From positions 1 to 36,363 of the forward strand of contig CAZFBP010000001.1 in NCBI GenBank assembly GCA_964517255.1: 36,363 nt of DNA. Reading direction: 5' to 3'. A model generated the notes under the pieces. That model made no database searches and was not told where the DNA came from. It saw nothing but the letters and a program-made list of their open reading frames with translations. Of the stretch, positions 1-36,363 are shown in pieces (positions within the stretch are counted from its first letter, which is position 1; every line of letters begins with the position of its first letter). The DNA is from an uncultured Chryseobacterium sp. (GTDB lineage: Bacteria > Bacteroidota > Bacteroidia > Flavobacteriales_F > PHOS-HE28). The translations under genes were made by a program, and so were the position numbers.

Positions 1-1
1 C

Positions 2-316
2 TTCTCGGTGCGCCCCGCCAACACGCCCGTGGGCATGCCCACAGCGCCGCAGAACCTGCGCGCCAAGCGCGGCGTGCTGGGCGGTGAGGTGGACCTGCGC
101 TGGGACCGCGTGAAGGACCGCTTGATGTACGCGCTGTACATGAATGCCGGCGACCCGAACGTGGAGGGGGGCTGGACGCTGCTCACGCAGACCAGCAAGA
201 ATTTCCACGTGGCCGAGGGCCTCACCAGCGACCATGTGTACTACTTCCGCGTGGAGGCCATCGGCAGCGCCGGTGCCGGCCCCGCCAGCGACAGCGCGGT
301 GAGCAAGGCCGCTTGA
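2..316 (+). CDS. C-terminal fragment of a fibronectin type III (FN3) repeat protein; the 5' end is outside the window
   Basis: The frame is open from the window edge to TGA at 314-316. The tail shows the FN3 pattern (PTAPQNL...VDLRWD...YALY...W...GLTSDHVYYFRVEAIGSAGAGPAS). Third positions are GC-rich. A GC hairpin follows at 356-380. Confidence 0.7.
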   Translation, partial: FSVRPANTPVGMPTAPQNLRAKRGVLGGEVDLRWDRVKDRLMYALYMNAGDPNVEGGWTLLTQTSKNFHVAEGLTSDHVYYFRVEAIGSAGAGPASDSAVSKAA

Positions 317-355
317 GCCGCACGCCGCGAAGCCGTCCTTCCTCGATGCTTCCCG

Positions 356-380
356 CCCCGGATCCCGCAAGGGACCGGGG
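356..380 (+). terminator. GC-rich hairpin with a GCAA (GNRA) tetraloop downstream of the FN3 gene; candidate terminator without a U-tract
   Basis: CCCCGGATCCC-GCAA-GGGACCGGGG forms a 10-bp stem with one bulged A, 40 nt after the stop codon. Confidence 0.4.
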
Positions 381-406
381 TCGGGGGCGTGAGAACCCAC
401 CGCACC

Positions 407-850
407 ATGAACGCACCGAACACCCCTGCTCAGCAGATCGCCTCGGCCTACGAGCGCGACTACATCACCTGGTACCAGCGCACCGTTGACCATGCGGGCA
501 CGCCCTTCGACCCCGCCGCGCTGGCCAATCTGGTGCGCGCGCAACACCCCACCCTGCCGCAGCTGGCGCAAGCCCTTGAACGCGCGACCGCCATCTGGCC
601 CCGCAACACGTTCTACAGCTATTTCCTCTCCTACATGGACCGCAGGCAGCACTGGCATTTCCTCTTCTCCTTCCCCTTGCATCACCCTGTGCTGGGCGAT
701 CTGGTGGTGGATGCGGTGCGCGACCCGCGCCAGCCGGAGCGCATGGCCATTGGCGGCGTGGAGTACCTGAGCCGCGTGATGGGCCGCCTTCCCGATGTGG
801 ACCCGGCGATCACCTTGCTGCACCTGCACGCGCAACACCCGTGCGCATGA
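407..850 (+). CDS. Hypothetical protein (147 aa), no recognisable motif
   Basis: ATG at 407 (an alternative GTG lies at 389). Third positions are GC-rich. Its TGA (848-850) overlaps the ATG (847-849) of the next gene as ATGA. No TM segment or signal peptide. Confidence 0.55.
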   Translation: MNAPNTPAQQIASAYERDYITWYQRTVDHAGTPFDPAALANLVRAQHPTLPQLAQALERATAIWPRNTFYSYFLSYMDRRQHWHFLFSFPLHHPVLGDLVVDAVRDPRQPERMAIGGVEYLSRVMGRLPDVDPAITLLHLHAQHPCA

Positions 851-1614
851 CCATCGCTCCCTTGCCCATGCACGCGCGCGTGCATTGGCCGTTGGCGCTG
901 CGCGCCGCATGGCCCCGCTTGAACTGGCTGGCAGGCACGCCCTACGCCCTGCTGCTGCACGCGCACGAGCAGGGCGCGGTGCACGGCTGCGCGGGCGCCT
1001 TGCGCTTCGGCGCCGACGCGCGCATCGTGCTGCTGCACGCCGAAGCGGACGATGCGGTGCTGCGCGCGGCGCTGATCGATGCGCTGATCGCGCACCTGCA
1101 AGTGGACGGTGCGGAGCGCATCCAAGTGGTGGCGCGTACCGCTGAGGTGTCCTTGTGGCATGCGCGCGGCTTCACGGTGCGCGAATCGCAGCTGCGCGTG
1201 CAGGGCGGCCGTTTCGTGCAGGCCTCGCACGCCGAGGTGGTGCCCCTGGAGCCGCGCCACCGGCTGGGCGTGCTGCACCTGGACCGCCGCGCCAACGGCA
1301 TGTTGCGCACCGGTCTGCTGCTCGAGCACGAATACCTGGCCCATGTGCATGTGGAAGGCAATGTGGTGCGCGGCTTCGCGATGCCCTTGCTGGGCGAGGG
1401 GCTCATCGTGGCCGATGCGCCGCATGCCGGACTGGAGCTGCAGCGCTGGCTGCTGCCGCACCAGGCGCATCTGCTCCTGCCCGTAGGCAGCCCCGCGCTG
1501 GCGCACCTTGCGGAGCGCGGTTACGCGCAGGAGCAGGTCGGCATGCGCATGGTGCTGGGCGCCGACGCGGCGCGTCCCGACTTGATCCATGCCGAACCGT
1601 TCGGCGCAGTATGA
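847..1614 (+). CDS. GNAT-fold-like protein (two-lobed, YitH-like layout), acetyl-CoA loop apparently degenerate
   Basis: The N-terminal lobe ends in a GNAT-like beta-alpha-beta (LIDALIAHLQVDGAERIQVVARTAEVSLWHARGFTV). The second lobe resembles the C-terminal domain of YitH-type GNATs (GFAMPLLGEGLIVADAPHAGLELQRWLL...GMRMVLG). The usual Q/R-x-x-G-x-G/A motif is not visible. The start is coupled by ATGA to the upstream gene. Confidence 0.4.
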   Translation: MTIAPLPMHARVHWPLALRAAWPRLNWLAGTPYALLLHAHEQGAVHGCAGALRFGADARIVLLHAEADDAVLRAALIDALIAHLQVDGAERIQVVARTAEVSLWHARGFTVRESQLRVQGGRFVQASHAEVVPLEPRHRLGVLHLDRRANGMLRTGLLLEHEYLAHVHVEGNVVRGFAMPLLGEGLIVADAPHAGLELQRWLLPHQAHLLLPVGSPALAHLAERGYAQEQVGMRMVLGADAARPDLIHAEPFGAV

Positions 1615-1632
1615 GAAATTGGATTGGTATGG

Positions 1633-1676
1633 CCAAGAAAGGAGGGGGGTCATTAATGACCCCCCTCCTTTCTTGG
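1633..1676. repeat. Perfect 44-bp palindrome (22-bp arms, no spacer) between the GNAT-like gene and the pYEATS-like gene
   Basis: CCAAGAAAGGAGGGGGGTCATT|AATGACCCCCCTCCTTTCTTGG; I verified the arms base by base as exact reverse complements. It lies 19 nt after the stop at 1614 and 47 nt before the ATG at 1723. Confidence 0.9.
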
Positions 1677-1722
1677 AGGGCTGGTGCGGCACCCTCACCT
1701 TCGGCATGCGAAACCCGATGCC

Positions 1723-2589
1723 ATGAGCGCCGATGCCGCACCCGCCTCCGCCACGCCCGCGAGCAACACCGGTTCGGGGCTCTTCCAAGTGGCGCCTTCC
1801 CTGGCGCGCAGCCCCTTGGGCATCATCGCGCTCTTCATCCTGCTGGTGTACGCCATCGCGGGCATCGTGTGCGCCACGTGGAAGCCGCCGGTGCCCGACC
1901 TGCTGCTCTGGTTCATCGTGGGCTTCCCGGTGCTGGTGTTCGTGGTGTTCACCTGGCTGGTGGTGGAGCACCACTTGAAGCTCTACGGGCCGGGCGATTT
2001 CAATGATCAGAACCACTTCCTCGCCATGCAGAAACTGGGCGAAGTGCAGAAAGCCGCGGAATTGCTGCAGCCCGAGCTCAGCGCCGTAGGGCTCCCGGAC
2101 CAGGTGAATCCGGCCAAGCTCGCGGCCGAGGCCATCGCGCTCCTCAAGCGCGGCATGCCGTCTGTTCCAGCGCCCGCGCCAGCGAACGTGCGCGCGGCGA
2201 CCGCGGCTCGCACCACCGATGCCAGCAACGACGACCCGCAGAAAGGGAAATGGGGCGGGCAGAGCGAGCGCGATGGTTACAAGGTCTATGTATCGGGCAA
2301 CACGGTGCGGGAGATCACGCCCGACCTCTTCCGTTTCACCTTATGCGTGAGCAGCATGTCTGATGCGGAACCGTTGACCGCCCCGGTCCGGTTGCATCTG
2401 CACGACAGCTTCGATCCCATGGTTCGCATGCTGAACCCGGAGAACGGCCAGGTGCGCGTGCCCATGGTGGTGTACGGCTCCTTCACCGTGGGCGTGGAGG
2501 TGCTGGTGCCGGGCCACGAGCCGGTGCGGCTGGAGCTCGACCTCGCCGATCCATCGATCCATTCCCCACAGGCCTTCAAAGACCGTTGA
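1723..2589 (+). CDS. Membrane protein with two N-terminal TM helices and a C-terminal prokaryotic YEATS-like (pYEATS) beta-sandwich domain
   Basis: TM1 is LGIIALFILLVYAIAGIVCATW and TM2 is LLLWFIVGFPVLVFVVFTWLVV. The C-terminus (DDPQKGKWGGQSERDGYKV...FRFTLCV...PLTAPVRLHLHDSFDP...VPMVVYGSFTVGVEV...PVRLELDLAD) matches my recollection of the pYEATS family pattern (DP.KG.fGG....nGr...f.v.l.V...PL.g.V.FhLHptF...a.GaFTvGa....t.LELDLa). The ATG at 1723 is preferred over the ORF-track start at 1684. Confidence 0.55.
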   Translation: MSADAAPASATPASNTGSGLFQVAPSLARSPLGIIALFILLVYAIAGIVCATWKPPVPDLLLWFIVGFPVLVFVVFTWLVVEHHLKLYGPGDFNDQNHFLAMQKLGEVQKAAELLQPELSAVGLPDQVNPAKLAAEAIALLKRGMPSVPAPAPANVRAATAARTTDASNDDPQKGKWGGQSERDGYKVYVSGNTVREITPDLFRFTLCVSSMSDAEPLTAPVRLHLHDSFDPMVRMLNPENGQVRVPMVVYGSFTVGVEVLVPGHEPVRLELDLADPSIHSPQAFKDR

Positions 2590-2592
2590 TGC

Positions 2593-3309
2593 ATGAATGA
2601 CCGACTCCTGCCCAAGTGGCTGCAAGCCGTCTTCCTCCTGCTGCCCGTGCTGCTCATCGTGCTCTTCGTGGGCGCGAGCTACTGGCAGGTGAAGGATGTG
2701 AGCGATGGCATCATGGCGCGCGAGCGCGCGGACCTGAGCGCGCTCTGGAGCGCGCAGCCCGGCGATAGCGCGCTCACCAGCGGCGAGTACGCGAGCCTGG
2801 TGAAGTGGCGCGCGCTGGTGGCCATGGAGCACGAGGCCATCGCGCAGCGCTACGAGCAGGGCGGCATCCTGGCGGTGTCGCGCATCACCACCAAGTACCT
2901 CGGCTTCCTCACGGGCATGATCATGGCCATCGCCGGGGCCATCTTCATCGTGGGCCGCATCAAGGAGGGCGAGAGCACGGCGAAGGCCAGCCTCGGCGAG
3001 CGCTCCTTCAGCCTGCGCTCCACTTCGCCCGGCATCTTCTTCGGCGCGCTGGGCACCGTGCTCATGGCCCTCACCATCCAGCAGCACACCGACATCGGCA
3101 TCACCGACACGCCGCTGTACCTGCACCCCACCAACACCTACCTGCTCGACGCGCGTCGCGACACGCGCTCCGACGCGGCCTTCATGAACGCCATCACCGC
3201 GGGCGCCGCCACAGCGCCTGCTCCCGCCGCAGCGGCTGGCGATACCACGGCTCAATCGTCCACGCCGGAACCCAGCGCGGTGGATCCCGCCACCGTGAAG
3301 AAGCCATGA
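2593..3309 (+). CDS. Hypothetical 3-TM membrane protein with an Ala/Pro/Thr-rich C-terminal tail
   Basis: The ATG lies 3 nt after the upstream stop. The TM segments are WLQAVFLLLPVLLIVLFVGASYW, YLGFLTGMIMAIAGAIFIVG and GIFFGALGTVLMALTI. Its TGA (3307-3309) overlaps the next ATG (3306-3308). Confidence 0.65.
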   Translation: MNDRLLPKWLQAVFLLLPVLLIVLFVGASYWQVKDVSDGIMARERADLSALWSAQPGDSALTSGEYASLVKWRALVAMEHEAIAQRYEQGGILAVSRITTKYLGFLTGMIMAIAGAIFIVGRIKEGESTAKASLGERSFSLRSTSPGIFFGALGTVLMALTIQQHTDIGITDTPLYLHPTNTYLLDARRDTRSDAAFMNAITAGAATAPAPAAAAGDTTAQSSTPEPSAVDPATVKKP

Positions 3310-4688
3310 GGCCCCGCCGCCATCTCCTCTTCGCGATCGCGCTCGTGTGCGCATCGCTCGCCCACGGGCAGTCCATCATTCCCGTGAACCGCTTCCTCAC
3401 CTTGCTGGAGCAGCAGGACTTCAACCGGCTGCACGCCGAGGCGCAGGCGGTGCGCGAGGGTCCGTGCGGCAAGCACTACGTGGTGGACTATTTCATCGCG
3501 CGCTCGCTGTGCGGATCGCCCGGCCTGGAGAGCAGCGGTCGCGAATGGTTCGATTACCTCCTGGACCATTACGCCATCCCCAAGGAGCTGCTGGGCGCTT
3601 TCCGCACGGACCGCACGGCATGCGCCTCGGGCGGCAGTGCCGCAGCAAGCCCTGCATTCGACCCGCGCTATCTGCGGCTGGAGATCGACCCCAGCAGCGT
3701 GCGCGGCAAACTGGGCCCGCTCGGCGATTGCTTCGGCACCAAGAAGAAGCCGCTGCACCCGGACCAGCCGCGCCTCACCGAGCAGCTCAACGACCTGAAG
3801 AGCAACTTGATCCCGGTGCAGCGCGCCGATACCGCCGAGGGCATGCGCGTGCTGCGCGGCGCACTAGGGAAGAAGTACCGCATCGCGGTGCACGACCCCT
3901 TCATCCTTGTGGCGCCCAAAGGGCTCAAGGACAAATTGCTGGAGGACCAGGTGGCCGATGAGCTGCGCCGCGCAGCCGAGTACTACGTGAGCGAATTCGG
4001 CTTCGAGCTGCCGCCCTATTACATCATCGCAGGCCTCATGCACGACTCGAAGGCGCTGACGGAATTGAGCAAGGCCTCCCACGGCTTCGCGCTGCCCAAG
4101 GAGTACTTCGGCTATTCGCACACCGGCGACATGTCGCTCTTCACGCGCTCAATCATGGGCAGCGTGGCCACCGCGCGCCACGAGCTCTTCCACCTGCTGG
4201 CGCGCACCAACTCCGGCGACCTGCCGCCCTGGCTCGATGAAGGAGTGGCCAGCGTACTGGAGGCCTCGGAATGGAAGGAGGGGAAATTGAAAGGCAAGCT
4301 GACGTACGGCTACAACTACCGTCTTGAAGCCCTGCAGAACGCACGCCACCTGCGCGAGGTGAGCCAGGCCATACCGCGGATCGATGCGTTGGTGGACATG
4401 GGCTGGGAGCGCTTCGAGGGCCGCGACGATGATCCGGAATGCATCCTGGCCCTGCACTACGCCGTGGCCAAGCACTTCGCGCTCTTCCTGCAGGAGGAAG
4501 GCAAGCTCGCTGCGGTGCTGCGCGCGCACCAACGCCTGGTGACCACCGACGCGGAGGGCAGGACCCGATTCCGCACGAGCCATCAGGTCACCGAGGAGGC
4601 GCTCGGCGAACCGCTCAGCGTTGTCCGCGCCCGCTACGAGATGTGGTTCAAGGACACGTACGGCTTCGACCCATACAAGCCATTCTGA
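3306..4688 (+). CDS. Secreted HExxH metallopeptidase-like protein (MA clan, DUF1570/Peptidase_MA_2-like)
   Basis: The internal ATG at 3306 of ORF 2805..4688 gives a classic signal peptide (MRPRRHLLFAIALVCASLAHGQS). The motif HELFHLL...PPWLDEGVASVLE corresponds to HExxH plus the downstream WL.EG.A glutamate seen in MA-type peptidases. The portion upstream of 3306 overlaps gene 2593..3309 in another frame. Confidence 0.55.
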   Translation: MRPRRHLLFAIALVCASLAHGQSIIPVNRFLTLLEQQDFNRLHAEAQAVREGPCGKHYVVDYFIARSLCGSPGLESSGREWFDYLLDHYAIPKELLGAFRTDRTACASGGSAAASPAFDPRYLRLEIDPSSVRGKLGPLGDCFGTKKKPLHPDQPRLTEQLNDLKSNLIPVQRADTAEGMRVLRGALGKKYRIAVHDPFILVAPKGLKDKLLEDQVADELRRAAEYYVSEFGFELPPYYIIAGLMHDSKALTELSKASHGFALPKEYFGYSHTGDMSLFTRSIMGSVATARHELFHLLARTNSGDLPPWLDEGVASVLEASEWKEGKLKGKLTYGYNYRLEALQNARHLREVSQAIPRIDALVDMGWERFEGRDDDPECILALHYAVAKHFALFLQEEGKLAAVLRAHQRLVTTDAEGRTRFRTSHQVTEEALGEPLSVVRARYEMWFKDTYGFDPYKPF

Positions 4689-4691
4689 GCC

Positions 4692-6458
4692 ATGCCTCTG
4701 CTCGACCTCCACGCCCACTTCAGCTTCAAGCCCGCGAACAGCAGCGGCGCCGATGGCCGCCTGCCCGACAGCAACCACTGGCGCGAGCGCTTCAAGGACC
4801 CCGCCGACTTCAGCCGCTTGATCACGCTGCTGGACCGTGAGGCCGTGAAGAGCAGCCAGCTGCATGGTGATGCGGCCACGGTGGGCGGCTTCCGCGTGGT
4901 GGTGAACGCGTTGTACCCGCTGGAGAAAGGGTTCACTTCGGTCATCTTCAACCGCGAGCTGGCCACCCTCACGGGCCACGACGTGGCCGTGCTGGAGGCC
5001 ATCAATGAGGACCGCATCGCGCCGTTCACCCTGCTCTGCCGCGAGTACGGCAACCTGCTGGCATCCGAACGCGCGGAGCGCGCGCAACGGATCAGTGCCG
5101 TAGGCAATGCCTTCCGCCTGGTGAAGGACTACAACGGCATCGTGGCCGCGCTGCGCGAGGACCCCGCCACCATCTGCATCGTGAACAGCGTGGAGGGCGC
5201 GCACGCCTTCGGCGACCTGCTGCTCGATGCGCGCGGCAACCCCCGGAGCATCCACGACGCCGAGCACGTGCACCTGCGCGGCGTGGGCAACGGGCCACGC
5301 CGCCACGAACTGCGCCGCTGGGTGCAGGCCACGCGCACGAACATCGAGCGCGTGAAGACCACTTGGTCGCAGCCGCCCTTCTTCGTCACGTTCGCGCACC
5401 ATTATTACAACCACCTCTGCGGGCACTCGCCCAGCCTGATGGCCTCCATCAACGCGCTGTGCAAGCAGGATGGCCGGGTGTACGATGAGGCCGGCCAGGC
5501 GCGGGTGCGCTATTTCGACCTGGGCATGCGCACCTGGGGACAGGAGGTGATGGATGAATTGCTGAGCCGCCAGAGCTCCACCAGCCAGCCCGTGCGCCGC
5601 ATCCTCATCGACACCAAGCACATGAGCCCGCAGGCGCGCGTGGACTACTACACCCACCTGGTGCTGCGCAGGCAGCAGGGCGACAAAGTGCCCATCGTGG
5701 TGAGTCACAGCGCGGTGAGCGGCCGCCGGAGCCTGCAGGACACCATCGCGCACAACAACAACCCGGGGGCGGACTTCGATCTGCGCCCTGGTGAGGAAGT
5801 GAGCACGCGCTACTTCTACGATGGCGTGATCAACCTCTTCGACGACGAGATCCAGCGCGTGGTGGCCACCGATGGCATCATGGGCCTGATGATCGACGAG
5901 CGCCGCATCATGGGACGCGAGATCCCGCCCGAAGGCGGCGTGACCATGGACACCTTCACCGCGCGCAGCAAGGCGATGCGCGGCCTAATGCACGACTGGA
6001 CCATGCTGAAGCAGCGCCATGCCTGGGGCCGTGTGAATGCGGCCGACTTCGCCAACCAGCTCGCGAGCATCAACCGCCAGATGGAGCCCTTGCTCGCCGA
6101 TCTGCGTCCGGCCTACCTGAGCGTGGTGTTCCGGCAGCTCTTCCACATCATGGCGCTGGTGGGCGAGCGCGGCTGGAACCATGTGGCACTCGGCACGGAC
6201 TACGACGGCGTGATCAATCCGATCGACATCTACAAGCAGAGCAGCGACATGGCACGCCTGCGCCAGGACCTCATCGATTTCTGGAACGCCAGCCTCAACA
6301 GCCCCGATGCCGAAGTACGCGCGCTGTACACGCTGCACGGCTACGGCCAGGACCCGGCCGTGTGGGTGGACAAGCTGCTCTGGGGCAACGGCATGGACTT
6401 CCTCCGCAAGTACTACAACGACGACTACCTCCTTCACGGGCAGCAGCCCATCATCTGA
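4692..6458 (+). CDS. Peptidase M19 (membrane/renal dipeptidase)-like amidohydrolase-fold protein, unusually long (588 aa), no signal peptide
   Basis: An M19-like motif series is present: LDLHAH (metal-binding N-terminus), NSVEGAHAF, VTFAHHYYNH, IVVSHSAVSG and VALGTDYDGVINPI (compare GsDfDG). The ATG lies 3 nt after the upstream stop. Confidence 0.55.
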   Translation: MPLLDLHAHFSFKPANSSGADGRLPDSNHWRERFKDPADFSRLITLLDREAVKSSQLHGDAATVGGFRVVVNALYPLEKGFTSVIFNRELATLTGHDVAVLEAINEDRIAPFTLLCREYGNLLASERAERAQRISAVGNAFRLVKDYNGIVAALREDPATICIVNSVEGAHAFGDLLLDARGNPRSIHDAEHVHLRGVGNGPRRHELRRWVQATRTNIERVKTTWSQPPFFVTFAHHYYNHLCGHSPSLMASINALCKQDGRVYDEAGQARVRYFDLGMRTWGQEVMDELLSRQSSTSQPVRRILIDTKHMSPQARVDYYTHLVLRRQQGDKVPIVVSHSAVSGRRSLQDTIAHNNNPGADFDLRPGEEVSTRYFYDGVINLFDDEIQRVVATDGIMGLMIDERRIMGREIPPEGGVTMDTFTARSKAMRGLMHDWTMLKQRHAWGRVNAADFANQLASINRQMEPLLADLRPAYLSVVFRQLFHIMALVGERGWNHVALGTDYDGVINPIDIYKQSSDMARLRQDLIDFWNASLNSPDAEVRALYTLHGYGQDPAVWVDKLLWGNGMDFLRKYYNDDYLLHGQQPII

Positions 6459-6464
6459 CGCACC

Positions 6465-7283
6465 ATGCGCTCCGAAGACGGATTCATCCTGATGAACGGC
6501 GACGAGTTCGCGCGATACCTGGCCACCGCGCACGTGCCGCGCGCGGTGGTGCGGCTGCAGAACCACCACACCTACATCCCCGGCTACGCCCATTTCAAGA
6601 ACGACAATCATTTCTCGTTGCTGCGCAGCATGAAGCGCAGCCACGTGCAGCAGCGCAAGTGGCGCGACATCGGGCAGAACCTCACCACCTTCCCCGATGG
6701 CACCATCGCCGTATGCCGTCCGCTCGCGGAGACGCCTGCCGCCATCTACGGTGCCAACACCGGCGCGATGGCCATGGAGCATGTGGGCTGGTTCGATACG
6801 GGCGAGGATGCCATGACGGCGGCCCACAAGGAGATCATCGTGCAGGCCAATGCGCTGCTGTGCAAGCGCTTCAACCTGGTGCCGGGCACGGAGAGCATCG
6901 TGTACCATCACTGGTACGACCTCAACACCGGCAAGCGCACCAACGGCACGGGCGTCACCAAGAGCTGCCCGGGCACGGCCTTCTTCGGCGGCAACACCGT
7001 GCAGGCGGCGCAGGCCCATTTCATCCCGCTGGTGCAGCAGGCCCTTGCCGGCTTGCAGGCCGGAGCAGCGCCTGCGGCATGGCCTGCGCTGGGCAGCGGC
7101 GCCGTTGATGCCGACGCGTTGAACGTGCGCGACCGGCCCGCCACCAGCGGCGCGGTGCTGCGCAAGCTTCGGCGCGGCGACCGCGTGCAATGGTTCGCCG
7201 AGAGCGCCGCCTACGGCTCCATGCCCTGGGTGCGCATCGATGCCAGCCGTGAGGAATGGGTGGCGAAGCCTTACATCCAATGA
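6465..7283 (+). CDS. N-acetylmuramoyl-L-alanine amidase (Amidase_2/PGRP fold) with a C-terminal SH3b domain; no signal peptide
   Basis: Zn ligands of the T7-lysozyme type are present (LQNHHTY ... IVYHHWY ... TKSCPG). The C-terminus (ALNVRDRPATSGAVLRKLRRGDRVQW...WVRIDASREEWVAKPYI) is a typical SH3_3 pattern. The N-terminus MRSEDGFILMNGDEF is not hydrophobic. Its TGA overlaps the next ATG. Confidence 0.75.
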   Translation: MRSEDGFILMNGDEFARYLATAHVPRAVVRLQNHHTYIPGYAHFKNDNHFSLLRSMKRSHVQQRKWRDIGQNLTTFPDGTIAVCRPLAETPAAIYGANTGAMAMEHVGWFDTGEDAMTAAHKEIIVQANALLCKRFNLVPGTESIVYHHWYDLNTGKRTNGTGVTKSCPGTAFFGGNTVQAAQAHFIPLVQQALAGLQAGAAPAAWPALGSGAVDADALNVRDRPATSGAVLRKLRRGDRVQWFAESAAYGSMPWVRIDASREEWVAKPYIQ

Positions 7284-8407
7284 CATCGTCCGTGATCAAC
7301 GACGCGTTGCCCAAACTCACCTGGCGCTGGGTCATCATCCTGAGCTCATTGCTCATCGCATTGGCCATCACCTACGGCGTACTGCATGGCCACAACACGC
7401 GCGCGGGCACCGGCCGCGAGCGCGTCTCGCTGGAGAAGGAGGACGTGGACCTGCTGCGCCGTGTACTGGAGGTGACTGACACCTCGGCTGCTGCGGGCCA
7501 GCCCAGGCTCATGGCCGGGCATCCAGCACGCGAAGCCTTCGTGGGCATCCTCGATACGCGTCTGCCCAAATGGGCGCATGACGATCGCGATGCCAAGCTG
7601 AAGGTGATGGACGCGCTGCGCCCGGCGGATGCATTGAGCTACGTGAGCATCACGCGTTTCGAGGTGCGCAGCTTCTTCTGGCTCACCGGCTGGCCCGCTG
7701 TGATGGAACTGGTGTTCTGGACGCTCTTCGGGTCGTTGTGCAGCCTGCTCTACAACATCTACGACGTGCGGCGGCGCAACGCCATCGAGAATCGTAACAC
7801 GCCCGATGGCGCGGAGCGCGGCTTCGATGCGAGCGAGATGCCCAACCACCTGGCCAAGCTGGTGTTCTCGCCCTTTGTGAGCATCGTGGTCGTCTTCGGC
7901 TACAAGTACATCGCGGAGGGCGGCAGCAAGGGCGTGCTGGAGACGAGCACCGGCGTGGTCATCATGTCCTTCCTCCTCGGCTTCTACAGCGCGCGCGCCA
8001 TGCGCATGCTCGACCGCATCAAGGATGTGCTGCTGCCGTATGACAACAAGCCTTCGGACCCCTCATCCCCGCCGAAACCCGCGAGCCAGGCCTTGGTCTC
8101 CATCGCCCTGAGCCTCGACCCCTCGGTGGTGAGCGCGCATCCGCAGGACGTGGAAGAGATGCAAGCCGAGCTGCGCGGTGCCGCTATGACCTTGACGCCC
8201 GAAGGCGATGGCAAAGCCGCTGCAACCGTGCTCGATGCGGACGAGGAGCGGGCCTGCTTCAGCGCGCAGGTTCGCACAGGGCGGTACTCGGTGAAGGCGC
8301 ATTGCGCATGCACCAACGGCCTGAACCTCGTGGGCGAGTCGGTCATTGAGGTACAGGGCGATGTCACGGTTCCGCTTCCACTAAAGGCCGACGAGACGAA
8401 CGGCTGA
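7280..8407 (+). CDS. Hypothetical 4-TM membrane protein with a beta-rich C-terminal domain
   Basis: ATG at 7280 overlaps the upstream TGA (7281-7283). The TM segments are WRWVIILSSLLIALAITYGVL, FFWLTGWPAVMELVFWTLFGSLCSLLY, LAKLVFSPFVSIVVVFGYKYI and GVVIMSFLLGFYSARAM. The tail (GRYSVKAHCACTNGLNLVGESVIEVQGDVTVPLPLK) resembles Ig/CarboxypepD_reg-like sandwiches. Confidence 0.6.
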   Translation: MTSSVINDALPKLTWRWVIILSSLLIALAITYGVLHGHNTRAGTGRERVSLEKEDVDLLRRVLEVTDTSAAAGQPRLMAGHPAREAFVGILDTRLPKWAHDDRDAKLKVMDALRPADALSYVSITRFEVRSFFWLTGWPAVMELVFWTLFGSLCSLLYNIYDVRRRNAIENRNTPDGAERGFDASEMPNHLAKLVFSPFVSIVVVFGYKYIAEGGSKGVLETSTGVVIMSFLLGFYSARAMRMLDRIKDVLLPYDNKPSDPSSPPKPASQALVSIALSLDPSVVSAHPQDVEEMQAELRGAAMTLTPEGDGKAAATVLDADEERACFSAQVRTGRYSVKAHCACTNGLNLVGESVIEVQGDVTVPLPLKADETNG

Positions 8408-8484
8408 ACGGGCGGCGCATTTGTCGATTGGTCTGAGCCTAATCCGCTCGTGGCCTCCCGGCCGACTCAAGCGATTAATGAGCA

Positions 8485-8506
8485 AAGGCCCCGTTGCCGG
8501 GGCCTT
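8485..8506. terminator. Bidirectional hairpin terminator between convergent operons
   Basis: AAGGCCCCG-TTGC-CGGGGCCTT forms a perfect 9-bp stem. It lies between the stop at 8407 (+) and the stop at 8532 (-). Confidence 0.6.
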
Positions 8507-8531
8507 CGCGTGGTCGATCGCATTCAGTTCC

Positions 8532-11500
8532 TCACGCCAGTGCCGCGCCAGCACTGCCGAGTTCCGTCTTGTCCTCGGCTGCGCGCAGGCGCTCGCGCTT
8601 CTCCGCGCGCTTGTACTTCCACCGGGTGAGCAGCAGGTACATGCTGGGCACAATGGCCAGGGTTAGGAAGGTGGCGAAGCTCAGGCCGAAGATCACGGCC
8701 CAGCTCATGGGGCCCCAGAACACGGTATTGTCGCCGCCGAGGCTGAACTGCGGATCGAGGTGGGTGAAGAGCGTGAAGAAGTTGATGTTGAAGCCGATGG
8801 CCAGCGGGAGGAGGCCCAGCACGGTGGTCACGGCGGTGAGGATCACCGGGCGCAATCGGCGCGCACCGGCCTCCACCACCGCACGGCGCAGCTCCTCGCG
8901 CGGCAGGCGGCCCTCTTCGGCGATGCCCAGCTCGGCCTTGCGGCGGCTGATGAGCAGGTTCATGAAGTCGATGAGCACGATGGCGTTGTTCACCACCACG
9001 CCCGCCAGGCTGATCAGGCCGATCATGGTCATCATGATGATGAAGTCCATGCGGAAGATGATGAGGCCCAGGAGCACGCCGATCAGCGAGAAGAGCACGC
9101 TGGTCATGATGATGGCGGGATTGCTGGCGCTGTTGAACTGCAGCACGATGATGAGGAAGACCAGGAAGACGGCCATGAGCAGCGCGGTGCTGAGGAAGTT
9201 CATCTCCTTGGCCTGCTCCTCCATCTGCCCTGCGAAGACATAGGTGTAGCGCGGGTCCTTGTCGTAGTTGGCCAGGCCGGCCTTGATCTGGCCCACCACC
9301 TCGGTGGGGTTATAGCCCACGAGCAAGTTGCTCTGCACGCTCACCACGCGGTCCAGCTCCTGGCGCTTCACGGCGCTGAAGGTGCTGGTGCGGCCGGCAG
9401 TGGCCACGGCGCTGATGGGCACCTGGCGGATCTGTCCGTTGGTCTGGTCGCGGAAAGTGACGCGCATGTTCATGAGCGCATCGGCATCGTAGCGGTACTC
9501 GTCCTTCAGGCGCAGCACCACGTCGTAATCGTCCTCGCCCTCCTTGAAGGTGCTCACCTCCTTGCCGTAGAGCGCGGTGCGGATGGCGTCGCCGATGGCG
9601 TAGGTGCTCACGTTGAAGCGACGCGCCTTGCTGCGGTCCACCTCCAGGGGCATCTCGGGCTTGCCCTGCTCGATGTCGATCTTCAGTTCCTCCACGCCGC
9701 GCACGCCGAGCTCATCGATGTGCTTCTTCAGGCGCGTGGCCTCGGCGATCATCTCCTCGATGCTGCCGCCGCGGATCTCGATGTTCACGGGCTTGCCCTG
9801 CGGCGGGCCGTCAGCGTTCTTCTCCACGGTCACCACCGCGCCGGGCACCGGGTCGATGCCCTTGCGCAGCTCGTCCATCACGGCGGTGCTGCTGATGCCC
9901 TTGCGGTCGGCGAACTTCACGAAGCTCACCTGGATGCGCGCCTTGTGCGGCGTGGGCAGCAGGCTGGGGCCCTGCGCGGGGTCGCTGGTGCCCTCGCCCA
10001 CCTGCGCGATCACGCTGCTGATGAGGAAGTTCTCCGTGCCGTCCTTGTACCCGGGCTTGTCGAGGATGGCGAGCACCTGCCCCTCGACCACCCGCGCGAT
10101 ACTGTCGGTCTTGGCGATGTCGGTGCCGATGGGCTCCTCGATGTAGATGTTCACGTACTGCGGATCGCCGATGGGGAAGAACTCCACCTTGGGCGGGAAC
10201 ACGCCCATGAGCATGAACGAGAAGATGAGCAGGCCGAATGTGCCCAAGAGGTACCACAGCGGCTTGCGGCCGGTGAGGATGCGGTCGAGTCGGCGCTTGT
10301 ACCACTCCTCGAACTTCGGCCAGGTGCGCTCCTGGAAGCGCTTGGTCTGCGGGAAGAGCCAGTAGAGGTTGAGCAGCACCATCAGGCCTGCAGCGATGAG
10401 CATGTTGCCGATGGTGAACACGGCGACACTGCCGCCGAAATGGCCCGCGAGCGAGAGCACGAGGCCGGGCGCCAGGAAGCGCAGAGCCAGGCGCCACGAC
10501 TTGCGCGATGTCGGCTCATGCTCCTTCACCTTCATGTACAGCGCGGCCAGCACCGGGTTGATGATGATGCCCACGAAGAGCGAGCTGCTGAGCACGATCA
10601 TGAGCGTGATGGGCAGGAACTTCATGAACTCGCCCATGATGCCCGGCCAGAAGAGCAGCGGCAGGAACACGGCCACGGTGGTGGCGGTGCTGCCGATGAT
10701 GGGCCAGGCCACCTCGCCGATGCCGGCCTTCGCGGCGCGCGATGCCGAGTAGCCCTCGCTCATGAGGCGGTAGGTGTTCTCGATCACCACGATGCCGTTG
10801 TCCACGAGCATGCCCAGGGCGAGCACCAGGCTGAAGAGCACCATCATGTTGAGGGTGACGCCGTAGATGTTGAGCAGGAAGATGCTCAGCAGCATGCTCA
10901 TCGGGATGGCGAGGCCCACGAAGAGCGCGTTGCGCAGGCCGAGGAAGAAGAGCAGCACGCCCACCACCAGCACCACGCCGAAGATGATGGAGTTCTCCAG
11001 CTCGTCCACCTGGGTGCGGGTCTGGTCGCTCTGGTCGCCGGTGATGGTGATGGTGAGGTCGCTGGGGAAGCGCGTGGCCTTCATGTGCGCGAGCAGGTGA
11101 TTCACGCTGTCGCTCACCACCAGGAGGTTCTCGCCGGCGCGCTTCAGCACATCGAGCATCACCACGGGCTTGCCGAATTCGCGGGCATAGCTCTTGGGCT
11201 CCTCGTAGGTGAAGTCCACATCGGCGATCTCGCCGATGCGCACGATGTCGAGCTTCTCCTGCTTCACGATGATGGAGCGCACCTGGTCCATGTCGGTGAA
11301 CTGGCCATCGACGGTGACGGTGCGGCGCATGCCGTCGATCAGCACCTCGCCGCCGCTCACGCTCACGTTCTCGCTGCGGATGGCGTTGGCCACGTCATCG
11401 AAGCTCACCTCGCGGCTCTCCATGGCGTGCAGGTCCAGGGCCACGCGCACCTCCTTCTTCGGCACGCCGCGGATATCCACCTTGCTCACGCCGGGCTGGT

Positions 11501-12041
11501 CCTCGATGGCGTCCTCCAATTCCTCCGCCCATTCGTTGAGCTGCTCCAGGCTGTAGTCGCCGCTGAGGTTGATGTACATCACGGGCACGAGCTCGCTGAA
11601 GTTCATCTCGAAGATGTTCGGCTCCGCGGGCAGGTCGTTGGGGAAGTCGGGGTCGCCCATGGCCTTGTCCACGGCGTCCTTCACCTTGCGCAGCGCCTCG
11701 GTGGGCGTCACGTTGAAGTTGAACTTCACCTGGATGTTGCTGTAGCCCTGCACGCTGGTGCTGTTGATCTCATCGACGCCGCTGATGGACTTGATCTCCT
11801 TCTCCAGCGGACGGGTGATGAGCTTCTCCATGTCGTTGGGCGCGTTGCCGGGGTAGGCGGTGCCCACGTAGATCTCCGGCGTGATCACCTCCGGGAAGGC
11901 CTCGCGGGGCATGGCCAGGTAGGCCATGAGGCCGGTGAGGGCGATGAGCACGGTGACCACCAGCACGGTGACCTTGTTGTCCACCGCCCAGCTGCTCCAG
12001 CTGAACTCCTTGTCCTTGTGTGCCATGTTCTGCGTTTCCAT
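8532..12041 (-). CDS. Efflux RND transporter permease subunit (AcrB/CzcA-type)
   Basis: The protein is about 1165 aa. The N-terminus AVDNKVTVLVVTVLIALTGLMAYLAMPREAFPEV is typical of ACR_tran proteins, and the TM/periplasmic-loop architecture is duplicated. It is the last gene after tolC and the MFP. An alternative ATG lies at 12026. Confidence 0.92.
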   Translation of the reverse strand: METQNMAHKDKEFSWSSWAVDNKVTVLVVTVLIALTGLMAYLAMPREAFPEVITPEIYVGTAYPGNAPNDMEKLITRPLEKEIKSISGVDEINSTSVQGYSNIQVKFNFNVTPTEALRKVKDAVDKAMGDPDFPNDLPAEPNIFEMNFSELVPVMYINLSGDYSLEQLNEWAEELEDAIEDQPGVSKVDIRGVPKKEVRVALDLHAMESREVSFDDVANAIRSENVSVSGGEVLIDGMRRTVTVDGQFTDMDQVRSIIVKQEKLDIVRIGEIADVDFTYEEPKSYAREFGKPVVMLDVLKRAGENLLVVSDSVNHLLAHMKATRFPSDLTITITGDQSDQTRTQVDELENSIIFGVVLVVGVLLFFLGLRNALFVGLAIPMSMLLSIFLLNIYGVTLNMMVLFSLVLALGMLVDNGIVVIENTYRLMSEGYSASRAAKAGIGEVAWPIIGSTATTVAVFLPLLFWPGIMGEFMKFLPITLMIVLSSSLFVGIIINPVLAALYMKVKEHEPTSRKSWRLALRFLAPGLVLSLAGHFGGSVAVFTIGNMLIAAGLMVLLNLYWLFPQTKRFQERTWPKFEEWYKRRLDRILTGRKPLWYLLGTFGLLIFSFMLMGVFPPKVEFFPIGDPQYVNIYIEEPIGTDIAKTDSIARVVEGQVLAILDKPGYKDGTENFLISSVIAQVGEGTSDPAQGPSLLPTPHKARIQVSFVKFADRKGISSTAVMDELRKGIDPVPGAVVTVEKNADGPPQGKPVNIEIRGGSIEEMIAEATRLKKHIDELGVRGVEELKIDIEQGKPEMPLEVDRSKARRFNVSTYAIGDAIRTALYGKEVSTFKEGEDDYDVVLRLKDEYRYDADALMNMRVTFRDQTNGQIRQVPISAVATAGRTSTFSAVKRQELDRVVSVQSNLLVGYNPTEVVGQIKAGLANYDKDPRYTYVFAGQMEEQAKEMNFLSTALLMAVFLVFLIIVLQFNSASNPAIIMTSVLFSLIGVLLGLIIFRMDFIIMMTMIGLISLAGVVVNNAIVLIDFMNLLISRRKAELGIAEEGRLPREELRRAVVEAGARRLRPVILTAVTTVLGLLPLAIGFNINFFTLFTHLDPQFSLGGDNTVFWGPMSWAVIFGLSFATFLTLAIVPSMYLLLTRWKYKRAEKRERLRAAEDKTELGSAGAALA

Positions 12042-12053
12042 GCGGAGGTGGGA

Positions 12054-13217
12054 TCAGGCGCCCTTGCGCACGCTCACGTGCTGCTGGTCCACGATCAGGC
12101 GCGCGCCCTCGTCGATGAGGCGCTCGTTCCCTTGCAGGCCACCGGTGCTGTCGCGCGCCACCATCACATTGCCCCGATAGGTCATCAAGGGTTTCACGAA
12201 GCGCTTCTGCGCCACGCCCGTGCCGTTGCGCTCGTCGAGCACGAACACGTAGCTCTCGCCCTTGCTGTTCTCCATCACCATGCGGCTGGGCAGCACGATG
12301 GCGCCTTCCTGCGCGAGGTCGCGGATGCTCACGCTGGCCAGCTGGTTCGGGCGCAGCCTGACGCCATCGGGCGCTTTCAGCGAGACCTTGAAGGTGCGGT
12401 TGTTGGGGTTCACGAACTGGCCCACATGCTCCACCGTGGCGGTGAATTCATCCGCGGTGCCGCTCAGGCGCACGGTCACGGGATCACCGCCCTTCACGCT
12501 GTTCAGGTAGGCCTCGGCCACATCGCATTCAATGCTCGCACGGCCCAGGGCCACCACGCGCGCCACTGGCATCAGCGGGTTGGCCATGTCGCCCACGTTT
12601 GGGAAGATCTCGTCCACCACGCCATCGAAGGGCGCCATGATCTGCGCGCTGTTCCACTGCTCGCGCAGCGCGGCGATGCTCGCGTCCAGCGATTCCTTGC
12701 TGCTCCTGGCCTGCAGGTACTGGATCTCGCTGCCGATCTTCTGCTCCCACAATTTGCTCTGGCGCTCGTACACCTCGTTCGCGAGCGTCAGGTTCGCCTC
12801 GAGCTGGTCGATCTGCTTGCTCAGCGCGTCGGTATCGATGTCCACGATGCGCTGGCCCTTGCGCACGTTCATGCCGGGCCTCACCAGGATGGCGCGCACG
12901 GTGCCGCCCAGGGTGGTGTGCAGCAGCGCGTTCTGGTCGGCCTTCACGGTGCCGTGCACCTGCACTTCATGCGCGAAGGCGCCGAGCGCGAGGTCGTGCA
13001 CGGTGACGCTCGTGAGGGCGCGCTGCAAGCTGCTGTCGTTGGCAGCGAGCCAGGCCTGCGCTTCCTTGATCAGCTCGCCGGTGGCGGCATGACTGGCCTT
13101 CAGGCTGTCCAGTTCGGCGCGCTTCTTCCCAAGGTCGTCGGTGGGTGTTGCGGCGCTGCAGGCCGCGAGCAGCGCGGCGATGGCGAGGTATGCGGTCGTG
13201 TTCTTCATCACGTTCAT
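12054..13217 (-). CDS. Efflux RND periplasmic adaptor (membrane fusion protein, HlyD family), lipoprotein
   Basis: A lipobox is present (LAIAALLAAC). It is followed by a coiled-coil segment and a barrel-sandwich motif (IMAPFDGVVDEI). Confidence 0.88.
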   Translation of the reverse strand: MNVMKNTTAYLAIAALLAACSAATPTDDLGKKRAELDSLKASHAATGELIKEAQAWLAANDSSLQRALTSVTVHDLALGAFAHEVQVHGTVKADQNALLHTTLGGTVRAILVRPGMNVRKGQRIVDIDTDALSKQIDQLEANLTLANEVYERQSKLWEQKIGSEIQYLQARSSKESLDASIAALREQWNSAQIMAPFDGVVDEIFPNVGDMANPLMPVARVVALGRASIECDVAEAYLNSVKGGDPVTVRLSGTADEFTATVEHVGQFVNPNNRTFKVSLKAPDGVRLRPNQLASVSIRDLAQEGAIVLPSRMVMENSKGESYVFVLDERNGTGVAQKRFVKPLMTYRGNVMVARDSTGGLQGNERLIDEGARLIVDQQHVSVRKGA

Positions 13218-13277
13218 GTCTTGGATCTTGATCCTTCTGTCTTGTGTCTTGTGCCTTGTGTCTATTGACGGGCGCCT

Positions 13278-14615
13278 TCAGTACAGGTCGAGGGCTTTGC
13301 GCAGGTCGGCGCGCGCCATGAGCAGTTCCACCAAGCGCTGGATATAGGCTTGCTGGGCCACCAGGTAGTTGCCCTGCTCCTGCGTGAGCTCGAAGCTGGC
13401 CGCGCTGCCGTTGGTGAACTTGATGCTGGTGCGGTCGAAGATGCCCTTGGCCAGGGTCATGCTGCGCTCGCTGGTGCGCATGTTGTCGGCCGCGGTGCGC
13501 GCGTTGCTTCGGGCCTGCTCCGACTGGGCGATGAGGCGCTGCTCGGTGGCCGTGCGGTTCACCTCCACCTGCTCCAGCGCGTGCTTCGCCTGCTTCACCT
13601 TGTGGTAGCGGCTGCCGCTGCTGAAGATGGGCACGGTGAGCTTCAGCCCCCATTGCGTGGTGGGATAGAAACCGTAAAGGCCGCCGGGGTCGAAGTCCGG
13701 CCCGTTCCACACCTGCTGGTGCACGAAGTAGCCGCCCAACGACGGCGCCTGCTTCATCTTCTCATTGCGCACGTTCAGGAGCTGCAGATGCAGCAGCGTG
13801 TTGGCCAGTTTCACCTCCACGTGCGTGCCGGCATCGAAGCCGGTCTCGCTCAAGGCCGTCTCGTTCGGATCATTGAGGATGCCCTCCAGCTTATCCGTGA
13901 GCATGAGGGGGGTGCCTTGCGGGATGCCCAGCGTGAGGGCCAGCAGCATGCGCGCCACATCGGCCTGCTGCGCGAAGCTGCGCTGCTGCGCACGCGCCTG
14001 CTCCAGCTGGATCTGGATGCGGTCCACATCGGTCTGCTCGATGAAGCCCGCGGCCTTCATGGCCTCGGCCTCGCGCAAGGTGCGCTCCAGCAGGGGCACG
14101 CCTTCCGCGGCGAGGCGCGCGCCCTCTGCGGCGGCCAACGCGCCGAAGTAGGCCTTGGCGGCCTGGTTGCGCGCATCGGCGCGCGACTTCTCCAATTCGA
14201 TGCGGCTCTGCTCGGCGAGGCCCTTGGTGGCCTGCAGGCCCACGAGGTAACTGCCGTCGAAGAGCAGCTGCGAGAGCGTGACGCCGCCGGTGACGTTCCA
14301 GGGCACGGCGAAGCTCGCGGGGTAGTACTCCGGCACGCCAGGCCCGGGCGGCGTGAAGAAGTTGGGCACCAGGCTCGTGGGCACGTCGATGAAGTTGCTC
14401 ATGCCGCCCTCGCCGTTGATCTGCGGCAGGCCGATGGCGGTGATCTCCTTCACGCGGTGCCGCATCTTCTCGGCTTCCAGCTCGCTGGCCTGCACGGCGT
14501 AACTCTGCTGCGCGGCCATGTCCAGGGCCTGCTGCAGGCTCAGGCTCACGGGGCCTTGCGCGTGCGAGCCTGCGCTGAGCGCAAGGCTGCATAGGGCGAT
14601 GACGGTCTTCTTCAT
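13278..14615 (-). CDS. TolC-family outer membrane efflux protein
   Basis: The internal ATG at 14615 gives the signal peptide MKKTVIALCSLALSAGSHAQ. The helical/beta OEP halves are duplicated. The start overlaps the tetR stop (ATGA at 14612-14615). Confidence 0.85.
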   Translation of the reverse strand: MKKTVIALCSLALSAGSHAQGPVSLSLQQALDMAAQQSYAVQASELEAEKMRHRVKEITAIGLPQINGEGGMSNFIDVPTSLVPNFFTPPGPGVPEYYPASFAVPWNVTGGVTLSQLLFDGSYLVGLQATKGLAEQSRIELEKSRADARNQAAKAYFGALAAAEGARLAAEGVPLLERTLREAEAMKAAGFIEQTDVDRIQIQLEQARAQQRSFAQQADVARMLLALTLGIPQGTPLMLTDKLEGILNDPNETALSETGFDAGTHVEVKLANTLLHLQLLNVRNEKMKQAPSLGGYFVHQQVWNGPDFDPGGLYGFYPTTQWGLKLTVPIFSSGSRYHKVKQAKHALEQVEVNRTATEQRLIAQSEQARSNARTAADNMRTSERSMTLAKGIFDRTSIKFTNGSAASFELTQEQGNYLVAQQAYIQRLVELLMARADLRKALDLY

Positions 14616-15229
14616 GCGTTGCGCTCTTTCTTCGCTTTCTTCTCCAAATAGGTCACGCCCTTCTTGCTGGCGATGCCGCGGATGTGGTACTCGAAGTGCT
14701 TCCACAGCGCGTCGCTCAGGTTGAATTGGTCGGGGGGGAAGACCCGGCCGTCCCAGGTGGAATCGATGCGGGCGATGTAGAGCCGTGTGATCACCTCCAC
14801 GTCCAGGTCGCCGCGGTAGAGCCCCTGCCCGATGCCCTTGCGCAGGTTCTTGCTCACACAGCTGTACACGTCCTCGCGCTCACGCTGCTCCATGATCGTC
14901 CACGCCTTGGGGTGGTACTTCTGCAGATCGAACTGCACGCTGGGGTGCATGTTGCCGATCTGGCCCACGATGAACTTGGTGATCTCCTCGTTCTCGTCGA
15001 TGGCGTTGAGGCCGCGCGTGCAGATGGCGTTGATGGCGTCGCGATGGAAGCCGCACACACTGGCCACCACCTGCTCCACCAGGTCGTTCTTGTCGCTGAA
15101 GTGCTCGTAGAGCGTCTTCTTGCTGATGTGCAGGTGCGTGGCCACGTCGTCCATGGTCATGCTCTTGATGCCCAGGCGCATGAAGAGCCTCAGGGCCTGC
15201 TCCAGGATCTCTTTCTTCTTCGGGCCCAT
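14612..15229 (-). CDS. TetR/AcrR-family transcriptional regulator, first cistron of the efflux operon
   Basis: An N-terminal HTH is present (ILEQALRLFMRLGIKSMTMDDVATHLHISKKTLYEHFSDKNDLV). Confidence 0.9.
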   Translation of the reverse strand: MGPKKKEILEQALRLFMRLGIKSMTMDDVATHLHISKKTLYEHFSDKNDLVEQVVASVCGFHRDAINAICTRGLNAIDENEEITKFIVGQIGNMHPSVQFDLQKYHPKAWTIMEQREREDVYSCVSKNLRKGIGQGLYRGDLDVEVITRLYIARIDSTWDGRVFPPDQFNLSDALWKHFEYHIRGIASKKGVTYLEKKAKKERNA

Positions 15230-15270
15230 CGCTGCCTGACGGATTCAGCCTGCCTTCGACAAGCGGGGCG

Positions 15271-15278
15271 CAAACGTA
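15271..15278 (-). promoter_or_regulatory. Candidate Bacteroidota -7 promoter box (TAcgTTTG on the minus strand) for the tetR efflux operon
   Basis: Exact match to TAnnTTTG, 42 nt upstream of the tetR ATG (15229). Confidence 0.35.
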
Positions 15279-15305
15279 GTACACGGAGGAAACGCAATGC
15301 TACAG

Positions 15306-15315
15306 GAAACGTTTC
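15306..15315. promoter_or_regulatory. 10-bp perfect palindrome GAAACGTTTC; candidate TetR operator
   Basis: The palindrome lies about 77 nt upstream of tetR. AGGAAACG occurs twice as a direct repeat (15287-15294 and 15304-15311). Confidence 0.3.
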
Positions 15316-15565
15316 TGGTGTGATGAGTGGTTATTCGTGGGGATGAGCGTCGGGCCATGGTGCCGCCGTCAGCCACAACCCTCGATCCGCCGAATGCGCA
15401 AGCGTGACGTGGATGGCGTGCCGATCCTTCTCCATCTGGCGGCGCTTGTGATTGGCCAGGAGGAGCCTCGAACGCCACGCCGACCAGCCCCCGCGCGCAT
15501 CGGCGAGCTTCATCGCCGGGCATGGCACGCGCCTCGAGCCGTGCTCGCAGAGGTCGTGAGCGCGC

Positions 15566-16228
15566 TCACCCCTGATCGCCCGCGCCGGCCGTGGGCGCTT
15601 CGGCGGGCTCCTGCGGCGCAGCGGCGTGCTGCGCGCGCGACCCGCGCCGATGGGCCAGGATGAAGAGCGCGATGCCGATGGAGATGGACGCGTCGGCGAT
15701 GTTGAACACCGGCTGGAAGAACTCGAAGTAGTCGCCACCGATCCACGGCACCCAGGCAGGCAGGTTCCCGCGCCAGATCGGGAAATGGAACATGTCCACC
15801 ACGGCACCGTGGAAGAGCCCTGCGTAGCCGCCCTCCGCCGGGAGGAGTGTGGCCACCTGGTACGGCGTGCTGGCGCTGAAGAGCAAGCCGTAAAAGGTGC
15901 TGTCGATGATGTTGCCCAGCGCGCCAGCGAGGACCAGCGACACGCTCAATGCCTGCAGCCGCGAGGCGCCGTGCGCGATCATGCGGCGCAGCGCGTAGCC
16001 GATGCCGATCACCGCCACGATGCGCAGCCAGGTGAGCGCGAGCTTGCCATACTCGCCGCCGAGCTTCATGCCGAAGGCCATGCCCTCGTTCTCGATGAAG
16101 TGCAGGAAGTACCAGCCGTTGGGGTCCTCGGGCAAGTGCTGCCCGATCGCGAACGTGAGCTTCACCCACACCTTCAGCGCCTGATCGGCCAAGAGCACGA
16201 GCAGGATGATGGCGACGGCGCGCTTCAC
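15566..16228 (-). CDS. lspA: Lipoprotein signal peptidase (signal peptidase II)
   Basis: Motifs ENEGMAFG, LGNIIDS and FNIADASISIG are present (catalytic Asp regions). The protein has 4 TM segments and sits in the conserved position after dksA/traR and ileS. Confidence 0.88.
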   Translation of the reverse strand: MKRAVAIILLVLLADQALKVWVKLTFAIGQHLPEDPNGWYFLHFIENEGMAFGMKLGGEYGKLALTWLRIVAVIGIGYALRRMIAHGASRLQALSVSLVLAGALGNIIDSTFYGLLFSASTPYQVATLLPAEGGYAGLFHGAVVDMFHFPIWRGNLPAWVPWIGGDYFEFFQPVFNIADASISIGIALFILAHRRGSRAQHAAAPQEPAEAPTAGAGDQG

Positions 16229-16253
16229 GTGATCAACGGATGCGTGCCTGGGC

Positions 16254-17165
16254 CTAGCTGCCCATCTGCTGCTTGGCCTCGATGCTCAGGGTGGCGTGCG
16301 GCACCAGGCGCAAACGCTCTTTGCTGATCAAGCGGCCGGTGACGCGGCAGATGCCGTAGGTCTTGTTGCGGATGCGCAGCAGCGCGTCCTCCAGGTGCTT
16401 GATGAACTTCTCCTGGCGGCCGGCGAGCTGCGCGGTCTCCTCGCGGCTCAGCGTCTCGCTGCCATCCTCGATCATCTTGAACGAGGGGCTGGTGTCGTCG
16501 GTGCCGTTGTTGTCGGTGTTCGCGAGCGTCTGCTTCAGAAGGTCGTAATCGCGCCGGGCCTCATCGAGCTTGTGCATGATGATCTCCTTGAACTCATCGA
16601 GCTCGTCGTCGTTGTAGCGCGCTTTGTCGGCGCTCTCCAAAGTGCTCACTTGCTTCTTCACCACGGGCGGCGTAACGGGGCGCATGGGCGCGCTTACTTG
16701 CGTCACCAACGGTGCTGCGGGGGCTTTCGGTTCCTTCGGTTCCTTCTTCGATTCCTTCTTCACGGGTTTCGGGGCGGCCACGGGGGCCGGTTTAGGTGCT
16801 GGTTTGGCCGTTGCGGGCGCAGGCTTCGGCGCGGGAGCGAGTTTCGCTGCCGCCTTCGGTTGCGGCTTGGGGGCTGGCTTCGCTTCCGGCTTTTTAGCCA
16901 CAGGCTTCGGCGCTGGTTTCGCGGCGGGCTTCACAGCGGGTTTGGGCTGGGGCTTCGCGACGGGTTTGCTCGCGGCTGCGGGCTTGCCTGCCGGGGTCGG
17001 CTTCTTGGCTACAGGCTTAACGGCTTTCACGGGTTTCGTCTTGGCCTTCGGCTTCGCGACGGGCTTGCTGGCCTTGGCGGGCTTCGCAGCAGGCTTCTTC
17101 GCGGCAGGCTTCGTGGCCTTCTTGGCTACGGGCTTGGCCGGCTTCTTCGCGGGTTTCTTGGCCAT
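16254..17165 (-). CDS. DksA/TraR-family regulator with a roughly 160-aa Ala/Lys/Pro-rich (histone H1-like) N-terminal extension
   Basis: The C-terminal half (ETLSREETAQLAGRQEKFIKHLEDALLRIRNKTYGICRVTGRLISKERLRLVPHATLSIEAK) has the DksA/TraR coiled-coil plus finger layout. ATG at 17165 (MAKKPAKKPAK...) is preferred over 17195. The N-terminus consists of KPA/KPV/PKP repeats. Confidence 0.7.
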   Translation of the reverse strand: MAKKPAKKPAKPVAKKATKPAAKKPAAKPAKASKPVAKPKAKTKPVKAVKPVAKKPTPAGKPAAASKPVAKPQPKPAVKPAAKPAPKPVAKKPEAKPAPKPQPKAAAKLAPAPKPAPATAKPAPKPAPVAAPKPVKKESKKEPKEPKAPAAPLVTQVSAPMRPVTPPVVKKQVSTLESADKARYNDDELDEFKEIIMHKLDEARRDYDLLKQTLANTDNNGTDDTSPSFKMIEDGSETLSREETAQLAGRQEKFIKHLEDALLRIRNKTYGICRVTGRLISKERLRLVPHATLSIEAKQQMGS

Positions 17166-17192
17166 GACGACAGGGGTTTTGTAAAAGGTCCG

Positions 17193-17200
17193 CAAATATA
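17193..17200 (-). promoter_or_regulatory. Candidate Bacteroidota -7 box (TAtaTTTG on the minus strand) for dksA/traR-lspA
   Basis: Exact TAnnTTTG match, 28 nt upstream of the ATG at 17165, in the 49-nt gap after ileS. Confidence 0.4.
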
Positions 17201-17214
17201 GACGGGCACTTCTC

Positions 17215-20200
17215 TCAATTGGCCGACCGCTCTAGGCTCAGCGCGCATCGAAGCGTCTCGTCGATCTCCACCTCGTGCACGCCCGCGCTGCCCGCTGGGA
17301 AGGCGCTTACAAGCACTTGGTCCTCAGGTGTTACGGCCAGGGTCTCGGAGAGGATGTACGCGGCATGGCTGCGGATGGCCTGCGCCACGCGCTCATCGGC
17401 GCCGGGCAGGATGTGCAGGCGCACGCGGTCAGTGACCTCAAAGCCGCTCTCCTTGCGCAGGGTCTGGATGCGGCTGACCAGCTCGCGTGCAATGCCTTCT
17501 TGAACGAGCGCTTCGGAAAGCGTGATGTCGAGCGCCGCGGTGAGCACGCCGTCGCTGGCCACGCTCAGGCCCGGCACGTTATCGGCCGTGATCTCCACAT
17601 CATCGCGCAGCAATTCCACCTCCTGCCCTTCGACCGTGAGCTTCATGCTGCCCTTCGTCTCCAACTCGGCGATCCGCGCTTGATCGAATGCTTGCACGGC
17701 AGCCGCCACGCTCTTCATCAATTTGCCCATGCGCGCGCCGAGCTTCGGGAAGATGGGCTTGATCTTCCTGGTGAGCTTGCTCGCGCTGGCGTCCAGGATC
17801 ACGAGCTCCTTCACGTTCACCTCGCTCAACACCAGATCGCGGATCGCATCAAGACGCGCGCGCATCGCGCTGTCCGCGACGGGCACCAGCATCTTCTGCA
17901 AGGGCTGGCGTACACGATGGCCCTCCTTTTTCCGGATGCTCAGTACGAGCGATGTCAGCTTCTGTGCGAGCGCTGTGCGTTGCTCGAGTTCGGTGTCGAT
18001 CAGCTTCTCATCGTGCTTCGGCCAATCGCTCAAGTGCACGGACGTGCCCTTCAGGTCGCGATGGAGTCGATCACTGAAGAAAGGCGCGATGGGCGCGCTG
18101 AGCATCGCGATCACTTCCAGGCAGCGATGCAGTGTTTGGAATGCCGCATTCTTGTCGGCGCCCAGCTCGCTTTTCCAGAAGCGGCGTCGGTTGAGGCGCA
18201 CGTACCAGTTGCTCAGGTCCTCCACCACGAAATCCTGGATGGCGCGCGCGGCGATGGTCGGCTCATAGTCGGCGTAGTTCGCGTCGGCCAGCTTGATCAC
18301 GCTGTTGAGGCGCGAGAGGATCCAATGATCGCTCTCGGTCAACGCTGGTTCACCCGTTCCGTCGAAGCCATCGATGTTGGCGTACAGCGCGAAGAAGCTG
18401 TAGGAGTTGAAGAGCGCGCGGAAGAACTTGCGCTGCACCTCGGTGATGCCTTCGGCGTCAAACTTCAGGTTGTCCCACGGCGAGGCGTTGCTGATCATGT
18501 ACCAGCGCACGGCATCGGCGCCGTACTGGTCCAGCGTCTTGAATGGATCCACCGCATTGCCCAAGCGCTTGCTCATTTTCTGGCCCACCTTGTCGAGCAC
18601 GAGGCCATTGCTCACCACGGTCCTGTAGGCCACGGAATCCTGCGTCAGCGTGGCGATGGCGTGCAGCGTGTAGAACCAACCGCGCGTTTGGTCCACGCCT
18701 TCGGCGATGAAATTGGCGGGGAACGTTTCCTTGAAGGTGGCCTCGTTCTCGAAGGGGTAATGCCACTGCGCGTACGGCATCGCGCCGCTATCGAACCACA
18801 CGTCAATCAGATCGGTCTCGCGGGTCATCGGCTTGCCGCCGGGCGATACGAGCACGATGTTGTCCACGAAGGGACGGTGCAGATCCACGGTATCGTAATT
18901 CGAATCGCTCATGTCCCCGGGCCTGAACGACGCGTATGGATCTTCCTTCGTCACGCCGGCTTCCACGGCCTTGGCGATCTCTTCCTTCAGTTGCTTGAGC
19001 GAGCCGATGCACAACTCCTCATCGCCATCGGCCGTGCGCCAGATGGGCAACGGAATGCCCCAGTAGCGGCTGCGGCTGAGGTTCCAGTCCTGCAGGTTCT
19101 CCAGCCAGTTGCCGAAGCGGCCGGTGCCGGTGCTCTCCGGCTTCCAGTTGATCGTCCTGTTCAACGCGATCAGTCGGTCCTTCTTCGCGGTCACGCGTAC
19201 GAACCAGCTATCGAGCGGATAATAGAGCACGGGCTTGTCGGTGCGCCAGCAATGCGGATAGTTGTGCTCGTACTTCTCCACCTTGAAGGCGCGTCCCTCG
19301 GTCTTCAGCTTGATGGCGATGCGCTCGTCCACGCTGAGGTACTTGTCGCGGCCCTGCTTCTTGGCTTCGGCGGCGAGTTCCTCGGGCGTGTAGTACTCGG
19401 CCTTCACGTACTCGCCGGCGAAGTCTGTCACTTCAGGTTTGAAGCGCCCACGCAGATCCACCAGCGTAAGCGAGCCGACGTTGTGCTGGCGCGCCACGCG
19501 TTGGTCATCCGCGCCGAAGCTGGGCGCCGTGTGTACCACGCCGGTTCCATCCGCCGTGGTCACGAAATCGCCGCCGATCACCTTGAAGGCATCGCCGCCT
19601 TCGGGTGTGGCGTAGGGGAGCAGCTGCTCATAGCGCACGCCTTCCAGTTGGTGACCATAGAATTCACCATCGACCGACCAAGGGATGTTCTTGCCGTCCT
19701 TCTTGTGCTCATCTAACGAATCGTCCTTGCTCTTCTCGTTGAAGTACGCGCTGAGTCTGGCCTTCGCCAGCACCAACGTCTGCGGTTCGTGCGTGTAAGG
19801 ATTGAAGGTCTTCACGCGCACATAGTCCAGCTTCGGCCCCACAGTGAGCGCGCAGTTGCTGGGGAGCGTCCACGGTGTGGTCGTCCAAGCGAGGATGAAG
19901 ACCTCACCGAAGGCATCGTTGAACAACCACTCGCTGTTCGCATCGCGCTTCACCTTGAACTGCGCCACCACACTCGTGTCCTTCACCGGCTTGTAGGTGC
20001 CGGGCTGGTTCAGCTCGTGGCTCGAGAGGCCTGTGCCCGCAGCGGGCGAATACGGCTGGATCGTGTAGCCCTTGTAGAGCAGGTCCTCGTCGTAGAGCTT
20101 CTTCAGCAAATGCCACACGCTCTCGATGTACTTCGTGTGGTAGGTCACGTACGGTTCATCCAGGTCGAGCCAGAAACCGATGCGCCGCGTCAGGTCGTTC

Positions 20201-20598
20201 CACACATCGGTGTAGCGCATCACGGCTTTCTTGCACGCGGCGTTGTACTCCGCGATGGAGATCTTCTTGCCGATGTCCTCCTTGGTGATGCCGAGTTCCT
20301 TCTCCACGCCGAGCTCGATGGGCAGGCCGTGCGTGTCCCAGCCGGCCTTGCGGTCCACACGGTGGCCCTTCTGTGTCTGGTAGCGGCAGAAGATGTCCTT
20401 GATGGCGCGCGCCATCACGTGGTGGATGCCGGGCAGGCCATTGGCACTTGGCGGGCCTTCGTAGAACACGAAAGGCGGCGCGTCCTTGCGCAGCTCCAGG
20501 CTCTTGCCGAAGGTGTCCTCGGCCTCCCACTGCTTCAACACCTCCGCAGCGACCTTGGGCAGGTCGATCTCATCGTATTGCGGGAAACGCTTGTCCAT
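17215..20598 (-). CDS. ileS: Isoleucine--tRNA ligase (type 2, Bacteroidota-like)
   Basis: About 1127 aa. The HIGH-region variant PGIHHVMARAIKD and the KMSKS motif (GQKMSKRLGN) are present, along with an editing-domain insertion. ATG at 20598 (MDKRFPQYDEIDL) is preferred over the ORF-track start. Confidence 0.95.
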   Translation of the reverse strand: MDKRFPQYDEIDLPKVAAEVLKQWEAEDTFGKSLELRKDAPPFVFYEGPPSANGLPGIHHVMARAIKDIFCRYQTQKGHRVDRKAGWDTHGLPIELGVEKELGITKEDIGKKISIAEYNAACKKAVMRYTDVWNDLTRRIGFWLDLDEPYVTYHTKYIESVWHLLKKLYDEDLLYKGYTIQPYSPAAGTGLSSHELNQPGTYKPVKDTSVVAQFKVKRDANSEWLFNDAFGEVFILAWTTTPWTLPSNCALTVGPKLDYVRVKTFNPYTHEPQTLVLAKARLSAYFNEKSKDDSLDEHKKDGKNIPWSVDGEFYGHQLEGVRYEQLLPYATPEGGDAFKVIGGDFVTTADGTGVVHTAPSFGADDQRVARQHNVGSLTLVDLRGRFKPEVTDFAGEYVKAEYYTPEELAAEAKKQGRDKYLSVDERIAIKLKTEGRAFKVEKYEHNYPHCWRTDKPVLYYPLDSWFVRVTAKKDRLIALNRTINWKPESTGTGRFGNWLENLQDWNLSRSRYWGIPLPIWRTADGDEELCIGSLKQLKEEIAKAVEAGVTKEDPYASFRPGDMSDSNYDTVDLHRPFVDNIVLVSPGGKPMTRETDLIDVWFDSGAMPYAQWHYPFENEATFKETFPANFIAEGVDQTRGWFYTLHAIATLTQDSVAYRTVVSNGLVLDKVGQKMSKRLGNAVDPFKTLDQYGADAVRWYMISNASPWDNLKFDAEGITEVQRKFFRALFNSYSFFALYANIDGFDGTGEPALTESDHWILSRLNSVIKLADANYADYEPTIAARAIQDFVVEDLSNWYVRLNRRRFWKSELGADKNAAFQTLHRCLEVIAMLSAPIAPFFSDRLHRDLKGTSVHLSDWPKHDEKLIDTELEQRTALAQKLTSLVLSIRKKEGHRVRQPLQKMLVPVADSAMRARLDAIRDLVLSEVNVKELVILDASASKLTRKIKPIFPKLGARMGKLMKSVAAAVQAFDQARIAELETKGSMKLTVEGQEVELLRDDVEITADNVPGLSVASDGVLTAALDITLSEALVQEGIARELVSRIQTLRKESGFEVTDRVRLHILPGADERVAQAIRSHAAYILSETLAVTPEDQVLVSAFPAGSAGVHEVEIDETLRCALSLERSAN

Positions 20599-20717
20599 CG
20601 CGGCTTCTGAAGGGCCGCGAAGATAGACGGCCCGCTCTCGGCCCACCAAAGCGGAGATGTCCCGAACTATAGATAAGGCGGCCCAAAGGCTGGATCGCTC
20701 GGAGGGTCACACGGAGA

Positions 20718-20785
20718 CACAGAGGCACGGAGAAATACGGGACAGCCAGCGTAGCTGGCGCGCTCGGTGCCTCCGTGGCTCTGTG
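20718..20785. repeat. Nested inverted repeat (REP-like element) in the NYN-ileS intergenic region
   Basis: CACAGAGGCACGGAG (20718-20732) pairs with CTCCGTGGCTCTGTG (20771-20785), giving 14/15 complementarity. It encloses the small hairpin GCCAGC-GTA-GCTGGC (20745-20759). The CACGGAGACACAGAGGCACGGAG motif resembles short repeats I recall from Bacteroidota intergenic regions. Confidence 0.5.
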
Positions 20786-20833
20786 CGCGCAACCGGTCAC
20801 TACGGGAGTCCGTGGAACCATTGACCCGCCGTC

Positions 20834-21598
20834 TCAATAGGACTTGAATCGCACCATCATCATGTTCCCCTTCTCCTCGCGGCGAATGTCCAACTGGTCC
20901 TTCAGTGCATTCACGAGCGACGAGAGCGATGCATGGCCGAAGCTCCTCGGGTCGAAACCGGGGTCCAAACGACGCAGTGCTTGGCCGATGAGGCTGAGCG
21001 AAGCCTCCTCCTCCTCGCCTTTGGCGATGTTGAAGGCCTTGCGGAGCTTGCGCATGAGCTCGCCGTTCTGGGAGGGGCTGGCGAGAGGCGCCTTGGAGGC
21101 CGCGGTCGCGCGCCTGGCGCGCTCTTTCTGCAAAGCACCCGTCGGAATGGATTCCTGCACATCCAGATTCTCCACGTAGATGAACCGCTCGCATGCCTTC
21201 ACGAAGGCATCCGGGGTCTTCTTCTCGCCAACGCCCATCACGAACAGTCCGCTCTCGCGCAGTCGCGTGGCCAGCCGCGTGTAGTCGCTGTCGCTGCTCA
21301 CGATGCAGAACGCATCCACCAGCTGGCCGTGCAGGATGTCCATGGCATCGATGATCAGCGCGCTGTCCGTGCTGTTCTTGCCCTTGGTGTAGGCGAACTG
21401 CTGCACAGGCTGGATGGCGTTGCTGTTCAACAGCTCCTTCCAGCCGCTCATGCCTTGCGTGGTCCAGTCGCCGTAGATGCGGCGTATGGTGATGGTGCCC
21501 TGCTCGCTCACCTCCTCCAGGATCGCGGCCAGCCGCTTGGGCGCCGCGTTATCGCCATCGATCAGCAGCGCGATCGTGGTGTCATTGATCTTCTTCAT
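20834..21598 (-). CDS. NYN-domain (LabA/DUF88-like) putative RNase with a C-terminal OST-HTH/LOTUS domain
   Basis: The NYN pattern is present (IALLIDGDNA...IRRIYGDW...KGKNSTDSALIIDAMD...FCIVSSDSDYTRLATRLRESG..VMGVG). The C-terminus (LSLIGQALRRLDPGFDPRSFGHASLSSLVNALKD) is LOTUS-like. The ATG is at 21598. Confidence 0.75.
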   Translation of the reverse strand: MKKINDTTIALLIDGDNAAPKRLAAILEEVSEQGTITIRRIYGDWTTQGMSGWKELLNSNAIQPVQQFAYTKGKNSTDSALIIDAMDILHGQLVDAFCIVSSDSDYTRLATRLRESGLFVMGVGEKKTPDAFVKACERFIYVENLDVQESIPTGALQKERARRATAASKAPLASPSQNGELMRKLRKAFNIAKGEEEEASLSLIGQALRRLDPGFDPRSFGHASLSSLVNALKDQLDIRREEKGNMMMVRFKSY

Positions 21599-21703
21599 TC
21601 GGGAACAAGGTAACCGCGCGCGCTCACAGCGTCCCATCCGGCATCTCGGTCCAGGGCCTCCTCATTGCCCGTGGCATCCATCACCGTGCGGGCCTCAACG
21701 GGA

Positions 21704-22543
21704 TCAGCGCGCTTCGACCGCCCTTGCCAGCCAGCCGCTGTACCGCGCCGCATCGGGCTTGGCGAGGTGCAGGCCGTCTGAGGTGCGCCAGCCATCCGGC
21801 CCTGCGCGCAAGAAGAGATGCGATGGGAAGCGCTCCATCACGAGCGAGCGCGTCCGTGCCGACAGCTTGCTCTCCTCCAGCTCGGCTTCAATGGGCATCT
21901 CGAAGAAGACCACCTCCGCTCCTTGCTGCACCAGAGCGTGCGCTCCGTTCGCCAGCATGTCCGCGAAACGGGCCTGGGTGCTGTCCGCAGGAATCTCGGC
22001 ATATCTGGCCCGGTGCTCCGCGAGCATCACCGCGCTCGGGCCGGCGAGACTGTCGCTCGCGTCCTCCGGTGCGCGACCCGCGAGGAAGTACTGCTTCAGC
22101 CAGCCGAAGAGCACACCGCTGGGCTGGTTCTCCTCGCGCATCAGCGGGAGCCGCTCGCGCAACTGGTAAAGGCCAGGCTCGAAGAGCGCGTTCAAGAAGG
22201 CGCGGTCGGGCTCGCGGAAGAGGATGTTGGTCTCCACCAGCACGCGCTTCGGCTTGCGGCCCGAGCGGCGGATCAGCTCCAGGCCGTCGTACACGCTCAA
22301 TCCGCCGAAGCCCAGATTGGCCGTGCCTTGTGGGAAGCTGTCGAGCACCAGCCGGTACGCGAGCGAGGAGCCGATGATCACCGTGCCGCCATCGGCCGCG
22401 TCGTCGAATGCGAATCGCTCGGCCTTGATGCGGTTGCCGTTCGCGAGATGCTGCGTGGTGTCCCAGTCCACGGTGGCGAAATGGAGAAAGAGCGAATAGC
22501 CCACGGCCAGCGCAGCGAAGACGATGAGCGAGCGCTTGATCAT
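21704..22543 (-). CDS. SGNH/DltD-like putative acyl-transfer partner of the upstream MBOAT protein
   Basis: An N-terminal TM anchor is present (MIKRSLIVFAALAVGYSLFL). There is a GSSL motif (a GDS-like nucleophile block) and a C-terminal DGLHL (a DxxH-like block). It starts 9 nt downstream of the MBOAT gene. Confidence 0.4.
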   Translation of the reverse strand: MIKRSLIVFAALAVGYSLFLHFATVDWDTTQHLANGNRIKAERFAFDDAADGGTVIIGSSLAYRLVLDSFPQGTANLGFGGLSVYDGLELIRRSGRKPKRVLVETNILFREPDRAFLNALFEPGLYQLRERLPLMREENQPSGVLFGWLKQYFLAGRAPEDASDSLAGPSAVMLAEHRARYAEIPADSTQARFADMLANGAHALVQQGAEVVFFEMPIEAELEESKLSARTRSLVMERFPSHLFLRAGPDGWRTSDGLHLAKPDAARYSGWLARAVEAR

Positions 22544-22552
22544 GGCCGCAGC

Positions 22553-24001
22553 TCAGAATTGGAAGTAGATGAAGGAGGCGCCGCTGCCCGCGTTCACGAG
22601 GATGAGGAAGAGCATGATGCCGTAGAGCACGGGCCTGGCCTTCTCGATCGCGGGCCGTGGCACGCGCGTCCAGAGGTAGAGCAGGTGATAGGCTACCACG
22701 GGAATGGAGAAGAGCGCCACGAAGAAGAGCAGGACGGGCTGCAGATCGCCACCGCCCGTGTTCGAGGCGATTGCCTTCAGGTAGCCGATCACATGGCTGA
22801 AGTCGGGCAGCTTGAAGAGCAGCCACGCCAGCGTGACGCACGTGAAGATGAAGAGCATGTGCAGGGCCTTGGGCAATTTGCCCTTCAGCGACCAGCCCAG
22901 GTCGGCGGTGAGACGCTCGGCCGCCAGCATGAGGCCGTGCCAGAAGCCCCAGATGGCGTAGCTCCACGCGGCGCCGTGCCAGAGCCCGCCCAGCACCATG
23001 GTGAGCATCAGGTTGCGGTACGTGCGCGCGGGTCCCATGCGGTTTCCGCCCAGCGGTATGTAGAGGTACTCGCGAAGGAAACTGCTGAGTGAGATGTGCC
23101 AACGCCTCCAGAACTCACTGAAGCTGGCGCTGATGTAGGGGAAGTCGAAGTTGTTGAAGAAGCGGTAGCCGAAGAGCTGGCCCAGGCCGATGGCGATGAG
23201 CGAATAGCCCGCGAAGTCGGCGAAGATCTGCATGCTGTAGCCGAAGAGCAGGGCAAGCAGCGTGAGGCTGTGGATCTCGGTGAAATAGGGGAAGGCGATC
23301 CAGAAGGTCTGATCCTTCAGGTTGTCGGCCACCACCATCTTCAGGAAGTAGCCGATCACCAGCGGCGAGAAGACCGCGTTCCAGTCGATCTCCGCCCAGC
23401 GCTTCTCCTTCACCTGCGGGAGGAAGTCGTGCGCCTTCACCACCGGGCCGGCCACCAGCTGCGCGAAGAAGCTGATGAAGGTGGTGATGCGCAGCGCATG
23501 CTGCGTGAAGCCGCGCACCACGATGCTCGCGTACGCCGACACCTCGCGGCCCTTGTGGGCATCGACCACCAGGCTGATGCCCTGGAAGGTGAAGAAGCTG
23601 ATGCCCACAGGCAGCGGGATGGCCACCAGGAATGCGCCGAGCCCGCTCCCCTCGAAGAAGCTCCGGCCGATGAGCGGACTGTACTTGAAGAAGACCAGGA
23701 CGGCCAGGTTGAGCGCGACGCCCAGCGTGGCATGGAAGCGCCGCAAGCGCTGATCGCCGAAGACCACGCGATGACTCGCCCATACATTGATGGCCACCGA
23801 GCCGATGAGCAGCAAGAGCAGCCAGGGCATGCTCCACGCGTAAAAGACGAAGCTGGCCGCGACGAGCACGTGCAGCTGCCAGCGGCGCATGAAAGGCAGG
23901 TAATAGAGCGCCAGCGTCGCCAGGGCGAGCAGCACGAAAGGGACGCTGTTGAATAGCACGGGCGGGCCTGGCGCCGACGAACATAGCGCGGGGGCTTTCA
24001 A
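22553..24001 (-). CDS. MBOAT-family O-acyltransferase (AlgI/DltB/PatA-like)
   Basis: Multi-TM protein with the signature FWRRWHISLSSFLREYLYIPLGGNR (conserved His). By homology the start is probably the GTG at 23959 (VLFNSVPF..., compare the usual MLFNS start). Confidence 0.88.
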   Translation of the reverse strand: MKAPALCSSAPGPPVLFNSVPFVLLALATLALYYLPFMRRWQLHVLVAASFVFYAWSMPWLLLLLIGSVAINVWASHRVVFGDQRLRRFHATLGVALNLAVLVFFKYSPLIGRSFFEGSGLGAFLVAIPLPVGISFFTFQGISLVVDAHKGREVSAYASIVVRGFTQHALRITTFISFFAQLVAGPVVKAHDFLPQVKEKRWAEIDWNAVFSPLVIGYFLKMVVADNLKDQTFWIAFPYFTEIHSLTLLALLFGYSMQIFADFAGYSLIAIGLGQLFGYRFFNNFDFPYISASFSEFWRRWHISLSSFLREYLYIPLGGNRMGPARTYRNLMLTMVLGGLWHGAAWSYAIWGFWHGLMLAAERLTADLGWSLKGKLPKALHMLFIFTCVTLAWLLFKLPDFSHVIGYLKAIASNTGGGDLQPVLLFFVALFSIPVVAYHLLYLWTRVPRPAIEKARPVLYGIMLFLILVNAGSGASFIYFQF

Positions 24002-24066
24002 CGACTGACGCCCGAAGGAGTTGCTTCACGAACAAGAGTCCGTGGCTTTCGCGAACGCGGGCGCGG

Positions 24067-24702
24067 CTATTCCACCTCCGGCTTGTCCACCCCGAGCATC
24101 AGCGAATCGGCGTTCACATAGCGCACGCTGATGCCCTCGCCGTGCTGCCTCCGCCATTTCTCCACGTTCCGCGCGAGCCGCACCGATTGCCGCCCCATGA
24201 AGTAGGTCCAGTAAACGAGCAGGTGGCCTTTCGTGCCATCCGCCATCTGCGGCACACGGCCGGAATAACGTTCCCGCATGTACGCGAGGTCGTCGCTCAC
24301 CGTCCACGCGCTGTCGGCGTAGGCGCGGCTGCGTTGCTGCGGGTACAGGGTGTCCGGCAGGCCGAAATGTCTCCATTGCAGGTTGGGGAAGCCGCCCACA
24401 TCGCAGTTGGGCACCAGCCATTGCATACGGCCCCCTGCGCTGTACCAGCGCAGCTGCAGCGGCTGGTACTTGGCCTGCGTGTGCTTCTCGGGTTCCTTGC
24501 CACGCCGCTCTTCGATGCGGTAGGCGTAGCAGTGCGCGAGCATGAGGTACTCCGCCGAGTCAATGCGCATACGCTGGGCCAGGCGGTCCTTCATCGGCTG
24601 GGTGACGTTCCGCTCGTAGGGATGAATGCCGCCAAGGCCAACGAAGATGCGGTTGCACGCGGTGAGCGTCAGCAACAAGAGAGCGCATGCTGATCCGCGC
24701 AT
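24067..24702 (-). CDS. Hypothetical lipoprotein
   Basis: Lipobox LLLLTLTAC at the N-terminus, GC3-rich codons, no recognisable catalytic motif. Confidence 0.5.
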   Translation of the reverse strand: MRGSACALLLLTLTACNRIFVGLGGIHPYERNVTQPMKDRLAQRMRIDSAEYLMLAHCYAYRIEERRGKEPEKHTQAKYQPLQLRWYSAGGRMQWLVPNCDVGGFPNLQWRHFGLPDTLYPQQRSRAYADSAWTVSDDLAYMRERYSGRVPQMADGTKGHLLVYWTYFMGRQSVRLARNVEKWRRQHGEGISVRYVNADSLMLGVDKPEVE

Positions 24703-24774
24703 GCCACGAAGCTAACGCGACGCTCCGCACCTTTGGCCCGCCGCCTCCGCCAGATGCGCCAGGGCGACTCTCCG

Positions 24775-25389
24775 ATGTTCGACCTCCCCCAGATCGGCAA
24801 GGCCTTCCTGATCCTTTTCGCGGTGATCGACATCGTGGGCGGCATCCCGCTCATCCTGCAGGTGCGCCAGAAAGCGGGCAAGATCTACCCCGCCCGCGCC
24901 ACCCTGGTGAGCCTGGGCATCATGATCACCTTCCTCTACCTGGGCGAGACCATACTCAACGTCCTCGGAATCGATGTGCGCAGCTTCGCCGTGGCGGGCG
25001 CTTTCGTGCTCTTCTTCGTGGCGCTGGAGATGATCCTGGGCGTGCGCCTCTTCAAGGAGGACCTCAGCGCTCCCGGCCTCACCCAAGGCGAGGACGACCA
25101 CAAGGTCTTCAGCATCGTGCCGCTGGCCTTCCCGGTGATCGCCGGCGCGGGCACCATCACCACCGTGCTCTCCTTGCGCGCCGAATTCGACCGCCCCAAC
25201 ATCCTGGTGGCCATCCTCCTCAACATGATTCCCGTGGTGCTCGTGCTTCTCCTTACCAACCGCATCGAGCGCCTGCTGGGCCGCGTGGGCCTCATCGTGA
25301 TCAAGAAGGCCTTCGGCATCATCCTGCTCGCCATCAGCGTGAAGCTCTTCGCCGGCAACATCCCCTACCTCTTCCCGCACGTGCCATGA
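24775..25389 (+). CDS. MarC-family (UPF0056) integral membrane protein
   Basis: The N-terminus FLILFAVIDIVGGIPLIL and the later PLAFPVIAGAGTITTV match the MarC pattern. There are 6 predicted TM segments. The stop overlaps the rnhA ATG. Alternative starts lie at 24754 and 24733. Confidence 0.7.
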   Translation: MFDLPQIGKAFLILFAVIDIVGGIPLILQVRQKAGKIYPARATLVSLGIMITFLYLGETILNVLGIDVRSFAVAGAFVLFFVALEMILGVRLFKEDLSAPGLTQGEDDHKVFSIVPLAFPVIAGAGTITTVLSLRAEFDRPNILVAILLNMIPVVLVLLLTNRIERLLGRVGLIVIKKAFGIILLAISVKLFAGNIPYLFPHVP

Positions 25390-25865
25390 GCGTGACCATT
25401 TACTCCGACGGCGCGGCCAGCGGCAATCCGGGGCCCGGCGGCTATGGCGTGGTGCTGGAGAGCGGCCAGCACCGCAAGGAGCTCTGGGGCGGATACCGCA
25501 TGACCACCAACAACCGCATGGAGCTGCTGGCGGTGATCGTGGGCCTGGAAGCGCTCAAGAGCCCCGGCACGGAAGTGACGGTGGTGAGCGACAGCAAGTA
25601 CGTGGTCGATTCGGTGGAGAAGGGCTGGGTCTTCGATTGGGAGAAGAAGGGCTTCGCCAAGAAGAAGAACCCCGATCTCTGGAAGCGCTTCCTCCAGGGG
25701 TACCGCAAGCACAAGGTGCGCTTCCACTGGATCCGCGGGCACAATGGCCACGAGCAGAACGAGCTGTGCGACCGATTGGCCGTGGCCGCGCGCGAGCAGC
25801 CCGCGAGCATGCTGGCGGTGGATGAGGCGTATGAGCAAGGGGATCCCGAACTCTTCGGCGGCTGA
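25386..25865 (+). CDS. rnhA: Ribonuclease HI
   Basis: Internal ATG of ORF 24687..25865. The DEDD residues sit in the expected context (IYSDGAASGNPGPGGYG, TNNRMELLAV, VVSDSKYV, NELCDRLA). Confidence 0.9.
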   Translation: MSVTIYSDGAASGNPGPGGYGVVLESGQHRKELWGGYRMTTNNRMELLAVIVGLEALKSPGTEVTVVSDSKYVVDSVEKGWVFDWEKKGFAKKKNPDLWKRFLQGYRKHKVRFHWIRGHNGHEQNELCDRLAVAAREQPASMLAVDEAYEQGDPELFGG

Positions 25866-25934
25866 GCTGAGGTCGCGAGCGCGCAACAGCCCACTGAAGG
25901 GCCTTAGTTTCGCAGCCCCGTTCGCGCGAAGCGG

Positions 25935-26477
25935 ATGGCCTCAACAACCAGCATCATGCTCAGCAAGAAGATCGAAGCGGCCCTCAACGGCCAGGTGGCC
26001 GTGGAGGCCGCCAGCAGCCAAGCCTACCTCGCCATGGCCTCGTGGGCCGAGAACCAGGGCCTTCAAGGGACCGCCGCCTTCCTCTACCGCCACAGCGATG
26101 AGGAGCGCCTGCACATGCTCAAGCTCATCAAGTTCATCAACGAGCGCGGCGGCCGTGCCGTGGTGCCCGCGCTGAAGCAGCCCGGCACCAAGTACAAGGC
26201 CATCACCGATGTGTTCCAGGCCCTGCTCGATCACGAGACCATCGTGACCAACGAGATCAACGGCGTGGTGGACCTCTGCCTGAAAGAGAAGGACTACACC
26301 ACGCACAACTTCATGCAGTGGTACGTGGGCGAGCAGATCGAGGAAGAGGCGCTGGCGCGCACGCTCATCGACAAGCTGAACCTGATCGGCAACGACAAAG
26401 GCGGCCTTTACCTCTTCGACCGCGACCTCGAAGGGATGAAAGGCGCGCAGGGCGGCAACGCCAGGGGCGGACAGTGA
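25935..26477 (+). CDS. ftnA: Non-heme ferritin
   Basis: MLSKKIEAALNGQVAVEAASSQAYLAMASWAE...HSDEERLHMLKLIKFINERGG...EQIEEEA carries the ferroxidase-centre Glu/His pattern. By homology the start may be the ATG at 25956. Confidence 0.85.
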   Translation: MASTTSIMLSKKIEAALNGQVAVEAASSQAYLAMASWAENQGLQGTAAFLYRHSDEERLHMLKLIKFINERGGRAVVPALKQPGTKYKAITDVFQALLDHETIVTNEINGVVDLCLKEKDYTTHNFMQWYVGEQIEEEALARTLIDKLNLIGNDKGGLYLFDRDLEGMKGAQGGNARGGQ

Positions 26478-26496
26478 TCCACGCAGAGCGATTCGC

Positions 26497-26526
26497 ACGA
26501 GGGCGCTGAGCATTCAGCGCCCTCGT
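26497..26526. terminator. Bidirectional hairpin terminator between ferritin and the M28 peptidase gene
   Basis: ACGAGGGCGCTGA-GCAT-TCAGCGCCCTCGT forms a perfect 13-bp stem between convergent stops (26477 and 26530). Confidence 0.65.
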
Positions 26527-26529
26527 CGT

Positions 26530-28017
26530 TCATGGCCAGGGCCAATCGCCGCCGATGCGCAACGGTTGCTCCAGGCCGGAATCGATGAGCCGCTGCTTCA
26601 AGGCTCCTTCGGTGAAATGCGGCGGCAGCGCTTCCTCTGCCGCGAGCAGGTAGGCCAACGCGCCCACGAAGCGCACGTTGTCCACCATGGCCTGCGGATC
26701 CACCAGGTGCAAGTCGTCACAACTGCTGTGGTAGCAGCCATAGACATGCTTGCCCAGATCGCTGAGCGGATAGATCACCGGCACGCCCGCCATAAGGAAG
26801 GGCTGGTGGTCGCTGTGCAGCCACACCTCTTCGCTCACGCGTCCCGCGAATGCCGCGCTGTCGACGGCGCGGATCGAATCCGACGCGCGCTTCAGCAGAT
26901 CCCCCCATCCCTGCGGCCCGCCCACTCCGAACCCTTGCGGGTGCCCGCTCATGTCCAGGTTGATCATGCACTTCACGCGGTTCAGCTCGCCTGTGGCGCG
27001 GTACGCTTCGACCAGCGCGCGCGAGCCCAGCAGCCCCTGCTCTTCGCCCATGAAGAGCACGAAACGGATGGTGCGCTCCGGCTTGAAGGGCATCGCGGCC
27101 ATGGCCCGCGCCATGTCGAGGATGGAGAAGGAGCCTAATCCATTGTCGGTGGCGCCCGTGGCCAGGTCCCAGCTATCGAGGTGGCCGCCGATCACAAGCA
27201 CCTCATCGGGCTTCTTCGTTCCGGGGATCTCCGCAATGATGTTGCTGGCCGTGACCACGGCGCTGGTGTTGCGCATGCCCAAGCGCGCAGTGAGCGCTTG
27301 ACCCGCGCGGAGACGCTCGCGCAGCGCAGTGCCATCCTCCGTGGCGATGCAAGCCGCTGGCACGGGGATCAGCGCGCCATCGATGGACGCCGTGCCGGTG
27401 AGCAGCACATGCCCTTCGGCCTGATTCACGAAGACCAGCGCGGCCGCGCCACGGTCCATGGCCAGTTTGGCCTTCTCGCTCCGGTGCAGGTTCCGCTCTC
27501 CCTCGGTGGCGGCCACCAGCCCGATGTTCACCAGCAGCGCCGCGCCCCTGATGCGGTCGCCGAGGCTGTCGAGGTCCGTTGGAAGTCCGTTGCGCGCGTC
27601 GATCAGCGGTGCTTCCACCGAAGCCTCCAGCGGCGTGTTGGCGAGCGCCACGGCCTGCACATGCAGGAAGCCCTCGCCATCGCCCACGGTGAGCTGCACG
27701 CTGCCGCGCGACCAGGCCTGCGCGGTGAAGGGGAAGCGCTTCACCACGGGCAGGCCGCCCAGACGGAAGAGGCTGTCGGCCGCGGCCTGGGCCTGCTCGC
27801 CCTGCGGGCTGCCGGTGAGGCGGTGGCCGATGCGCTCGGAGCTCCAACGCAGCCAGCGATAGCCCATGGCATCGGTCTGCGCTGCGCGGTCGAAGGCCGA
27901 CTGCATCGCGCTCTGGGCCGATGCGTCAACAGAAACGTGTTGACAGACCGCGAGGAGCAGCGCCGGGGCGAGGCGCGCGCGGCGGATACTTTGCAACGGG
28001 GCGGGGGTACTCGGCAT
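26530..28017 (-). CDS. M28-family aminopeptidase with a PA-domain insertion, secreted
   Basis: ATG at 28017 gives a signal-like N-terminus (MPSTPAPLQSIRRARLAPALLLAVCQHVSVDASAQS). Metal ligand blocks are present (VIGGHLDSWDLATGATDNGLG, FVLFMGEEQGLLGS, INLDMSG, HSDHQPF). Confidence 0.78.
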   Translation of the reverse strand: MPSTPAPLQSIRRARLAPALLLAVCQHVSVDASAQSAMQSAFDRAAQTDAMGYRWLRWSSERIGHRLTGSPQGEQAQAAADSLFRLGGLPVVKRFPFTAQAWSRGSVQLTVGDGEGFLHVQAVALANTPLEASVEAPLIDARNGLPTDLDSLGDRIRGAALLVNIGLVAATEGERNLHRSEKAKLAMDRGAAALVFVNQAEGHVLLTGTASIDGALIPVPAACIATEDGTALRERLRAGQALTARLGMRNTSAVVTASNIIAEIPGTKKPDEVLVIGGHLDSWDLATGATDNGLGSFSILDMARAMAAMPFKPERTIRFVLFMGEEQGLLGSRALVEAYRATGELNRVKCMINLDMSGHPQGFGVGGPQGWGDLLKRASDSIRAVDSAAFAGRVSEEVWLHSDHQPFLMAGVPVIYPLSDLGKHVYGCYHSSCDDLHLVDPQAMVDNVRFVGALAYLLAAEEALPPHFTEGALKQRLIDSGLEQPLRIGGDWPWP

Positions 28018-28045
28018 GGGATCGGACAAGAGCGCGACCAAATCT

Positions 28046-28600
28046 ATGCGAAGGGCATCGGCTGAACTGCCGTTCTGGAGGCTCGGGCTGCTGCTGCCCC
28101 TGCTGCTATGCAGCGCCACGCAGCAGCCGCGCGACTCGGAGAAGGACACCACCTCGATCCTGCAGGCCAACTACATCTACAACATCGCCAAGCTGGTGGA
28201 GTGGAAGGACGAGGGCATGCGGCAGGGCAACTTCATCGTGGGCGTGCTGGGCGGCGCCAACCTGTACCAGGAGCTCATCAAGCAGTACAGCACGCGCACC
28301 ATCGGCAAGCAGCCCATCGAGGTGCGCAAACTGCCGCGCACGGCCGAGGTGGAGCGCTGCCACATCCTGTTCGTGGGCAAGAGCGAACTGGGACTGCTGC
28401 CCGAGATCTACAAGCGCAACCACGGCAAGCCCACCATGGTGGTCACCGAGTACGCCGGCGCGCTGGAGGATGGCGCGGTGGTGAACTTCGTGAAGGTGGA
28501 GAATATGCTGAAGTACGAGCTGAGCATGGCCAACGCCAAGACGCACGGACTGGTGGTCGGCCTCACCCTCAAGAACCTCGCGCACCGCGTGCAGGAATGA
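28046..28600 (+). CDS. YfiR-family (DUF4154) periplasmic protein
   Basis: A signal peptide is present (MRRASAELPFWRLGLLLPLLLCSA). The body (ILQANYIYNIAKLVEW...FIVGVLG...CHILFVG...TMVVTE...GAVVNFVKVENMLKYELSMANAKTHGLVVGLTLKNLA) follows the YfiR pattern. An alternative ATG lies at 28016. Confidence 0.75.
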   Translation: MRRASAELPFWRLGLLLPLLLCSATQQPRDSEKDTTSILQANYIYNIAKLVEWKDEGMRQGNFIVGVLGGANLYQELIKQYSTRTIGKQPIEVRKLPRTAEVERCHILFVGKSELGLLPEIYKRNHGKPTMVVTEYAGALEDGAVVNFVKVENMLKYELSMANAKTHGLVVGLTLKNLAHRVQE

Positions 28601-29487
28601 CCATGAAGCCCCGCGCCCTCCTCTTGCTGCTGCTCGCCCTCCCGGCGCTTGCGCTGCGCGCGCAGGACCCGCTGGTGGAGGCCTTGCGCAAGTACCAGGC
28701 GGGCGACCTGCAAGGCGCGCGCGAAATGGTGGACAAGGCCGTGGGGTCGGAGCAGCATGGTGGAAATGCGGAGGCCTGGCTCCTGCGGGGCTTCGTGTAC
28801 AAGGACCTGTACAAGGCGAAGGCCGGCACCGCCGAGGGCGATGCGGCGCGCGACACCGCGCTGGCCAGCCTGCACCGCACCCTGCGCATCGACAAGGACA
28901 GCACCTACCGCGACAATGCCGTGCAGGCCTACGAGTTCCTCTCGCGATCCTGCTACAACGAAGCCGCCAAGGCCCTGGCAGAAGGGCAGGACACCCGCGC
29001 CGTGACGCTCTACGACACCTATCGCGAGAGCGTGCTCCTGCTCAACCCCACGGCCGACATGCGCGCCCGCCAGGCCGAGTTCGCCAATGCGCTCGGCACG
29101 CTCTACACCCGGCGCTTCAACGAGGACCGCACGCGCACCGAATGGTTCGAGAAGGCCACCGACACCTACCGCGGCGTGCTGCGCATCGACCCCGAGAACT
29201 ACGGCGCCAACTACAACCTGGCCACGCTCTTCTACAACATGGGCGTGTACCGCATCCGCGCGCTGCAGGCCGAGGCCGACATCATCACCATGCAGCAGGT
29301 GCAGGAAGTGGCCCGCGAGTACTTCCAGCTGGCCCTGCCCTTCATGCTGAAGGCGCACGACATGAACCCCGGCCGGCGCGAGACGATCCTGGGCCTCGAG
29401 GGCATCTACTACAGCCTGCAGGACGAGATGAACTCGGAGAAGTTCCGCCAGCTCTACGAGGCGCTCCCGCCACAAGAGGACCGCTGA
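28597..29487 (+). CDS. Secreted TPR-like helical repeat protein
   Basis: Internal ATG of ORF 28108..29487, overlapping the yfiR-like stop (ATGA). A signal peptide is present (MTMKPRALLLLLLALPALALRAQ). TPR-like segments occur (e.g. ATDTYRGVLRIDPENYGANYNLATLFYNMG). Confidence 0.55.
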   Translation: MTMKPRALLLLLLALPALALRAQDPLVEALRKYQAGDLQGAREMVDKAVGSEQHGGNAEAWLLRGFVYKDLYKAKAGTAEGDAARDTALASLHRTLRIDKDSTYRDNAVQAYEFLSRSCYNEAAKALAEGQDTRAVTLYDTYRESVLLLNPTADMRARQAEFANALGTLYTRRFNEDRTRTEWFEKATDTYRGVLRIDPENYGANYNLATLFYNMGVYRIRALQAEADIITMQQVQEVAREYFQLALPFMLKAHDMNPGRRETILGLEGIYYSLQDEMNSEKFRQLYEALPPQEDR

Positions 29488-29492
29488 GCGCG

Positions 29493-31280
29493 ATGGCCAT
29501 GCGCATCACCATCGGACGGAAAGTCGGCCTGGGCTTCGGGCTCTTCATCTTCTTCGCCCTGCTCGTGGTGCTGCTCACCAACCGCAGCCTGGAGCGCAGC
29601 CGCGAGATCAACGCGGAGATCAACGAGGTGTGCTCGCCCTCGGTGGATGCGCTCGTGGGCCTGCGCAACCTCACGGTGCGCTCGCACATGCTCATCAAGC
29701 ACTGGGCGCTCATCGAGAGCCGCGCCGATGCCCCGGAGAAGACCACCTTGGTGGAGATCACCACCCAGCGCATCCCCGCCGCCCTCGACCAGATCGACAC
29801 CCTGATGGGCCACTGGTCGCAGGATGAAGTGGCCATCCTCACCCAGGTGCACGCGCAGCTCAATGAGCTCCTGAAGCTGCATGACCAGGTCAAGGAGATG
29901 CTGCCCTCGCTGGAGAGCTACAATGACCCCTTCACGCACATGGAGCGCACCGGCCTCGCCGAGGAGGACGGGCCCATCGACCAGCAGACCAACAAGGTGC
30001 TCGCCGAGCTGGACCGGCTGCTGAAACTCCACGAGGACAAGCGTCGCGAGCTCGGCGGCGGCATGATCCGCAGCTTCGACTCACTGAAGTTCTTCGTGCT
30101 CTACATGGGCCTCGCGCTCGTGGTGGTGGGCATCGCCGTGGCGGTGCTCATCATCCGTGGCATCGTGGTGCCGGTGCAACGCCTGCGCTCCATCCTGCTC
30201 AGCCTGGGCCGCGGCGTGTTCCCCCGCACGCGCGTGCGCGTCACCAACGATGAAGTGGGCGACATGAGCCGCGCCCTCACCGCATTGGTGGAAGGGCTTC
30301 GGCGCACCACCGACTTCTCCCATGCCGTGGCCGCCGGCGAATTCAACGCCGAGTACCAGCCCCTGAGCGAGGAGGACGTGCTGGGCCACGCCCTGCTGAA
30401 GATGCGCGACGAGCTCGGCCAGCGCGAGCGCGTGCTGGAGATGAAGGTGGCCGAGCGTACCGAGGAGGTGGTGCGGCAGAAGGAAGAGGTGGAGCGCCAG
30501 AGCCGCAAAGTGGTGGAGCTCTACAAGAACGTCACCGACAGCATCCGCTACGCCAAGCGGCTGCAGGACTCCATCCTTCCGCCCGATCGCCGCATCAAGG
30601 AGCTGCTTCCCGATGCCTTCGTGTATTACCGGCCCAAGGACATCGTGAGCGGCGACTTCTACTGGATGGAGCGCGTGGGCGACCGCGTGCTGTTCGCCGC
30701 CGTTGACTGCACCGGCCATGGCGTGCCGGGCGCCTTCATGAGCCTCATCGGCCACAATGGTCTCAACCAGGCCGCCAAGGAGCGCGGCCTTTTCAAGCCG
30801 GCCGAAGTGCTGGGCGAACTCAACCGCATCGCCTTCGACGCGCTGCACAAGGACCGCGAGCAGCACTTGATCCGCGACGGCATGGACCTGGCGCTCTGCA
30901 GCTACGATCCGCAGAGTCGGGTCCTCGACTACGCCGGCGCCAATTGCCCGCTCTACGTGGTGCGCGATGGCGAGACCATGGCTTTCGCCCCCAACAAGGC
31001 CGCCATCGGCAGCAATGAGTTCGGCGCGAAGGACTTCCTGGAGCACCGCATCGAGCTGCGCCAAGGCGACATGGTGTACGCCTTCTCCGATGGTTACGCC
31101 GATCAGTTCGGCGGGCCCAAGGGCAAGAAATTCCTCTACCGCCGTTTCCGCGAACTATTGGTCGAGGTGAGCGGGCACGCCCCGGACCGCCAGCGCCGCA
31201 TGCTGCACGATGCCTTCAACGCGTGGCGCGGCGCGCATGAGCAGGTGGACGACATCCTGGTGATCGGCCTGCGGGCCTGA
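29493..31280 (+). CDS. Membrane sensor with a periplasmic four-helix-bundle-like domain, HAMP, a coiled coil and a PP2C/SpoIIE phosphatase domain
   Basis: Internal ATG of ORF 29142..31280. TM1 is VGLGFGLFIFFALLVVLL and TM2 is FFVLYMGLALVVVGIAVAVLII. The HAMP region is VVPVQRLRSILLSLGRG...NDEVGDMSRALTALVEGL. SpoIIE blocks are present (DIVSGDFYWME, FAAVDCTGHGVPGAFMS, DGMDLALC, FSDGYADQFGG, DDILVIGLRA). Confidence 0.82.
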   Translation: MAMRITIGRKVGLGFGLFIFFALLVVLLTNRSLERSREINAEINEVCSPSVDALVGLRNLTVRSHMLIKHWALIESRADAPEKTTLVEITTQRIPAALDQIDTLMGHWSQDEVAILTQVHAQLNELLKLHDQVKEMLPSLESYNDPFTHMERTGLAEEDGPIDQQTNKVLAELDRLLKLHEDKRRELGGGMIRSFDSLKFFVLYMGLALVVVGIAVAVLIIRGIVVPVQRLRSILLSLGRGVFPRTRVRVTNDEVGDMSRALTALVEGLRRTTDFSHAVAAGEFNAEYQPLSEEDVLGHALLKMRDELGQRERVLEMKVAERTEEVVRQKEEVERQSRKVVELYKNVTDSIRYAKRLQDSILPPDRRIKELLPDAFVYYRPKDIVSGDFYWMERVGDRVLFAAVDCTGHGVPGAFMSLIGHNGLNQAAKERGLFKPAEVLGELNRIAFDALHKDREQHLIRDGMDLALCSYDPQSRVLDYAGANCPLYVVRDGETMAFAPNKAAIGSNEFGAKDFLEHRIELRQGDMVYAFSDGYADQFGGPKGKKFLYRRFRELLVEVSGHAPDRQRRMLHDAFNAWRGAHEQVDDILVIGLRA

Positions 31281-31284
31281 TCGC

Positions 31285-32124
31285 CTACTGAAAGCTCCAG
31301 CCTCCGCCGGTGCCCGTCTCGCGCGGGTTCATGCACATCACCGGGATCTGCGCCTCATTGGTGATGACTTCCTGCTCGTAGGGCACCCCCAGCACGCCGA
31401 AGATGTTGCCCTGCGACAGGTTCATGATCGTGATCAGGTCGGCATCCACGCTCACGGCGTGCTTGATCACCGCCTGCACGAAATCGCCGCTGTCCTCGGC
31501 CGTGATCACCGCATCATGCTTGATGCCGCGCTCATCGAGGTACTGGTTGGCGAACTTGATGTGATTCTGCAACTGCTTATGCAGGAACTCGTCGTCCTCG
31601 CGCGGCACAACCAAGTGCACCTTGCTGTTGAAGGTGCGCGCCATCTCGGCCACCAAGGTCAGCTTCTGGCGGGTCTCCTTATGCAGGTCAAGCGGAACCA
31701 CGATGCTGTCGTAGCCGCCCTCCTTGATGGGGCGTTCCTGCACCACCACGAAGGGCACGCTGCTGCTGGTGATCACGCGCAGGGCGCGGCTGCCGGTGAT
31801 GAACTGCATGCCGCGCATGCCGTGGGTGCCCATCACGATCAGGTTGGCGCTGATCTCGGCCGCCGCATCGCCGATGTCGTCATAGATGGAGCCGACGCGA
31901 ACCAGCTTATGCACGCGAACGCCTGCTTCCATGGCCTGGGCACGCTCCTGCTCCATTTCCAGCTTGCGCCGTGTCACCTCCGTCTCATCCTGATTGGCCA
32001 CCACGTGCAGGAGGTAAACCTCGGCGCCCGTGTGCTTGGCCAGCCGCATGGCATGGGCCATGGCATTGTCGGCCACCTTGGTGAAGTCGGTGGGCACCAG
32101 GATCTTATTGGTCGTTCCGCTCAT
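31285..32124 (-). CDS. Universal stress protein, tandem Usp domains
   Basis: There are two Usp-like halves (KILVPTDFT...LLHVV...IVMGTHG.....GSRALRVITSSSVPFVVV and SIVVPLDL...). Confidence 0.8.
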   Translation of the reverse strand: MSGTTNKILVPTDFTKVADNAMAHAMRLAKHTGAEVYLLHVVANQDETEVTRRKLEMEQERAQAMEAGVRVHKLVRVGSIYDDIGDAAAEISANLIVMGTHGMRGMQFITGSRALRVITSSSVPFVVVQERPIKEGGYDSIVVPLDLHKETRQKLTLVAEMARTFNSKVHLVVPREDDEFLHKQLQNHIKFANQYLDERGIKHDAVITAEDSGDFVQAVIKHAVSVDADLITIMNLSQGNIFGVLGVPYEQEVITNEAQIPVMCMNPRETGTGGGWSFQ

Positions 32125-32348
32125 GGTCCTTGCTGATTCGGTTTGTTCCTGTTCCGTTGCGTGGCGAATGTAGAGCGCAGGCCGTTGCGGAGAGAGATGC
32201 CGCAGGGCGCTTCAACCGTAAAACAAATGCGGGCAAACGCAGATGAACGCCTGTAAGCGGGTTTCACACGGATCGCGCCTCGGTCAAGGGCTCCTTTTGT
32301 CCCCGGAAGGCTGGCTCAGTAGCCGGTCAGAAACAAGAAGTCACAACC

Positions 32349-32717
32349 ATGACGACGATGAAGAACAAGGTGCAGCTCATTGGCCATGTCGGGAACGACC
32401 CCGAACTGAAGAACGTGGGCAGCAATGGCACGGCCATGCTGCGCTTGCGGCTGGCCACCAACGAGCGTTTCAAGGCCGCTGCGGGCGAATGGAAGGAGGA
32501 CACGCAATGGCACCCGGTGGTGGTGTGGGGCAAGCAGGCCGAGCGAATGGCCGCCCAAGTGCGGAAGGGCAGCGGCCTGCTCCTGGAGGGGCGCCTGGTG
32601 CACAGCACCTACGAGGCCAAGGACGGCAGCAAGCGCGTGAGCACCGATGTGGTCCTTACCGACTACCAGTTGCTGGCGCCGAAGACAGAGGCTGTTCTAG
32701 CCGAGGCCGAGCAGTAA
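32349..32717 (+). CDS. ssb: Short single-stranded DNA-binding protein paralog (OB fold only, no acidic C-terminal tip)
   Basis: KNKVQLIGHVGNDPELK......LRLATNE.......DTQWHPVVVWGKQAE.....RKGSGLLLEGRLVHSTYEAKDGSKR is the SSB OB-fold pattern. The protein ends in ...AVLAEAEQ. Confidence 0.8.
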   Translation: MTTMKNKVQLIGHVGNDPELKNVGSNGTAMLRLRLATNERFKAAAGEWKEDTQWHPVVVWGKQAERMAAQVRKGSGLLLEGRLVHSTYEAKDGSKRVSTDVVLTDYQLLAPKTEAVLAEAEQ

Positions 32718-32719
32718 GC

Positions 32720-33928
32720 TCAGGGCTGCTTCACCACACCTTGCGCGCGCCTGCCGCCGGGACCCTCCACTACAAGCGTGTAACAGCCCGGCGGCAGCGC
32801 GCCCGTGCGCAGCGTGCCACCGGCTGGCGCGCCGCTCCATCGCTCGCGCAGCACCATGCGTCCGGCCGCATCCAGGAGCAGAAGCTCGCTGCCGCCCGGT
32901 GGCACGGTCACGCGCAATTCATCAGTGAACGGCGACGGCCAGGCCAGCGCGTCCATTGGCGTGAACGCCTCGATCACGGAGACGGCCGCCACAGGGAACA
33001 CCTGGTCGCAGAACGTGCTCACGCAGGTATCGCTCAGCAGCGGTCCCCACACGCGCAGGGTGCCGCACAGGTCGAAGGCCTGGAAGCTCTGGTACGCATG
33101 CACCGCCACGGCGCCGACGGCCTGCGCGCCATCGCCGAAGTCCCAGTCCACGCGCGCGTTCATTCCAAAGACGTGCGAAGTATCCATCACGCCCACGAGG
33201 TTCTGGTACGCCAGCACCACGAAGCCCTGGTCCACGAGTTCATCGCAGGCAAGGCCGATGGGCCCCATGTAGAGCCATTGGCACACGGTGCTGGTGCAGT
33301 TCATCGGAGGTGGGCCCATCACCGTGAGGCAGATGGGGTGCGGCCCTGGCCCCGTGAACGTGTGCGTTGGGTTGATCGCCGCTACGCTGGCGCCGTCTCC
33401 GAAGTCCCAGAATGAGGTGATGATCTGCCCGCCGGGGAAACTCGAGAGGTCGGTGAAGGTGATGGTGCTGCCATCGATGCCCGCGATGGTGAAGTCGGCG
33501 GCGAGCATCGAGCAGGCCGCGTACTGGTACGGCGCGATGATCTTGCACACCACAGCGCTGCAAGGCTGCGCGGCGAGCAGGTCGTACGCGTCAACGGCGT
33601 AACACGCCGGGTACGGCTGCGGCGTGCTGTACGGGATGGTGGGCGCGCCATAGGCCTGCTGCCAGAGCTCCGCTCCATAATCGTAGAAGTGCCAGGTGGA
33701 CCCTGTGATCTGCGTGCTCCCCGGCTGAAGGGAGGGAGTGAATTGGCAGGCGTAATTGTCCAGGTAACCCACGGAGAAGTCCACGTGCAAGCTGGTGTCG
33801 CAGGTCTGCAGCAAGCCGCCGCCCTTCTGCTCCAGGATGCCGCTGAGCACTTGCGAGCGCACGGGCGTCAATGCTCCTGCGAGCGCTAGGGCGAGGAACG
33901 GGAGGCGATGAAGGACGCGGAAGGGCAT
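32720..33928 (-). CDS. Secreted PKD-domain protein with a T9SS C-terminal sorting domain
   Basis: A signal peptide is present (MPFRVLHRLPFLALALAGALTPVRSQ). A PKD block occurs (FTDLSSFPGGQIITSFWDFGDGASVAAINPTHTFTGPGPHPICLTV). The C-terminus (WPSPFTDELRV......LLLLDAAGRMV.......LPPGCYTLVV) is a type A Por sorting tail. Confidence 0.72.
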   Translation of the reverse strand: MPFRVLHRLPFLALALAGALTPVRSQVLSGILEQKGGGLLQTCDTSLHVDFSVGYLDNYACQFTPSLQPGSTQITGSTWHFYDYGAELWQQAYGAPTIPYSTPQPYPACYAVDAYDLLAAQPCSAVVCKIIAPYQYAACSMLAADFTIAGIDGSTITFTDLSSFPGGQIITSFWDFGDGASVAAINPTHTFTGPGPHPICLTVMGPPPMNCTSTVCQWLYMGPIGLACDELVDQGFVVLAYQNLVGVMDTSHVFGMNARVDWDFGDGAQAVGAVAVHAYQSFQAFDLCGTLRVWGPLLSDTCVSTFCDQVFPVAAVSVIEAFTPMDALAWPSPFTDELRVTVPPGGSELLLLDAAGRMVLRERWSGAPAGGTLRTGALPPGCYTLVVEGPGGRRAQGVVKQP

Positions 33929-33932
33929 GGTG

Positions 33933-35303
33933 CTAGAAGCGGTGTTGGATCAGGAGGCGCAGCCCGGCGCGGTCGGGCGATGCGGTGGCATCGGAAGAAG
34001 GTGCTGCCGTGGCAAGGGTTCGTGCATAGAAGGGCGTGGCCAGCAAGGTGAGGCGATCGCGGAGGGCGATGCCCAGGTCGATGCCGACTAGGCCGGAGAA
34101 AGCGACGGGGTAGCGGTGGCCGAGTTCCTCGTTGGTGAGCGTGCGCGCGCGGATCATGCCATCCGAAGGGTCCACGCCCAGGCTGGACGAGGAGCGCACC
34201 CGCGTGTACTCGGTGATCAGCCCGGCGCGCGGACCGGCGCTCCATCGGCCAAGGCGCAGGCTCCACGCCGCCTCCAAGGGGATCCGCACGCGCAGGCGCG
34301 TATCGGCTCCTTCGGCCACGGCCTCACGCTGTTCCTGCACATTCACCGTAACAAGGTCTGAGCTGAACACATGCGTGTTCAGCACCACCACTTGCTCCAC
34401 CGTCTCGGTGCGCGTCACGGTCGCACGCTCCACATTCCGGAACGTCTGCCGCGAGCGCTCCGCTTCCACGCCCACGCCAAGGCTCAATCCGCTCGGCCAG
34501 CGGCGGCCGGCTGAAAGGCCAGCGGCGAAGCCGGGATTCCAGCGAACGCTGCCCTCCAGCGCACGCGCGAGCTTCTCCGATTCGCCGTCCCAGCGGTAGC
34601 GGCCGCTTTGCGCGGTGACGCCGAAGGCCATCCACCAGTGGCCGCGCGGCGTGTAGTAATCATTCGTCCTGGCCGCGACGAGCGAGGCGCTCGGCTCATC
34701 GACCGTGATTCGAGCAACGTTGGGGCTGATCCACTCCGCACGCGCATCGGGCACGGGCGACGAGCTTGATCCAGGGGCGTCGTTCAGCGGTTGCTCAGCG
34801 GTTGTTCCGCCCGAGGCCGATGCGGGCGCATCCGTCGCGCTCGTAGCCGGCGAAAGGCTCACAATTGTTGCTGAGGAGGAAGGGCGCGCTGGAGCGTTTC
34901 GCGATCCGGTGGAGCCCCGCTCATTCGCGTTGGGCCGCGCCCCGCGAAATTCGCCCTTCGTGCCGCGCTGATCCGATTCGAGCTGCTCCGCGTCGGGCGC
35001 TACGCCGCTGGCGGCATCCTCCGATGCGCTCCTCTCAGTCTTCCTTTCCTCAGCCGCGGCATTCGCGCCGGGCCTCGCTCCCAGCCGCTCGGGTTCATTC
35101 GCTTGCCGATTCGCCACCCACGCGATCCCCGCGCCCGTGCCCAGCAGGAGCAGCAACAGCGCGAGCAATCGGCGCCGCCAGAGCAGCCGGTGCCGTGCGT
35201 GCGCCTGCGCCAGGATGGCCCGCCCCAATTCCGCCGGGGGCTCCACTGCGGCGCCGGTCAGCGCCTGGCGGAAGAGGTCATCGATGGGATGCTTGTCCGG
35301 CAT
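33933..35303 (-). CDS. Membrane-anchored protein with a low-complexity linker and a C-terminal OMP beta-barrel-like domain; partner of the upstream ECF sigma factor
   Basis: It starts 26 nt inside the end of the sigma gene. One TM/signal-anchor is present (LLALLLLLLGTGAGIAWV), followed by an Ala/Ser/Glu/Arg-rich linker. The C-terminal about 250 aa show alternating beta-strand patterns and end in a terminal Phe (LLIQHRF). Confidence 0.5.
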   Translation of the reverse strand: MPDKHPIDDLFRQALTGAAVEPPAELGRAILAQAHARHRLLWRRRLLALLLLLLGTGAGIAWVANRQANEPERLGARPGANAAAEERKTERSASEDAASGVAPDAEQLESDQRGTKGEFRGARPNANERGSTGSRNAPARPSSSATIVSLSPATSATDAPASASGGTTAEQPLNDAPGSSSSPVPDARAEWISPNVARITVDEPSASLVAARTNDYYTPRGHWWMAFGVTAQSGRYRWDGESEKLARALEGSVRWNPGFAAGLSAGRRWPSGLSLGVGVEAERSRQTFRNVERATVTRTETVEQVVVLNTHVFSSDLVTVNVQEQREAVAEGADTRLRVRIPLEAAWSLRLGRWSAGPRAGLITEYTRVRSSSSLGVDPSDGMIRARTLTNEELGHRYPVAFSGLVGIDLGIALRDRLTLLATPFYARTLATAAPSSDATASPDRAGLRLLIQHRF

Positions 35304-35844
35304 GGACGGGAGTGCTTGCGTGGTTGATCATGGACTGCAGCATGCGCCGCGCCTTGGCCAGCTGGCTGCGCGAGGTGCTCTCGCCGCAGCCCAGCAGGTT
35401 CGCGATCTCGGCATGGTCGTAACCCTCGATGGCGAAGAGGTTGAAGACCGTGCGGTAGCCCTCGGGGAGATTCGAGACCATGTTGAGCAGCTCTTCCGCG
35501 CCAAGGCGCTCCACGGCATTGGAGGGAACCGGTTCTTCGGGCATGCGTTCCAGGCCGAAGCGCTCCATCTGAAAGCTCTTGCGGCGGTAGTGGTTGATGG
35601 CAGTATGCACCATGATCCGGCGGATCCAACCTTCCAGAGACCCTTCCATGCGGAAGTCCTTCAGTTTATCGAACACACGGATGAATCCTTCCTGCATCAG
35701 GTCCTGTGCTTCGAGCTCGTGGCGCGCGTACCGAAGGCATACGGCGTACATCCGCCGCGCGTAACGGGCGTAAAGGGTCTCCTGGCAGCGAGGCTCGCCG
35801 CGCAGGCACCCGGTAACCAATTCGCGCTCGGTCAGTTCACGCAA
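35278..35844 (-). CDS. ECF-type RNA polymerase sigma-70 family factor
   Basis: Region 2 is DLMQEGFIRVFDKLKDF...GWIRRIMVHTAINHYRR. Region 4 is LPEGYRTVFNLFAIEGYDHAEIANLLGCGESTSRSQLAKARRML. There is no in-frame ATG before region 2. I place the start at the in-frame TTG at 35844 (LRELTERELV), so the start is uncertain. Confidence 0.75.
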   Translation of the reverse strand: MRELTERELVTGCLRGEPRCQETLYARYARRMYAVCLRYARHELEAQDLMQEGFIRVFDKLKDFRMEGSLEGWIRRIMVHTAINHYRRKSFQMERFGLERMPEEPVPSNAVERLGAEELLNMVSNLPEGYRTVFNLFAIEGYDHAEIANLLGCGESTSRSQLAKARRMLQSMINHASTPVHAGQASHR

Positions 35845-36091
35845 CCATGGGCCTTTCTTGGGCCAAGACAAGCGGCAGGATCGCGGCGCTGCCTGTGGCC
35901 TTCGGCAGTGGGAAGATAGGCGCGGCCGCCCCGAAGTTGCCCCAGCAGCAAACGACAGCCAACGCTTGTAATCGGCTGCAAGCGGGTACTGGCCGGATCC
36001 GTGAGGGGTGCCGGGGAAATGTTTGCGGCGTCGGTCGGCATCAGCACCGGACGGCGGAAACCGAAAGTCAAACACACAAACACCCAGTACC

Positions 36092-36363
36092 ATGAACACG
36101 CTGAAGAACAAAGTCCACCTCGTAGGCAACCTTGGCTTCGACCCGGAAGTGCGCGAGATCGCCAAGGGCCGTAAGGTGGCCCGCCTCTCTGTGGCCACCA
36201 ACGAGAGCTACAAGAACGCCAGCGGCGAGCGCATCACCGATACCCAGTGGCACACCGTGGTGGCCTGGGGCCAGACCGCCGAGATGGCCGAGCGCCTGCT
36301 CCGCAAGGGAACACCCGTGATGCTCGAAGGCCGCCTGGTGCACCGCAGCTACGAGGCCAAGGA
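36092..36363 (+). CDS. ssb: Second short SSB paralog, 3' end outside the window
   Basis: This gene is not in the ORF track because no stop is reached. My own translation from ATG 36092 is MNTLKNKVHLVGNLGFDPEVREIAKGRKVARLSVATNESYKNASGERITDTQWHTVVAWGQTAEMAERLLRKGTPVMLEGRLVHRSYEAK, which is clearly homologous to 32349..32717. Confidence 0.78.
   Translation, partial: MNTLKNKVHLVGNLGFDPEVREIAKGRKVARLSVATNESYKNASGERITDTQWHTVVAWGQTAEMAERLLRKGTPVMLEGRLVHRSYEAK

Follow-up and report, generated by a model that had tools for sequence, protein, structure and literature searches.

Genes and boundaries of the locus

The window, i.e. the whole analysed stretch of 36,363 nucleotides, belongs to the chromosome of a high-GC Bacteroidota and carries, at positions 1723-8407, a cluster of six same-strand genes (g1 to g6). 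Upon re-checking of the ORFs and their junctions, consecutive genes are spaced by +3, -4 (ATGA), +3, +6 and -4 (ATGA) nt, a spacing from which a single operon is plausible. The features referred to below are the following, modules A and B being the two halves of the cluster.

1633-1676, no strand: perfect 44-bp palindrome, 22-nt arms, 100% complementary, no spacer
1693-1722, plus: 30-nt leader abutting the g1 ATG on its 5' side, seen in the alignment with the related locus L039
1723-2589, plus: g1, 288 aa, two transmembrane (TM) segments, C-terminal pYEATS domain; module A
2593-3309, plus: g2, 238 aa, three TM segments (hydropathy), low-complexity Ala/Pro/Thr tail; module A
3306-4688, plus: g3, 460 aa, signal peptide, HExxH...E metallopeptidase; module A
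4692-6458, plus: g4, 588 aa, leaderless, divergent M19 fold; module B
6465-7283, plus: g5, 272 aa, leaderless Amidase_2 + SH3b; module B
7280-8407, plus: g6, 375 aa, about four TM segments (hydropathy); module B
8482-8509, no strand: GC-rich 3' hairpin, 12-nt arms, 92% complementary, 4-nt loop

The palindrome separates g1 from the upstream gene, whose stop is at 1614. No second copy occurs in the window (chance expectation: 0 matches), its region folds as RNA far better than shuffles (z = -6.2), and its core is kept in L039, a relative with 93% identity. Its probable role is that of a terminator or insulator hairpin, or of an operator. The leader is the same in the window and in L039, the bases just 5' of it being different, and its fold holds a small GGCAU...AUGCC hairpin. 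On the other side of the cluster, the hairpin at 8482-8509 sits between g6 and the convergent gene of an AcrB-type pump, and is a candidate bidirectional terminator; it contains no U-tract and has no entry in a scan for consensus terminators. Genes, junctions, palindrome and 3' hairpin were re-measured and are all as described in the earlier, sequence-only reading of this DNA. The window contains no tRNA.

Those flanking genes that are annotated (some of the window ORFs are) are cellular, namely an RND efflux operon, IleRS and an M28 peptidase. At 0.84-0.92, the GC3 of the locus is in keeping with that of its neighbours (0.84-0.95), and the locus is chromosomal and kept vertically beside the same RND operon in relatives; a housekeeping role particular to this lineage would account for native GC3 and vertical retention just as well.

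Two separately conserved triads

The six genes had been read as one module, which the comparison of related loci does not support: g1-g3 (module A) and g4-g6 (module B) are separately conserved triads, each occurring without the other. Module A stands without module B in L105/L106, where homologues of g1, g2 and g3 (45, 53 and 52% identity) keep the same junction layout, that of g2 lying directly after that of g1. Module B stands without module A in three other lineages. Two of them (L002/L003 and L112/L113) represent an orthologous locus, since the downstream RND operon of the window is common to all, and the third (L110/L111) is distant, with identities of 60% for g5, 33% for g6 and 25% for g4; in all three the g6 homologues adjoin those of g5. 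The linkage of A and B is limited to the window lineage, i.e. to the window and the 93% identical L039. In every relative g4 is closely joined (11-17 nt) to whichever gene lies upstream, this position being a hot spot of gene replacement, and the related loci are variable, with decayed and replaced genes. Nearly all of these loci were retrieved via the M19-like gene, whose constant presence is partly by construction, for it anchored the search.

Such a pattern raises the question of whether at least two unrelated small operons were simply packed together in one lineage, without any joint function. The separation of the modules in other genomes, the restriction of A+B to the window and L039 and the replacement hot spot upstream of g4 all speak for it; yet the g3-g4 junction measures just 3 nt, and g4 is tightly joined upstream in all its relatives. 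Moreover, pYEATS, though rare, adjoins M19-like genes in three independent contexts (window/L039, L040 and L087), so many occurrences being met within just ~1.3 Mb of M19-anchored DNA, and another g1 relative adjoins an Amidohydro_3 gene. Fortuitous adjacency is regarded as quite improbable.

The six proteins and their relatives

Residues 203-274 of g1 match the pYEATS profile PF20305 at 37.7 bits (cut-off 26.9; E=1.9e-9), behind two TM segments placed by hydropathy at 32-50 and 63-81. A pYEATS profile matches the eukaryotic YEATS structures of Yaf9, YEATS2, Taf14, AF9 and ENL, with LHDTY and WGEF in Yaf9 as the counterparts of the LHDSF and YGSF motifs of g1 (H227, S229, F230, Y251, F254); g1 is a candidate membrane-anchored sensor or adaptor. 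No significant family match was obtained for g2 in the family searches. From its profile matches and conserved residues, g3 is an exported, gluzincin-like metallopeptidase that belongs to the margin of DUF1570/Peptidase_MA_2: alone it matches DUF1570 weakly (E=0.08), but its family of 581 representatives, which keeps H292-E293-x-x-H296...E312, matches DUF1570 in 10 of 35 members and Peptidase_MA_2 in 4 of 35.

As for module B, g4 has a divergent M19 (renal dipeptidase) amidohydrolase fold with insertions of ~200 aa. It scores 39.6 bits against Peptidase_M19 (PF01244; cut-off 26) with partial coverage, and all 19 PDB matches that its AlphaFold2 model (pLDDT 93) returns in Foldseek at E<=0.001 are M19 dipeptidases, including Sco3058 (6e-11), DPEP1, DPEP3, GliJ and PvdM. 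Nearest to this model are crystal structures of bacterial M19 enzymes in complex with mimics of L-Xaa-D-Xaa dipeptides, namely 3s2j (L-Leu-D-Ala) and 3ly0 (an L-Ala dipeptide mimic). Residues E168, H310, H339, H497 and D503 are invariant, as are D5, H7 and H9 within close relatives; neither a signal peptide nor a TM segment was found, and the family is rare (46 proteins among 5.8 billion).

The g5 protein, in which signal peptide and TM segments were likewise sought and not found, scores over the cut-offs of both SH3_3 (37.5 bits) and Amidase_2 (27.3 bits), matches PHROG endolysin and amidase families, and shares H34, H35, H148, H149, K166 and C168 with five homologues in which they are invariant. 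Outside its own clade, its nearest relatives are amidases in viral contigs, 15 of which (IMG/VR) encode amidases at 36-57% identity. A case in point concerns the contigs L118 (50% identity over the full length, SH3b included) and L119 (57% across the catalytic domain), where the amidase sits between small TM ORFs, the large ORFs upstream being read as tail genes. Small TM ORFs flank the amidase in 13 of the 15 viral loci, and at least two of the viral g5-like amidases belong to cassettes that also encode small membrane proteins. By domain architecture and active-site residues, g5 is an endolysin-type N-acetylmuramoyl-L-alanine amidase.

Translationally coupled to g5 (ATGA), g6 occupies the holin position. 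Besides its TM core, strongly conserved across a family of just 13 members among 5.8 billion proteins, it comprises an extra-membrane helical part (~44-130) and a C-terminal Ig/CarboxypepD_reg-like beta-sandwich, confidently modelled within an overall pLDDT of 71. The TM part has no structural match in the PDB, and the protein none in Pfam, NCBIfam, PHROG or PADLOC.

Taken together, profile searches, the g4 model and the conservation within the g3 family bear out the domains assigned in the sequence-only reading (pYEATS, M19, Amidase_2+SH3b and HExxH peptidase), as well as its topology of two, three and four TM segments in g1, g2 and g6, with a signal peptide in g3 and none in g4 and g5; the endolysin architecture it gave to g5 gains the full-length homology to viral-contig amidases.

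The same reading had offered as an alternative an AmpD-like muropeptide salvage. In this scheme, a turnover of peptidoglycan or a salvage of muropeptide peptides particular to the lineage, stem peptides would be detached from MurNAc by the amidase, and the resulting L-D dipeptides (e.g. L-Ala-D-Glu) would be cut by the M19-fold enzyme inside the cytoplasm; the membrane proteins would take up or sense pieces of the wall, and envelope proteins would be trimmed by the exported peptidase. The kinship of the g4 model with enzymes bound to L-Xaa-D-Xaa mimics is in its favour, and so are the conserved pairing of the M19-like gene with a wall hydrolase, the chromosomal position and native GC3 of the locus, and the fact that YkfC, a cytoplasmic recycling enzyme, also has SH3b domains. 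The scheme is nevertheless weakened by the active site of g5, which is of the His-His-Cys type (KSCPG) found in T7 lysozyme and PGRP and not of the His-His-Asp type of AmpD, by its additional SH3b and its viral relatives, and by the extreme rarity of the g4 and g6 families, unlike a housekeeping pathway. Furthermore, genes of the ampG, nagZ, ldcA or mpl type are absent from all related-locus listings, and neither g6 nor the recurrent 'C1' protein (see below), with 3-4 TM segments, resembles any known transporter. Salvage is, on balance, unlikely.

Recurrent neighbourhoods and a possible lysis device

The order of M19-like gene, leaderless SH3b wall hydrolase and multi-TM protein is met again in loci whose parts are not homologous: in L088 and L091 CHAP+SH3 precedes C1, a 3-TM protein, and in L043 and L044 CHAP precedes C1. 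Pedobacter sp. SYSU D00535 encodes, 44 nt after a g6-like gene, a leaderless PG_binding_1+VanY/M15 peptidase. Other signal-less hydrolases flanking M19-like genes are DUF900 (6 loci), patatin (5, including L011), Amidohydro_2 (7) and an S8 subtilase; of these partners, the lipases (patatin and DUF900) and the S8 protease, together with pYEATS, fit no muropeptide salvage. GerE/NarL-type regulators occur near M19-like genes as well.

Relatives of g1 with two TM segments and pYEATS lie beside caspase, CHAT, phospholipase C, SH3-HNH and KAP NTPase genes (L116) and, in L114, beside a STAND-like NTPase. Next to L040 and L110 there are type I restriction genes, and next to L001 and L087 there is IS110. 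The suspected link to conflict or lysis gains from comparative genomics, through the pYEATS/M19 adjacency, these clusters and type I restriction. As claimed before, the cluster matches no named defence system (no PADLOC model matches it), nor does it encode an NTPase, a nuclease or any further component of classical defence, two points that also suit salvage.

The swapping of non-homologous partners between hydrolase/TM-protein pairs, in effector-immunity style, would also be expected in interbacterial antagonism, with the hydrolases that have no leader (amidase, CHAP, VanY, lipases, M19) as effector cargo of a secretion system whose genes lie elsewhere and the adjoining multi-TM proteins (g6, C1 and a 2-TM protein of 239 aa) as immunity proteins. 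The variable loci, with their decayed and replaced genes, and hydrolase classes that fit known anti-bacterial effector activities point the same way. Nonetheless, trafficking domains (PAAR, Rhs, MIX, the T9SS C-terminal domain and the like) are absent from all six proteins, and no secretion-system genes are found among those window ORFs that are annotated; g6, with 375 aa and a conserved TM core, is unlike the small proteins that bind and neutralise wall amidases in the periplasm, and the architecture of g5 is orthologous to that of viral-contig amidases down to its leaderless N-terminus. Antagonism is considered quite improbable.

Together, modules A and B look like an undescribed domesticated device that breaches the envelope of its own cell. 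I tentatively favour, as a possibility just short of an even chance, a domesticated cassette for membrane-gated lysis or release, akin to a T10SS or to abortive infection, joined to a pYEATS sensor module. Module B would be a phage-type lysis cassette, with g5 as leaderless endolysin, g6 in the holin position and the M19-fold g4 upstream; the pYEATS module, placed directly upstream in the window lineage, would be the candidate sensor or regulator. Upon a trigger, g6 would give the cytoplasmic amidase access to peptidoglycan, and g3 would find its substrates among envelope proteins beyond the inner membrane. The g4 protein may be cargo to be released, or may degrade freed stem peptides; a dipeptidase is no obvious part of a lysis device. 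Also counted against lysis are the dissimilarity of g6 to holins, the lack of a recognised spanin-like gene, the negative PADLOC result and the lineage-limited linkage of A and B.

With regard to known systems, g6 is homologous to no holin family and far larger than typical holins. T10SS are non-phage holin/endolysin/spanin clusters in which the lysis of a subpopulation frees transcriptionally coupled, signal-less cargo (PMC10847048). Along the same line, the envelope breach proposed here might either kill the cell, as in abortive infection, or let a subpopulation release the co-encoded signal-less hydrolases, in the manner of a T10SS.

The six-gene cluster and its two modules

The cluster at 1723-8407 consists, as the sequence-only reading had described it, of six tightly coupled genes on one strand, and both its gene layout and its domain calls, that of g3 less firmly, are confirmed.

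ORFs of the cluster (window coordinates)
1723-2589, same strand as g2-g6: g1, ORF for a 2-TM pYEATS protein
2593-3309, same strand as g1 and g3-g6: g2, ORF for a 3-TM protein
3306-4688, same strand as the other five: g3, ORF for an exported HExxH protein, a candidate peptidase
4692-6458, same strand as the other five: g4, ORF for a predicted M19-fold enzyme
6465-7283, same strand as the other five: g5, ORF for a leaderless Amidase_2 + SH3b protein
7280-8407, same strand as the other five: g6, ORF for a protein with about four TM segments

Joined in order by junctions of +3, -4 (ATGA), +3, +6 and -4 (ATGA) nt, the genes are framed by the two elements that had been reported at their ends. On the 5' side, a perfect 44-bp palindrome (1633-1676), found once in the window, folds much better than its shuffles (z = -6.2) and keeps its core in L039, a close relative of the window locus (93% identity); on the 3' side, a hairpin with a 12-bp stem (8482-8509) lies between g6 and a convergent AcrB-type pump gene. 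Scans for sigma-70 promoters and for U-tract terminators told nothing of use in this organism. The 30 nt directly 5' of the g1 start (1693-1722) are identical in L039, the bases between them and the palindrome differ between the two loci, and a small GGCAU...AUGCC hairpin ending beside the g1 AUG can form there; the stretch may be a translational control element.

The GC3 of g1-g6 (0.84-0.92) equals that of neighbouring cellular genes such as IleRS, an M28 peptidase gene and the RND operon, and a signature of recent horizontal transfer is therefore rejected. No tRNA was found in the window, in keeping with the earlier claim, and no phage structural or integrase gene occurs among the annotated ORFs (a part of all ORFs) of the 36-kb contig. 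Upstream of the cluster, a 153-aa protein of unknown function (389-850) is shared, at 48% identity, with the Flavobacteriales MAG locus L001 (L001:412-813), where it is encoded about 5.5 kb upstream of the g4 homologue, and this shared upstream gene suggests a common chromosomal backbone around g4 in this clade. Further along the window, on the minus strand (16254-17195), a 313-aa ORF carries a DksA/TraR C4 zinc finger solely at its extreme C-terminus (residues 279-309), being far longer than canonical DksA.

Where the sequence-only reading does not stand is in taking the six genes for one syntenic system: module A (g1-g3) and module B (g4-g6) are kept separately, and the full six-gene order occurs only in the window and in L039 (85-93% identical). 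Module A is found alone in two loci, L105 and L106 (45, 53 and 52% identity for g1, g2 and g3), with the same +3/-4 junctions and without g4-g6, and a further locus, L108, has g1 solo. In another, L107 (7979-9195), a g1 homologue of 51% identity is followed by only the last ~60 codons of g3, with g2 and most of g3 deleted; the next gene there, on the opposite strand, belongs to an exported '458-aa' family, further members of which are found beside g4 in L043 and, in L110, between g4 and g5.

Module B without module A is represented by two pairs of loci, L002/L003 and L112/L113, which are orthologous to the window locus because they have in common the TetR-OEP-MFP-AcrB operon lying downstream of it (56-86% identity). 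Upstream of g4, L002 encodes two exported proteins of 534 and 420 aa, which are unrelated to g1-g3 and were rejected as diverged forms of them. At the corresponding place in L112 (3408-3815), a 135-aa ORF fuses the C-terminal ends of these two L002 proteins (L002:7112-9989); it is a deletion remnant, from which the slot upstream of g4 is seen to turn over quickly. In every case g4 is tightly joined to whichever gene precedes it (3-17 nt), and chance adjacency of the genes is a less likely explanation of the cluster. A distant module B, its g4 and g5 separated by two additional genes, is present in L110/L111 (g5 60%, g6 33% and g4 25% identity); it forms part of a long cluster of co-directional genes that includes a leaderless CHAP+SH3 enzyme, a 2-TM protein, a DUF900 hydrolase, a 5-TM protein and a metallo-beta-lactamase-fold protein, and that ends with a type I HsdR gene. 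Homology to g3 was rejected for the exported 458-aa protein of L110 (hhalign probability 0.3%). The window cluster is a composite, the parts of which belong to known domain families.

The amidase, the M19-fold enzyme and the membrane protein

The call of an Amidase_2 + SH3b protein for g5 is borne out by Amidase_2 and SH3_3 matches that both exceed the Pfam cut-offs, and the zinc-site residues are intact, as had been stated. The invariant residues are H34, H35, H148, H149, K166 and C168, and the active site is of the T7-lysozyme/PGRP type (with the Cys of KSCPG) and not of the AmpD type. The protein matches PHROG endolysin families and has no TM segment and, again as claimed, no signal peptide. 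Relatives of g5 are encoded by 15 viral contigs of IMG/VR (L118-L132; 36-57% identity in an alignment-based scan), the family having been recovered from that collection solely by alignment query. All 15 viral loci have the leaderless N-terminus of g5, and in 13 of them small TM ORFs, read by eye as candidate holins, lie beside the amidase. In L118 (GC 32%), the homologue is 50% identical over its full length, SH3b included; it is flanked by a 100-aa ORF whose TM segment is C-terminal and by a 66-aa 2-TM ORF, and comes after a run of large ORFs, candidate tail genes as read by eye. L119 has the same layout (92-aa 1-TM ORF, amidase, 72-aa 2-TM ORF). Neither g5 nor the L118 amidase matched GenBank phages by tblastn, and therefore, on the viral side, the g5 family is known only from uncultivated contigs. 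By these traits g5 is of endolysin type. Identities of 50-57% at the amino acid level link a Bacteroidota chromosome of 65% GC to viral contigs (among L118-L132) of 31-38% GC, a conservation unusually strong for an endolysin across such distant hosts.

The M19 assignment of g4 also stands (PF01244, 39.6 bits against a cut-off of 26), the profile covering only residues 380-529. The AlphaFold2 model has a pLDDT of 93, and all 19 Foldseek matches in the PDB at E<=0.001 are M19 enzymes, including Sco3058, DPEP1, DPEP3, GliJ and PvdM (target-normalised TM-scores 0.54-0.70). Sequence-only searches of the PDB, with the single sequence or a 32-sequence profile, returned nothing useful, and the fold was resolved by structure prediction alone. 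Five residues are invariant in 32 g4 homologues (E168, H310, H339, H497 and D503) and D5, H7 and H9 are so among close relatives; I take the invariant residues to correspond to the M19 ligand motifs EGGH, D-x-S-H, SHS and GxDFDG, the N-terminal motif being HxH in g4 versus HxD in M19. The protein has neither signal peptide nor TM segment, and its gene ends 6 nt before g5.

The g4 family is rare, with 46 proteins in a search of 5.8 billion clusters, the closest named relatives being in Flavobacteriales MAGs. A metagenome scan with g4 alone and a scan of IMG/VR for the family found nothing, a scan of a genome collection found only relatives at <=30% identity, and a literature search on M19 together with phage or defence gave no relevant paper. 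Distant M19-like homologues (~25% identity) also occur on large plasmids or secondary replicons of Hymenobacter volaticus (NZ_CP095064.1), H. canadensis (NZ_CP114769.1) and Persicobacter sp. (CP012852.1); mobilization is predicted for one of these replicons. A homologue of 55% identity in L040 (9950-11617; JGI 3300053041, contig Ga0530620_0003) aligns only from residue 27, is without the N-terminal D-x-H-x-H motif and abuts and overlaps the start of the HsdM gene of a type I RM + GmrSD island, through the insertion of which it was probably truncated.

Adjacent to g5 and translationally coupled to it, g6 encodes 375 aa with about four TM segments, which is atypical for a holin. It has no match in Pfam, NCBIfam, PHROG or PADLOC, its family counts 13 members only, and a scan of IMG/VR for that family found nothing. 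The model (pLDDT 71) is confident only in a C-terminal beta-sandwich, which is predicted to resemble Ig, CarboxypepD_reg and CopC-like folds; Foldseek matched this part alone (best E=8.6e-3) and gave no match for the TM region. By its position, g6 takes the place held by the candidate holin in the viral cassettes.

About 95 loci anchored on M19-like genes were compared by clustering their ORFs, followed by phmmer. An arrangement of M19-like enzyme, leaderless wall hydrolase with a wall-binding domain, and multi-TM protein recurs among them with non-homologous parts. In L088 and L091 an M19-like gene is followed by CHAP+SH3 and by C1, a conserved 3-TM protein unrelated to g6 (rejected as its homologue, hhalign probability 0.3%), with gaps of 2-10 nt; L043 and L044 have CHAP and then C1. 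A sequence search of the PDB for the C1 family gave nothing useful. In Pedobacter sp. SYSU D00535 (L011), genes for a GerE regulator, an M19-like enzyme and a patatin lie ~2 kb from a g6-like gene, after which, at 44 nt, comes a leaderless PG_binding_1+VanY/M15 peptidase; in Fulvivirga imtechensis AK7 (L014), one operon comprises C1, an S8 subtilase, a 681-aa protein, a patatin and an M19-like enzyme. Further neighbours that recur are Amidohydro_2 (in 7 loci), DUF900 (in 6), patatin, IS110 and regulators of the NarL/GerE type, and leaderless patatin, DUF900, S8 and CHAP enzymes are added in related loci. The presence of an M19-like gene in every locus is by construction, since the loci were found through it; in an independent set anchored on g6, an M19-like gene is always nearby too.

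The action of M19 relatives on L-D dipeptides leaves some room for muropeptide salvage by the window cluster, which would be of modest and lineage-specific interest if it were a wall-peptide salvage operon. Four things weaken this alternative: g5 is of endolysin type, the families are rare, lipases and proteases figure among the partners, and the related loci have no recycling genes (no ampG, nagZ or ldcA in their gene lists). Similarly to AmpD/AmiD in muropeptide recycling, the cluster has a cytoplasmic Amidase_2 enzyme, the pairing of which with a peptidase might in principle allow stem peptides to be processed; differently from them, g5 has a Cys as third zinc ligand and an SH3b domain, its relatives are amidases in viral contigs, and its distribution is rare and patchy. 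The traits of AmpD-type recycling, namely a His-His-Asp site, the lack of a wall-binding domain and a link to ampG/nagZ/ldcA, are not those of g5.

The pYEATS module and its neighbourhoods

The first gene of module A encodes two TM segments (32-50 and 63-81) and a C-terminal domain which, in agreement with the initial call, matches pYEATS (PF20305, 37.7 bits against a cut-off of 26.9). The profile of this domain matches the eukaryotic YEATS structures Yaf9, YEATS2, Taf14, AF9 and ENL (E from 3e-4), its LHDSF and YG(A/S)F aligning with LHDTY and WGEF of Yaf9. The motif residues in g1 are H227, S229, F230, Y251 and F254, positions which presumably line the acyl-lysine pocket in the AF9 and Yaf9 structures. 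Conservation of H227 and F254 reaches at least 90%. The domain is also found fused to SIR2_2, CHAT, FRG and, very often, receiver domains. Since dozens of proteins of ~260 aa (within P0074-P0125) carry a receiver (Response_reg) domain together with a pYEATS-like region at the C-terminus, two-component response regulators of many phyla, with Pectobacterium and Nocardia among the carriers, seem to use pYEATS as their output domain. Among the papers searched, none describes pYEATS, and g1 had no match in GenBank phages by tblastn. The 3-TM protein g2 matches no family, PHROG included, and neither g1 nor g2 matches a holin family.

For g3, the exported member, which has a signal peptide, an HExxH peptidase of the MA clan had been proposed. 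The motif is kept across a family of 581 representatives (H292-E293-x-x-H296...E312, with E293 and E312 invariant and H292 and H296 at least 90% conserved), and DUF1570 is matched by 10 of 35 members and Peptidase_MA_2 by 4 of 35; g3 itself, with 13.7 bits against a Pfam cut-off of 22, does not reach the threshold. No PDB sequence match was obtained for g3 with the single sequence or a 35-sequence profile.

Some pYEATS genes lie close to M19-like genes. A bona fide one (Pfam E=3e-13) is 2.6 kb from the 55%-identical g4 homologue of L040, in a locus that borders the type I RM+GmrSD island and also encodes a transglutaminase-like peptidase; another, in L087 (Pfam E=1e-16), is separated by 10 nt from the stop codon of an M19-like gene (24% identity), in the company of DUF900 and IS110. 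In all, the window included, three independent contexts were found in ~1.3 Mb of M19-anchored DNA, and pYEATS has only ~200 matches in the 5.8-billion-cluster search; on these raw counts, the link between pYEATS and M19-like genes would be other than chance. In L114, a 2-TM pYEATS relative of g1 lies between a split Amidohydro_3 gene and a gene for a 1545-aa STAND-like NTPase. A further 2-TM relative belongs to a co-directional cluster in L116 (4103-16351; JGI 3300051851) encoding proteins of 518 and 103 aa, the pYEATS protein, a 768-aa protein, a caspase-like C14 peptidase, a phospholipase C-type phosphoesterase, an SH3+GmrSD_C HNH nuclease, DUF1232, a CHAT protease and a receiver protein; a KAP NTPase that matches QatA models is divergent to it. 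This cluster looks like an undescribed multi-effector system of its own.

An abortive-infection role is suggested by such pYEATS company and by the restriction and IS neighbours, and would fit the mechanism proposed below equally well. Against it, none of the six proteins matches a model of PADLOC-DB v2.0.0 at E<=1, an outcome anticipated by the sequence-only reading, and the window cluster encodes no NTPase, nuclease or effector-associated adaptor domains. The same features separate it from the multi-effector conflict systems (Kaur et al. 2020 eLife, PMC7159879), which it resembles in that the pYEATS domain of g1 is elsewhere fused to SIR2_2, CHAT, FRG and receiver domains and that KAP or STAND NTPases and effectors of caspase, CHAT, phospholipase C and SH3-HNH type are encoded in clusters with g1 relatives; some of these systems have effectors aimed at peptidoglycan (PMC7159879). 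That paper does not mention pYEATS, 'Yeats' being there the name of an author.

A bolder and rather improbable proposal is that a pYEATS reader and an amidohydrolase eraser form a bacterial circuit by which a programmed breach of the envelope is controlled. In g1, the membrane-anchored pYEATS domain, which keeps the His/Ser/aromatic pocket with which eukaryotic YEATS domains read acyl-lysine, would bind an acylated amine, for example acyl-lysine on a protein of the envelope or of a phage, or else an N-acylated fragment of wall or lipid. This binding would license the phage-derived endolysin and a new kind of non-holin membrane gate (g6), and metal-dependent amidohydrolases encoded beside pYEATS genes (M19-like in three contexts, Amidohydro_3 in the fourth) would hydrolyse the same signal. 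If true, Bacteroidota would have a new class of system for lysis, defence or release, and prokaryotic YEATS domains would gain their first functional context.

A proposed membrane-gated cassette among known systems

The reading that I favour, tentatively and at slightly under an even chance, is that module B is a domesticated, membrane-gated lysis or release cassette which became joined, in this lineage, to module A. The cassette would breach the envelope or release its contents, the pYEATS, 3-TM and exported peptidase genes having been added upstream. Of the initial interpretation, the lysis-type reading and the lack of a PADLOC match are retained, whereas the single conserved system is not. 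Pairs of effector and immunity proteins are a less likely explanation; PAAR, Rhs, MIX and Por_Secre_tail domains are absent from the six proteins, and no secretion-system genes were seen among the annotated part of the window ORFs.

If the lysis-cassette reading is true, T10SS-like devices for release or suicide would extend to Bacteroidota with a membrane partner unrelated to any holin, and a recurrent three-part architecture (M19-like enzyme, leaderless wall hydrolase and multi-TM protein) tolerating non-homologous swaps would be defined. Prokaryotic YEATS domains, with their conserved acyl-lysine-type pocket and repeated amidohydrolase link, would also gain a gene context that is concrete and testable, the first of its kind for them. 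Two organisms with related clusters, Pedobacter sp. SYSU D00535 and Fulvivirga imtechensis AK7, are cultured isolates, which opens the predictions to genetics and exoproteomics.

An example of the canonical phage arrangement of holin and endolysin is that of the PBSX-type xhlA-xhlB-xlyA genes. With phage cassettes, module B has in common an amidase 50-57% identical to viral amidases encoded between small TM proteins, with the same leaderless N-terminus, and a membrane protein gene that follows it with a start/stop overlap, as the candidate holin follows the amidase in L118 and L119. Unlike them, the window cassette keeps the same chromosomal locus across ~55%-identical relatives, its contig is without tRNA or annotated structural or integrase gene, and g6 is 5-6 times larger than the candidate holins of L118 and L119 and unrelated to them.

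Spanin equivalents are poorly defined in Bacteroidota, and inspection of the window ORF lists found no obvious small lipoprotein or embedded gene pair. In the type 10 secretion systems (T10SS), clusters of holin, endolysin and spanin genes located outside phages release transcriptionally coupled, signal-less cargo by lysing a subpopulation (PMC10847048). Compared with these and with domesticated lysis cassettes such as Serratia ChiWXYZ and Yersinia entomophaga YenLC (PMC10847048, PMC13284979, PMC9527704), the window cluster differs in its membrane protein (375 aa, ~4 TM segments, two soluble domains and no similarity to holin families), in a hydrolase of Amidase_2+SH3b type versus an L-Ala-D-Glu endopeptidase or muramidase, in having an M19-fold enzyme as constant partner, in the pYEATS/3-TM/HExxH module fused upstream in its lineage, and in its host phylum, Bacteroidota versus Enterobacterales for the examples in the cited papers. 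An endolysin such as a T10SS contains is present in g5; a recognisable holin is not, because g6 matches no holin family, and membership of the window cluster in the T10SS is not established.

The likenesses lie in a chromosomal, non-prophage location, an endolysin-type hydrolase without signal peptide, a membrane protein (g6) encoded beside that hydrolase (g5), signal-less hydrolytic enzymes encoded in what gene spacing predicts to be the same transcription unit, transcription regulators adjoining related loci, and a probable descent of the cassette from a phage endolysin family. To sum up, the T10SS is the closest described kind, and the overall design most resembles a phage-derived lysis or release cassette with new components.

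Follow-up and report, generated by a model that had tools for sequence, protein, structure and literature searches.

A prokaryotic YEATS domain joined to an uncatalogued two-helix membrane module in a metagenome-assembled bacterial genome

Described pYEATS proteins and membrane-linked sensors

YEATS domains are chromatin readers of eukaryotes, and the prokaryotic pYEATS domain (Pfam PF20305) was probably introduced in a paper published in the Journal of Bacteriology in 2020. The described proteins closest to the one analyzed here combine this domain with the Pfam family PF20303 (YLATT, for 'YEATS-Like-Associating Three TM') and are annotated by NCBI as 'YEATS-associated helix-containing protein'; they were found in Spirosoma (P0097) and at the loci L020, L021, L027, L048 and L049. 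Like the product of the g1 gene (P0001), the YLATT-pYEATS proteins begin with a small transmembrane (TM) module, continue with a helical linker and end with the pYEATS domain, and they share the motifs DDPQKGxWGG, FHLHDSF and YGAFTVG. In contrast to these proteins, g1 specifies two membrane helices instead of three, and its membrane module also occurs on REC-like, nuclease-like and other domains. Since the defining YLATT module is absent, with no match of PF20303 to P0001 at E<=1, the g1 product is not a YLATT-pYEATS protein. The assumptions that the two-helix (2TM) module represents a divergent YLATT or a version of the other 3TM module of Bacteroidota were both rejected, as the corresponding hhalign probabilities were 1% and 0.3%.

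The TIR-, SIR2-, ParA-, FRG-, CHAT- and STAND-pYEATS fusions, which are predicted conflict systems, carry the same C-terminal sensor with an effector or NTPase in front. These fusions are soluble and have an enzymatic or NTPase partner, whereas the partner in g1 is a membrane module. TM segments are combined with a sensor in the immune effectors CBASS Cap15 (2TM plus beta-barrel), Pycsar PycTM and type III CRISPR Cam1 and Csx23 as well as in SLATT modules. These proteins provide a working analogy to g1, namely a small N-terminal TM hairpin and a cytoplasmic ligand-binding domain within one polypeptide, but no sequence relationship was found and the class of ligand differs. Matches to Pfam SLATT or PADLOC models were not detected in g1, and no gene for a nucleotide cyclase or another signal-producing enzyme is present in the window, a term that here denotes the whole contig of 36.4 kb. 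With respect to the literature, a preprint from 2026 counts pYEATS among the ligand-binding sensors of conflict systems, while pYEATS is not mentioned in two eLife papers from 2020 and 2021 nor in one supplement. A search for 'YLATT' and 'YEATS-like' yielded no relevant paper, and the origin of these names rests on the Pfam titles.

The architectures of pYEATS proteins were deduced from a sample of 49 loci of species-representative genomes that carry the DDPQKGxWG signature, 46 of which match pYEATS. The N-terminal partners in this sample, which are NTPases or effectors typical of conflict systems, include TIR_2 (8 proteins), ParA-like (7), YLATT (5) and SIR2_2 (3) domains; STAND NTPases, FRG, KAP, subtilase (S8), trypsin and CHAT domains are further N-terminal partners, and the pYEATS domain was located at the C-terminus in every architecture seen. 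N-terminal TM segments are present in approximately 25 of the 49 proteins and belong to at least four kinds, comprising the present 2TM module, YLATT, a 3TM 'EISDWLTKIIVG' type from about ten genomes and another 2TM type. The exact 2TM-pYEATS architecture is represented by at least 25 clusters at 90% identity, originating from Flavobacteriales, Gemmatimonadales and other metagenomic sources. The initial annotation of this DNA had regarded a membrane-bound pYEATS protein as unusual, which does not agree with the existing YLATT entry in Pfam and with the share of sampled proteins that possess N-terminal TM modules. Its statement that the domain is tethered to the membrane instead of being fused to an enzymatic effector overlooks that the 2TM segment represents a conserved mobile domain in the slot that is held elsewhere by TIR, SIR2, a protease or YLATT. 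Membrane-anchored bacterial YEATS proteins are known; the unnamed 2TM membrane module is new.

The YEATS domain and its predicted topology

The window is part of a metagenome-assembled genome of 3.48 Mb with a G+C content of 65%. The g1 gene (1723..2589, plus strand) was deduced from its open reading frame in frame +1, extending from the ATG at position 1723 to the stop codon at 2589, and encodes the 2TM-pYEATS protein of 288 aa with the full-length homologs P0002-P0026. The translational start is supported by a homolog with 87% identity that uses the same methionine. The protein can be divided into the conserved N-terminal 2TM module (aa 22-103; 1786..2031), which was delimited by its identity to proteins with other C-termini, a variable linker (aa 104-167; 2032..2223) and the pYEATS domain in the wide sense (aa 168-288; 2224..2586), all on the plus strand. 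The latter assignment was based on Pfam, an AlphaFold2 model, Foldseek searches and profile alignments.

The PF20305 profile matched residues 203-274 of g1 (nt 2329-2544, plus strand) with an E-value of 1.9e-9 and 37.7 bits, covering profile positions 1-72 of 73 and exceeding the gathering cut-off of 26.9 bits. A six-frame search of the 3.48-Mb genome identified g1 as the sole pYEATS match (40.8 bits), and no pYEATS match was present in any of 14 control genomes. The AlphaFold2 model of g1, built on 25 homologs, revealed an all-beta sandwich with pLDDT values above 90 over residues ~170-288, and the best 36 matches of this model in a Foldseek search against the PDB were all eukaryotic YEATS domains (Taf14, GAS41, AF9, ENL), headed by Taf14 (3qrl; E 2e-4) and with target TM-scores of 0.44-0.52. 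A search against BFVD returned generic Ig-like matches only. Additionally, a domain profile of 23 proteins with diverse architectures was compared with PDB sequences and retrieved YEATS chains as 34 of 35 matches, with YEATS2 at an E-value of 0.0055. The profile alignment paired FHLHDSF with FFLHPSY of YEATS2 and YGAFTVG with GWGEFPV.

The aligned histidine, serine and aromatic residues and the aromatic-Gly-x-Phe element are those that form the acyl-amide clamp for acyl-lysine in the structures of AF9 and YEATS2. The corresponding pocket residues of g1 are H227, S229, F230, Y251, G252 and F254, with H227, F230, G252 and F254 being invariant, position 229 being occupied by Ser or Thr and position 251 being aromatic throughout. 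Both pocket motifs, H-x-[ST]-F and [YWF]-G-x-F, show little or no variation among the pYEATS architectures. The conserved domain at residues 168-288 is larger than the Pfam model and includes the near-invariant DDPQKGxWGG signature at residues 170-179, which reads DDPQKGKWGG in g1. These comparisons, made at the level of sequences and predicted structure, show the C-terminal half of g1 to be a prokaryotic YEATS domain that keeps the residues forming the acyl-amide clamp in its eukaryotic relatives. The eukaryotic readers AF9, ENL, YEATS2, GAS41 and Taf14 share with g1 the Ig-like sandwich fold and the aligned motifs H-x-S-[FY] and [YW]-G-x-F at an identity of 15-20% and a target TM-score of about 0.45-0.5. 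The g1 protein differs from them in being non-nuclear, devoid of chromatin partners and tethered to a membrane, and in possessing the additional N-terminal DDPQKGxWGG signature.

The two TM helices of g1 were located at residues 32-50 and 63-81 by hydropathy and at residues 31-52 (nt 1813-1878, plus strand) and 59-83 (nt 1897-1971, plus strand) in the AlphaFold2 model. According to the secondary structure of the model, which is of low pLDDT in this region, the linker contains two helices at residues 96-121 and 130-142 followed by a disordered Ala/Pro-rich stretch at residues 144-167. A signal peptide is not evident in g1. The combined number of lysine and arginine residues amounts to 1.7-2.4 in the N-terminal flank, about 1.0 in the short loop between the helices, which is net-acidic, and 1.4-2.5 in the C-terminal flank. 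Since both flanks exceed the loop in these counts, and since the module is also found on REC-like and restriction-endonuclease-like domains, whose place of action is the cytoplasm, both termini of the protein are most likely inside (N-in/C-in), which would place the YEATS domain in the cytoplasm. The initial annotation, which had called the domain pYEATS-like, had proposed a profile search and a comparison with YEATS/Ig-like folds for it and had placed it probably in the cytoplasm behind two TM helices and a helical, Ala/Pro-rich linker, was thus borne out by the Pfam score, the model with its Foldseek matches, the agreement of hydropathy and model, and the charge distribution together with the partner domains of the module.

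The 2TM module and its partner domains

Many of the database matches to g1, with a query coverage of ~28% and an identity of ~50%, align to residues 22-103 and not to the YEATS domain, and proteins with other C-termini are 50-55% identical to g1 over aa 22-103. When residues 20-105 were compared by phmmer with 1.84 billion cluster representatives (clusters at 50% identity), 1276 matches were obtained at E<=1e-3, of which 570 reached E<=1e-10. The module is always N-terminal, in proteins of approximately 100-330 aa, and follows the consensus SPLGIIALF...WF..FPV...HHxKLY.PxDF, including the juxtamembrane motif HHxKLYGPxDF after TM2. The positions P31, L32, G33, Y43, F64, P69, H83, K86, L87, Y88, P90 and D92 are invariant or nearly so, with P31, P69, P90 and D92 representing the invariant set. 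Within the 2TM-pYEATS family, the mean pairwise identity is 0.56 for the module, 0.49 for the pYEATS domain and 0.23 for the linker. Conserved charged or polar residues of the pore-lining type are absent from the TM helices. The module is not covered by a Pfam, NCBIfam or PADLOC family; its match in PHROG is the N-terminal part of phrog_26238 (E 3.6e-9), which is annotated as unknown function and was matched by all tested members of the module family. Judged from this conservation and distribution among sequences, the 2TM segment is a conserved mobile domain in its own right and probably more than an anchor.

The C-terminal regions of 192 module-bearing proteins fell into at least 32 BLAST groups. 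The largest group (n=71) displays an E..DG..ExK motif and is PD-(D/E)xK-like. The AlphaFold2 model of the partner domain of one protein with this module (P0042) has a restriction-endonuclease-type fold, resembling AF1548, the R2 RLE domain, Can2/Card1/Cdn1 and Mus81 with modest Foldseek scores (E 7e-3, probability 1.0), and the profile of the nuclease-like partner yielded nothing significant against PDB sequences. The second group (n=45) is REC-like and comprises non-catalytic receivers in stand-alone proteins of ~255 aa. The pYEATS domain forms the third group, with a count (n=38) that is inflated by the way of sampling, and further partners are TPR and wHTH-like domains together with many unassigned ones.

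A 2TM-REC protein of E. coli (WP_000433086.1; 256 aa), annotated as 'response regulator', is encoded in 28 of 5426 complete genomes (0.5%) and always in an islet between yfgI and guaA, where its neighbors are an integrase remnant and an ATPase matching the PDC-M01A, AriA, PtuA and GajA models. The module was moreover detected on plasmids and on 20 contigs of IMG/VR, which carry the REC-like, nuclease-like and other types; the pYEATS type was absent among these 20 contigs, and a tblastn search with P0001 against a phage genome collection gave no match. The gene for P0042 is accompanied by patatin-TPR-S, TIR, ThsB_TIR and QueC/TGT genes of the Dpd type. The association with defence genes is a judgement on about ten neighborhoods and not a statistic. 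Comparisons with PADLOC-DB 2.0 provided no defence-model match for the products of g1 to g6 or for eight other module-bearing proteins, and scans of g1 to g6 and other module-bearing proteins with NCBIfam provided nothing usable. Other members of the module family are situated amid ordinary housekeeping genes.

Neighboring genes and possible functions

The g1 gene is followed by the genes g2 to g6, all on the same strand and separated by gaps of +3, -4, +3, +6 and -4 nt. The g2 gene (2593..3309, plus strand), starting 3 nt past g1, encodes a 238-aa membrane protein with two TM segments that are clear by hydropathy and a likely third one; it has no family match, and its homologs in L001 and L067 are 52% and 47% identical. 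The start of g3 (3306..4688, plus strand) overlaps the stop codon of g2 (ATGA), and the deduced 460-aa product is predicted to be exported by a Sec-type leader and contains a HELFH...E zincin-like (HExxH) motif. This protein matched DUF1570 weakly (E 0.083) and belongs to a very rare family with 4 clusters among 5.8 billion proteins; a scan of metagenomes with g3 patterns detected no relative. The g4 gene (4692..6458, plus strand) specifies a 588-aa homolog of M19-like dipeptidases (partial match to PF01244, E 4.6e-10) and g5 (6465..7283, plus strand) an endolysin-like N-acetylmuramoyl-L-alanine amidase homolog with Amidase_2 and SH3_3 domains according to Pfam and with matches to the endolysin and amidase families of PHROG, both products being devoid of a leader. 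Sequence searches of the PDB with g3, g4 and g5 returned nothing significant. The g6 gene (7280..8407, plus strand), whose start overlaps the stop codon of g5, encodes a multi-TM (4TM) protein with a beta-rich tail; an alternative ATG is located at position 7256, and the homolog from L069 aligns from residue 11. An examination for a holin-endolysin cassette revealed the leaderless g5 product with its endolysin and amidase matches, no other phage gene, no holin match and chromosomal flanks.

All six genes are kept in L069, a contig with 90% identity, and this is the only other locus with g4 to g6 behind g1. The order g1-g2-g3 is conserved at 45-54% identity in L001/L002, L008/L009 and L011, as far as the contigs allow for g3, and g4 to g6 are absent from these loci. 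The pYEATS gene of L003 is intact, while g2 and g3 have decayed to a remnant of g3, and the most distant member of the g3 family, in L067/L068, is linked to g2 and follows an unrelated gene, in the absence of g1. Five more distant 2TM-pYEATS loci have unrelated neighbors, and g2 to g6 are missing at L004, L005, L006 and L010. The neighbor in L004 is a 1545-aa protein matching PDC-M54A and LmuA, that in L010 is a RelA/SpoT protein matching PDC-S33, and in L006 a KAP NTPase is encoded upstream and an array of an unknown protein, a caspase-like protein, a phosphoesterase, an SH3+GmrSD_C protein and a CHAT protein downstream on the same strand. The view of the initial annotation that g1 leads a hydrolase operon can be retained in part, as g2 and g3 recur at an identity of ~50%, but g4 to g6 accompany g1 only in its 90%-identical relative, most 2TM-pYEATS genes have other neighbors, and g2-g3 also occur without g1.

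The g1 gene is an accessory gene in its genus and was absent from the 36 same-genus and 24 same-class species genomes (0 of 60). The flanks of the window are of the housekeeping type and include a TetR/OEP/HlyD/AcrB (RND) efflux operon, IleRS, RNase H, an M28 peptidase and SpoIIE. An empty site was not definable from the same-genus flanks, because these genomes are too diverged, with an AcrB identity of 59-69% and the flanks on different contigs.

We tentatively regard g1 as a self-contained cytoplasmic reader with a membrane output module of the conflict or defence type, with a probability of about 0.45. The YEATS domain would act as input by reading acylated lysine or another N-acyl or acetamido ligand that would appear or change under stress or infection. 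The 2TM module would act as output, in that ligand binding may alter its oligomeric state and the inner membrane would be perturbed by leak or depolarisation. YLATT and SLATT modules have been proposed to perturb membranes in a comparable way, and such an effect is established for other immune effectors of the TM-plus-sensor type. An output role is assigned to the module because TIR, SIR2, a protease or YLATT fill the same slot in other pYEATS proteins, because the stand-alone 2TM-REC proteins have no other candidate output and because a passive anchor would not account for the conservation of the module. The accessory distribution of g1 and the defence-type genes beside several relatives are in line with a conflict or defence role. 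Co-transcription of g1 is putative and would comprise g2 and g3 in the lineage and additionally g4, g5 and g6 in the source genome; g2 to g6 may be cargo specific to the lineage or may act on the envelope as co-effectors. The presence of an intact reader pocket on what is predicted to be the cytoplasmic side of the membrane suggests acylation, or a metabolite of the N-acyl type, as a bacterial signal of danger or state. As the module occurs in some E. coli strains and in prophages, often near defence genes, a laboratory organism would suffice to test the concept that a small membrane module serves as output for interchangeable sensors, and catalogues of defence genes would gain a family.

The most frequent partner, the PD-(D/E)xK-like domain with its intact motif, could itself be the effector, leaving the 2TM segment as an anchor, and this argues against an output role, as do the lack of polar pore residues in the helices and the location of several members among housekeeping genes. 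The module may then merely place nuclease-like, receiver, reader, wHTH and TPR domains at the inner face of the membrane, where they would meet incoming DNA or membrane-proximal proteins, with the pYEATS domain binding or sequestering an acylated target and the membrane remaining undamaged. The largest partner class, having a restriction-endonuclease fold with a catalytic-looking motif, would indeed need no further effector, and helices devoid of polar pore-type residues fit this explanation, which we nevertheless consider unlikely, as conservation at ~56% identity, with prolines that are invariant and a HHxKLYGPxDF motif that is fixed across 1276 clusters, is not expected of an anchor and a stand-alone 2TM-REC receiver would lack any output. 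The tight coupling of g1 to g2-g3 in four lineages, which also speaks against a self-contained output, fits a multi-protein role equally well. The initial annotation had proposed a ligand-sensing or scaffolding role at the membrane, and g1 would accordingly be a membrane-tethered reader or scaffold of an envelope-hydrolase system. The pYEATS domain would then sense a ligand, for which an acylated protein or a cell-wall precursor in N-acetylated form may be considered, and the module would control g2 and, via g2, the exported g3 product, and here g4, g5 and g6 as well. The near-abutting arrangement of the six genes on one strand, the order g1-g2-g3 that persists down to 45% identity, the complete set in L069 and the 2TM-pYEATS gene of L006, which likewise precedes a series of genes for degradative enzymes on its own strand, one of them encoding an SH3_3 protein, are in accordance with a scaffold. 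This explanation is somewhat unlikely, considering that L004, L005, L006 and L010 manage without g2 to g6, that g2-g3 stand behind an unrelated gene in L067/L068, that L003 has preserved its pYEATS gene with g2-g3 decayed and that g4 to g6 are limited to one lineage.

A role as an ordinary housekeeping protein of membrane signalling, with coincidental defence-like neighbors, would agree with the members found between housekeeping genes and with the RND efflux operon, IleRS and RNase H genes in the flanks of the window; it appears very unlikely in view of the patchy distribution (none of 60 relatives and 0.5% of the E. coli genomes), the presence of the module on viral contigs and plasmids and the effector-type partners of pYEATS. 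The reader-plus-output interpretation can be extended to a version that we regard as distinctly improbable, although less so than the housekeeping role, according to which the 2TM module would constitute a new and widely distributed family of membrane effectors that are gated by signals, on more than 30 input domains, and, at the present locus, the pYEATS-gated trigger of a programmed-lysis cassette. The module would then be a functional counterpart of SLATT/YLATT and Cap15, with an acyl-amide reader, a phospho-receiver, a DNA-binding nuclease fold, wHTH and TPR domains as inputs, and the opened membrane would allow the leaderless endolysin-like amidase and the peptidases to reach the wall. 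If true, the locus would encode a device for abortive infection that makes use of the fold of a chromatin reader.

Upstream of g1, the GNAT-like g0b gene was considered as a 'writer' that is paired with the YEATS 'reader', and this pairing was rejected: the GNAT match is weak (E 0.18), homologs of g0b are present in relatives without g1, and the relatives of g1 have other upstream genes. A perfect palindrome of 44 bp (1633..1676, no strand assigned), read directly in the sequence, separates the GNAT-like gene pair from the g1 cluster; it is not followed by a T-tract and may function as a terminator or insulator.

Partners of the two-helix membrane module

The conserved N-terminal two-helix membrane segment (2TM module) is most frequently combined with an unannotated domain of about 150 aa that carries an E..DG..ExK motif and occurs in the module-bearing protein P0042 and 70 others. 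The AF2 model of this domain in P0042, encoded at positions 8001-8921 of locus L062, reached pLDDT values above 90 and displayed a likeness to PD-(D/E)xK nucleases, Can2/Card1, AF1548 and the R2 RLE domain among them. This modelled resemblance suggests that the P0042-type proteins represent a family of nuclease-like proteins tethered to the membrane. The P0042 gene adjoins patatin, TIR, ThsB_TIR and Dpd-type genes in L062.

Another protein bearing the 2TM module is WP_000433086.1 of E. coli, which comprises 256 aa, combines the module with a REC-like domain and is annotated as 'response regulator'. Among 5426 complete E. coli genomes, only 28 contained the respective gene, which is part of an islet located between yfgI and guaA, next to an integrase remnant and a gene encoding an AriA/PtuA/GajA-like AAA ATPase (L066, E. 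coli UPEC132 chromosome, 10107-12851; L065, 11980-12750).

Signature and membrane modules of pYEATS proteins

The best-conserved motif across the entire pYEATS family, as sampled here, is DDPQKGxWGG, which is located N-terminal to the part modelled by Pfam (window 2230-2259, aa 170-179 of the 2TM-pYEATS protein encoded by g1) and is without an obvious eukaryotic counterpart. In about ten pYEATS proteins from Bacteroidota, the membrane module is of a distinct 3TM type that is likewise uncatalogued and is marked by the motif (E/Q)ISDW(L/I)TKI(I)VG (L015, L017, L018, L022, L023, L026, L031, L044, L050 and L053), and a further group of pYEATS proteins has a different 2TM type (L035, L045, L046, L047 and L056). 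Neither of these modules belongs to YLATT, the three-TM module of other pYEATS proteins.

Genomic context of 2TM-pYEATS genes

An overlapping gene pair is located upstream of g1 (window 389-1614), one member of which is weakly GNAT-like (Acetyltransf_10, E 0.18). This gene is separated from g1 by a perfect 44-bp palindrome (window 1633-1676) that consists of two 22-nt arms with G6/C6 runs and lacks a T-tract. A pairing of an acetyl 'writer' with g1 as 'reader' was rejected, since GNAT-like homologues are present in relatives devoid of g1 and other genes precede g1 in its relatives.

The downstream genes g2, encoding a membrane protein, and g3, encoding an exported HExxH protein (window 2593-4688), form a very rare conserved pair, with g3 yielding four clusters in 5.8 billion proteins. 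In L067 (295-2372), both genes are found together with no pYEATS gene upstream of them. In the relative L003, the pYEATS gene is whole and g2-g3 has shrunk to two short ORFs (8858-9195), one of which retains a match to the final 59 residues of g3.

Another 2TM-pYEATS gene, preceded by a KAP NTPase gene, heads a same-strand array in L006 (679-15847) that encodes an unknown protein of 768 aa, a caspase-like C14 peptidase, a phosphoesterase of the phospholipase-C type, a nuclease-like SH3_3+GmrSD_C protein and a CHAT protease. This layout of a 'sensor plus mixed degradative enzymes' recalls that of the window.

Follow-up and report, generated by a model that had tools for sequence, protein, structure and literature searches.

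Gene organization of the locus and protein architecture

Inspection of the sequence between positions 28046 and 31280 of the window, i.e., the entire 36,363-nt contig analysed, revealed three plus-strand genes in the order YfiR-like, TPR-like and PP2C sensor, followed by a convergent minus-strand gene for a tandem universal stress protein (Usp). The features are as follows:

28046..28600, plus strand: gene 1, YfiR-like (DUF4154) periplasmic protein, 184 aa (PF13689)
28597..29487, plus strand: gene 2, secreted TPR-like solenoid protein, 296 aa (PF20308, AF2 fold)
29493..31280, plus strand: gene 3, 2TM sensor phosphatase, 595 aa, whole gene (SpoIIE, E=1.6e-21; NCBIfam SiaA)
29580..30080, plus strand: periplasmic domain of the sensor, approximately residues 30-196, four-helix bundle (AF2)
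30147..30332, plus strand: HAMP domain, approximately residues 219-280 (PF00672, AF2)
30585..31274, plus strand: SiaA-type PP2C (SpoIIE family) catalytic domain (6K4E match, invariant aspartates)
31285..32124, minus strand: convergent tandem Usp gene, 279 aa (PF00582, two stretches)

The TGA stop codon of gene 1 (28598-28600) overlaps the ATG of gene 2 (28597-28599) within an ATGA, and gene 2, ending at 29487, is followed after five nucleotides (gcgcg) by the start codon of gene 3 (ATG, 29493). Between the last position of gene 3 (31280) and the end of the Usp gene lie 4 nt. The initial annotation had described the same ATGA overlap, 5-nt gap and convergent Usp gene, and all coordinates and junctions agree. 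An alternative ATG of gene 1 is located at 28016. No publication on a YfiR-like/TPR/PP2C trio was found in the literature searched.

Gene 1, the only DUF4154 gene in the genome, matched the DUF4154 'YfiR/HmsC-like' family (PF13689) with E=1.4e-27 and 97 bits vs. a cut-off of 24.9, as expected from its initial description as a DUF4154/YfiR-like protein with a signal peptide. NCBIfam YfiR_like_TOL0243 was matched at 99 bits, under its cut-off of 125. A profile built from the orthologues aligned over its full length to the crystal structures of YfiR (4YN7, 4ZHY and others) with E ~1e-3. The signal peptide occupies approximately residues 1-24, and the alignment showed a hydrophobic N-terminus in all orthologues, which hold the same position in all related loci. 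Conservation in the family peaks in the motifs that form the protein-binding surface of YfiR. YfiR itself carries two conserved cysteine pairs (C71-C110 and C145-C152), which make it dependent on DsbA and redox state. Alignment to 4YN7 showed that only the equivalent of C110 (C105) is kept, the other three positions being V, A/K and N; redox/DsbA control is therefore not conserved.

The product of gene 2 starts with a type I signal peptide ending in ALRA-QD (cleavage between A22 and Q23, both invariant in the alignment) and matched TPR-S (PF20308) with 42 bits vs. a cut-off of 27.6. It contains one canonical TPR, matched by TPR_19, TPR_11 and TPR_17 at residues 185-216, and the conserved blocks W-x-L-R-G-F-V-Y-K, N-Y-G-A-N-Y-N-L-A and ALPYMLKAH. 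AF2 predicts a solenoid of 12 helices (pLDDT 92, pTM 0.84), for which Foldseek returned generic TPR matches only (TM 0.2-0.4). Signal peptide, PF20308 match and solenoid fold bear out the view of a secreted TPR-like protein. The further suggestion that it takes a YfiB-like role found no support: alignment, domain search, AF2 and Foldseek revealed no lipobox, no conserved cysteine in the signal peptide and no OmpA/Pal-like domain, no OmpA-like gene is present in the operon, and the TPR gene is missing from two other pairs of a YfiR-like protein and a four-helix-bundle sensor (L124, L129). The solenoid would be a further periplasmic partner, confined to the phosphatase version, and could serve as a scaffold, co-receptor or sequestering protein.

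For gene 3, the AF2 model (pLDDT 83) comprises TM1 (approximately residues 10-29), a periplasmic four-helix bundle, TM2 (approximately residues 197-221), HAMP, two linker helices and PP2C. Together with the SpoIIE profile match it agrees with the initially proposed 2TM sensor with a helical bundle, a HAMP domain and a complete SpoIIE/PP2C domain. Helices were predicted at residues 7-73, 81-107, 110-136 and 161-239, with a block pLDDT of 81-95 over residues 31-200. Pfam searches found neither CHASE8 nor any other domain in the periplasmic part, and no GGDEF in the sensor. HAMP (PF00672) was detected at residues 219-270 with E=7.5e-4 and 20 bits, below the cut-off of 25; most sensor orthologues carry a precomputed PF00672 call, and the AF2 helices of this region run up to residue 239 and then from 254 to 280. 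The linker helices (residues 296-361) lead into the PP2C domain, with invariant aspartates and an invariant DCTGHG motif (D388, D405, C406-G410, D462, D465, D533, D537, D586 and D587).

The phosphatase is SiaA-type. Its sole sequence match in the PDB is the PP2C domain of SiaA (6K4E, E=1.2e-37), which is also the top Foldseek match (TM 0.89, 32% identity, compared with 18-21% for RssB, SpoIIE and RsbU). The NCBIfam SiaA model was matched with 220 bits at residues 265-594 only, far under the equivalog cut-off of 700, and the protein is thus a relative and not an orthologue. The genome also encodes an RsbU-like GAF-PP2C, which in the tree branches far outside the sensor PP2C.

Conservation of the trio and of its neighbourhood

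The initial annotation proposed checking whether the triad keeps its order across Bacteroidota. The order YfiR-like, TPR, PP2C proved to be kept in 80/80 related loci from public genomes, and closely packed trios (24-46% identity) recur in six or more further Bacteroidia families. In families f5, f6, f8, f25 and f32 this range of identity is accompanied by a GC content of 34-45% and gaps of at most 81 nt. Full-length sensor orthologues are present in 131 of the 132 species genomes of the organism's order; the module is core to the whole order. Isolate names of related genomes point to abundant, uncultured Bacteroidota of wastewater and fresh water. The trees of PP2C and YfiR-like proteins agree, both resolving the groups (f1+f25) and (f5, f6, f8, f32), with the trio members forming one clade in each. 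These data show co-conservation and co-divergence of the three genes, beyond what a chance arrangement would give, and the genes most likely constitute one conserved envelope-sensing unit. One exception was seen in genome G030, where a full-length relative of the phosphatase (44% identity) has no YfiR-like/TPR pair upstream; the YfiR-like gene nearby belongs to another clade of the tree.

The same bundle-HAMP N-terminus was found in an MCP (L129) and in a GAF-PAS protein (L124), each encoded after a YfiR-like gene of the same clade or profile as that of the trio. YfiR-like genes that are more distant lie ahead of CHASE8-HAMP histidine kinase genes or encode fusions with kinases. As MCP, GAF-PAS and kinase versions exist, the constant pairing is that of a YfiR-like protein with a membrane sensor, whatever the output. 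DUF4154 proteins may thus be general-purpose periplasmic modules that plug into, and regulate, membrane sensors.

A different view of the input, leaving the output the same, would make the YfiR-like protein a ligand carrier resembling periplasmic binding proteins, which delivers a small molecule to the four-helix bundle and is not a repressor, with the TPR protein as an assembly or stability factor. Models for such delivery are MBP acting on Tar and LuxP acting on LuxQ. Yet, the operon contains no transporter or metabolic gene that would hint at a ligand, and conservation is highest in precisely those motifs that correspond to the protein-binding surface of YfiR. We consider a carrier function unlikely.

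Except at two of the related loci with enough downstream flank, the Usp gene is an adjacent, convergent neighbour. It also adjoins the trio in family f25 (50-54% identity), and in four other families the trio has no Usp neighbour. An upstream ferritin gene flanks the trio in both sister families, f1 and f25. As the Usp adjacency is limited to these two families and occurs together with the ferritin gene, it is largely inherited synteny.

The Usp protein might nevertheless work together with the phosphatase, either being dephosphorylated by it or acting on it as a nucleotide-binding regulator. The close convergent placement (gaps of a few to tens of bases) in nearly all loci of the order, and the adjacency in f25 too, speak for such a role, as do arrangements elsewhere: in G028 the closest Usp orthologue adjoins two SiaA-like PP2C paralogues and a class III cyclase, in G027 a PP2C paralogue is convergent with two tandem Usp genes (gap of ~35 nt), in G401 a Usp gene precedes a TonB-receptor/YfiR-like pair, and in the genome studied here a second tandem Usp gene is divergent from SiaC3. 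By a rough hand estimate, fewer than 0.1 PP2C-Usp adjacencies per genome would occur by chance. Against this, the ferritin gene shared by the sister groups f1 and f25 makes their adjacency a single inherited block and not independent evidence, the neighbouring Usp gene is missing in the four other trio-bearing families, convergent orientation rules out co-transcription, and we found no direct evidence for Usp proteins of this type as PP2C substrates. A functional partnership thus appears improbable, and whether Usp belongs to the module is uncertain.

Candidate substrates and proposed signalling route

The genome encodes three SiaC/DUF1987, three SiaB-like and three SiaA-like PP2C genes. A SiaB-family kinase (147.6 bits vs. 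a cut-off of 85) lies beside a SiaC gene on contig C87, and SiaC1 keeps the N67-T68-S69 phospho-site motif. The SiaB/SiaC genes are distributed over contigs C87, C29, C39, C33 and C80, with none on the 36-kb contig of the trio. SiaC was present in 15/15 genomes with this sensor phosphatase. In related genomes, SiaA-like PP2C paralogues were seen directly beside SiaB/SiaC at loci L149, L162, L163, L167, L173, L174/L182 and L176. In the loci examined SiaB/SiaC never directly adjoin the trio; the nearest pair (G031) is 3.5 kb upstream with four unrelated genes between. The initial annotation had named Usp as the nearest candidate substrate. Given the SiaB/SiaC proteins, and with the Usp adjacency being largely inherited, we regard these switch proteins as the likelier substrates.

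A search with PF00990 gave no GGDEF match in the genome; at 91% completeness of the MAG, this negative result is provisional. The contig of the trio carries no STAS or HATPase_c_2 gene, in line with the earlier remark that no STAS/anti-sigma genes are adjacent. The genome-wide search for STAS/RsbW-like partners recommended there revealed two STAS proteins (contigs C161 and C66) and two RsbW-like kinases (C24 and C38), all on other contigs.

SpoIIE-family PP2Cs classically act on STAS proteins. The same sensor unit could therefore have a STAS anti-anti-sigma or partner-switch protein of the RsbV/RsbW type as its substrate, with a sigma factor or another STAS-controlled target as output. The two STAS proteins and two RsbW-like kinases would provide the partners, and the structure of SiaC is itself STAS-like (PMC8457831). 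On the other hand, the catalytic domain resembles SiaA much more than it does RsbU, SpoIIE or RssB, the separate RsbU-type GAF-PP2C of the genome is a natural partner for the STAS/RsbW pairs, and the counts of SiaA-like PP2C, SiaB-like and SiaC genes match (3, 3, 3). A STAS substrate is, in the light of these data, doubtful.

We favour, with a probability of roughly 55%, an envelope sensor controlled by the YfiR-like and TPR proteins, whose SiaA-type phosphatase acts on a SiaC switch. The bundle, HAMP and helical linker of the inner-membrane sensor would pass a periplasmic signal to the cytoplasmic PP2C Ser/Thr phosphatase. Its activity is most likely set from the periplasm by the soluble YfiR-like protein, through binding to the bundle, in the way that YfiR controls YfiN; we infer such binding to the sensor for the TPR protein too, and the signal, the sign of regulation, the substrate and the final output are likewise parts of the proposal. 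The precedent of YfiR and YfiN transfers only loosely, because the sensor domain is not CHASE8 and the disulfide cysteines of YfiR are missing; with a four-helix bundle in place of CHASE8, the binding mode is not simply transferable. The most likely substrate of the phosphatase is a SiaC-type (DUF1987) switch protein phosphorylated by a SiaB-family kinase, both encoded on other contigs; once dephosphorylated, SiaC would bind a target. Since no GGDEF was found in the 91%-complete genome, this target is probably not a diguanylate cyclase.

A bolder extension, which we put forward as quite speculative, would make the trio the envelope input of a SiaB/SiaC threonine phospho-switch with a cAMP output in Bacteroidia without c-di-GMP enzymes: dephosphorylated SiaC would activate a class III cyclase, and the tandem Usp proteins that recur in the neighbourhood would serve as nucleotide-binding effectors or buffers. 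The hints come from gene neighbourhoods only. The genome has at least six class III cyclases and no GGDEF match. One cyclase lies 1.6 kb from SiaB/SiaC on contig C87 (an arrangement that is not conserved in G440), in G028 Usp has PP2C paralogues and a cyclase on its flanks, and in G281 Usp is divergent from a cyclase. If true, this would be a periplasm-to-cAMP pathway built from parts that Pseudomonas uses for c-di-GMP.

Comparison with known systems

In YfiBNR (TpbB) of P. aeruginosa, the DgcN system of E. coli and HmsCDE of Yersinia, as here, a secreted DUF4154 protein is operonic with a 2TM sensor with HAMP after TM2, and two of the three parts are extracytoplasmic. The differences are substantial. 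The output is PP2C here and GGDEF there, no GGDEF having been found in this genome, and the two cysteine pairs of YfiR are not kept. CHASE8 is the periplasmic domain of YfiN in Pfam; searches picked it up without difficulty in kinases paired with other YfiR-like genes, whereas the trio's sensor has a four-helix bundle. As the third part, the known systems have an OmpA/Pal-like outer-membrane lipoprotein (YfiB/HmsE), which sequesters YfiR, and the trio has a soluble TPR solenoid whose gene is the middle one. The helix-bundle sensor domain, the missing disulfides and the non-YfiB-like TPR protein rule out the trio as a YfiBNR relative. Of the initially proposed YfiBNR-like layout with a different output, what stands is a YfiR-family protein operonic with a 2TM-HAMP-PP2C sensor and not a cyclase; the CHASE8 domain, the disulfides and a YfiB-like part have no counterpart here.

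The uncharacterised clusters of a TonB receptor, a YfiR-like protein and a CHASE8-HAMP kinase in Bacteroidota and other phyla share a YfiR-like gene immediately upstream of a membrane sensor and a further extracytoplasmic protein in the operon. Those operons begin with the gene for the extra protein, a TonB-dependent receptor of the outer membrane; their sensors carry CHASE8, with a two-component kinase and response regulators as output. In the tree, their YfiR-like proteins lie outside the trio clade. RsbU/RsbV/RsbW switching differs in that no STAS/anti-sigma kinase genes are adjacent here and the PP2C is distant from the genome's RsbU-like GAF-PP2C.

The SiaABCD system of P. aeruginosa (PA0172-PA0169) is similar in the 2TM, HAMP, PP2C architecture of SiaA, to which the catalytic domain is closest, and in the SiaB-family kinase and SiaC/DUF1987 protein with the N-T-S phospho-site motif. 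SiaA dephosphorylates phospho-SiaC (T68), whose target is the diguanylate cyclase SiaD. Here siaB and siaC lie outside the operon, the 91%-complete genome has no SiaD/GGDEF match and the N-terminal half of the sensor has no match to the SiaA model; moreover, we know of no dedicated YfiR-like or TPR periplasmic partner of SiaA. To our knowledge, experimental work has established YfiR-family proteins solely as repressors of one diguanylate cyclase, and SiaA-type phosphatases solely in the Pseudomonas SiaABCD biofilm switch. To these the trio adds a third arrangement: in bacteria without detectable c-di-GMP synthesis, a SiaA-type phosphatase is combined with a YfiR-like protein and a TPR protein of its own. 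It offers a compact genetic system for asking which envelope cues sensors of this kind detect in Bacteroidota, and which processes depend on SiaC-type switches where a GGDEF-type cyclase is absent.

Layout and conservation of the trio

The genome under study is a MAG of 3.48 Mb (521 contigs, 91% complete, ~65% GC), of which the window takes up one entire contig, C1 (36.4 kb), and the related public records are labelled Flavobacteriales or Bacteroidota MAGs, many of them with wastewater or freshwater isolate names. The junctions of the three plus-strand genes (referred to here as the trio) were checked base by base, and the ATGA overlap and 5-nt gap described in the initial annotation were borne out. 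The features considered here are as follows:

25935-26477, plus strand: ferritin gene, upstream of the trio, with a divergent M28 peptidase gene in between
28046-28600, plus strand: gene 1, YfiR-like protein, delimited by base-by-base junction reading
28597-29487, plus strand: gene 2, TPR-like protein, starting within the ATGA overlap with gene 1
29493-31280, plus strand: gene 3, sensor phosphatase, starting 5 bases after gene 2
31285-32124, minus strand: tandem Usp gene, ending 4 nt from gene 3

The 5′ side of the trio is occupied by the divergent M28 peptidase (start at ~28017), the ferritin, an RNase H and a MarC-family protein, and the 3′ side by genes for an SSB and for a PKD-domain protein with a putative T9SS sorting tail, as judged by eye. 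As the likely start of the peptidase gene (28017) and that of the YfiR-like gene (28046; window 27990-28050) are only ~28 nt apart, both promoters must sit within the coding sequence of the neighbour. Were translation of the YfiR-like gene to begin at an alternative ATG, at 28016, the two genes would overlap. Scanning for sigma-70 promoters and terminators yielded counts no higher than in shuffled sequence. Elsewhere in the contig we noted two unusual small regulators: a protein with a long Lys/Ala/Pro-rich N-terminus and a C-terminal DksA/TraR zinc finger (16257-17165, minus strand), and a protein combining NYN and OST-HTH/LOTUS domains (20837-21595, minus strand). Two SSB-like genes are present (32349-32717 and 36008-36361, both on the plus strand); the second is truncated by the contig end and was assigned by eye from its N-terminus only.

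Four lines of evidence support the view that the trio is one unit. First, a search with the TPR alignment retrieved the YfiR-like, TPR and PP2C genes in that order and on one strand in 80/80 public loci, these being the best 80 of 400 relatives and all from the same order. Second, the sensor half of gene 3 was found in 131 of the 132 species genomes of the organism’s GTDB order, which comprises one family with two genera. As the 80 best loci cover a single order, the wider picture was drawn from phylum genome samples. In these, as the third line, the same gene order with gaps of ≤81 nt was seen outside the order in genomes G028, G029 and G031 (families f5, f6 and f8), G401 (f32), and G142, G146 and G126 (f25), the last of which carries a tandem duplication of the TPR gene. 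These genomes have a GC content of 34-45%, and identity is as low as 24-35% in the periplasmic proteins, compared with 40-46% in the phosphatase. Fourth, trio members formed one clade in the maximum-likelihood trees of both the PP2C domain (support 84/91) and the YfiR-like protein (94/87), and the two trees share an internal split between the organism’s own family (f1) plus f25 and the group of f5, f6, f8 and f32. The agreement between the trees indicates that the trio genes have long been inherited together.

Co-conservation in the same order across Bacteroidota, which the initial annotation had put forward as a check, thus holds in the organism’s own order and in sampled genomes of the further families named above, but the distribution at phylum scale is patchy: among 401 evenly drawn Bacteroidota genomes, a full-length TPR orthologue was found in 5 and a YfiR-like gene of the gene 1 profile in 26. 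A candidate TPR-less pair in G030, consisting of a phosphatase and a YfiR-like gene 0.8 kb downstream, was rejected, since its YfiR-like protein falls in another clade.

The three proteins and the pairing of YfiR-like proteins with membrane sensors

HMM searches confirmed the DUF4154 assignment of gene 1 (‘YfiR/HmsC-like’, E=1.4e-27), and the genome has no second gene of this family. Orthologues share an N-terminal YxYNxxKxxEW helix. A profile built from seven orthologues matches YfiR crystal structures end to end; the profile was needed, as a PDB search with gene 1 as a single sequence gave no YfiR match. YfiR has four conserved cysteines (PMC4655355), of which the C110 equivalent is kept in gene 1 and the other three are missing. 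The possibility that gene 1 encodes a lipoprotein (LLLC motif) was ruled out, because the Cys is not conserved among orthologues.

The description of gene 2 as a secreted, TPR-like protein was likewise upheld by a signal peptide, a Pfam TPR-S match and one canonical TPR. In the orthologue alignment the signal peptide is of type I, with an invariant A22|Q23 and without a conserved cysteine. The predicted fold is a 12-helix solenoid (pLDDT 92), and structural likeness was detected to generic TPR proteins only. Proteins of ~380-500 aa with partial matches are widespread across the Bacteroidota sample. The genome itself encodes a paralogue, a secreted TPR protein of 393 aa related to gene 2 at both ends, directly downstream of gyrA (contig C167, 2269-3450, minus strand).

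For gene 3, the AF2 model (pLDDT 83) and the PPM-motif aspartates, all invariant across 61 orthologues, agree with the claimed architecture of two TM helices, a periplasmic helical bundle, a HAMP domain and a complete PP2C domain. About 167 periplasmic residues (30-196) lie between the two hydrophobic helices, the cytoplasmic part spans residues 222-595, and the model comprises a four-helix bundle, HAMP, two linker helices and the PP2C domain. The catalytic half is SiaA-like: the NCBIfam SiaA model scored 220 bits on residues 265-594, the sole match in a PDB sequence search was the SiaA PP2C domain 6K4E (E=1.2e-37), and Foldseek returned the same structure as the best hit (TM 0.89, 32% identity), followed by RssB, SpoIIE and RsbU-type domains at 18-21% identity. 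The phosphatase had no exact match on record in the contig collection, and a word-based search with the sensor half retrieved close same-order relatives only, annotated ‘SpoIIE family protein phosphatase.’

To see with which partners YfiR-like proteins occur elsewhere, we inspected 25 other YfiR-like sites of the Bacteroidota phylum sample. The commonest layout among them was a TonB-dependent receptor, the YfiR-like gene, a CHASE8-HAMP histidine kinase and then response regulators. In six cases (loci L133 and L140-L144) DUF4154 is fused via a coiled coil and one TM helix to a larger cytoplasmic part, so that a free periplasmic regulator has turned into the sensor domain itself; those scanned with Pfam (L133, L142) are plain or hybrid histidine kinases. 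At L129 (genome G281) the YfiR-like gene immediately precedes a methyl-accepting chemotaxis protein with a four-helix bundle and HAMP, and at L124 a HAMP-GAF-PAS protein. Over their N-terminal halves, these two partners share homology with the sensor half of gene 3 (26-29% identity, E ~1e-13), and the L124 YfiR-like protein falls within the trio clade. The ORFs that follow at L129 resemble, as judged by eye, a small STAS-like protein and CheY-like, Hpt-like and CheA-like genes, which would make this locus a YfiR-gated chemosensory pathway. Taken together with the kinase layouts, these loci show that the constant element is the pairing of a YfiR-like protein with a membrane sensor, here with at least four output classes. 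This pairing, the best available evidence on the point, suggests the periplasmic domain of the sensor as the site of action of the YfiR-like protein. The TPR gene was seen in the phosphatase version only, among the YfiR-like/sensor layouts examined. Beyond domain identity and co-inheritance, the mechanism is one that we infer.

Candidate targets of the phosphatase and the Usp neighbourhood

The initial annotation reported no adjacent STAS or anti-sigma genes; this stands for the neighbours and for the contig, but the genome-wide search it had proposed found two STAS and two RsbW-like genes. The genome encodes four SpoIIE-family phosphatases, of which three are SiaA-like (gene 3, a PAS-PP2C and a further membrane PP2C). 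The fourth, a GAF-PP2C of RsbU type, is a distant outgroup in the PP2C tree. Three SiaC/DUF1987 genes are present. Directly upstream of SiaC1 lies a SiaB-family kinase gene (147.6 bits vs. a cut-off of 85), and two further, weaker SiaB-like genes were found. In Pseudomonas, SiaC T68 is phosphorylated by SiaB, which blocks target binding (PMC8457831); SiaC1 keeps the N67-T68-S69 motif. SiaC genes occurred in 15/15 examined genomes with a gene 3-type sensor phosphatase, in several of which SiaB/SiaC pairs have other SiaA-like PP2C paralogues as immediate neighbours; among the loci examined, none had SiaB/SiaC directly joined to the trio. Given the SiaA-like affiliation and the SiaB/SiaC genes of the genome, the gene 3 phosphatase would most likely dephosphorylate a SiaC-type protein in trans. 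A search of the genome (91% complete) for GGDEF domains found none, and the final target is unlikely to be a diguanylate cyclase. Nucleotide cyclases of class III numbered at least six.

Two candidate associations were set aside. In G031 a SiaB/SiaC pair is located 3.5 kb upstream of the trio, with four unrelated genes in the interval, of which two are on the opposite strand. In the region 848-8385 of contig C87, a SiaB-SiaC pair has a TPR-linked class III nucleotide cyclase 1.6 kb away; this upstream cyclase was rejected as a SiaC target, since G440 does not keep the adjacency. The same pair and the gene of a 1020-aa ABC transporter bearing a long N-terminal extension are arranged tail-to-tail.

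It could be argued instead that the functional partner of the phosphatase is the convergent tandem Usp, a reading we regard as improbable. Among the order’s loci with enough flank, all but two have the convergent Usp beside the phosphatase, and in f25 the Usp (50-54% identity) likewise adjoins it. Yet both trees join f25 to f1 as its sister group, and f25 has also retained, directly upstream of its YfiR-like gene, a ferritin of ~70% identity (L116, L118); the adjacency is therefore taken as a single inherited block. In the four other trio-bearing families no Usp lies beside the trio. Further Usp genes are found beside two SiaA-like PP2C paralogues and a cyclase (G028), as two tandem genes convergent with a PP2C paralogue (G027), divergent from a cyclase (G281) and upstream of a TonB-receptor/YfiR-like pair (G401). 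In the organism itself, a second tandem Usp (contig C39, 4756-5625, minus strand) is divergent from SiaC3 (5651-6034, plus strand) by ~25 nt, a pair kept in G440 (L180). By a rough hand estimate such neighbourhoods beside related components exceed chance, but gene neighbourhood is all that the case consists of. They also enter a speculative reading in which the trio would act through a SiaB/SiaC switch on a class III cyclase, with Usp proteins as nucleotide-binding effectors. In the two sister families, the conserved block thus consists of ferritin, trio and then convergent Usp; it may reflect a link to iron or oxidative stress, or retained gene order only.

Comparison with YfiBNR and SiaABCD

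The YfiBNR-like periplasmic logic proposed for the trio holds as a likeness in logic, but not as membership of that system, with one defining feature shared and three lacking. Common to both is the DUF4154 periplasmic protein. In contrast, the partner’s periplasmic domain is CHASE8 in YfiBNR and a helix bundle in the trio sensor, and both the GGDEF output and the OmpA/Pal-like lipoprotein of YfiBNR are absent from the trio. The redox-sensitive cysteines of YfiR are also lost in its YfiR-like protein. For the suggested YfiB-like role of the TPR protein we found no positive support: it is soluble, its fold is unrelated to that of YfiB and, unlike YfiB, its gene lies between the other two and not last.

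In the literature searched, no paper was found that treats YfiR together with PP2C, and the one paper that mentions DUF4154 is a structural study of YfiR. Where the SiaABCD papers touch on DUF1987 proteins from beyond Pseudomonas, they do so in general terms only. The trio represents a new combination, in which a YfiR-type periplasmic front end is placed on a SiaA-type phosphatase and accompanied by a TPR partner specific to the family, in organisms that show no detectable c-di-GMP synthesis.
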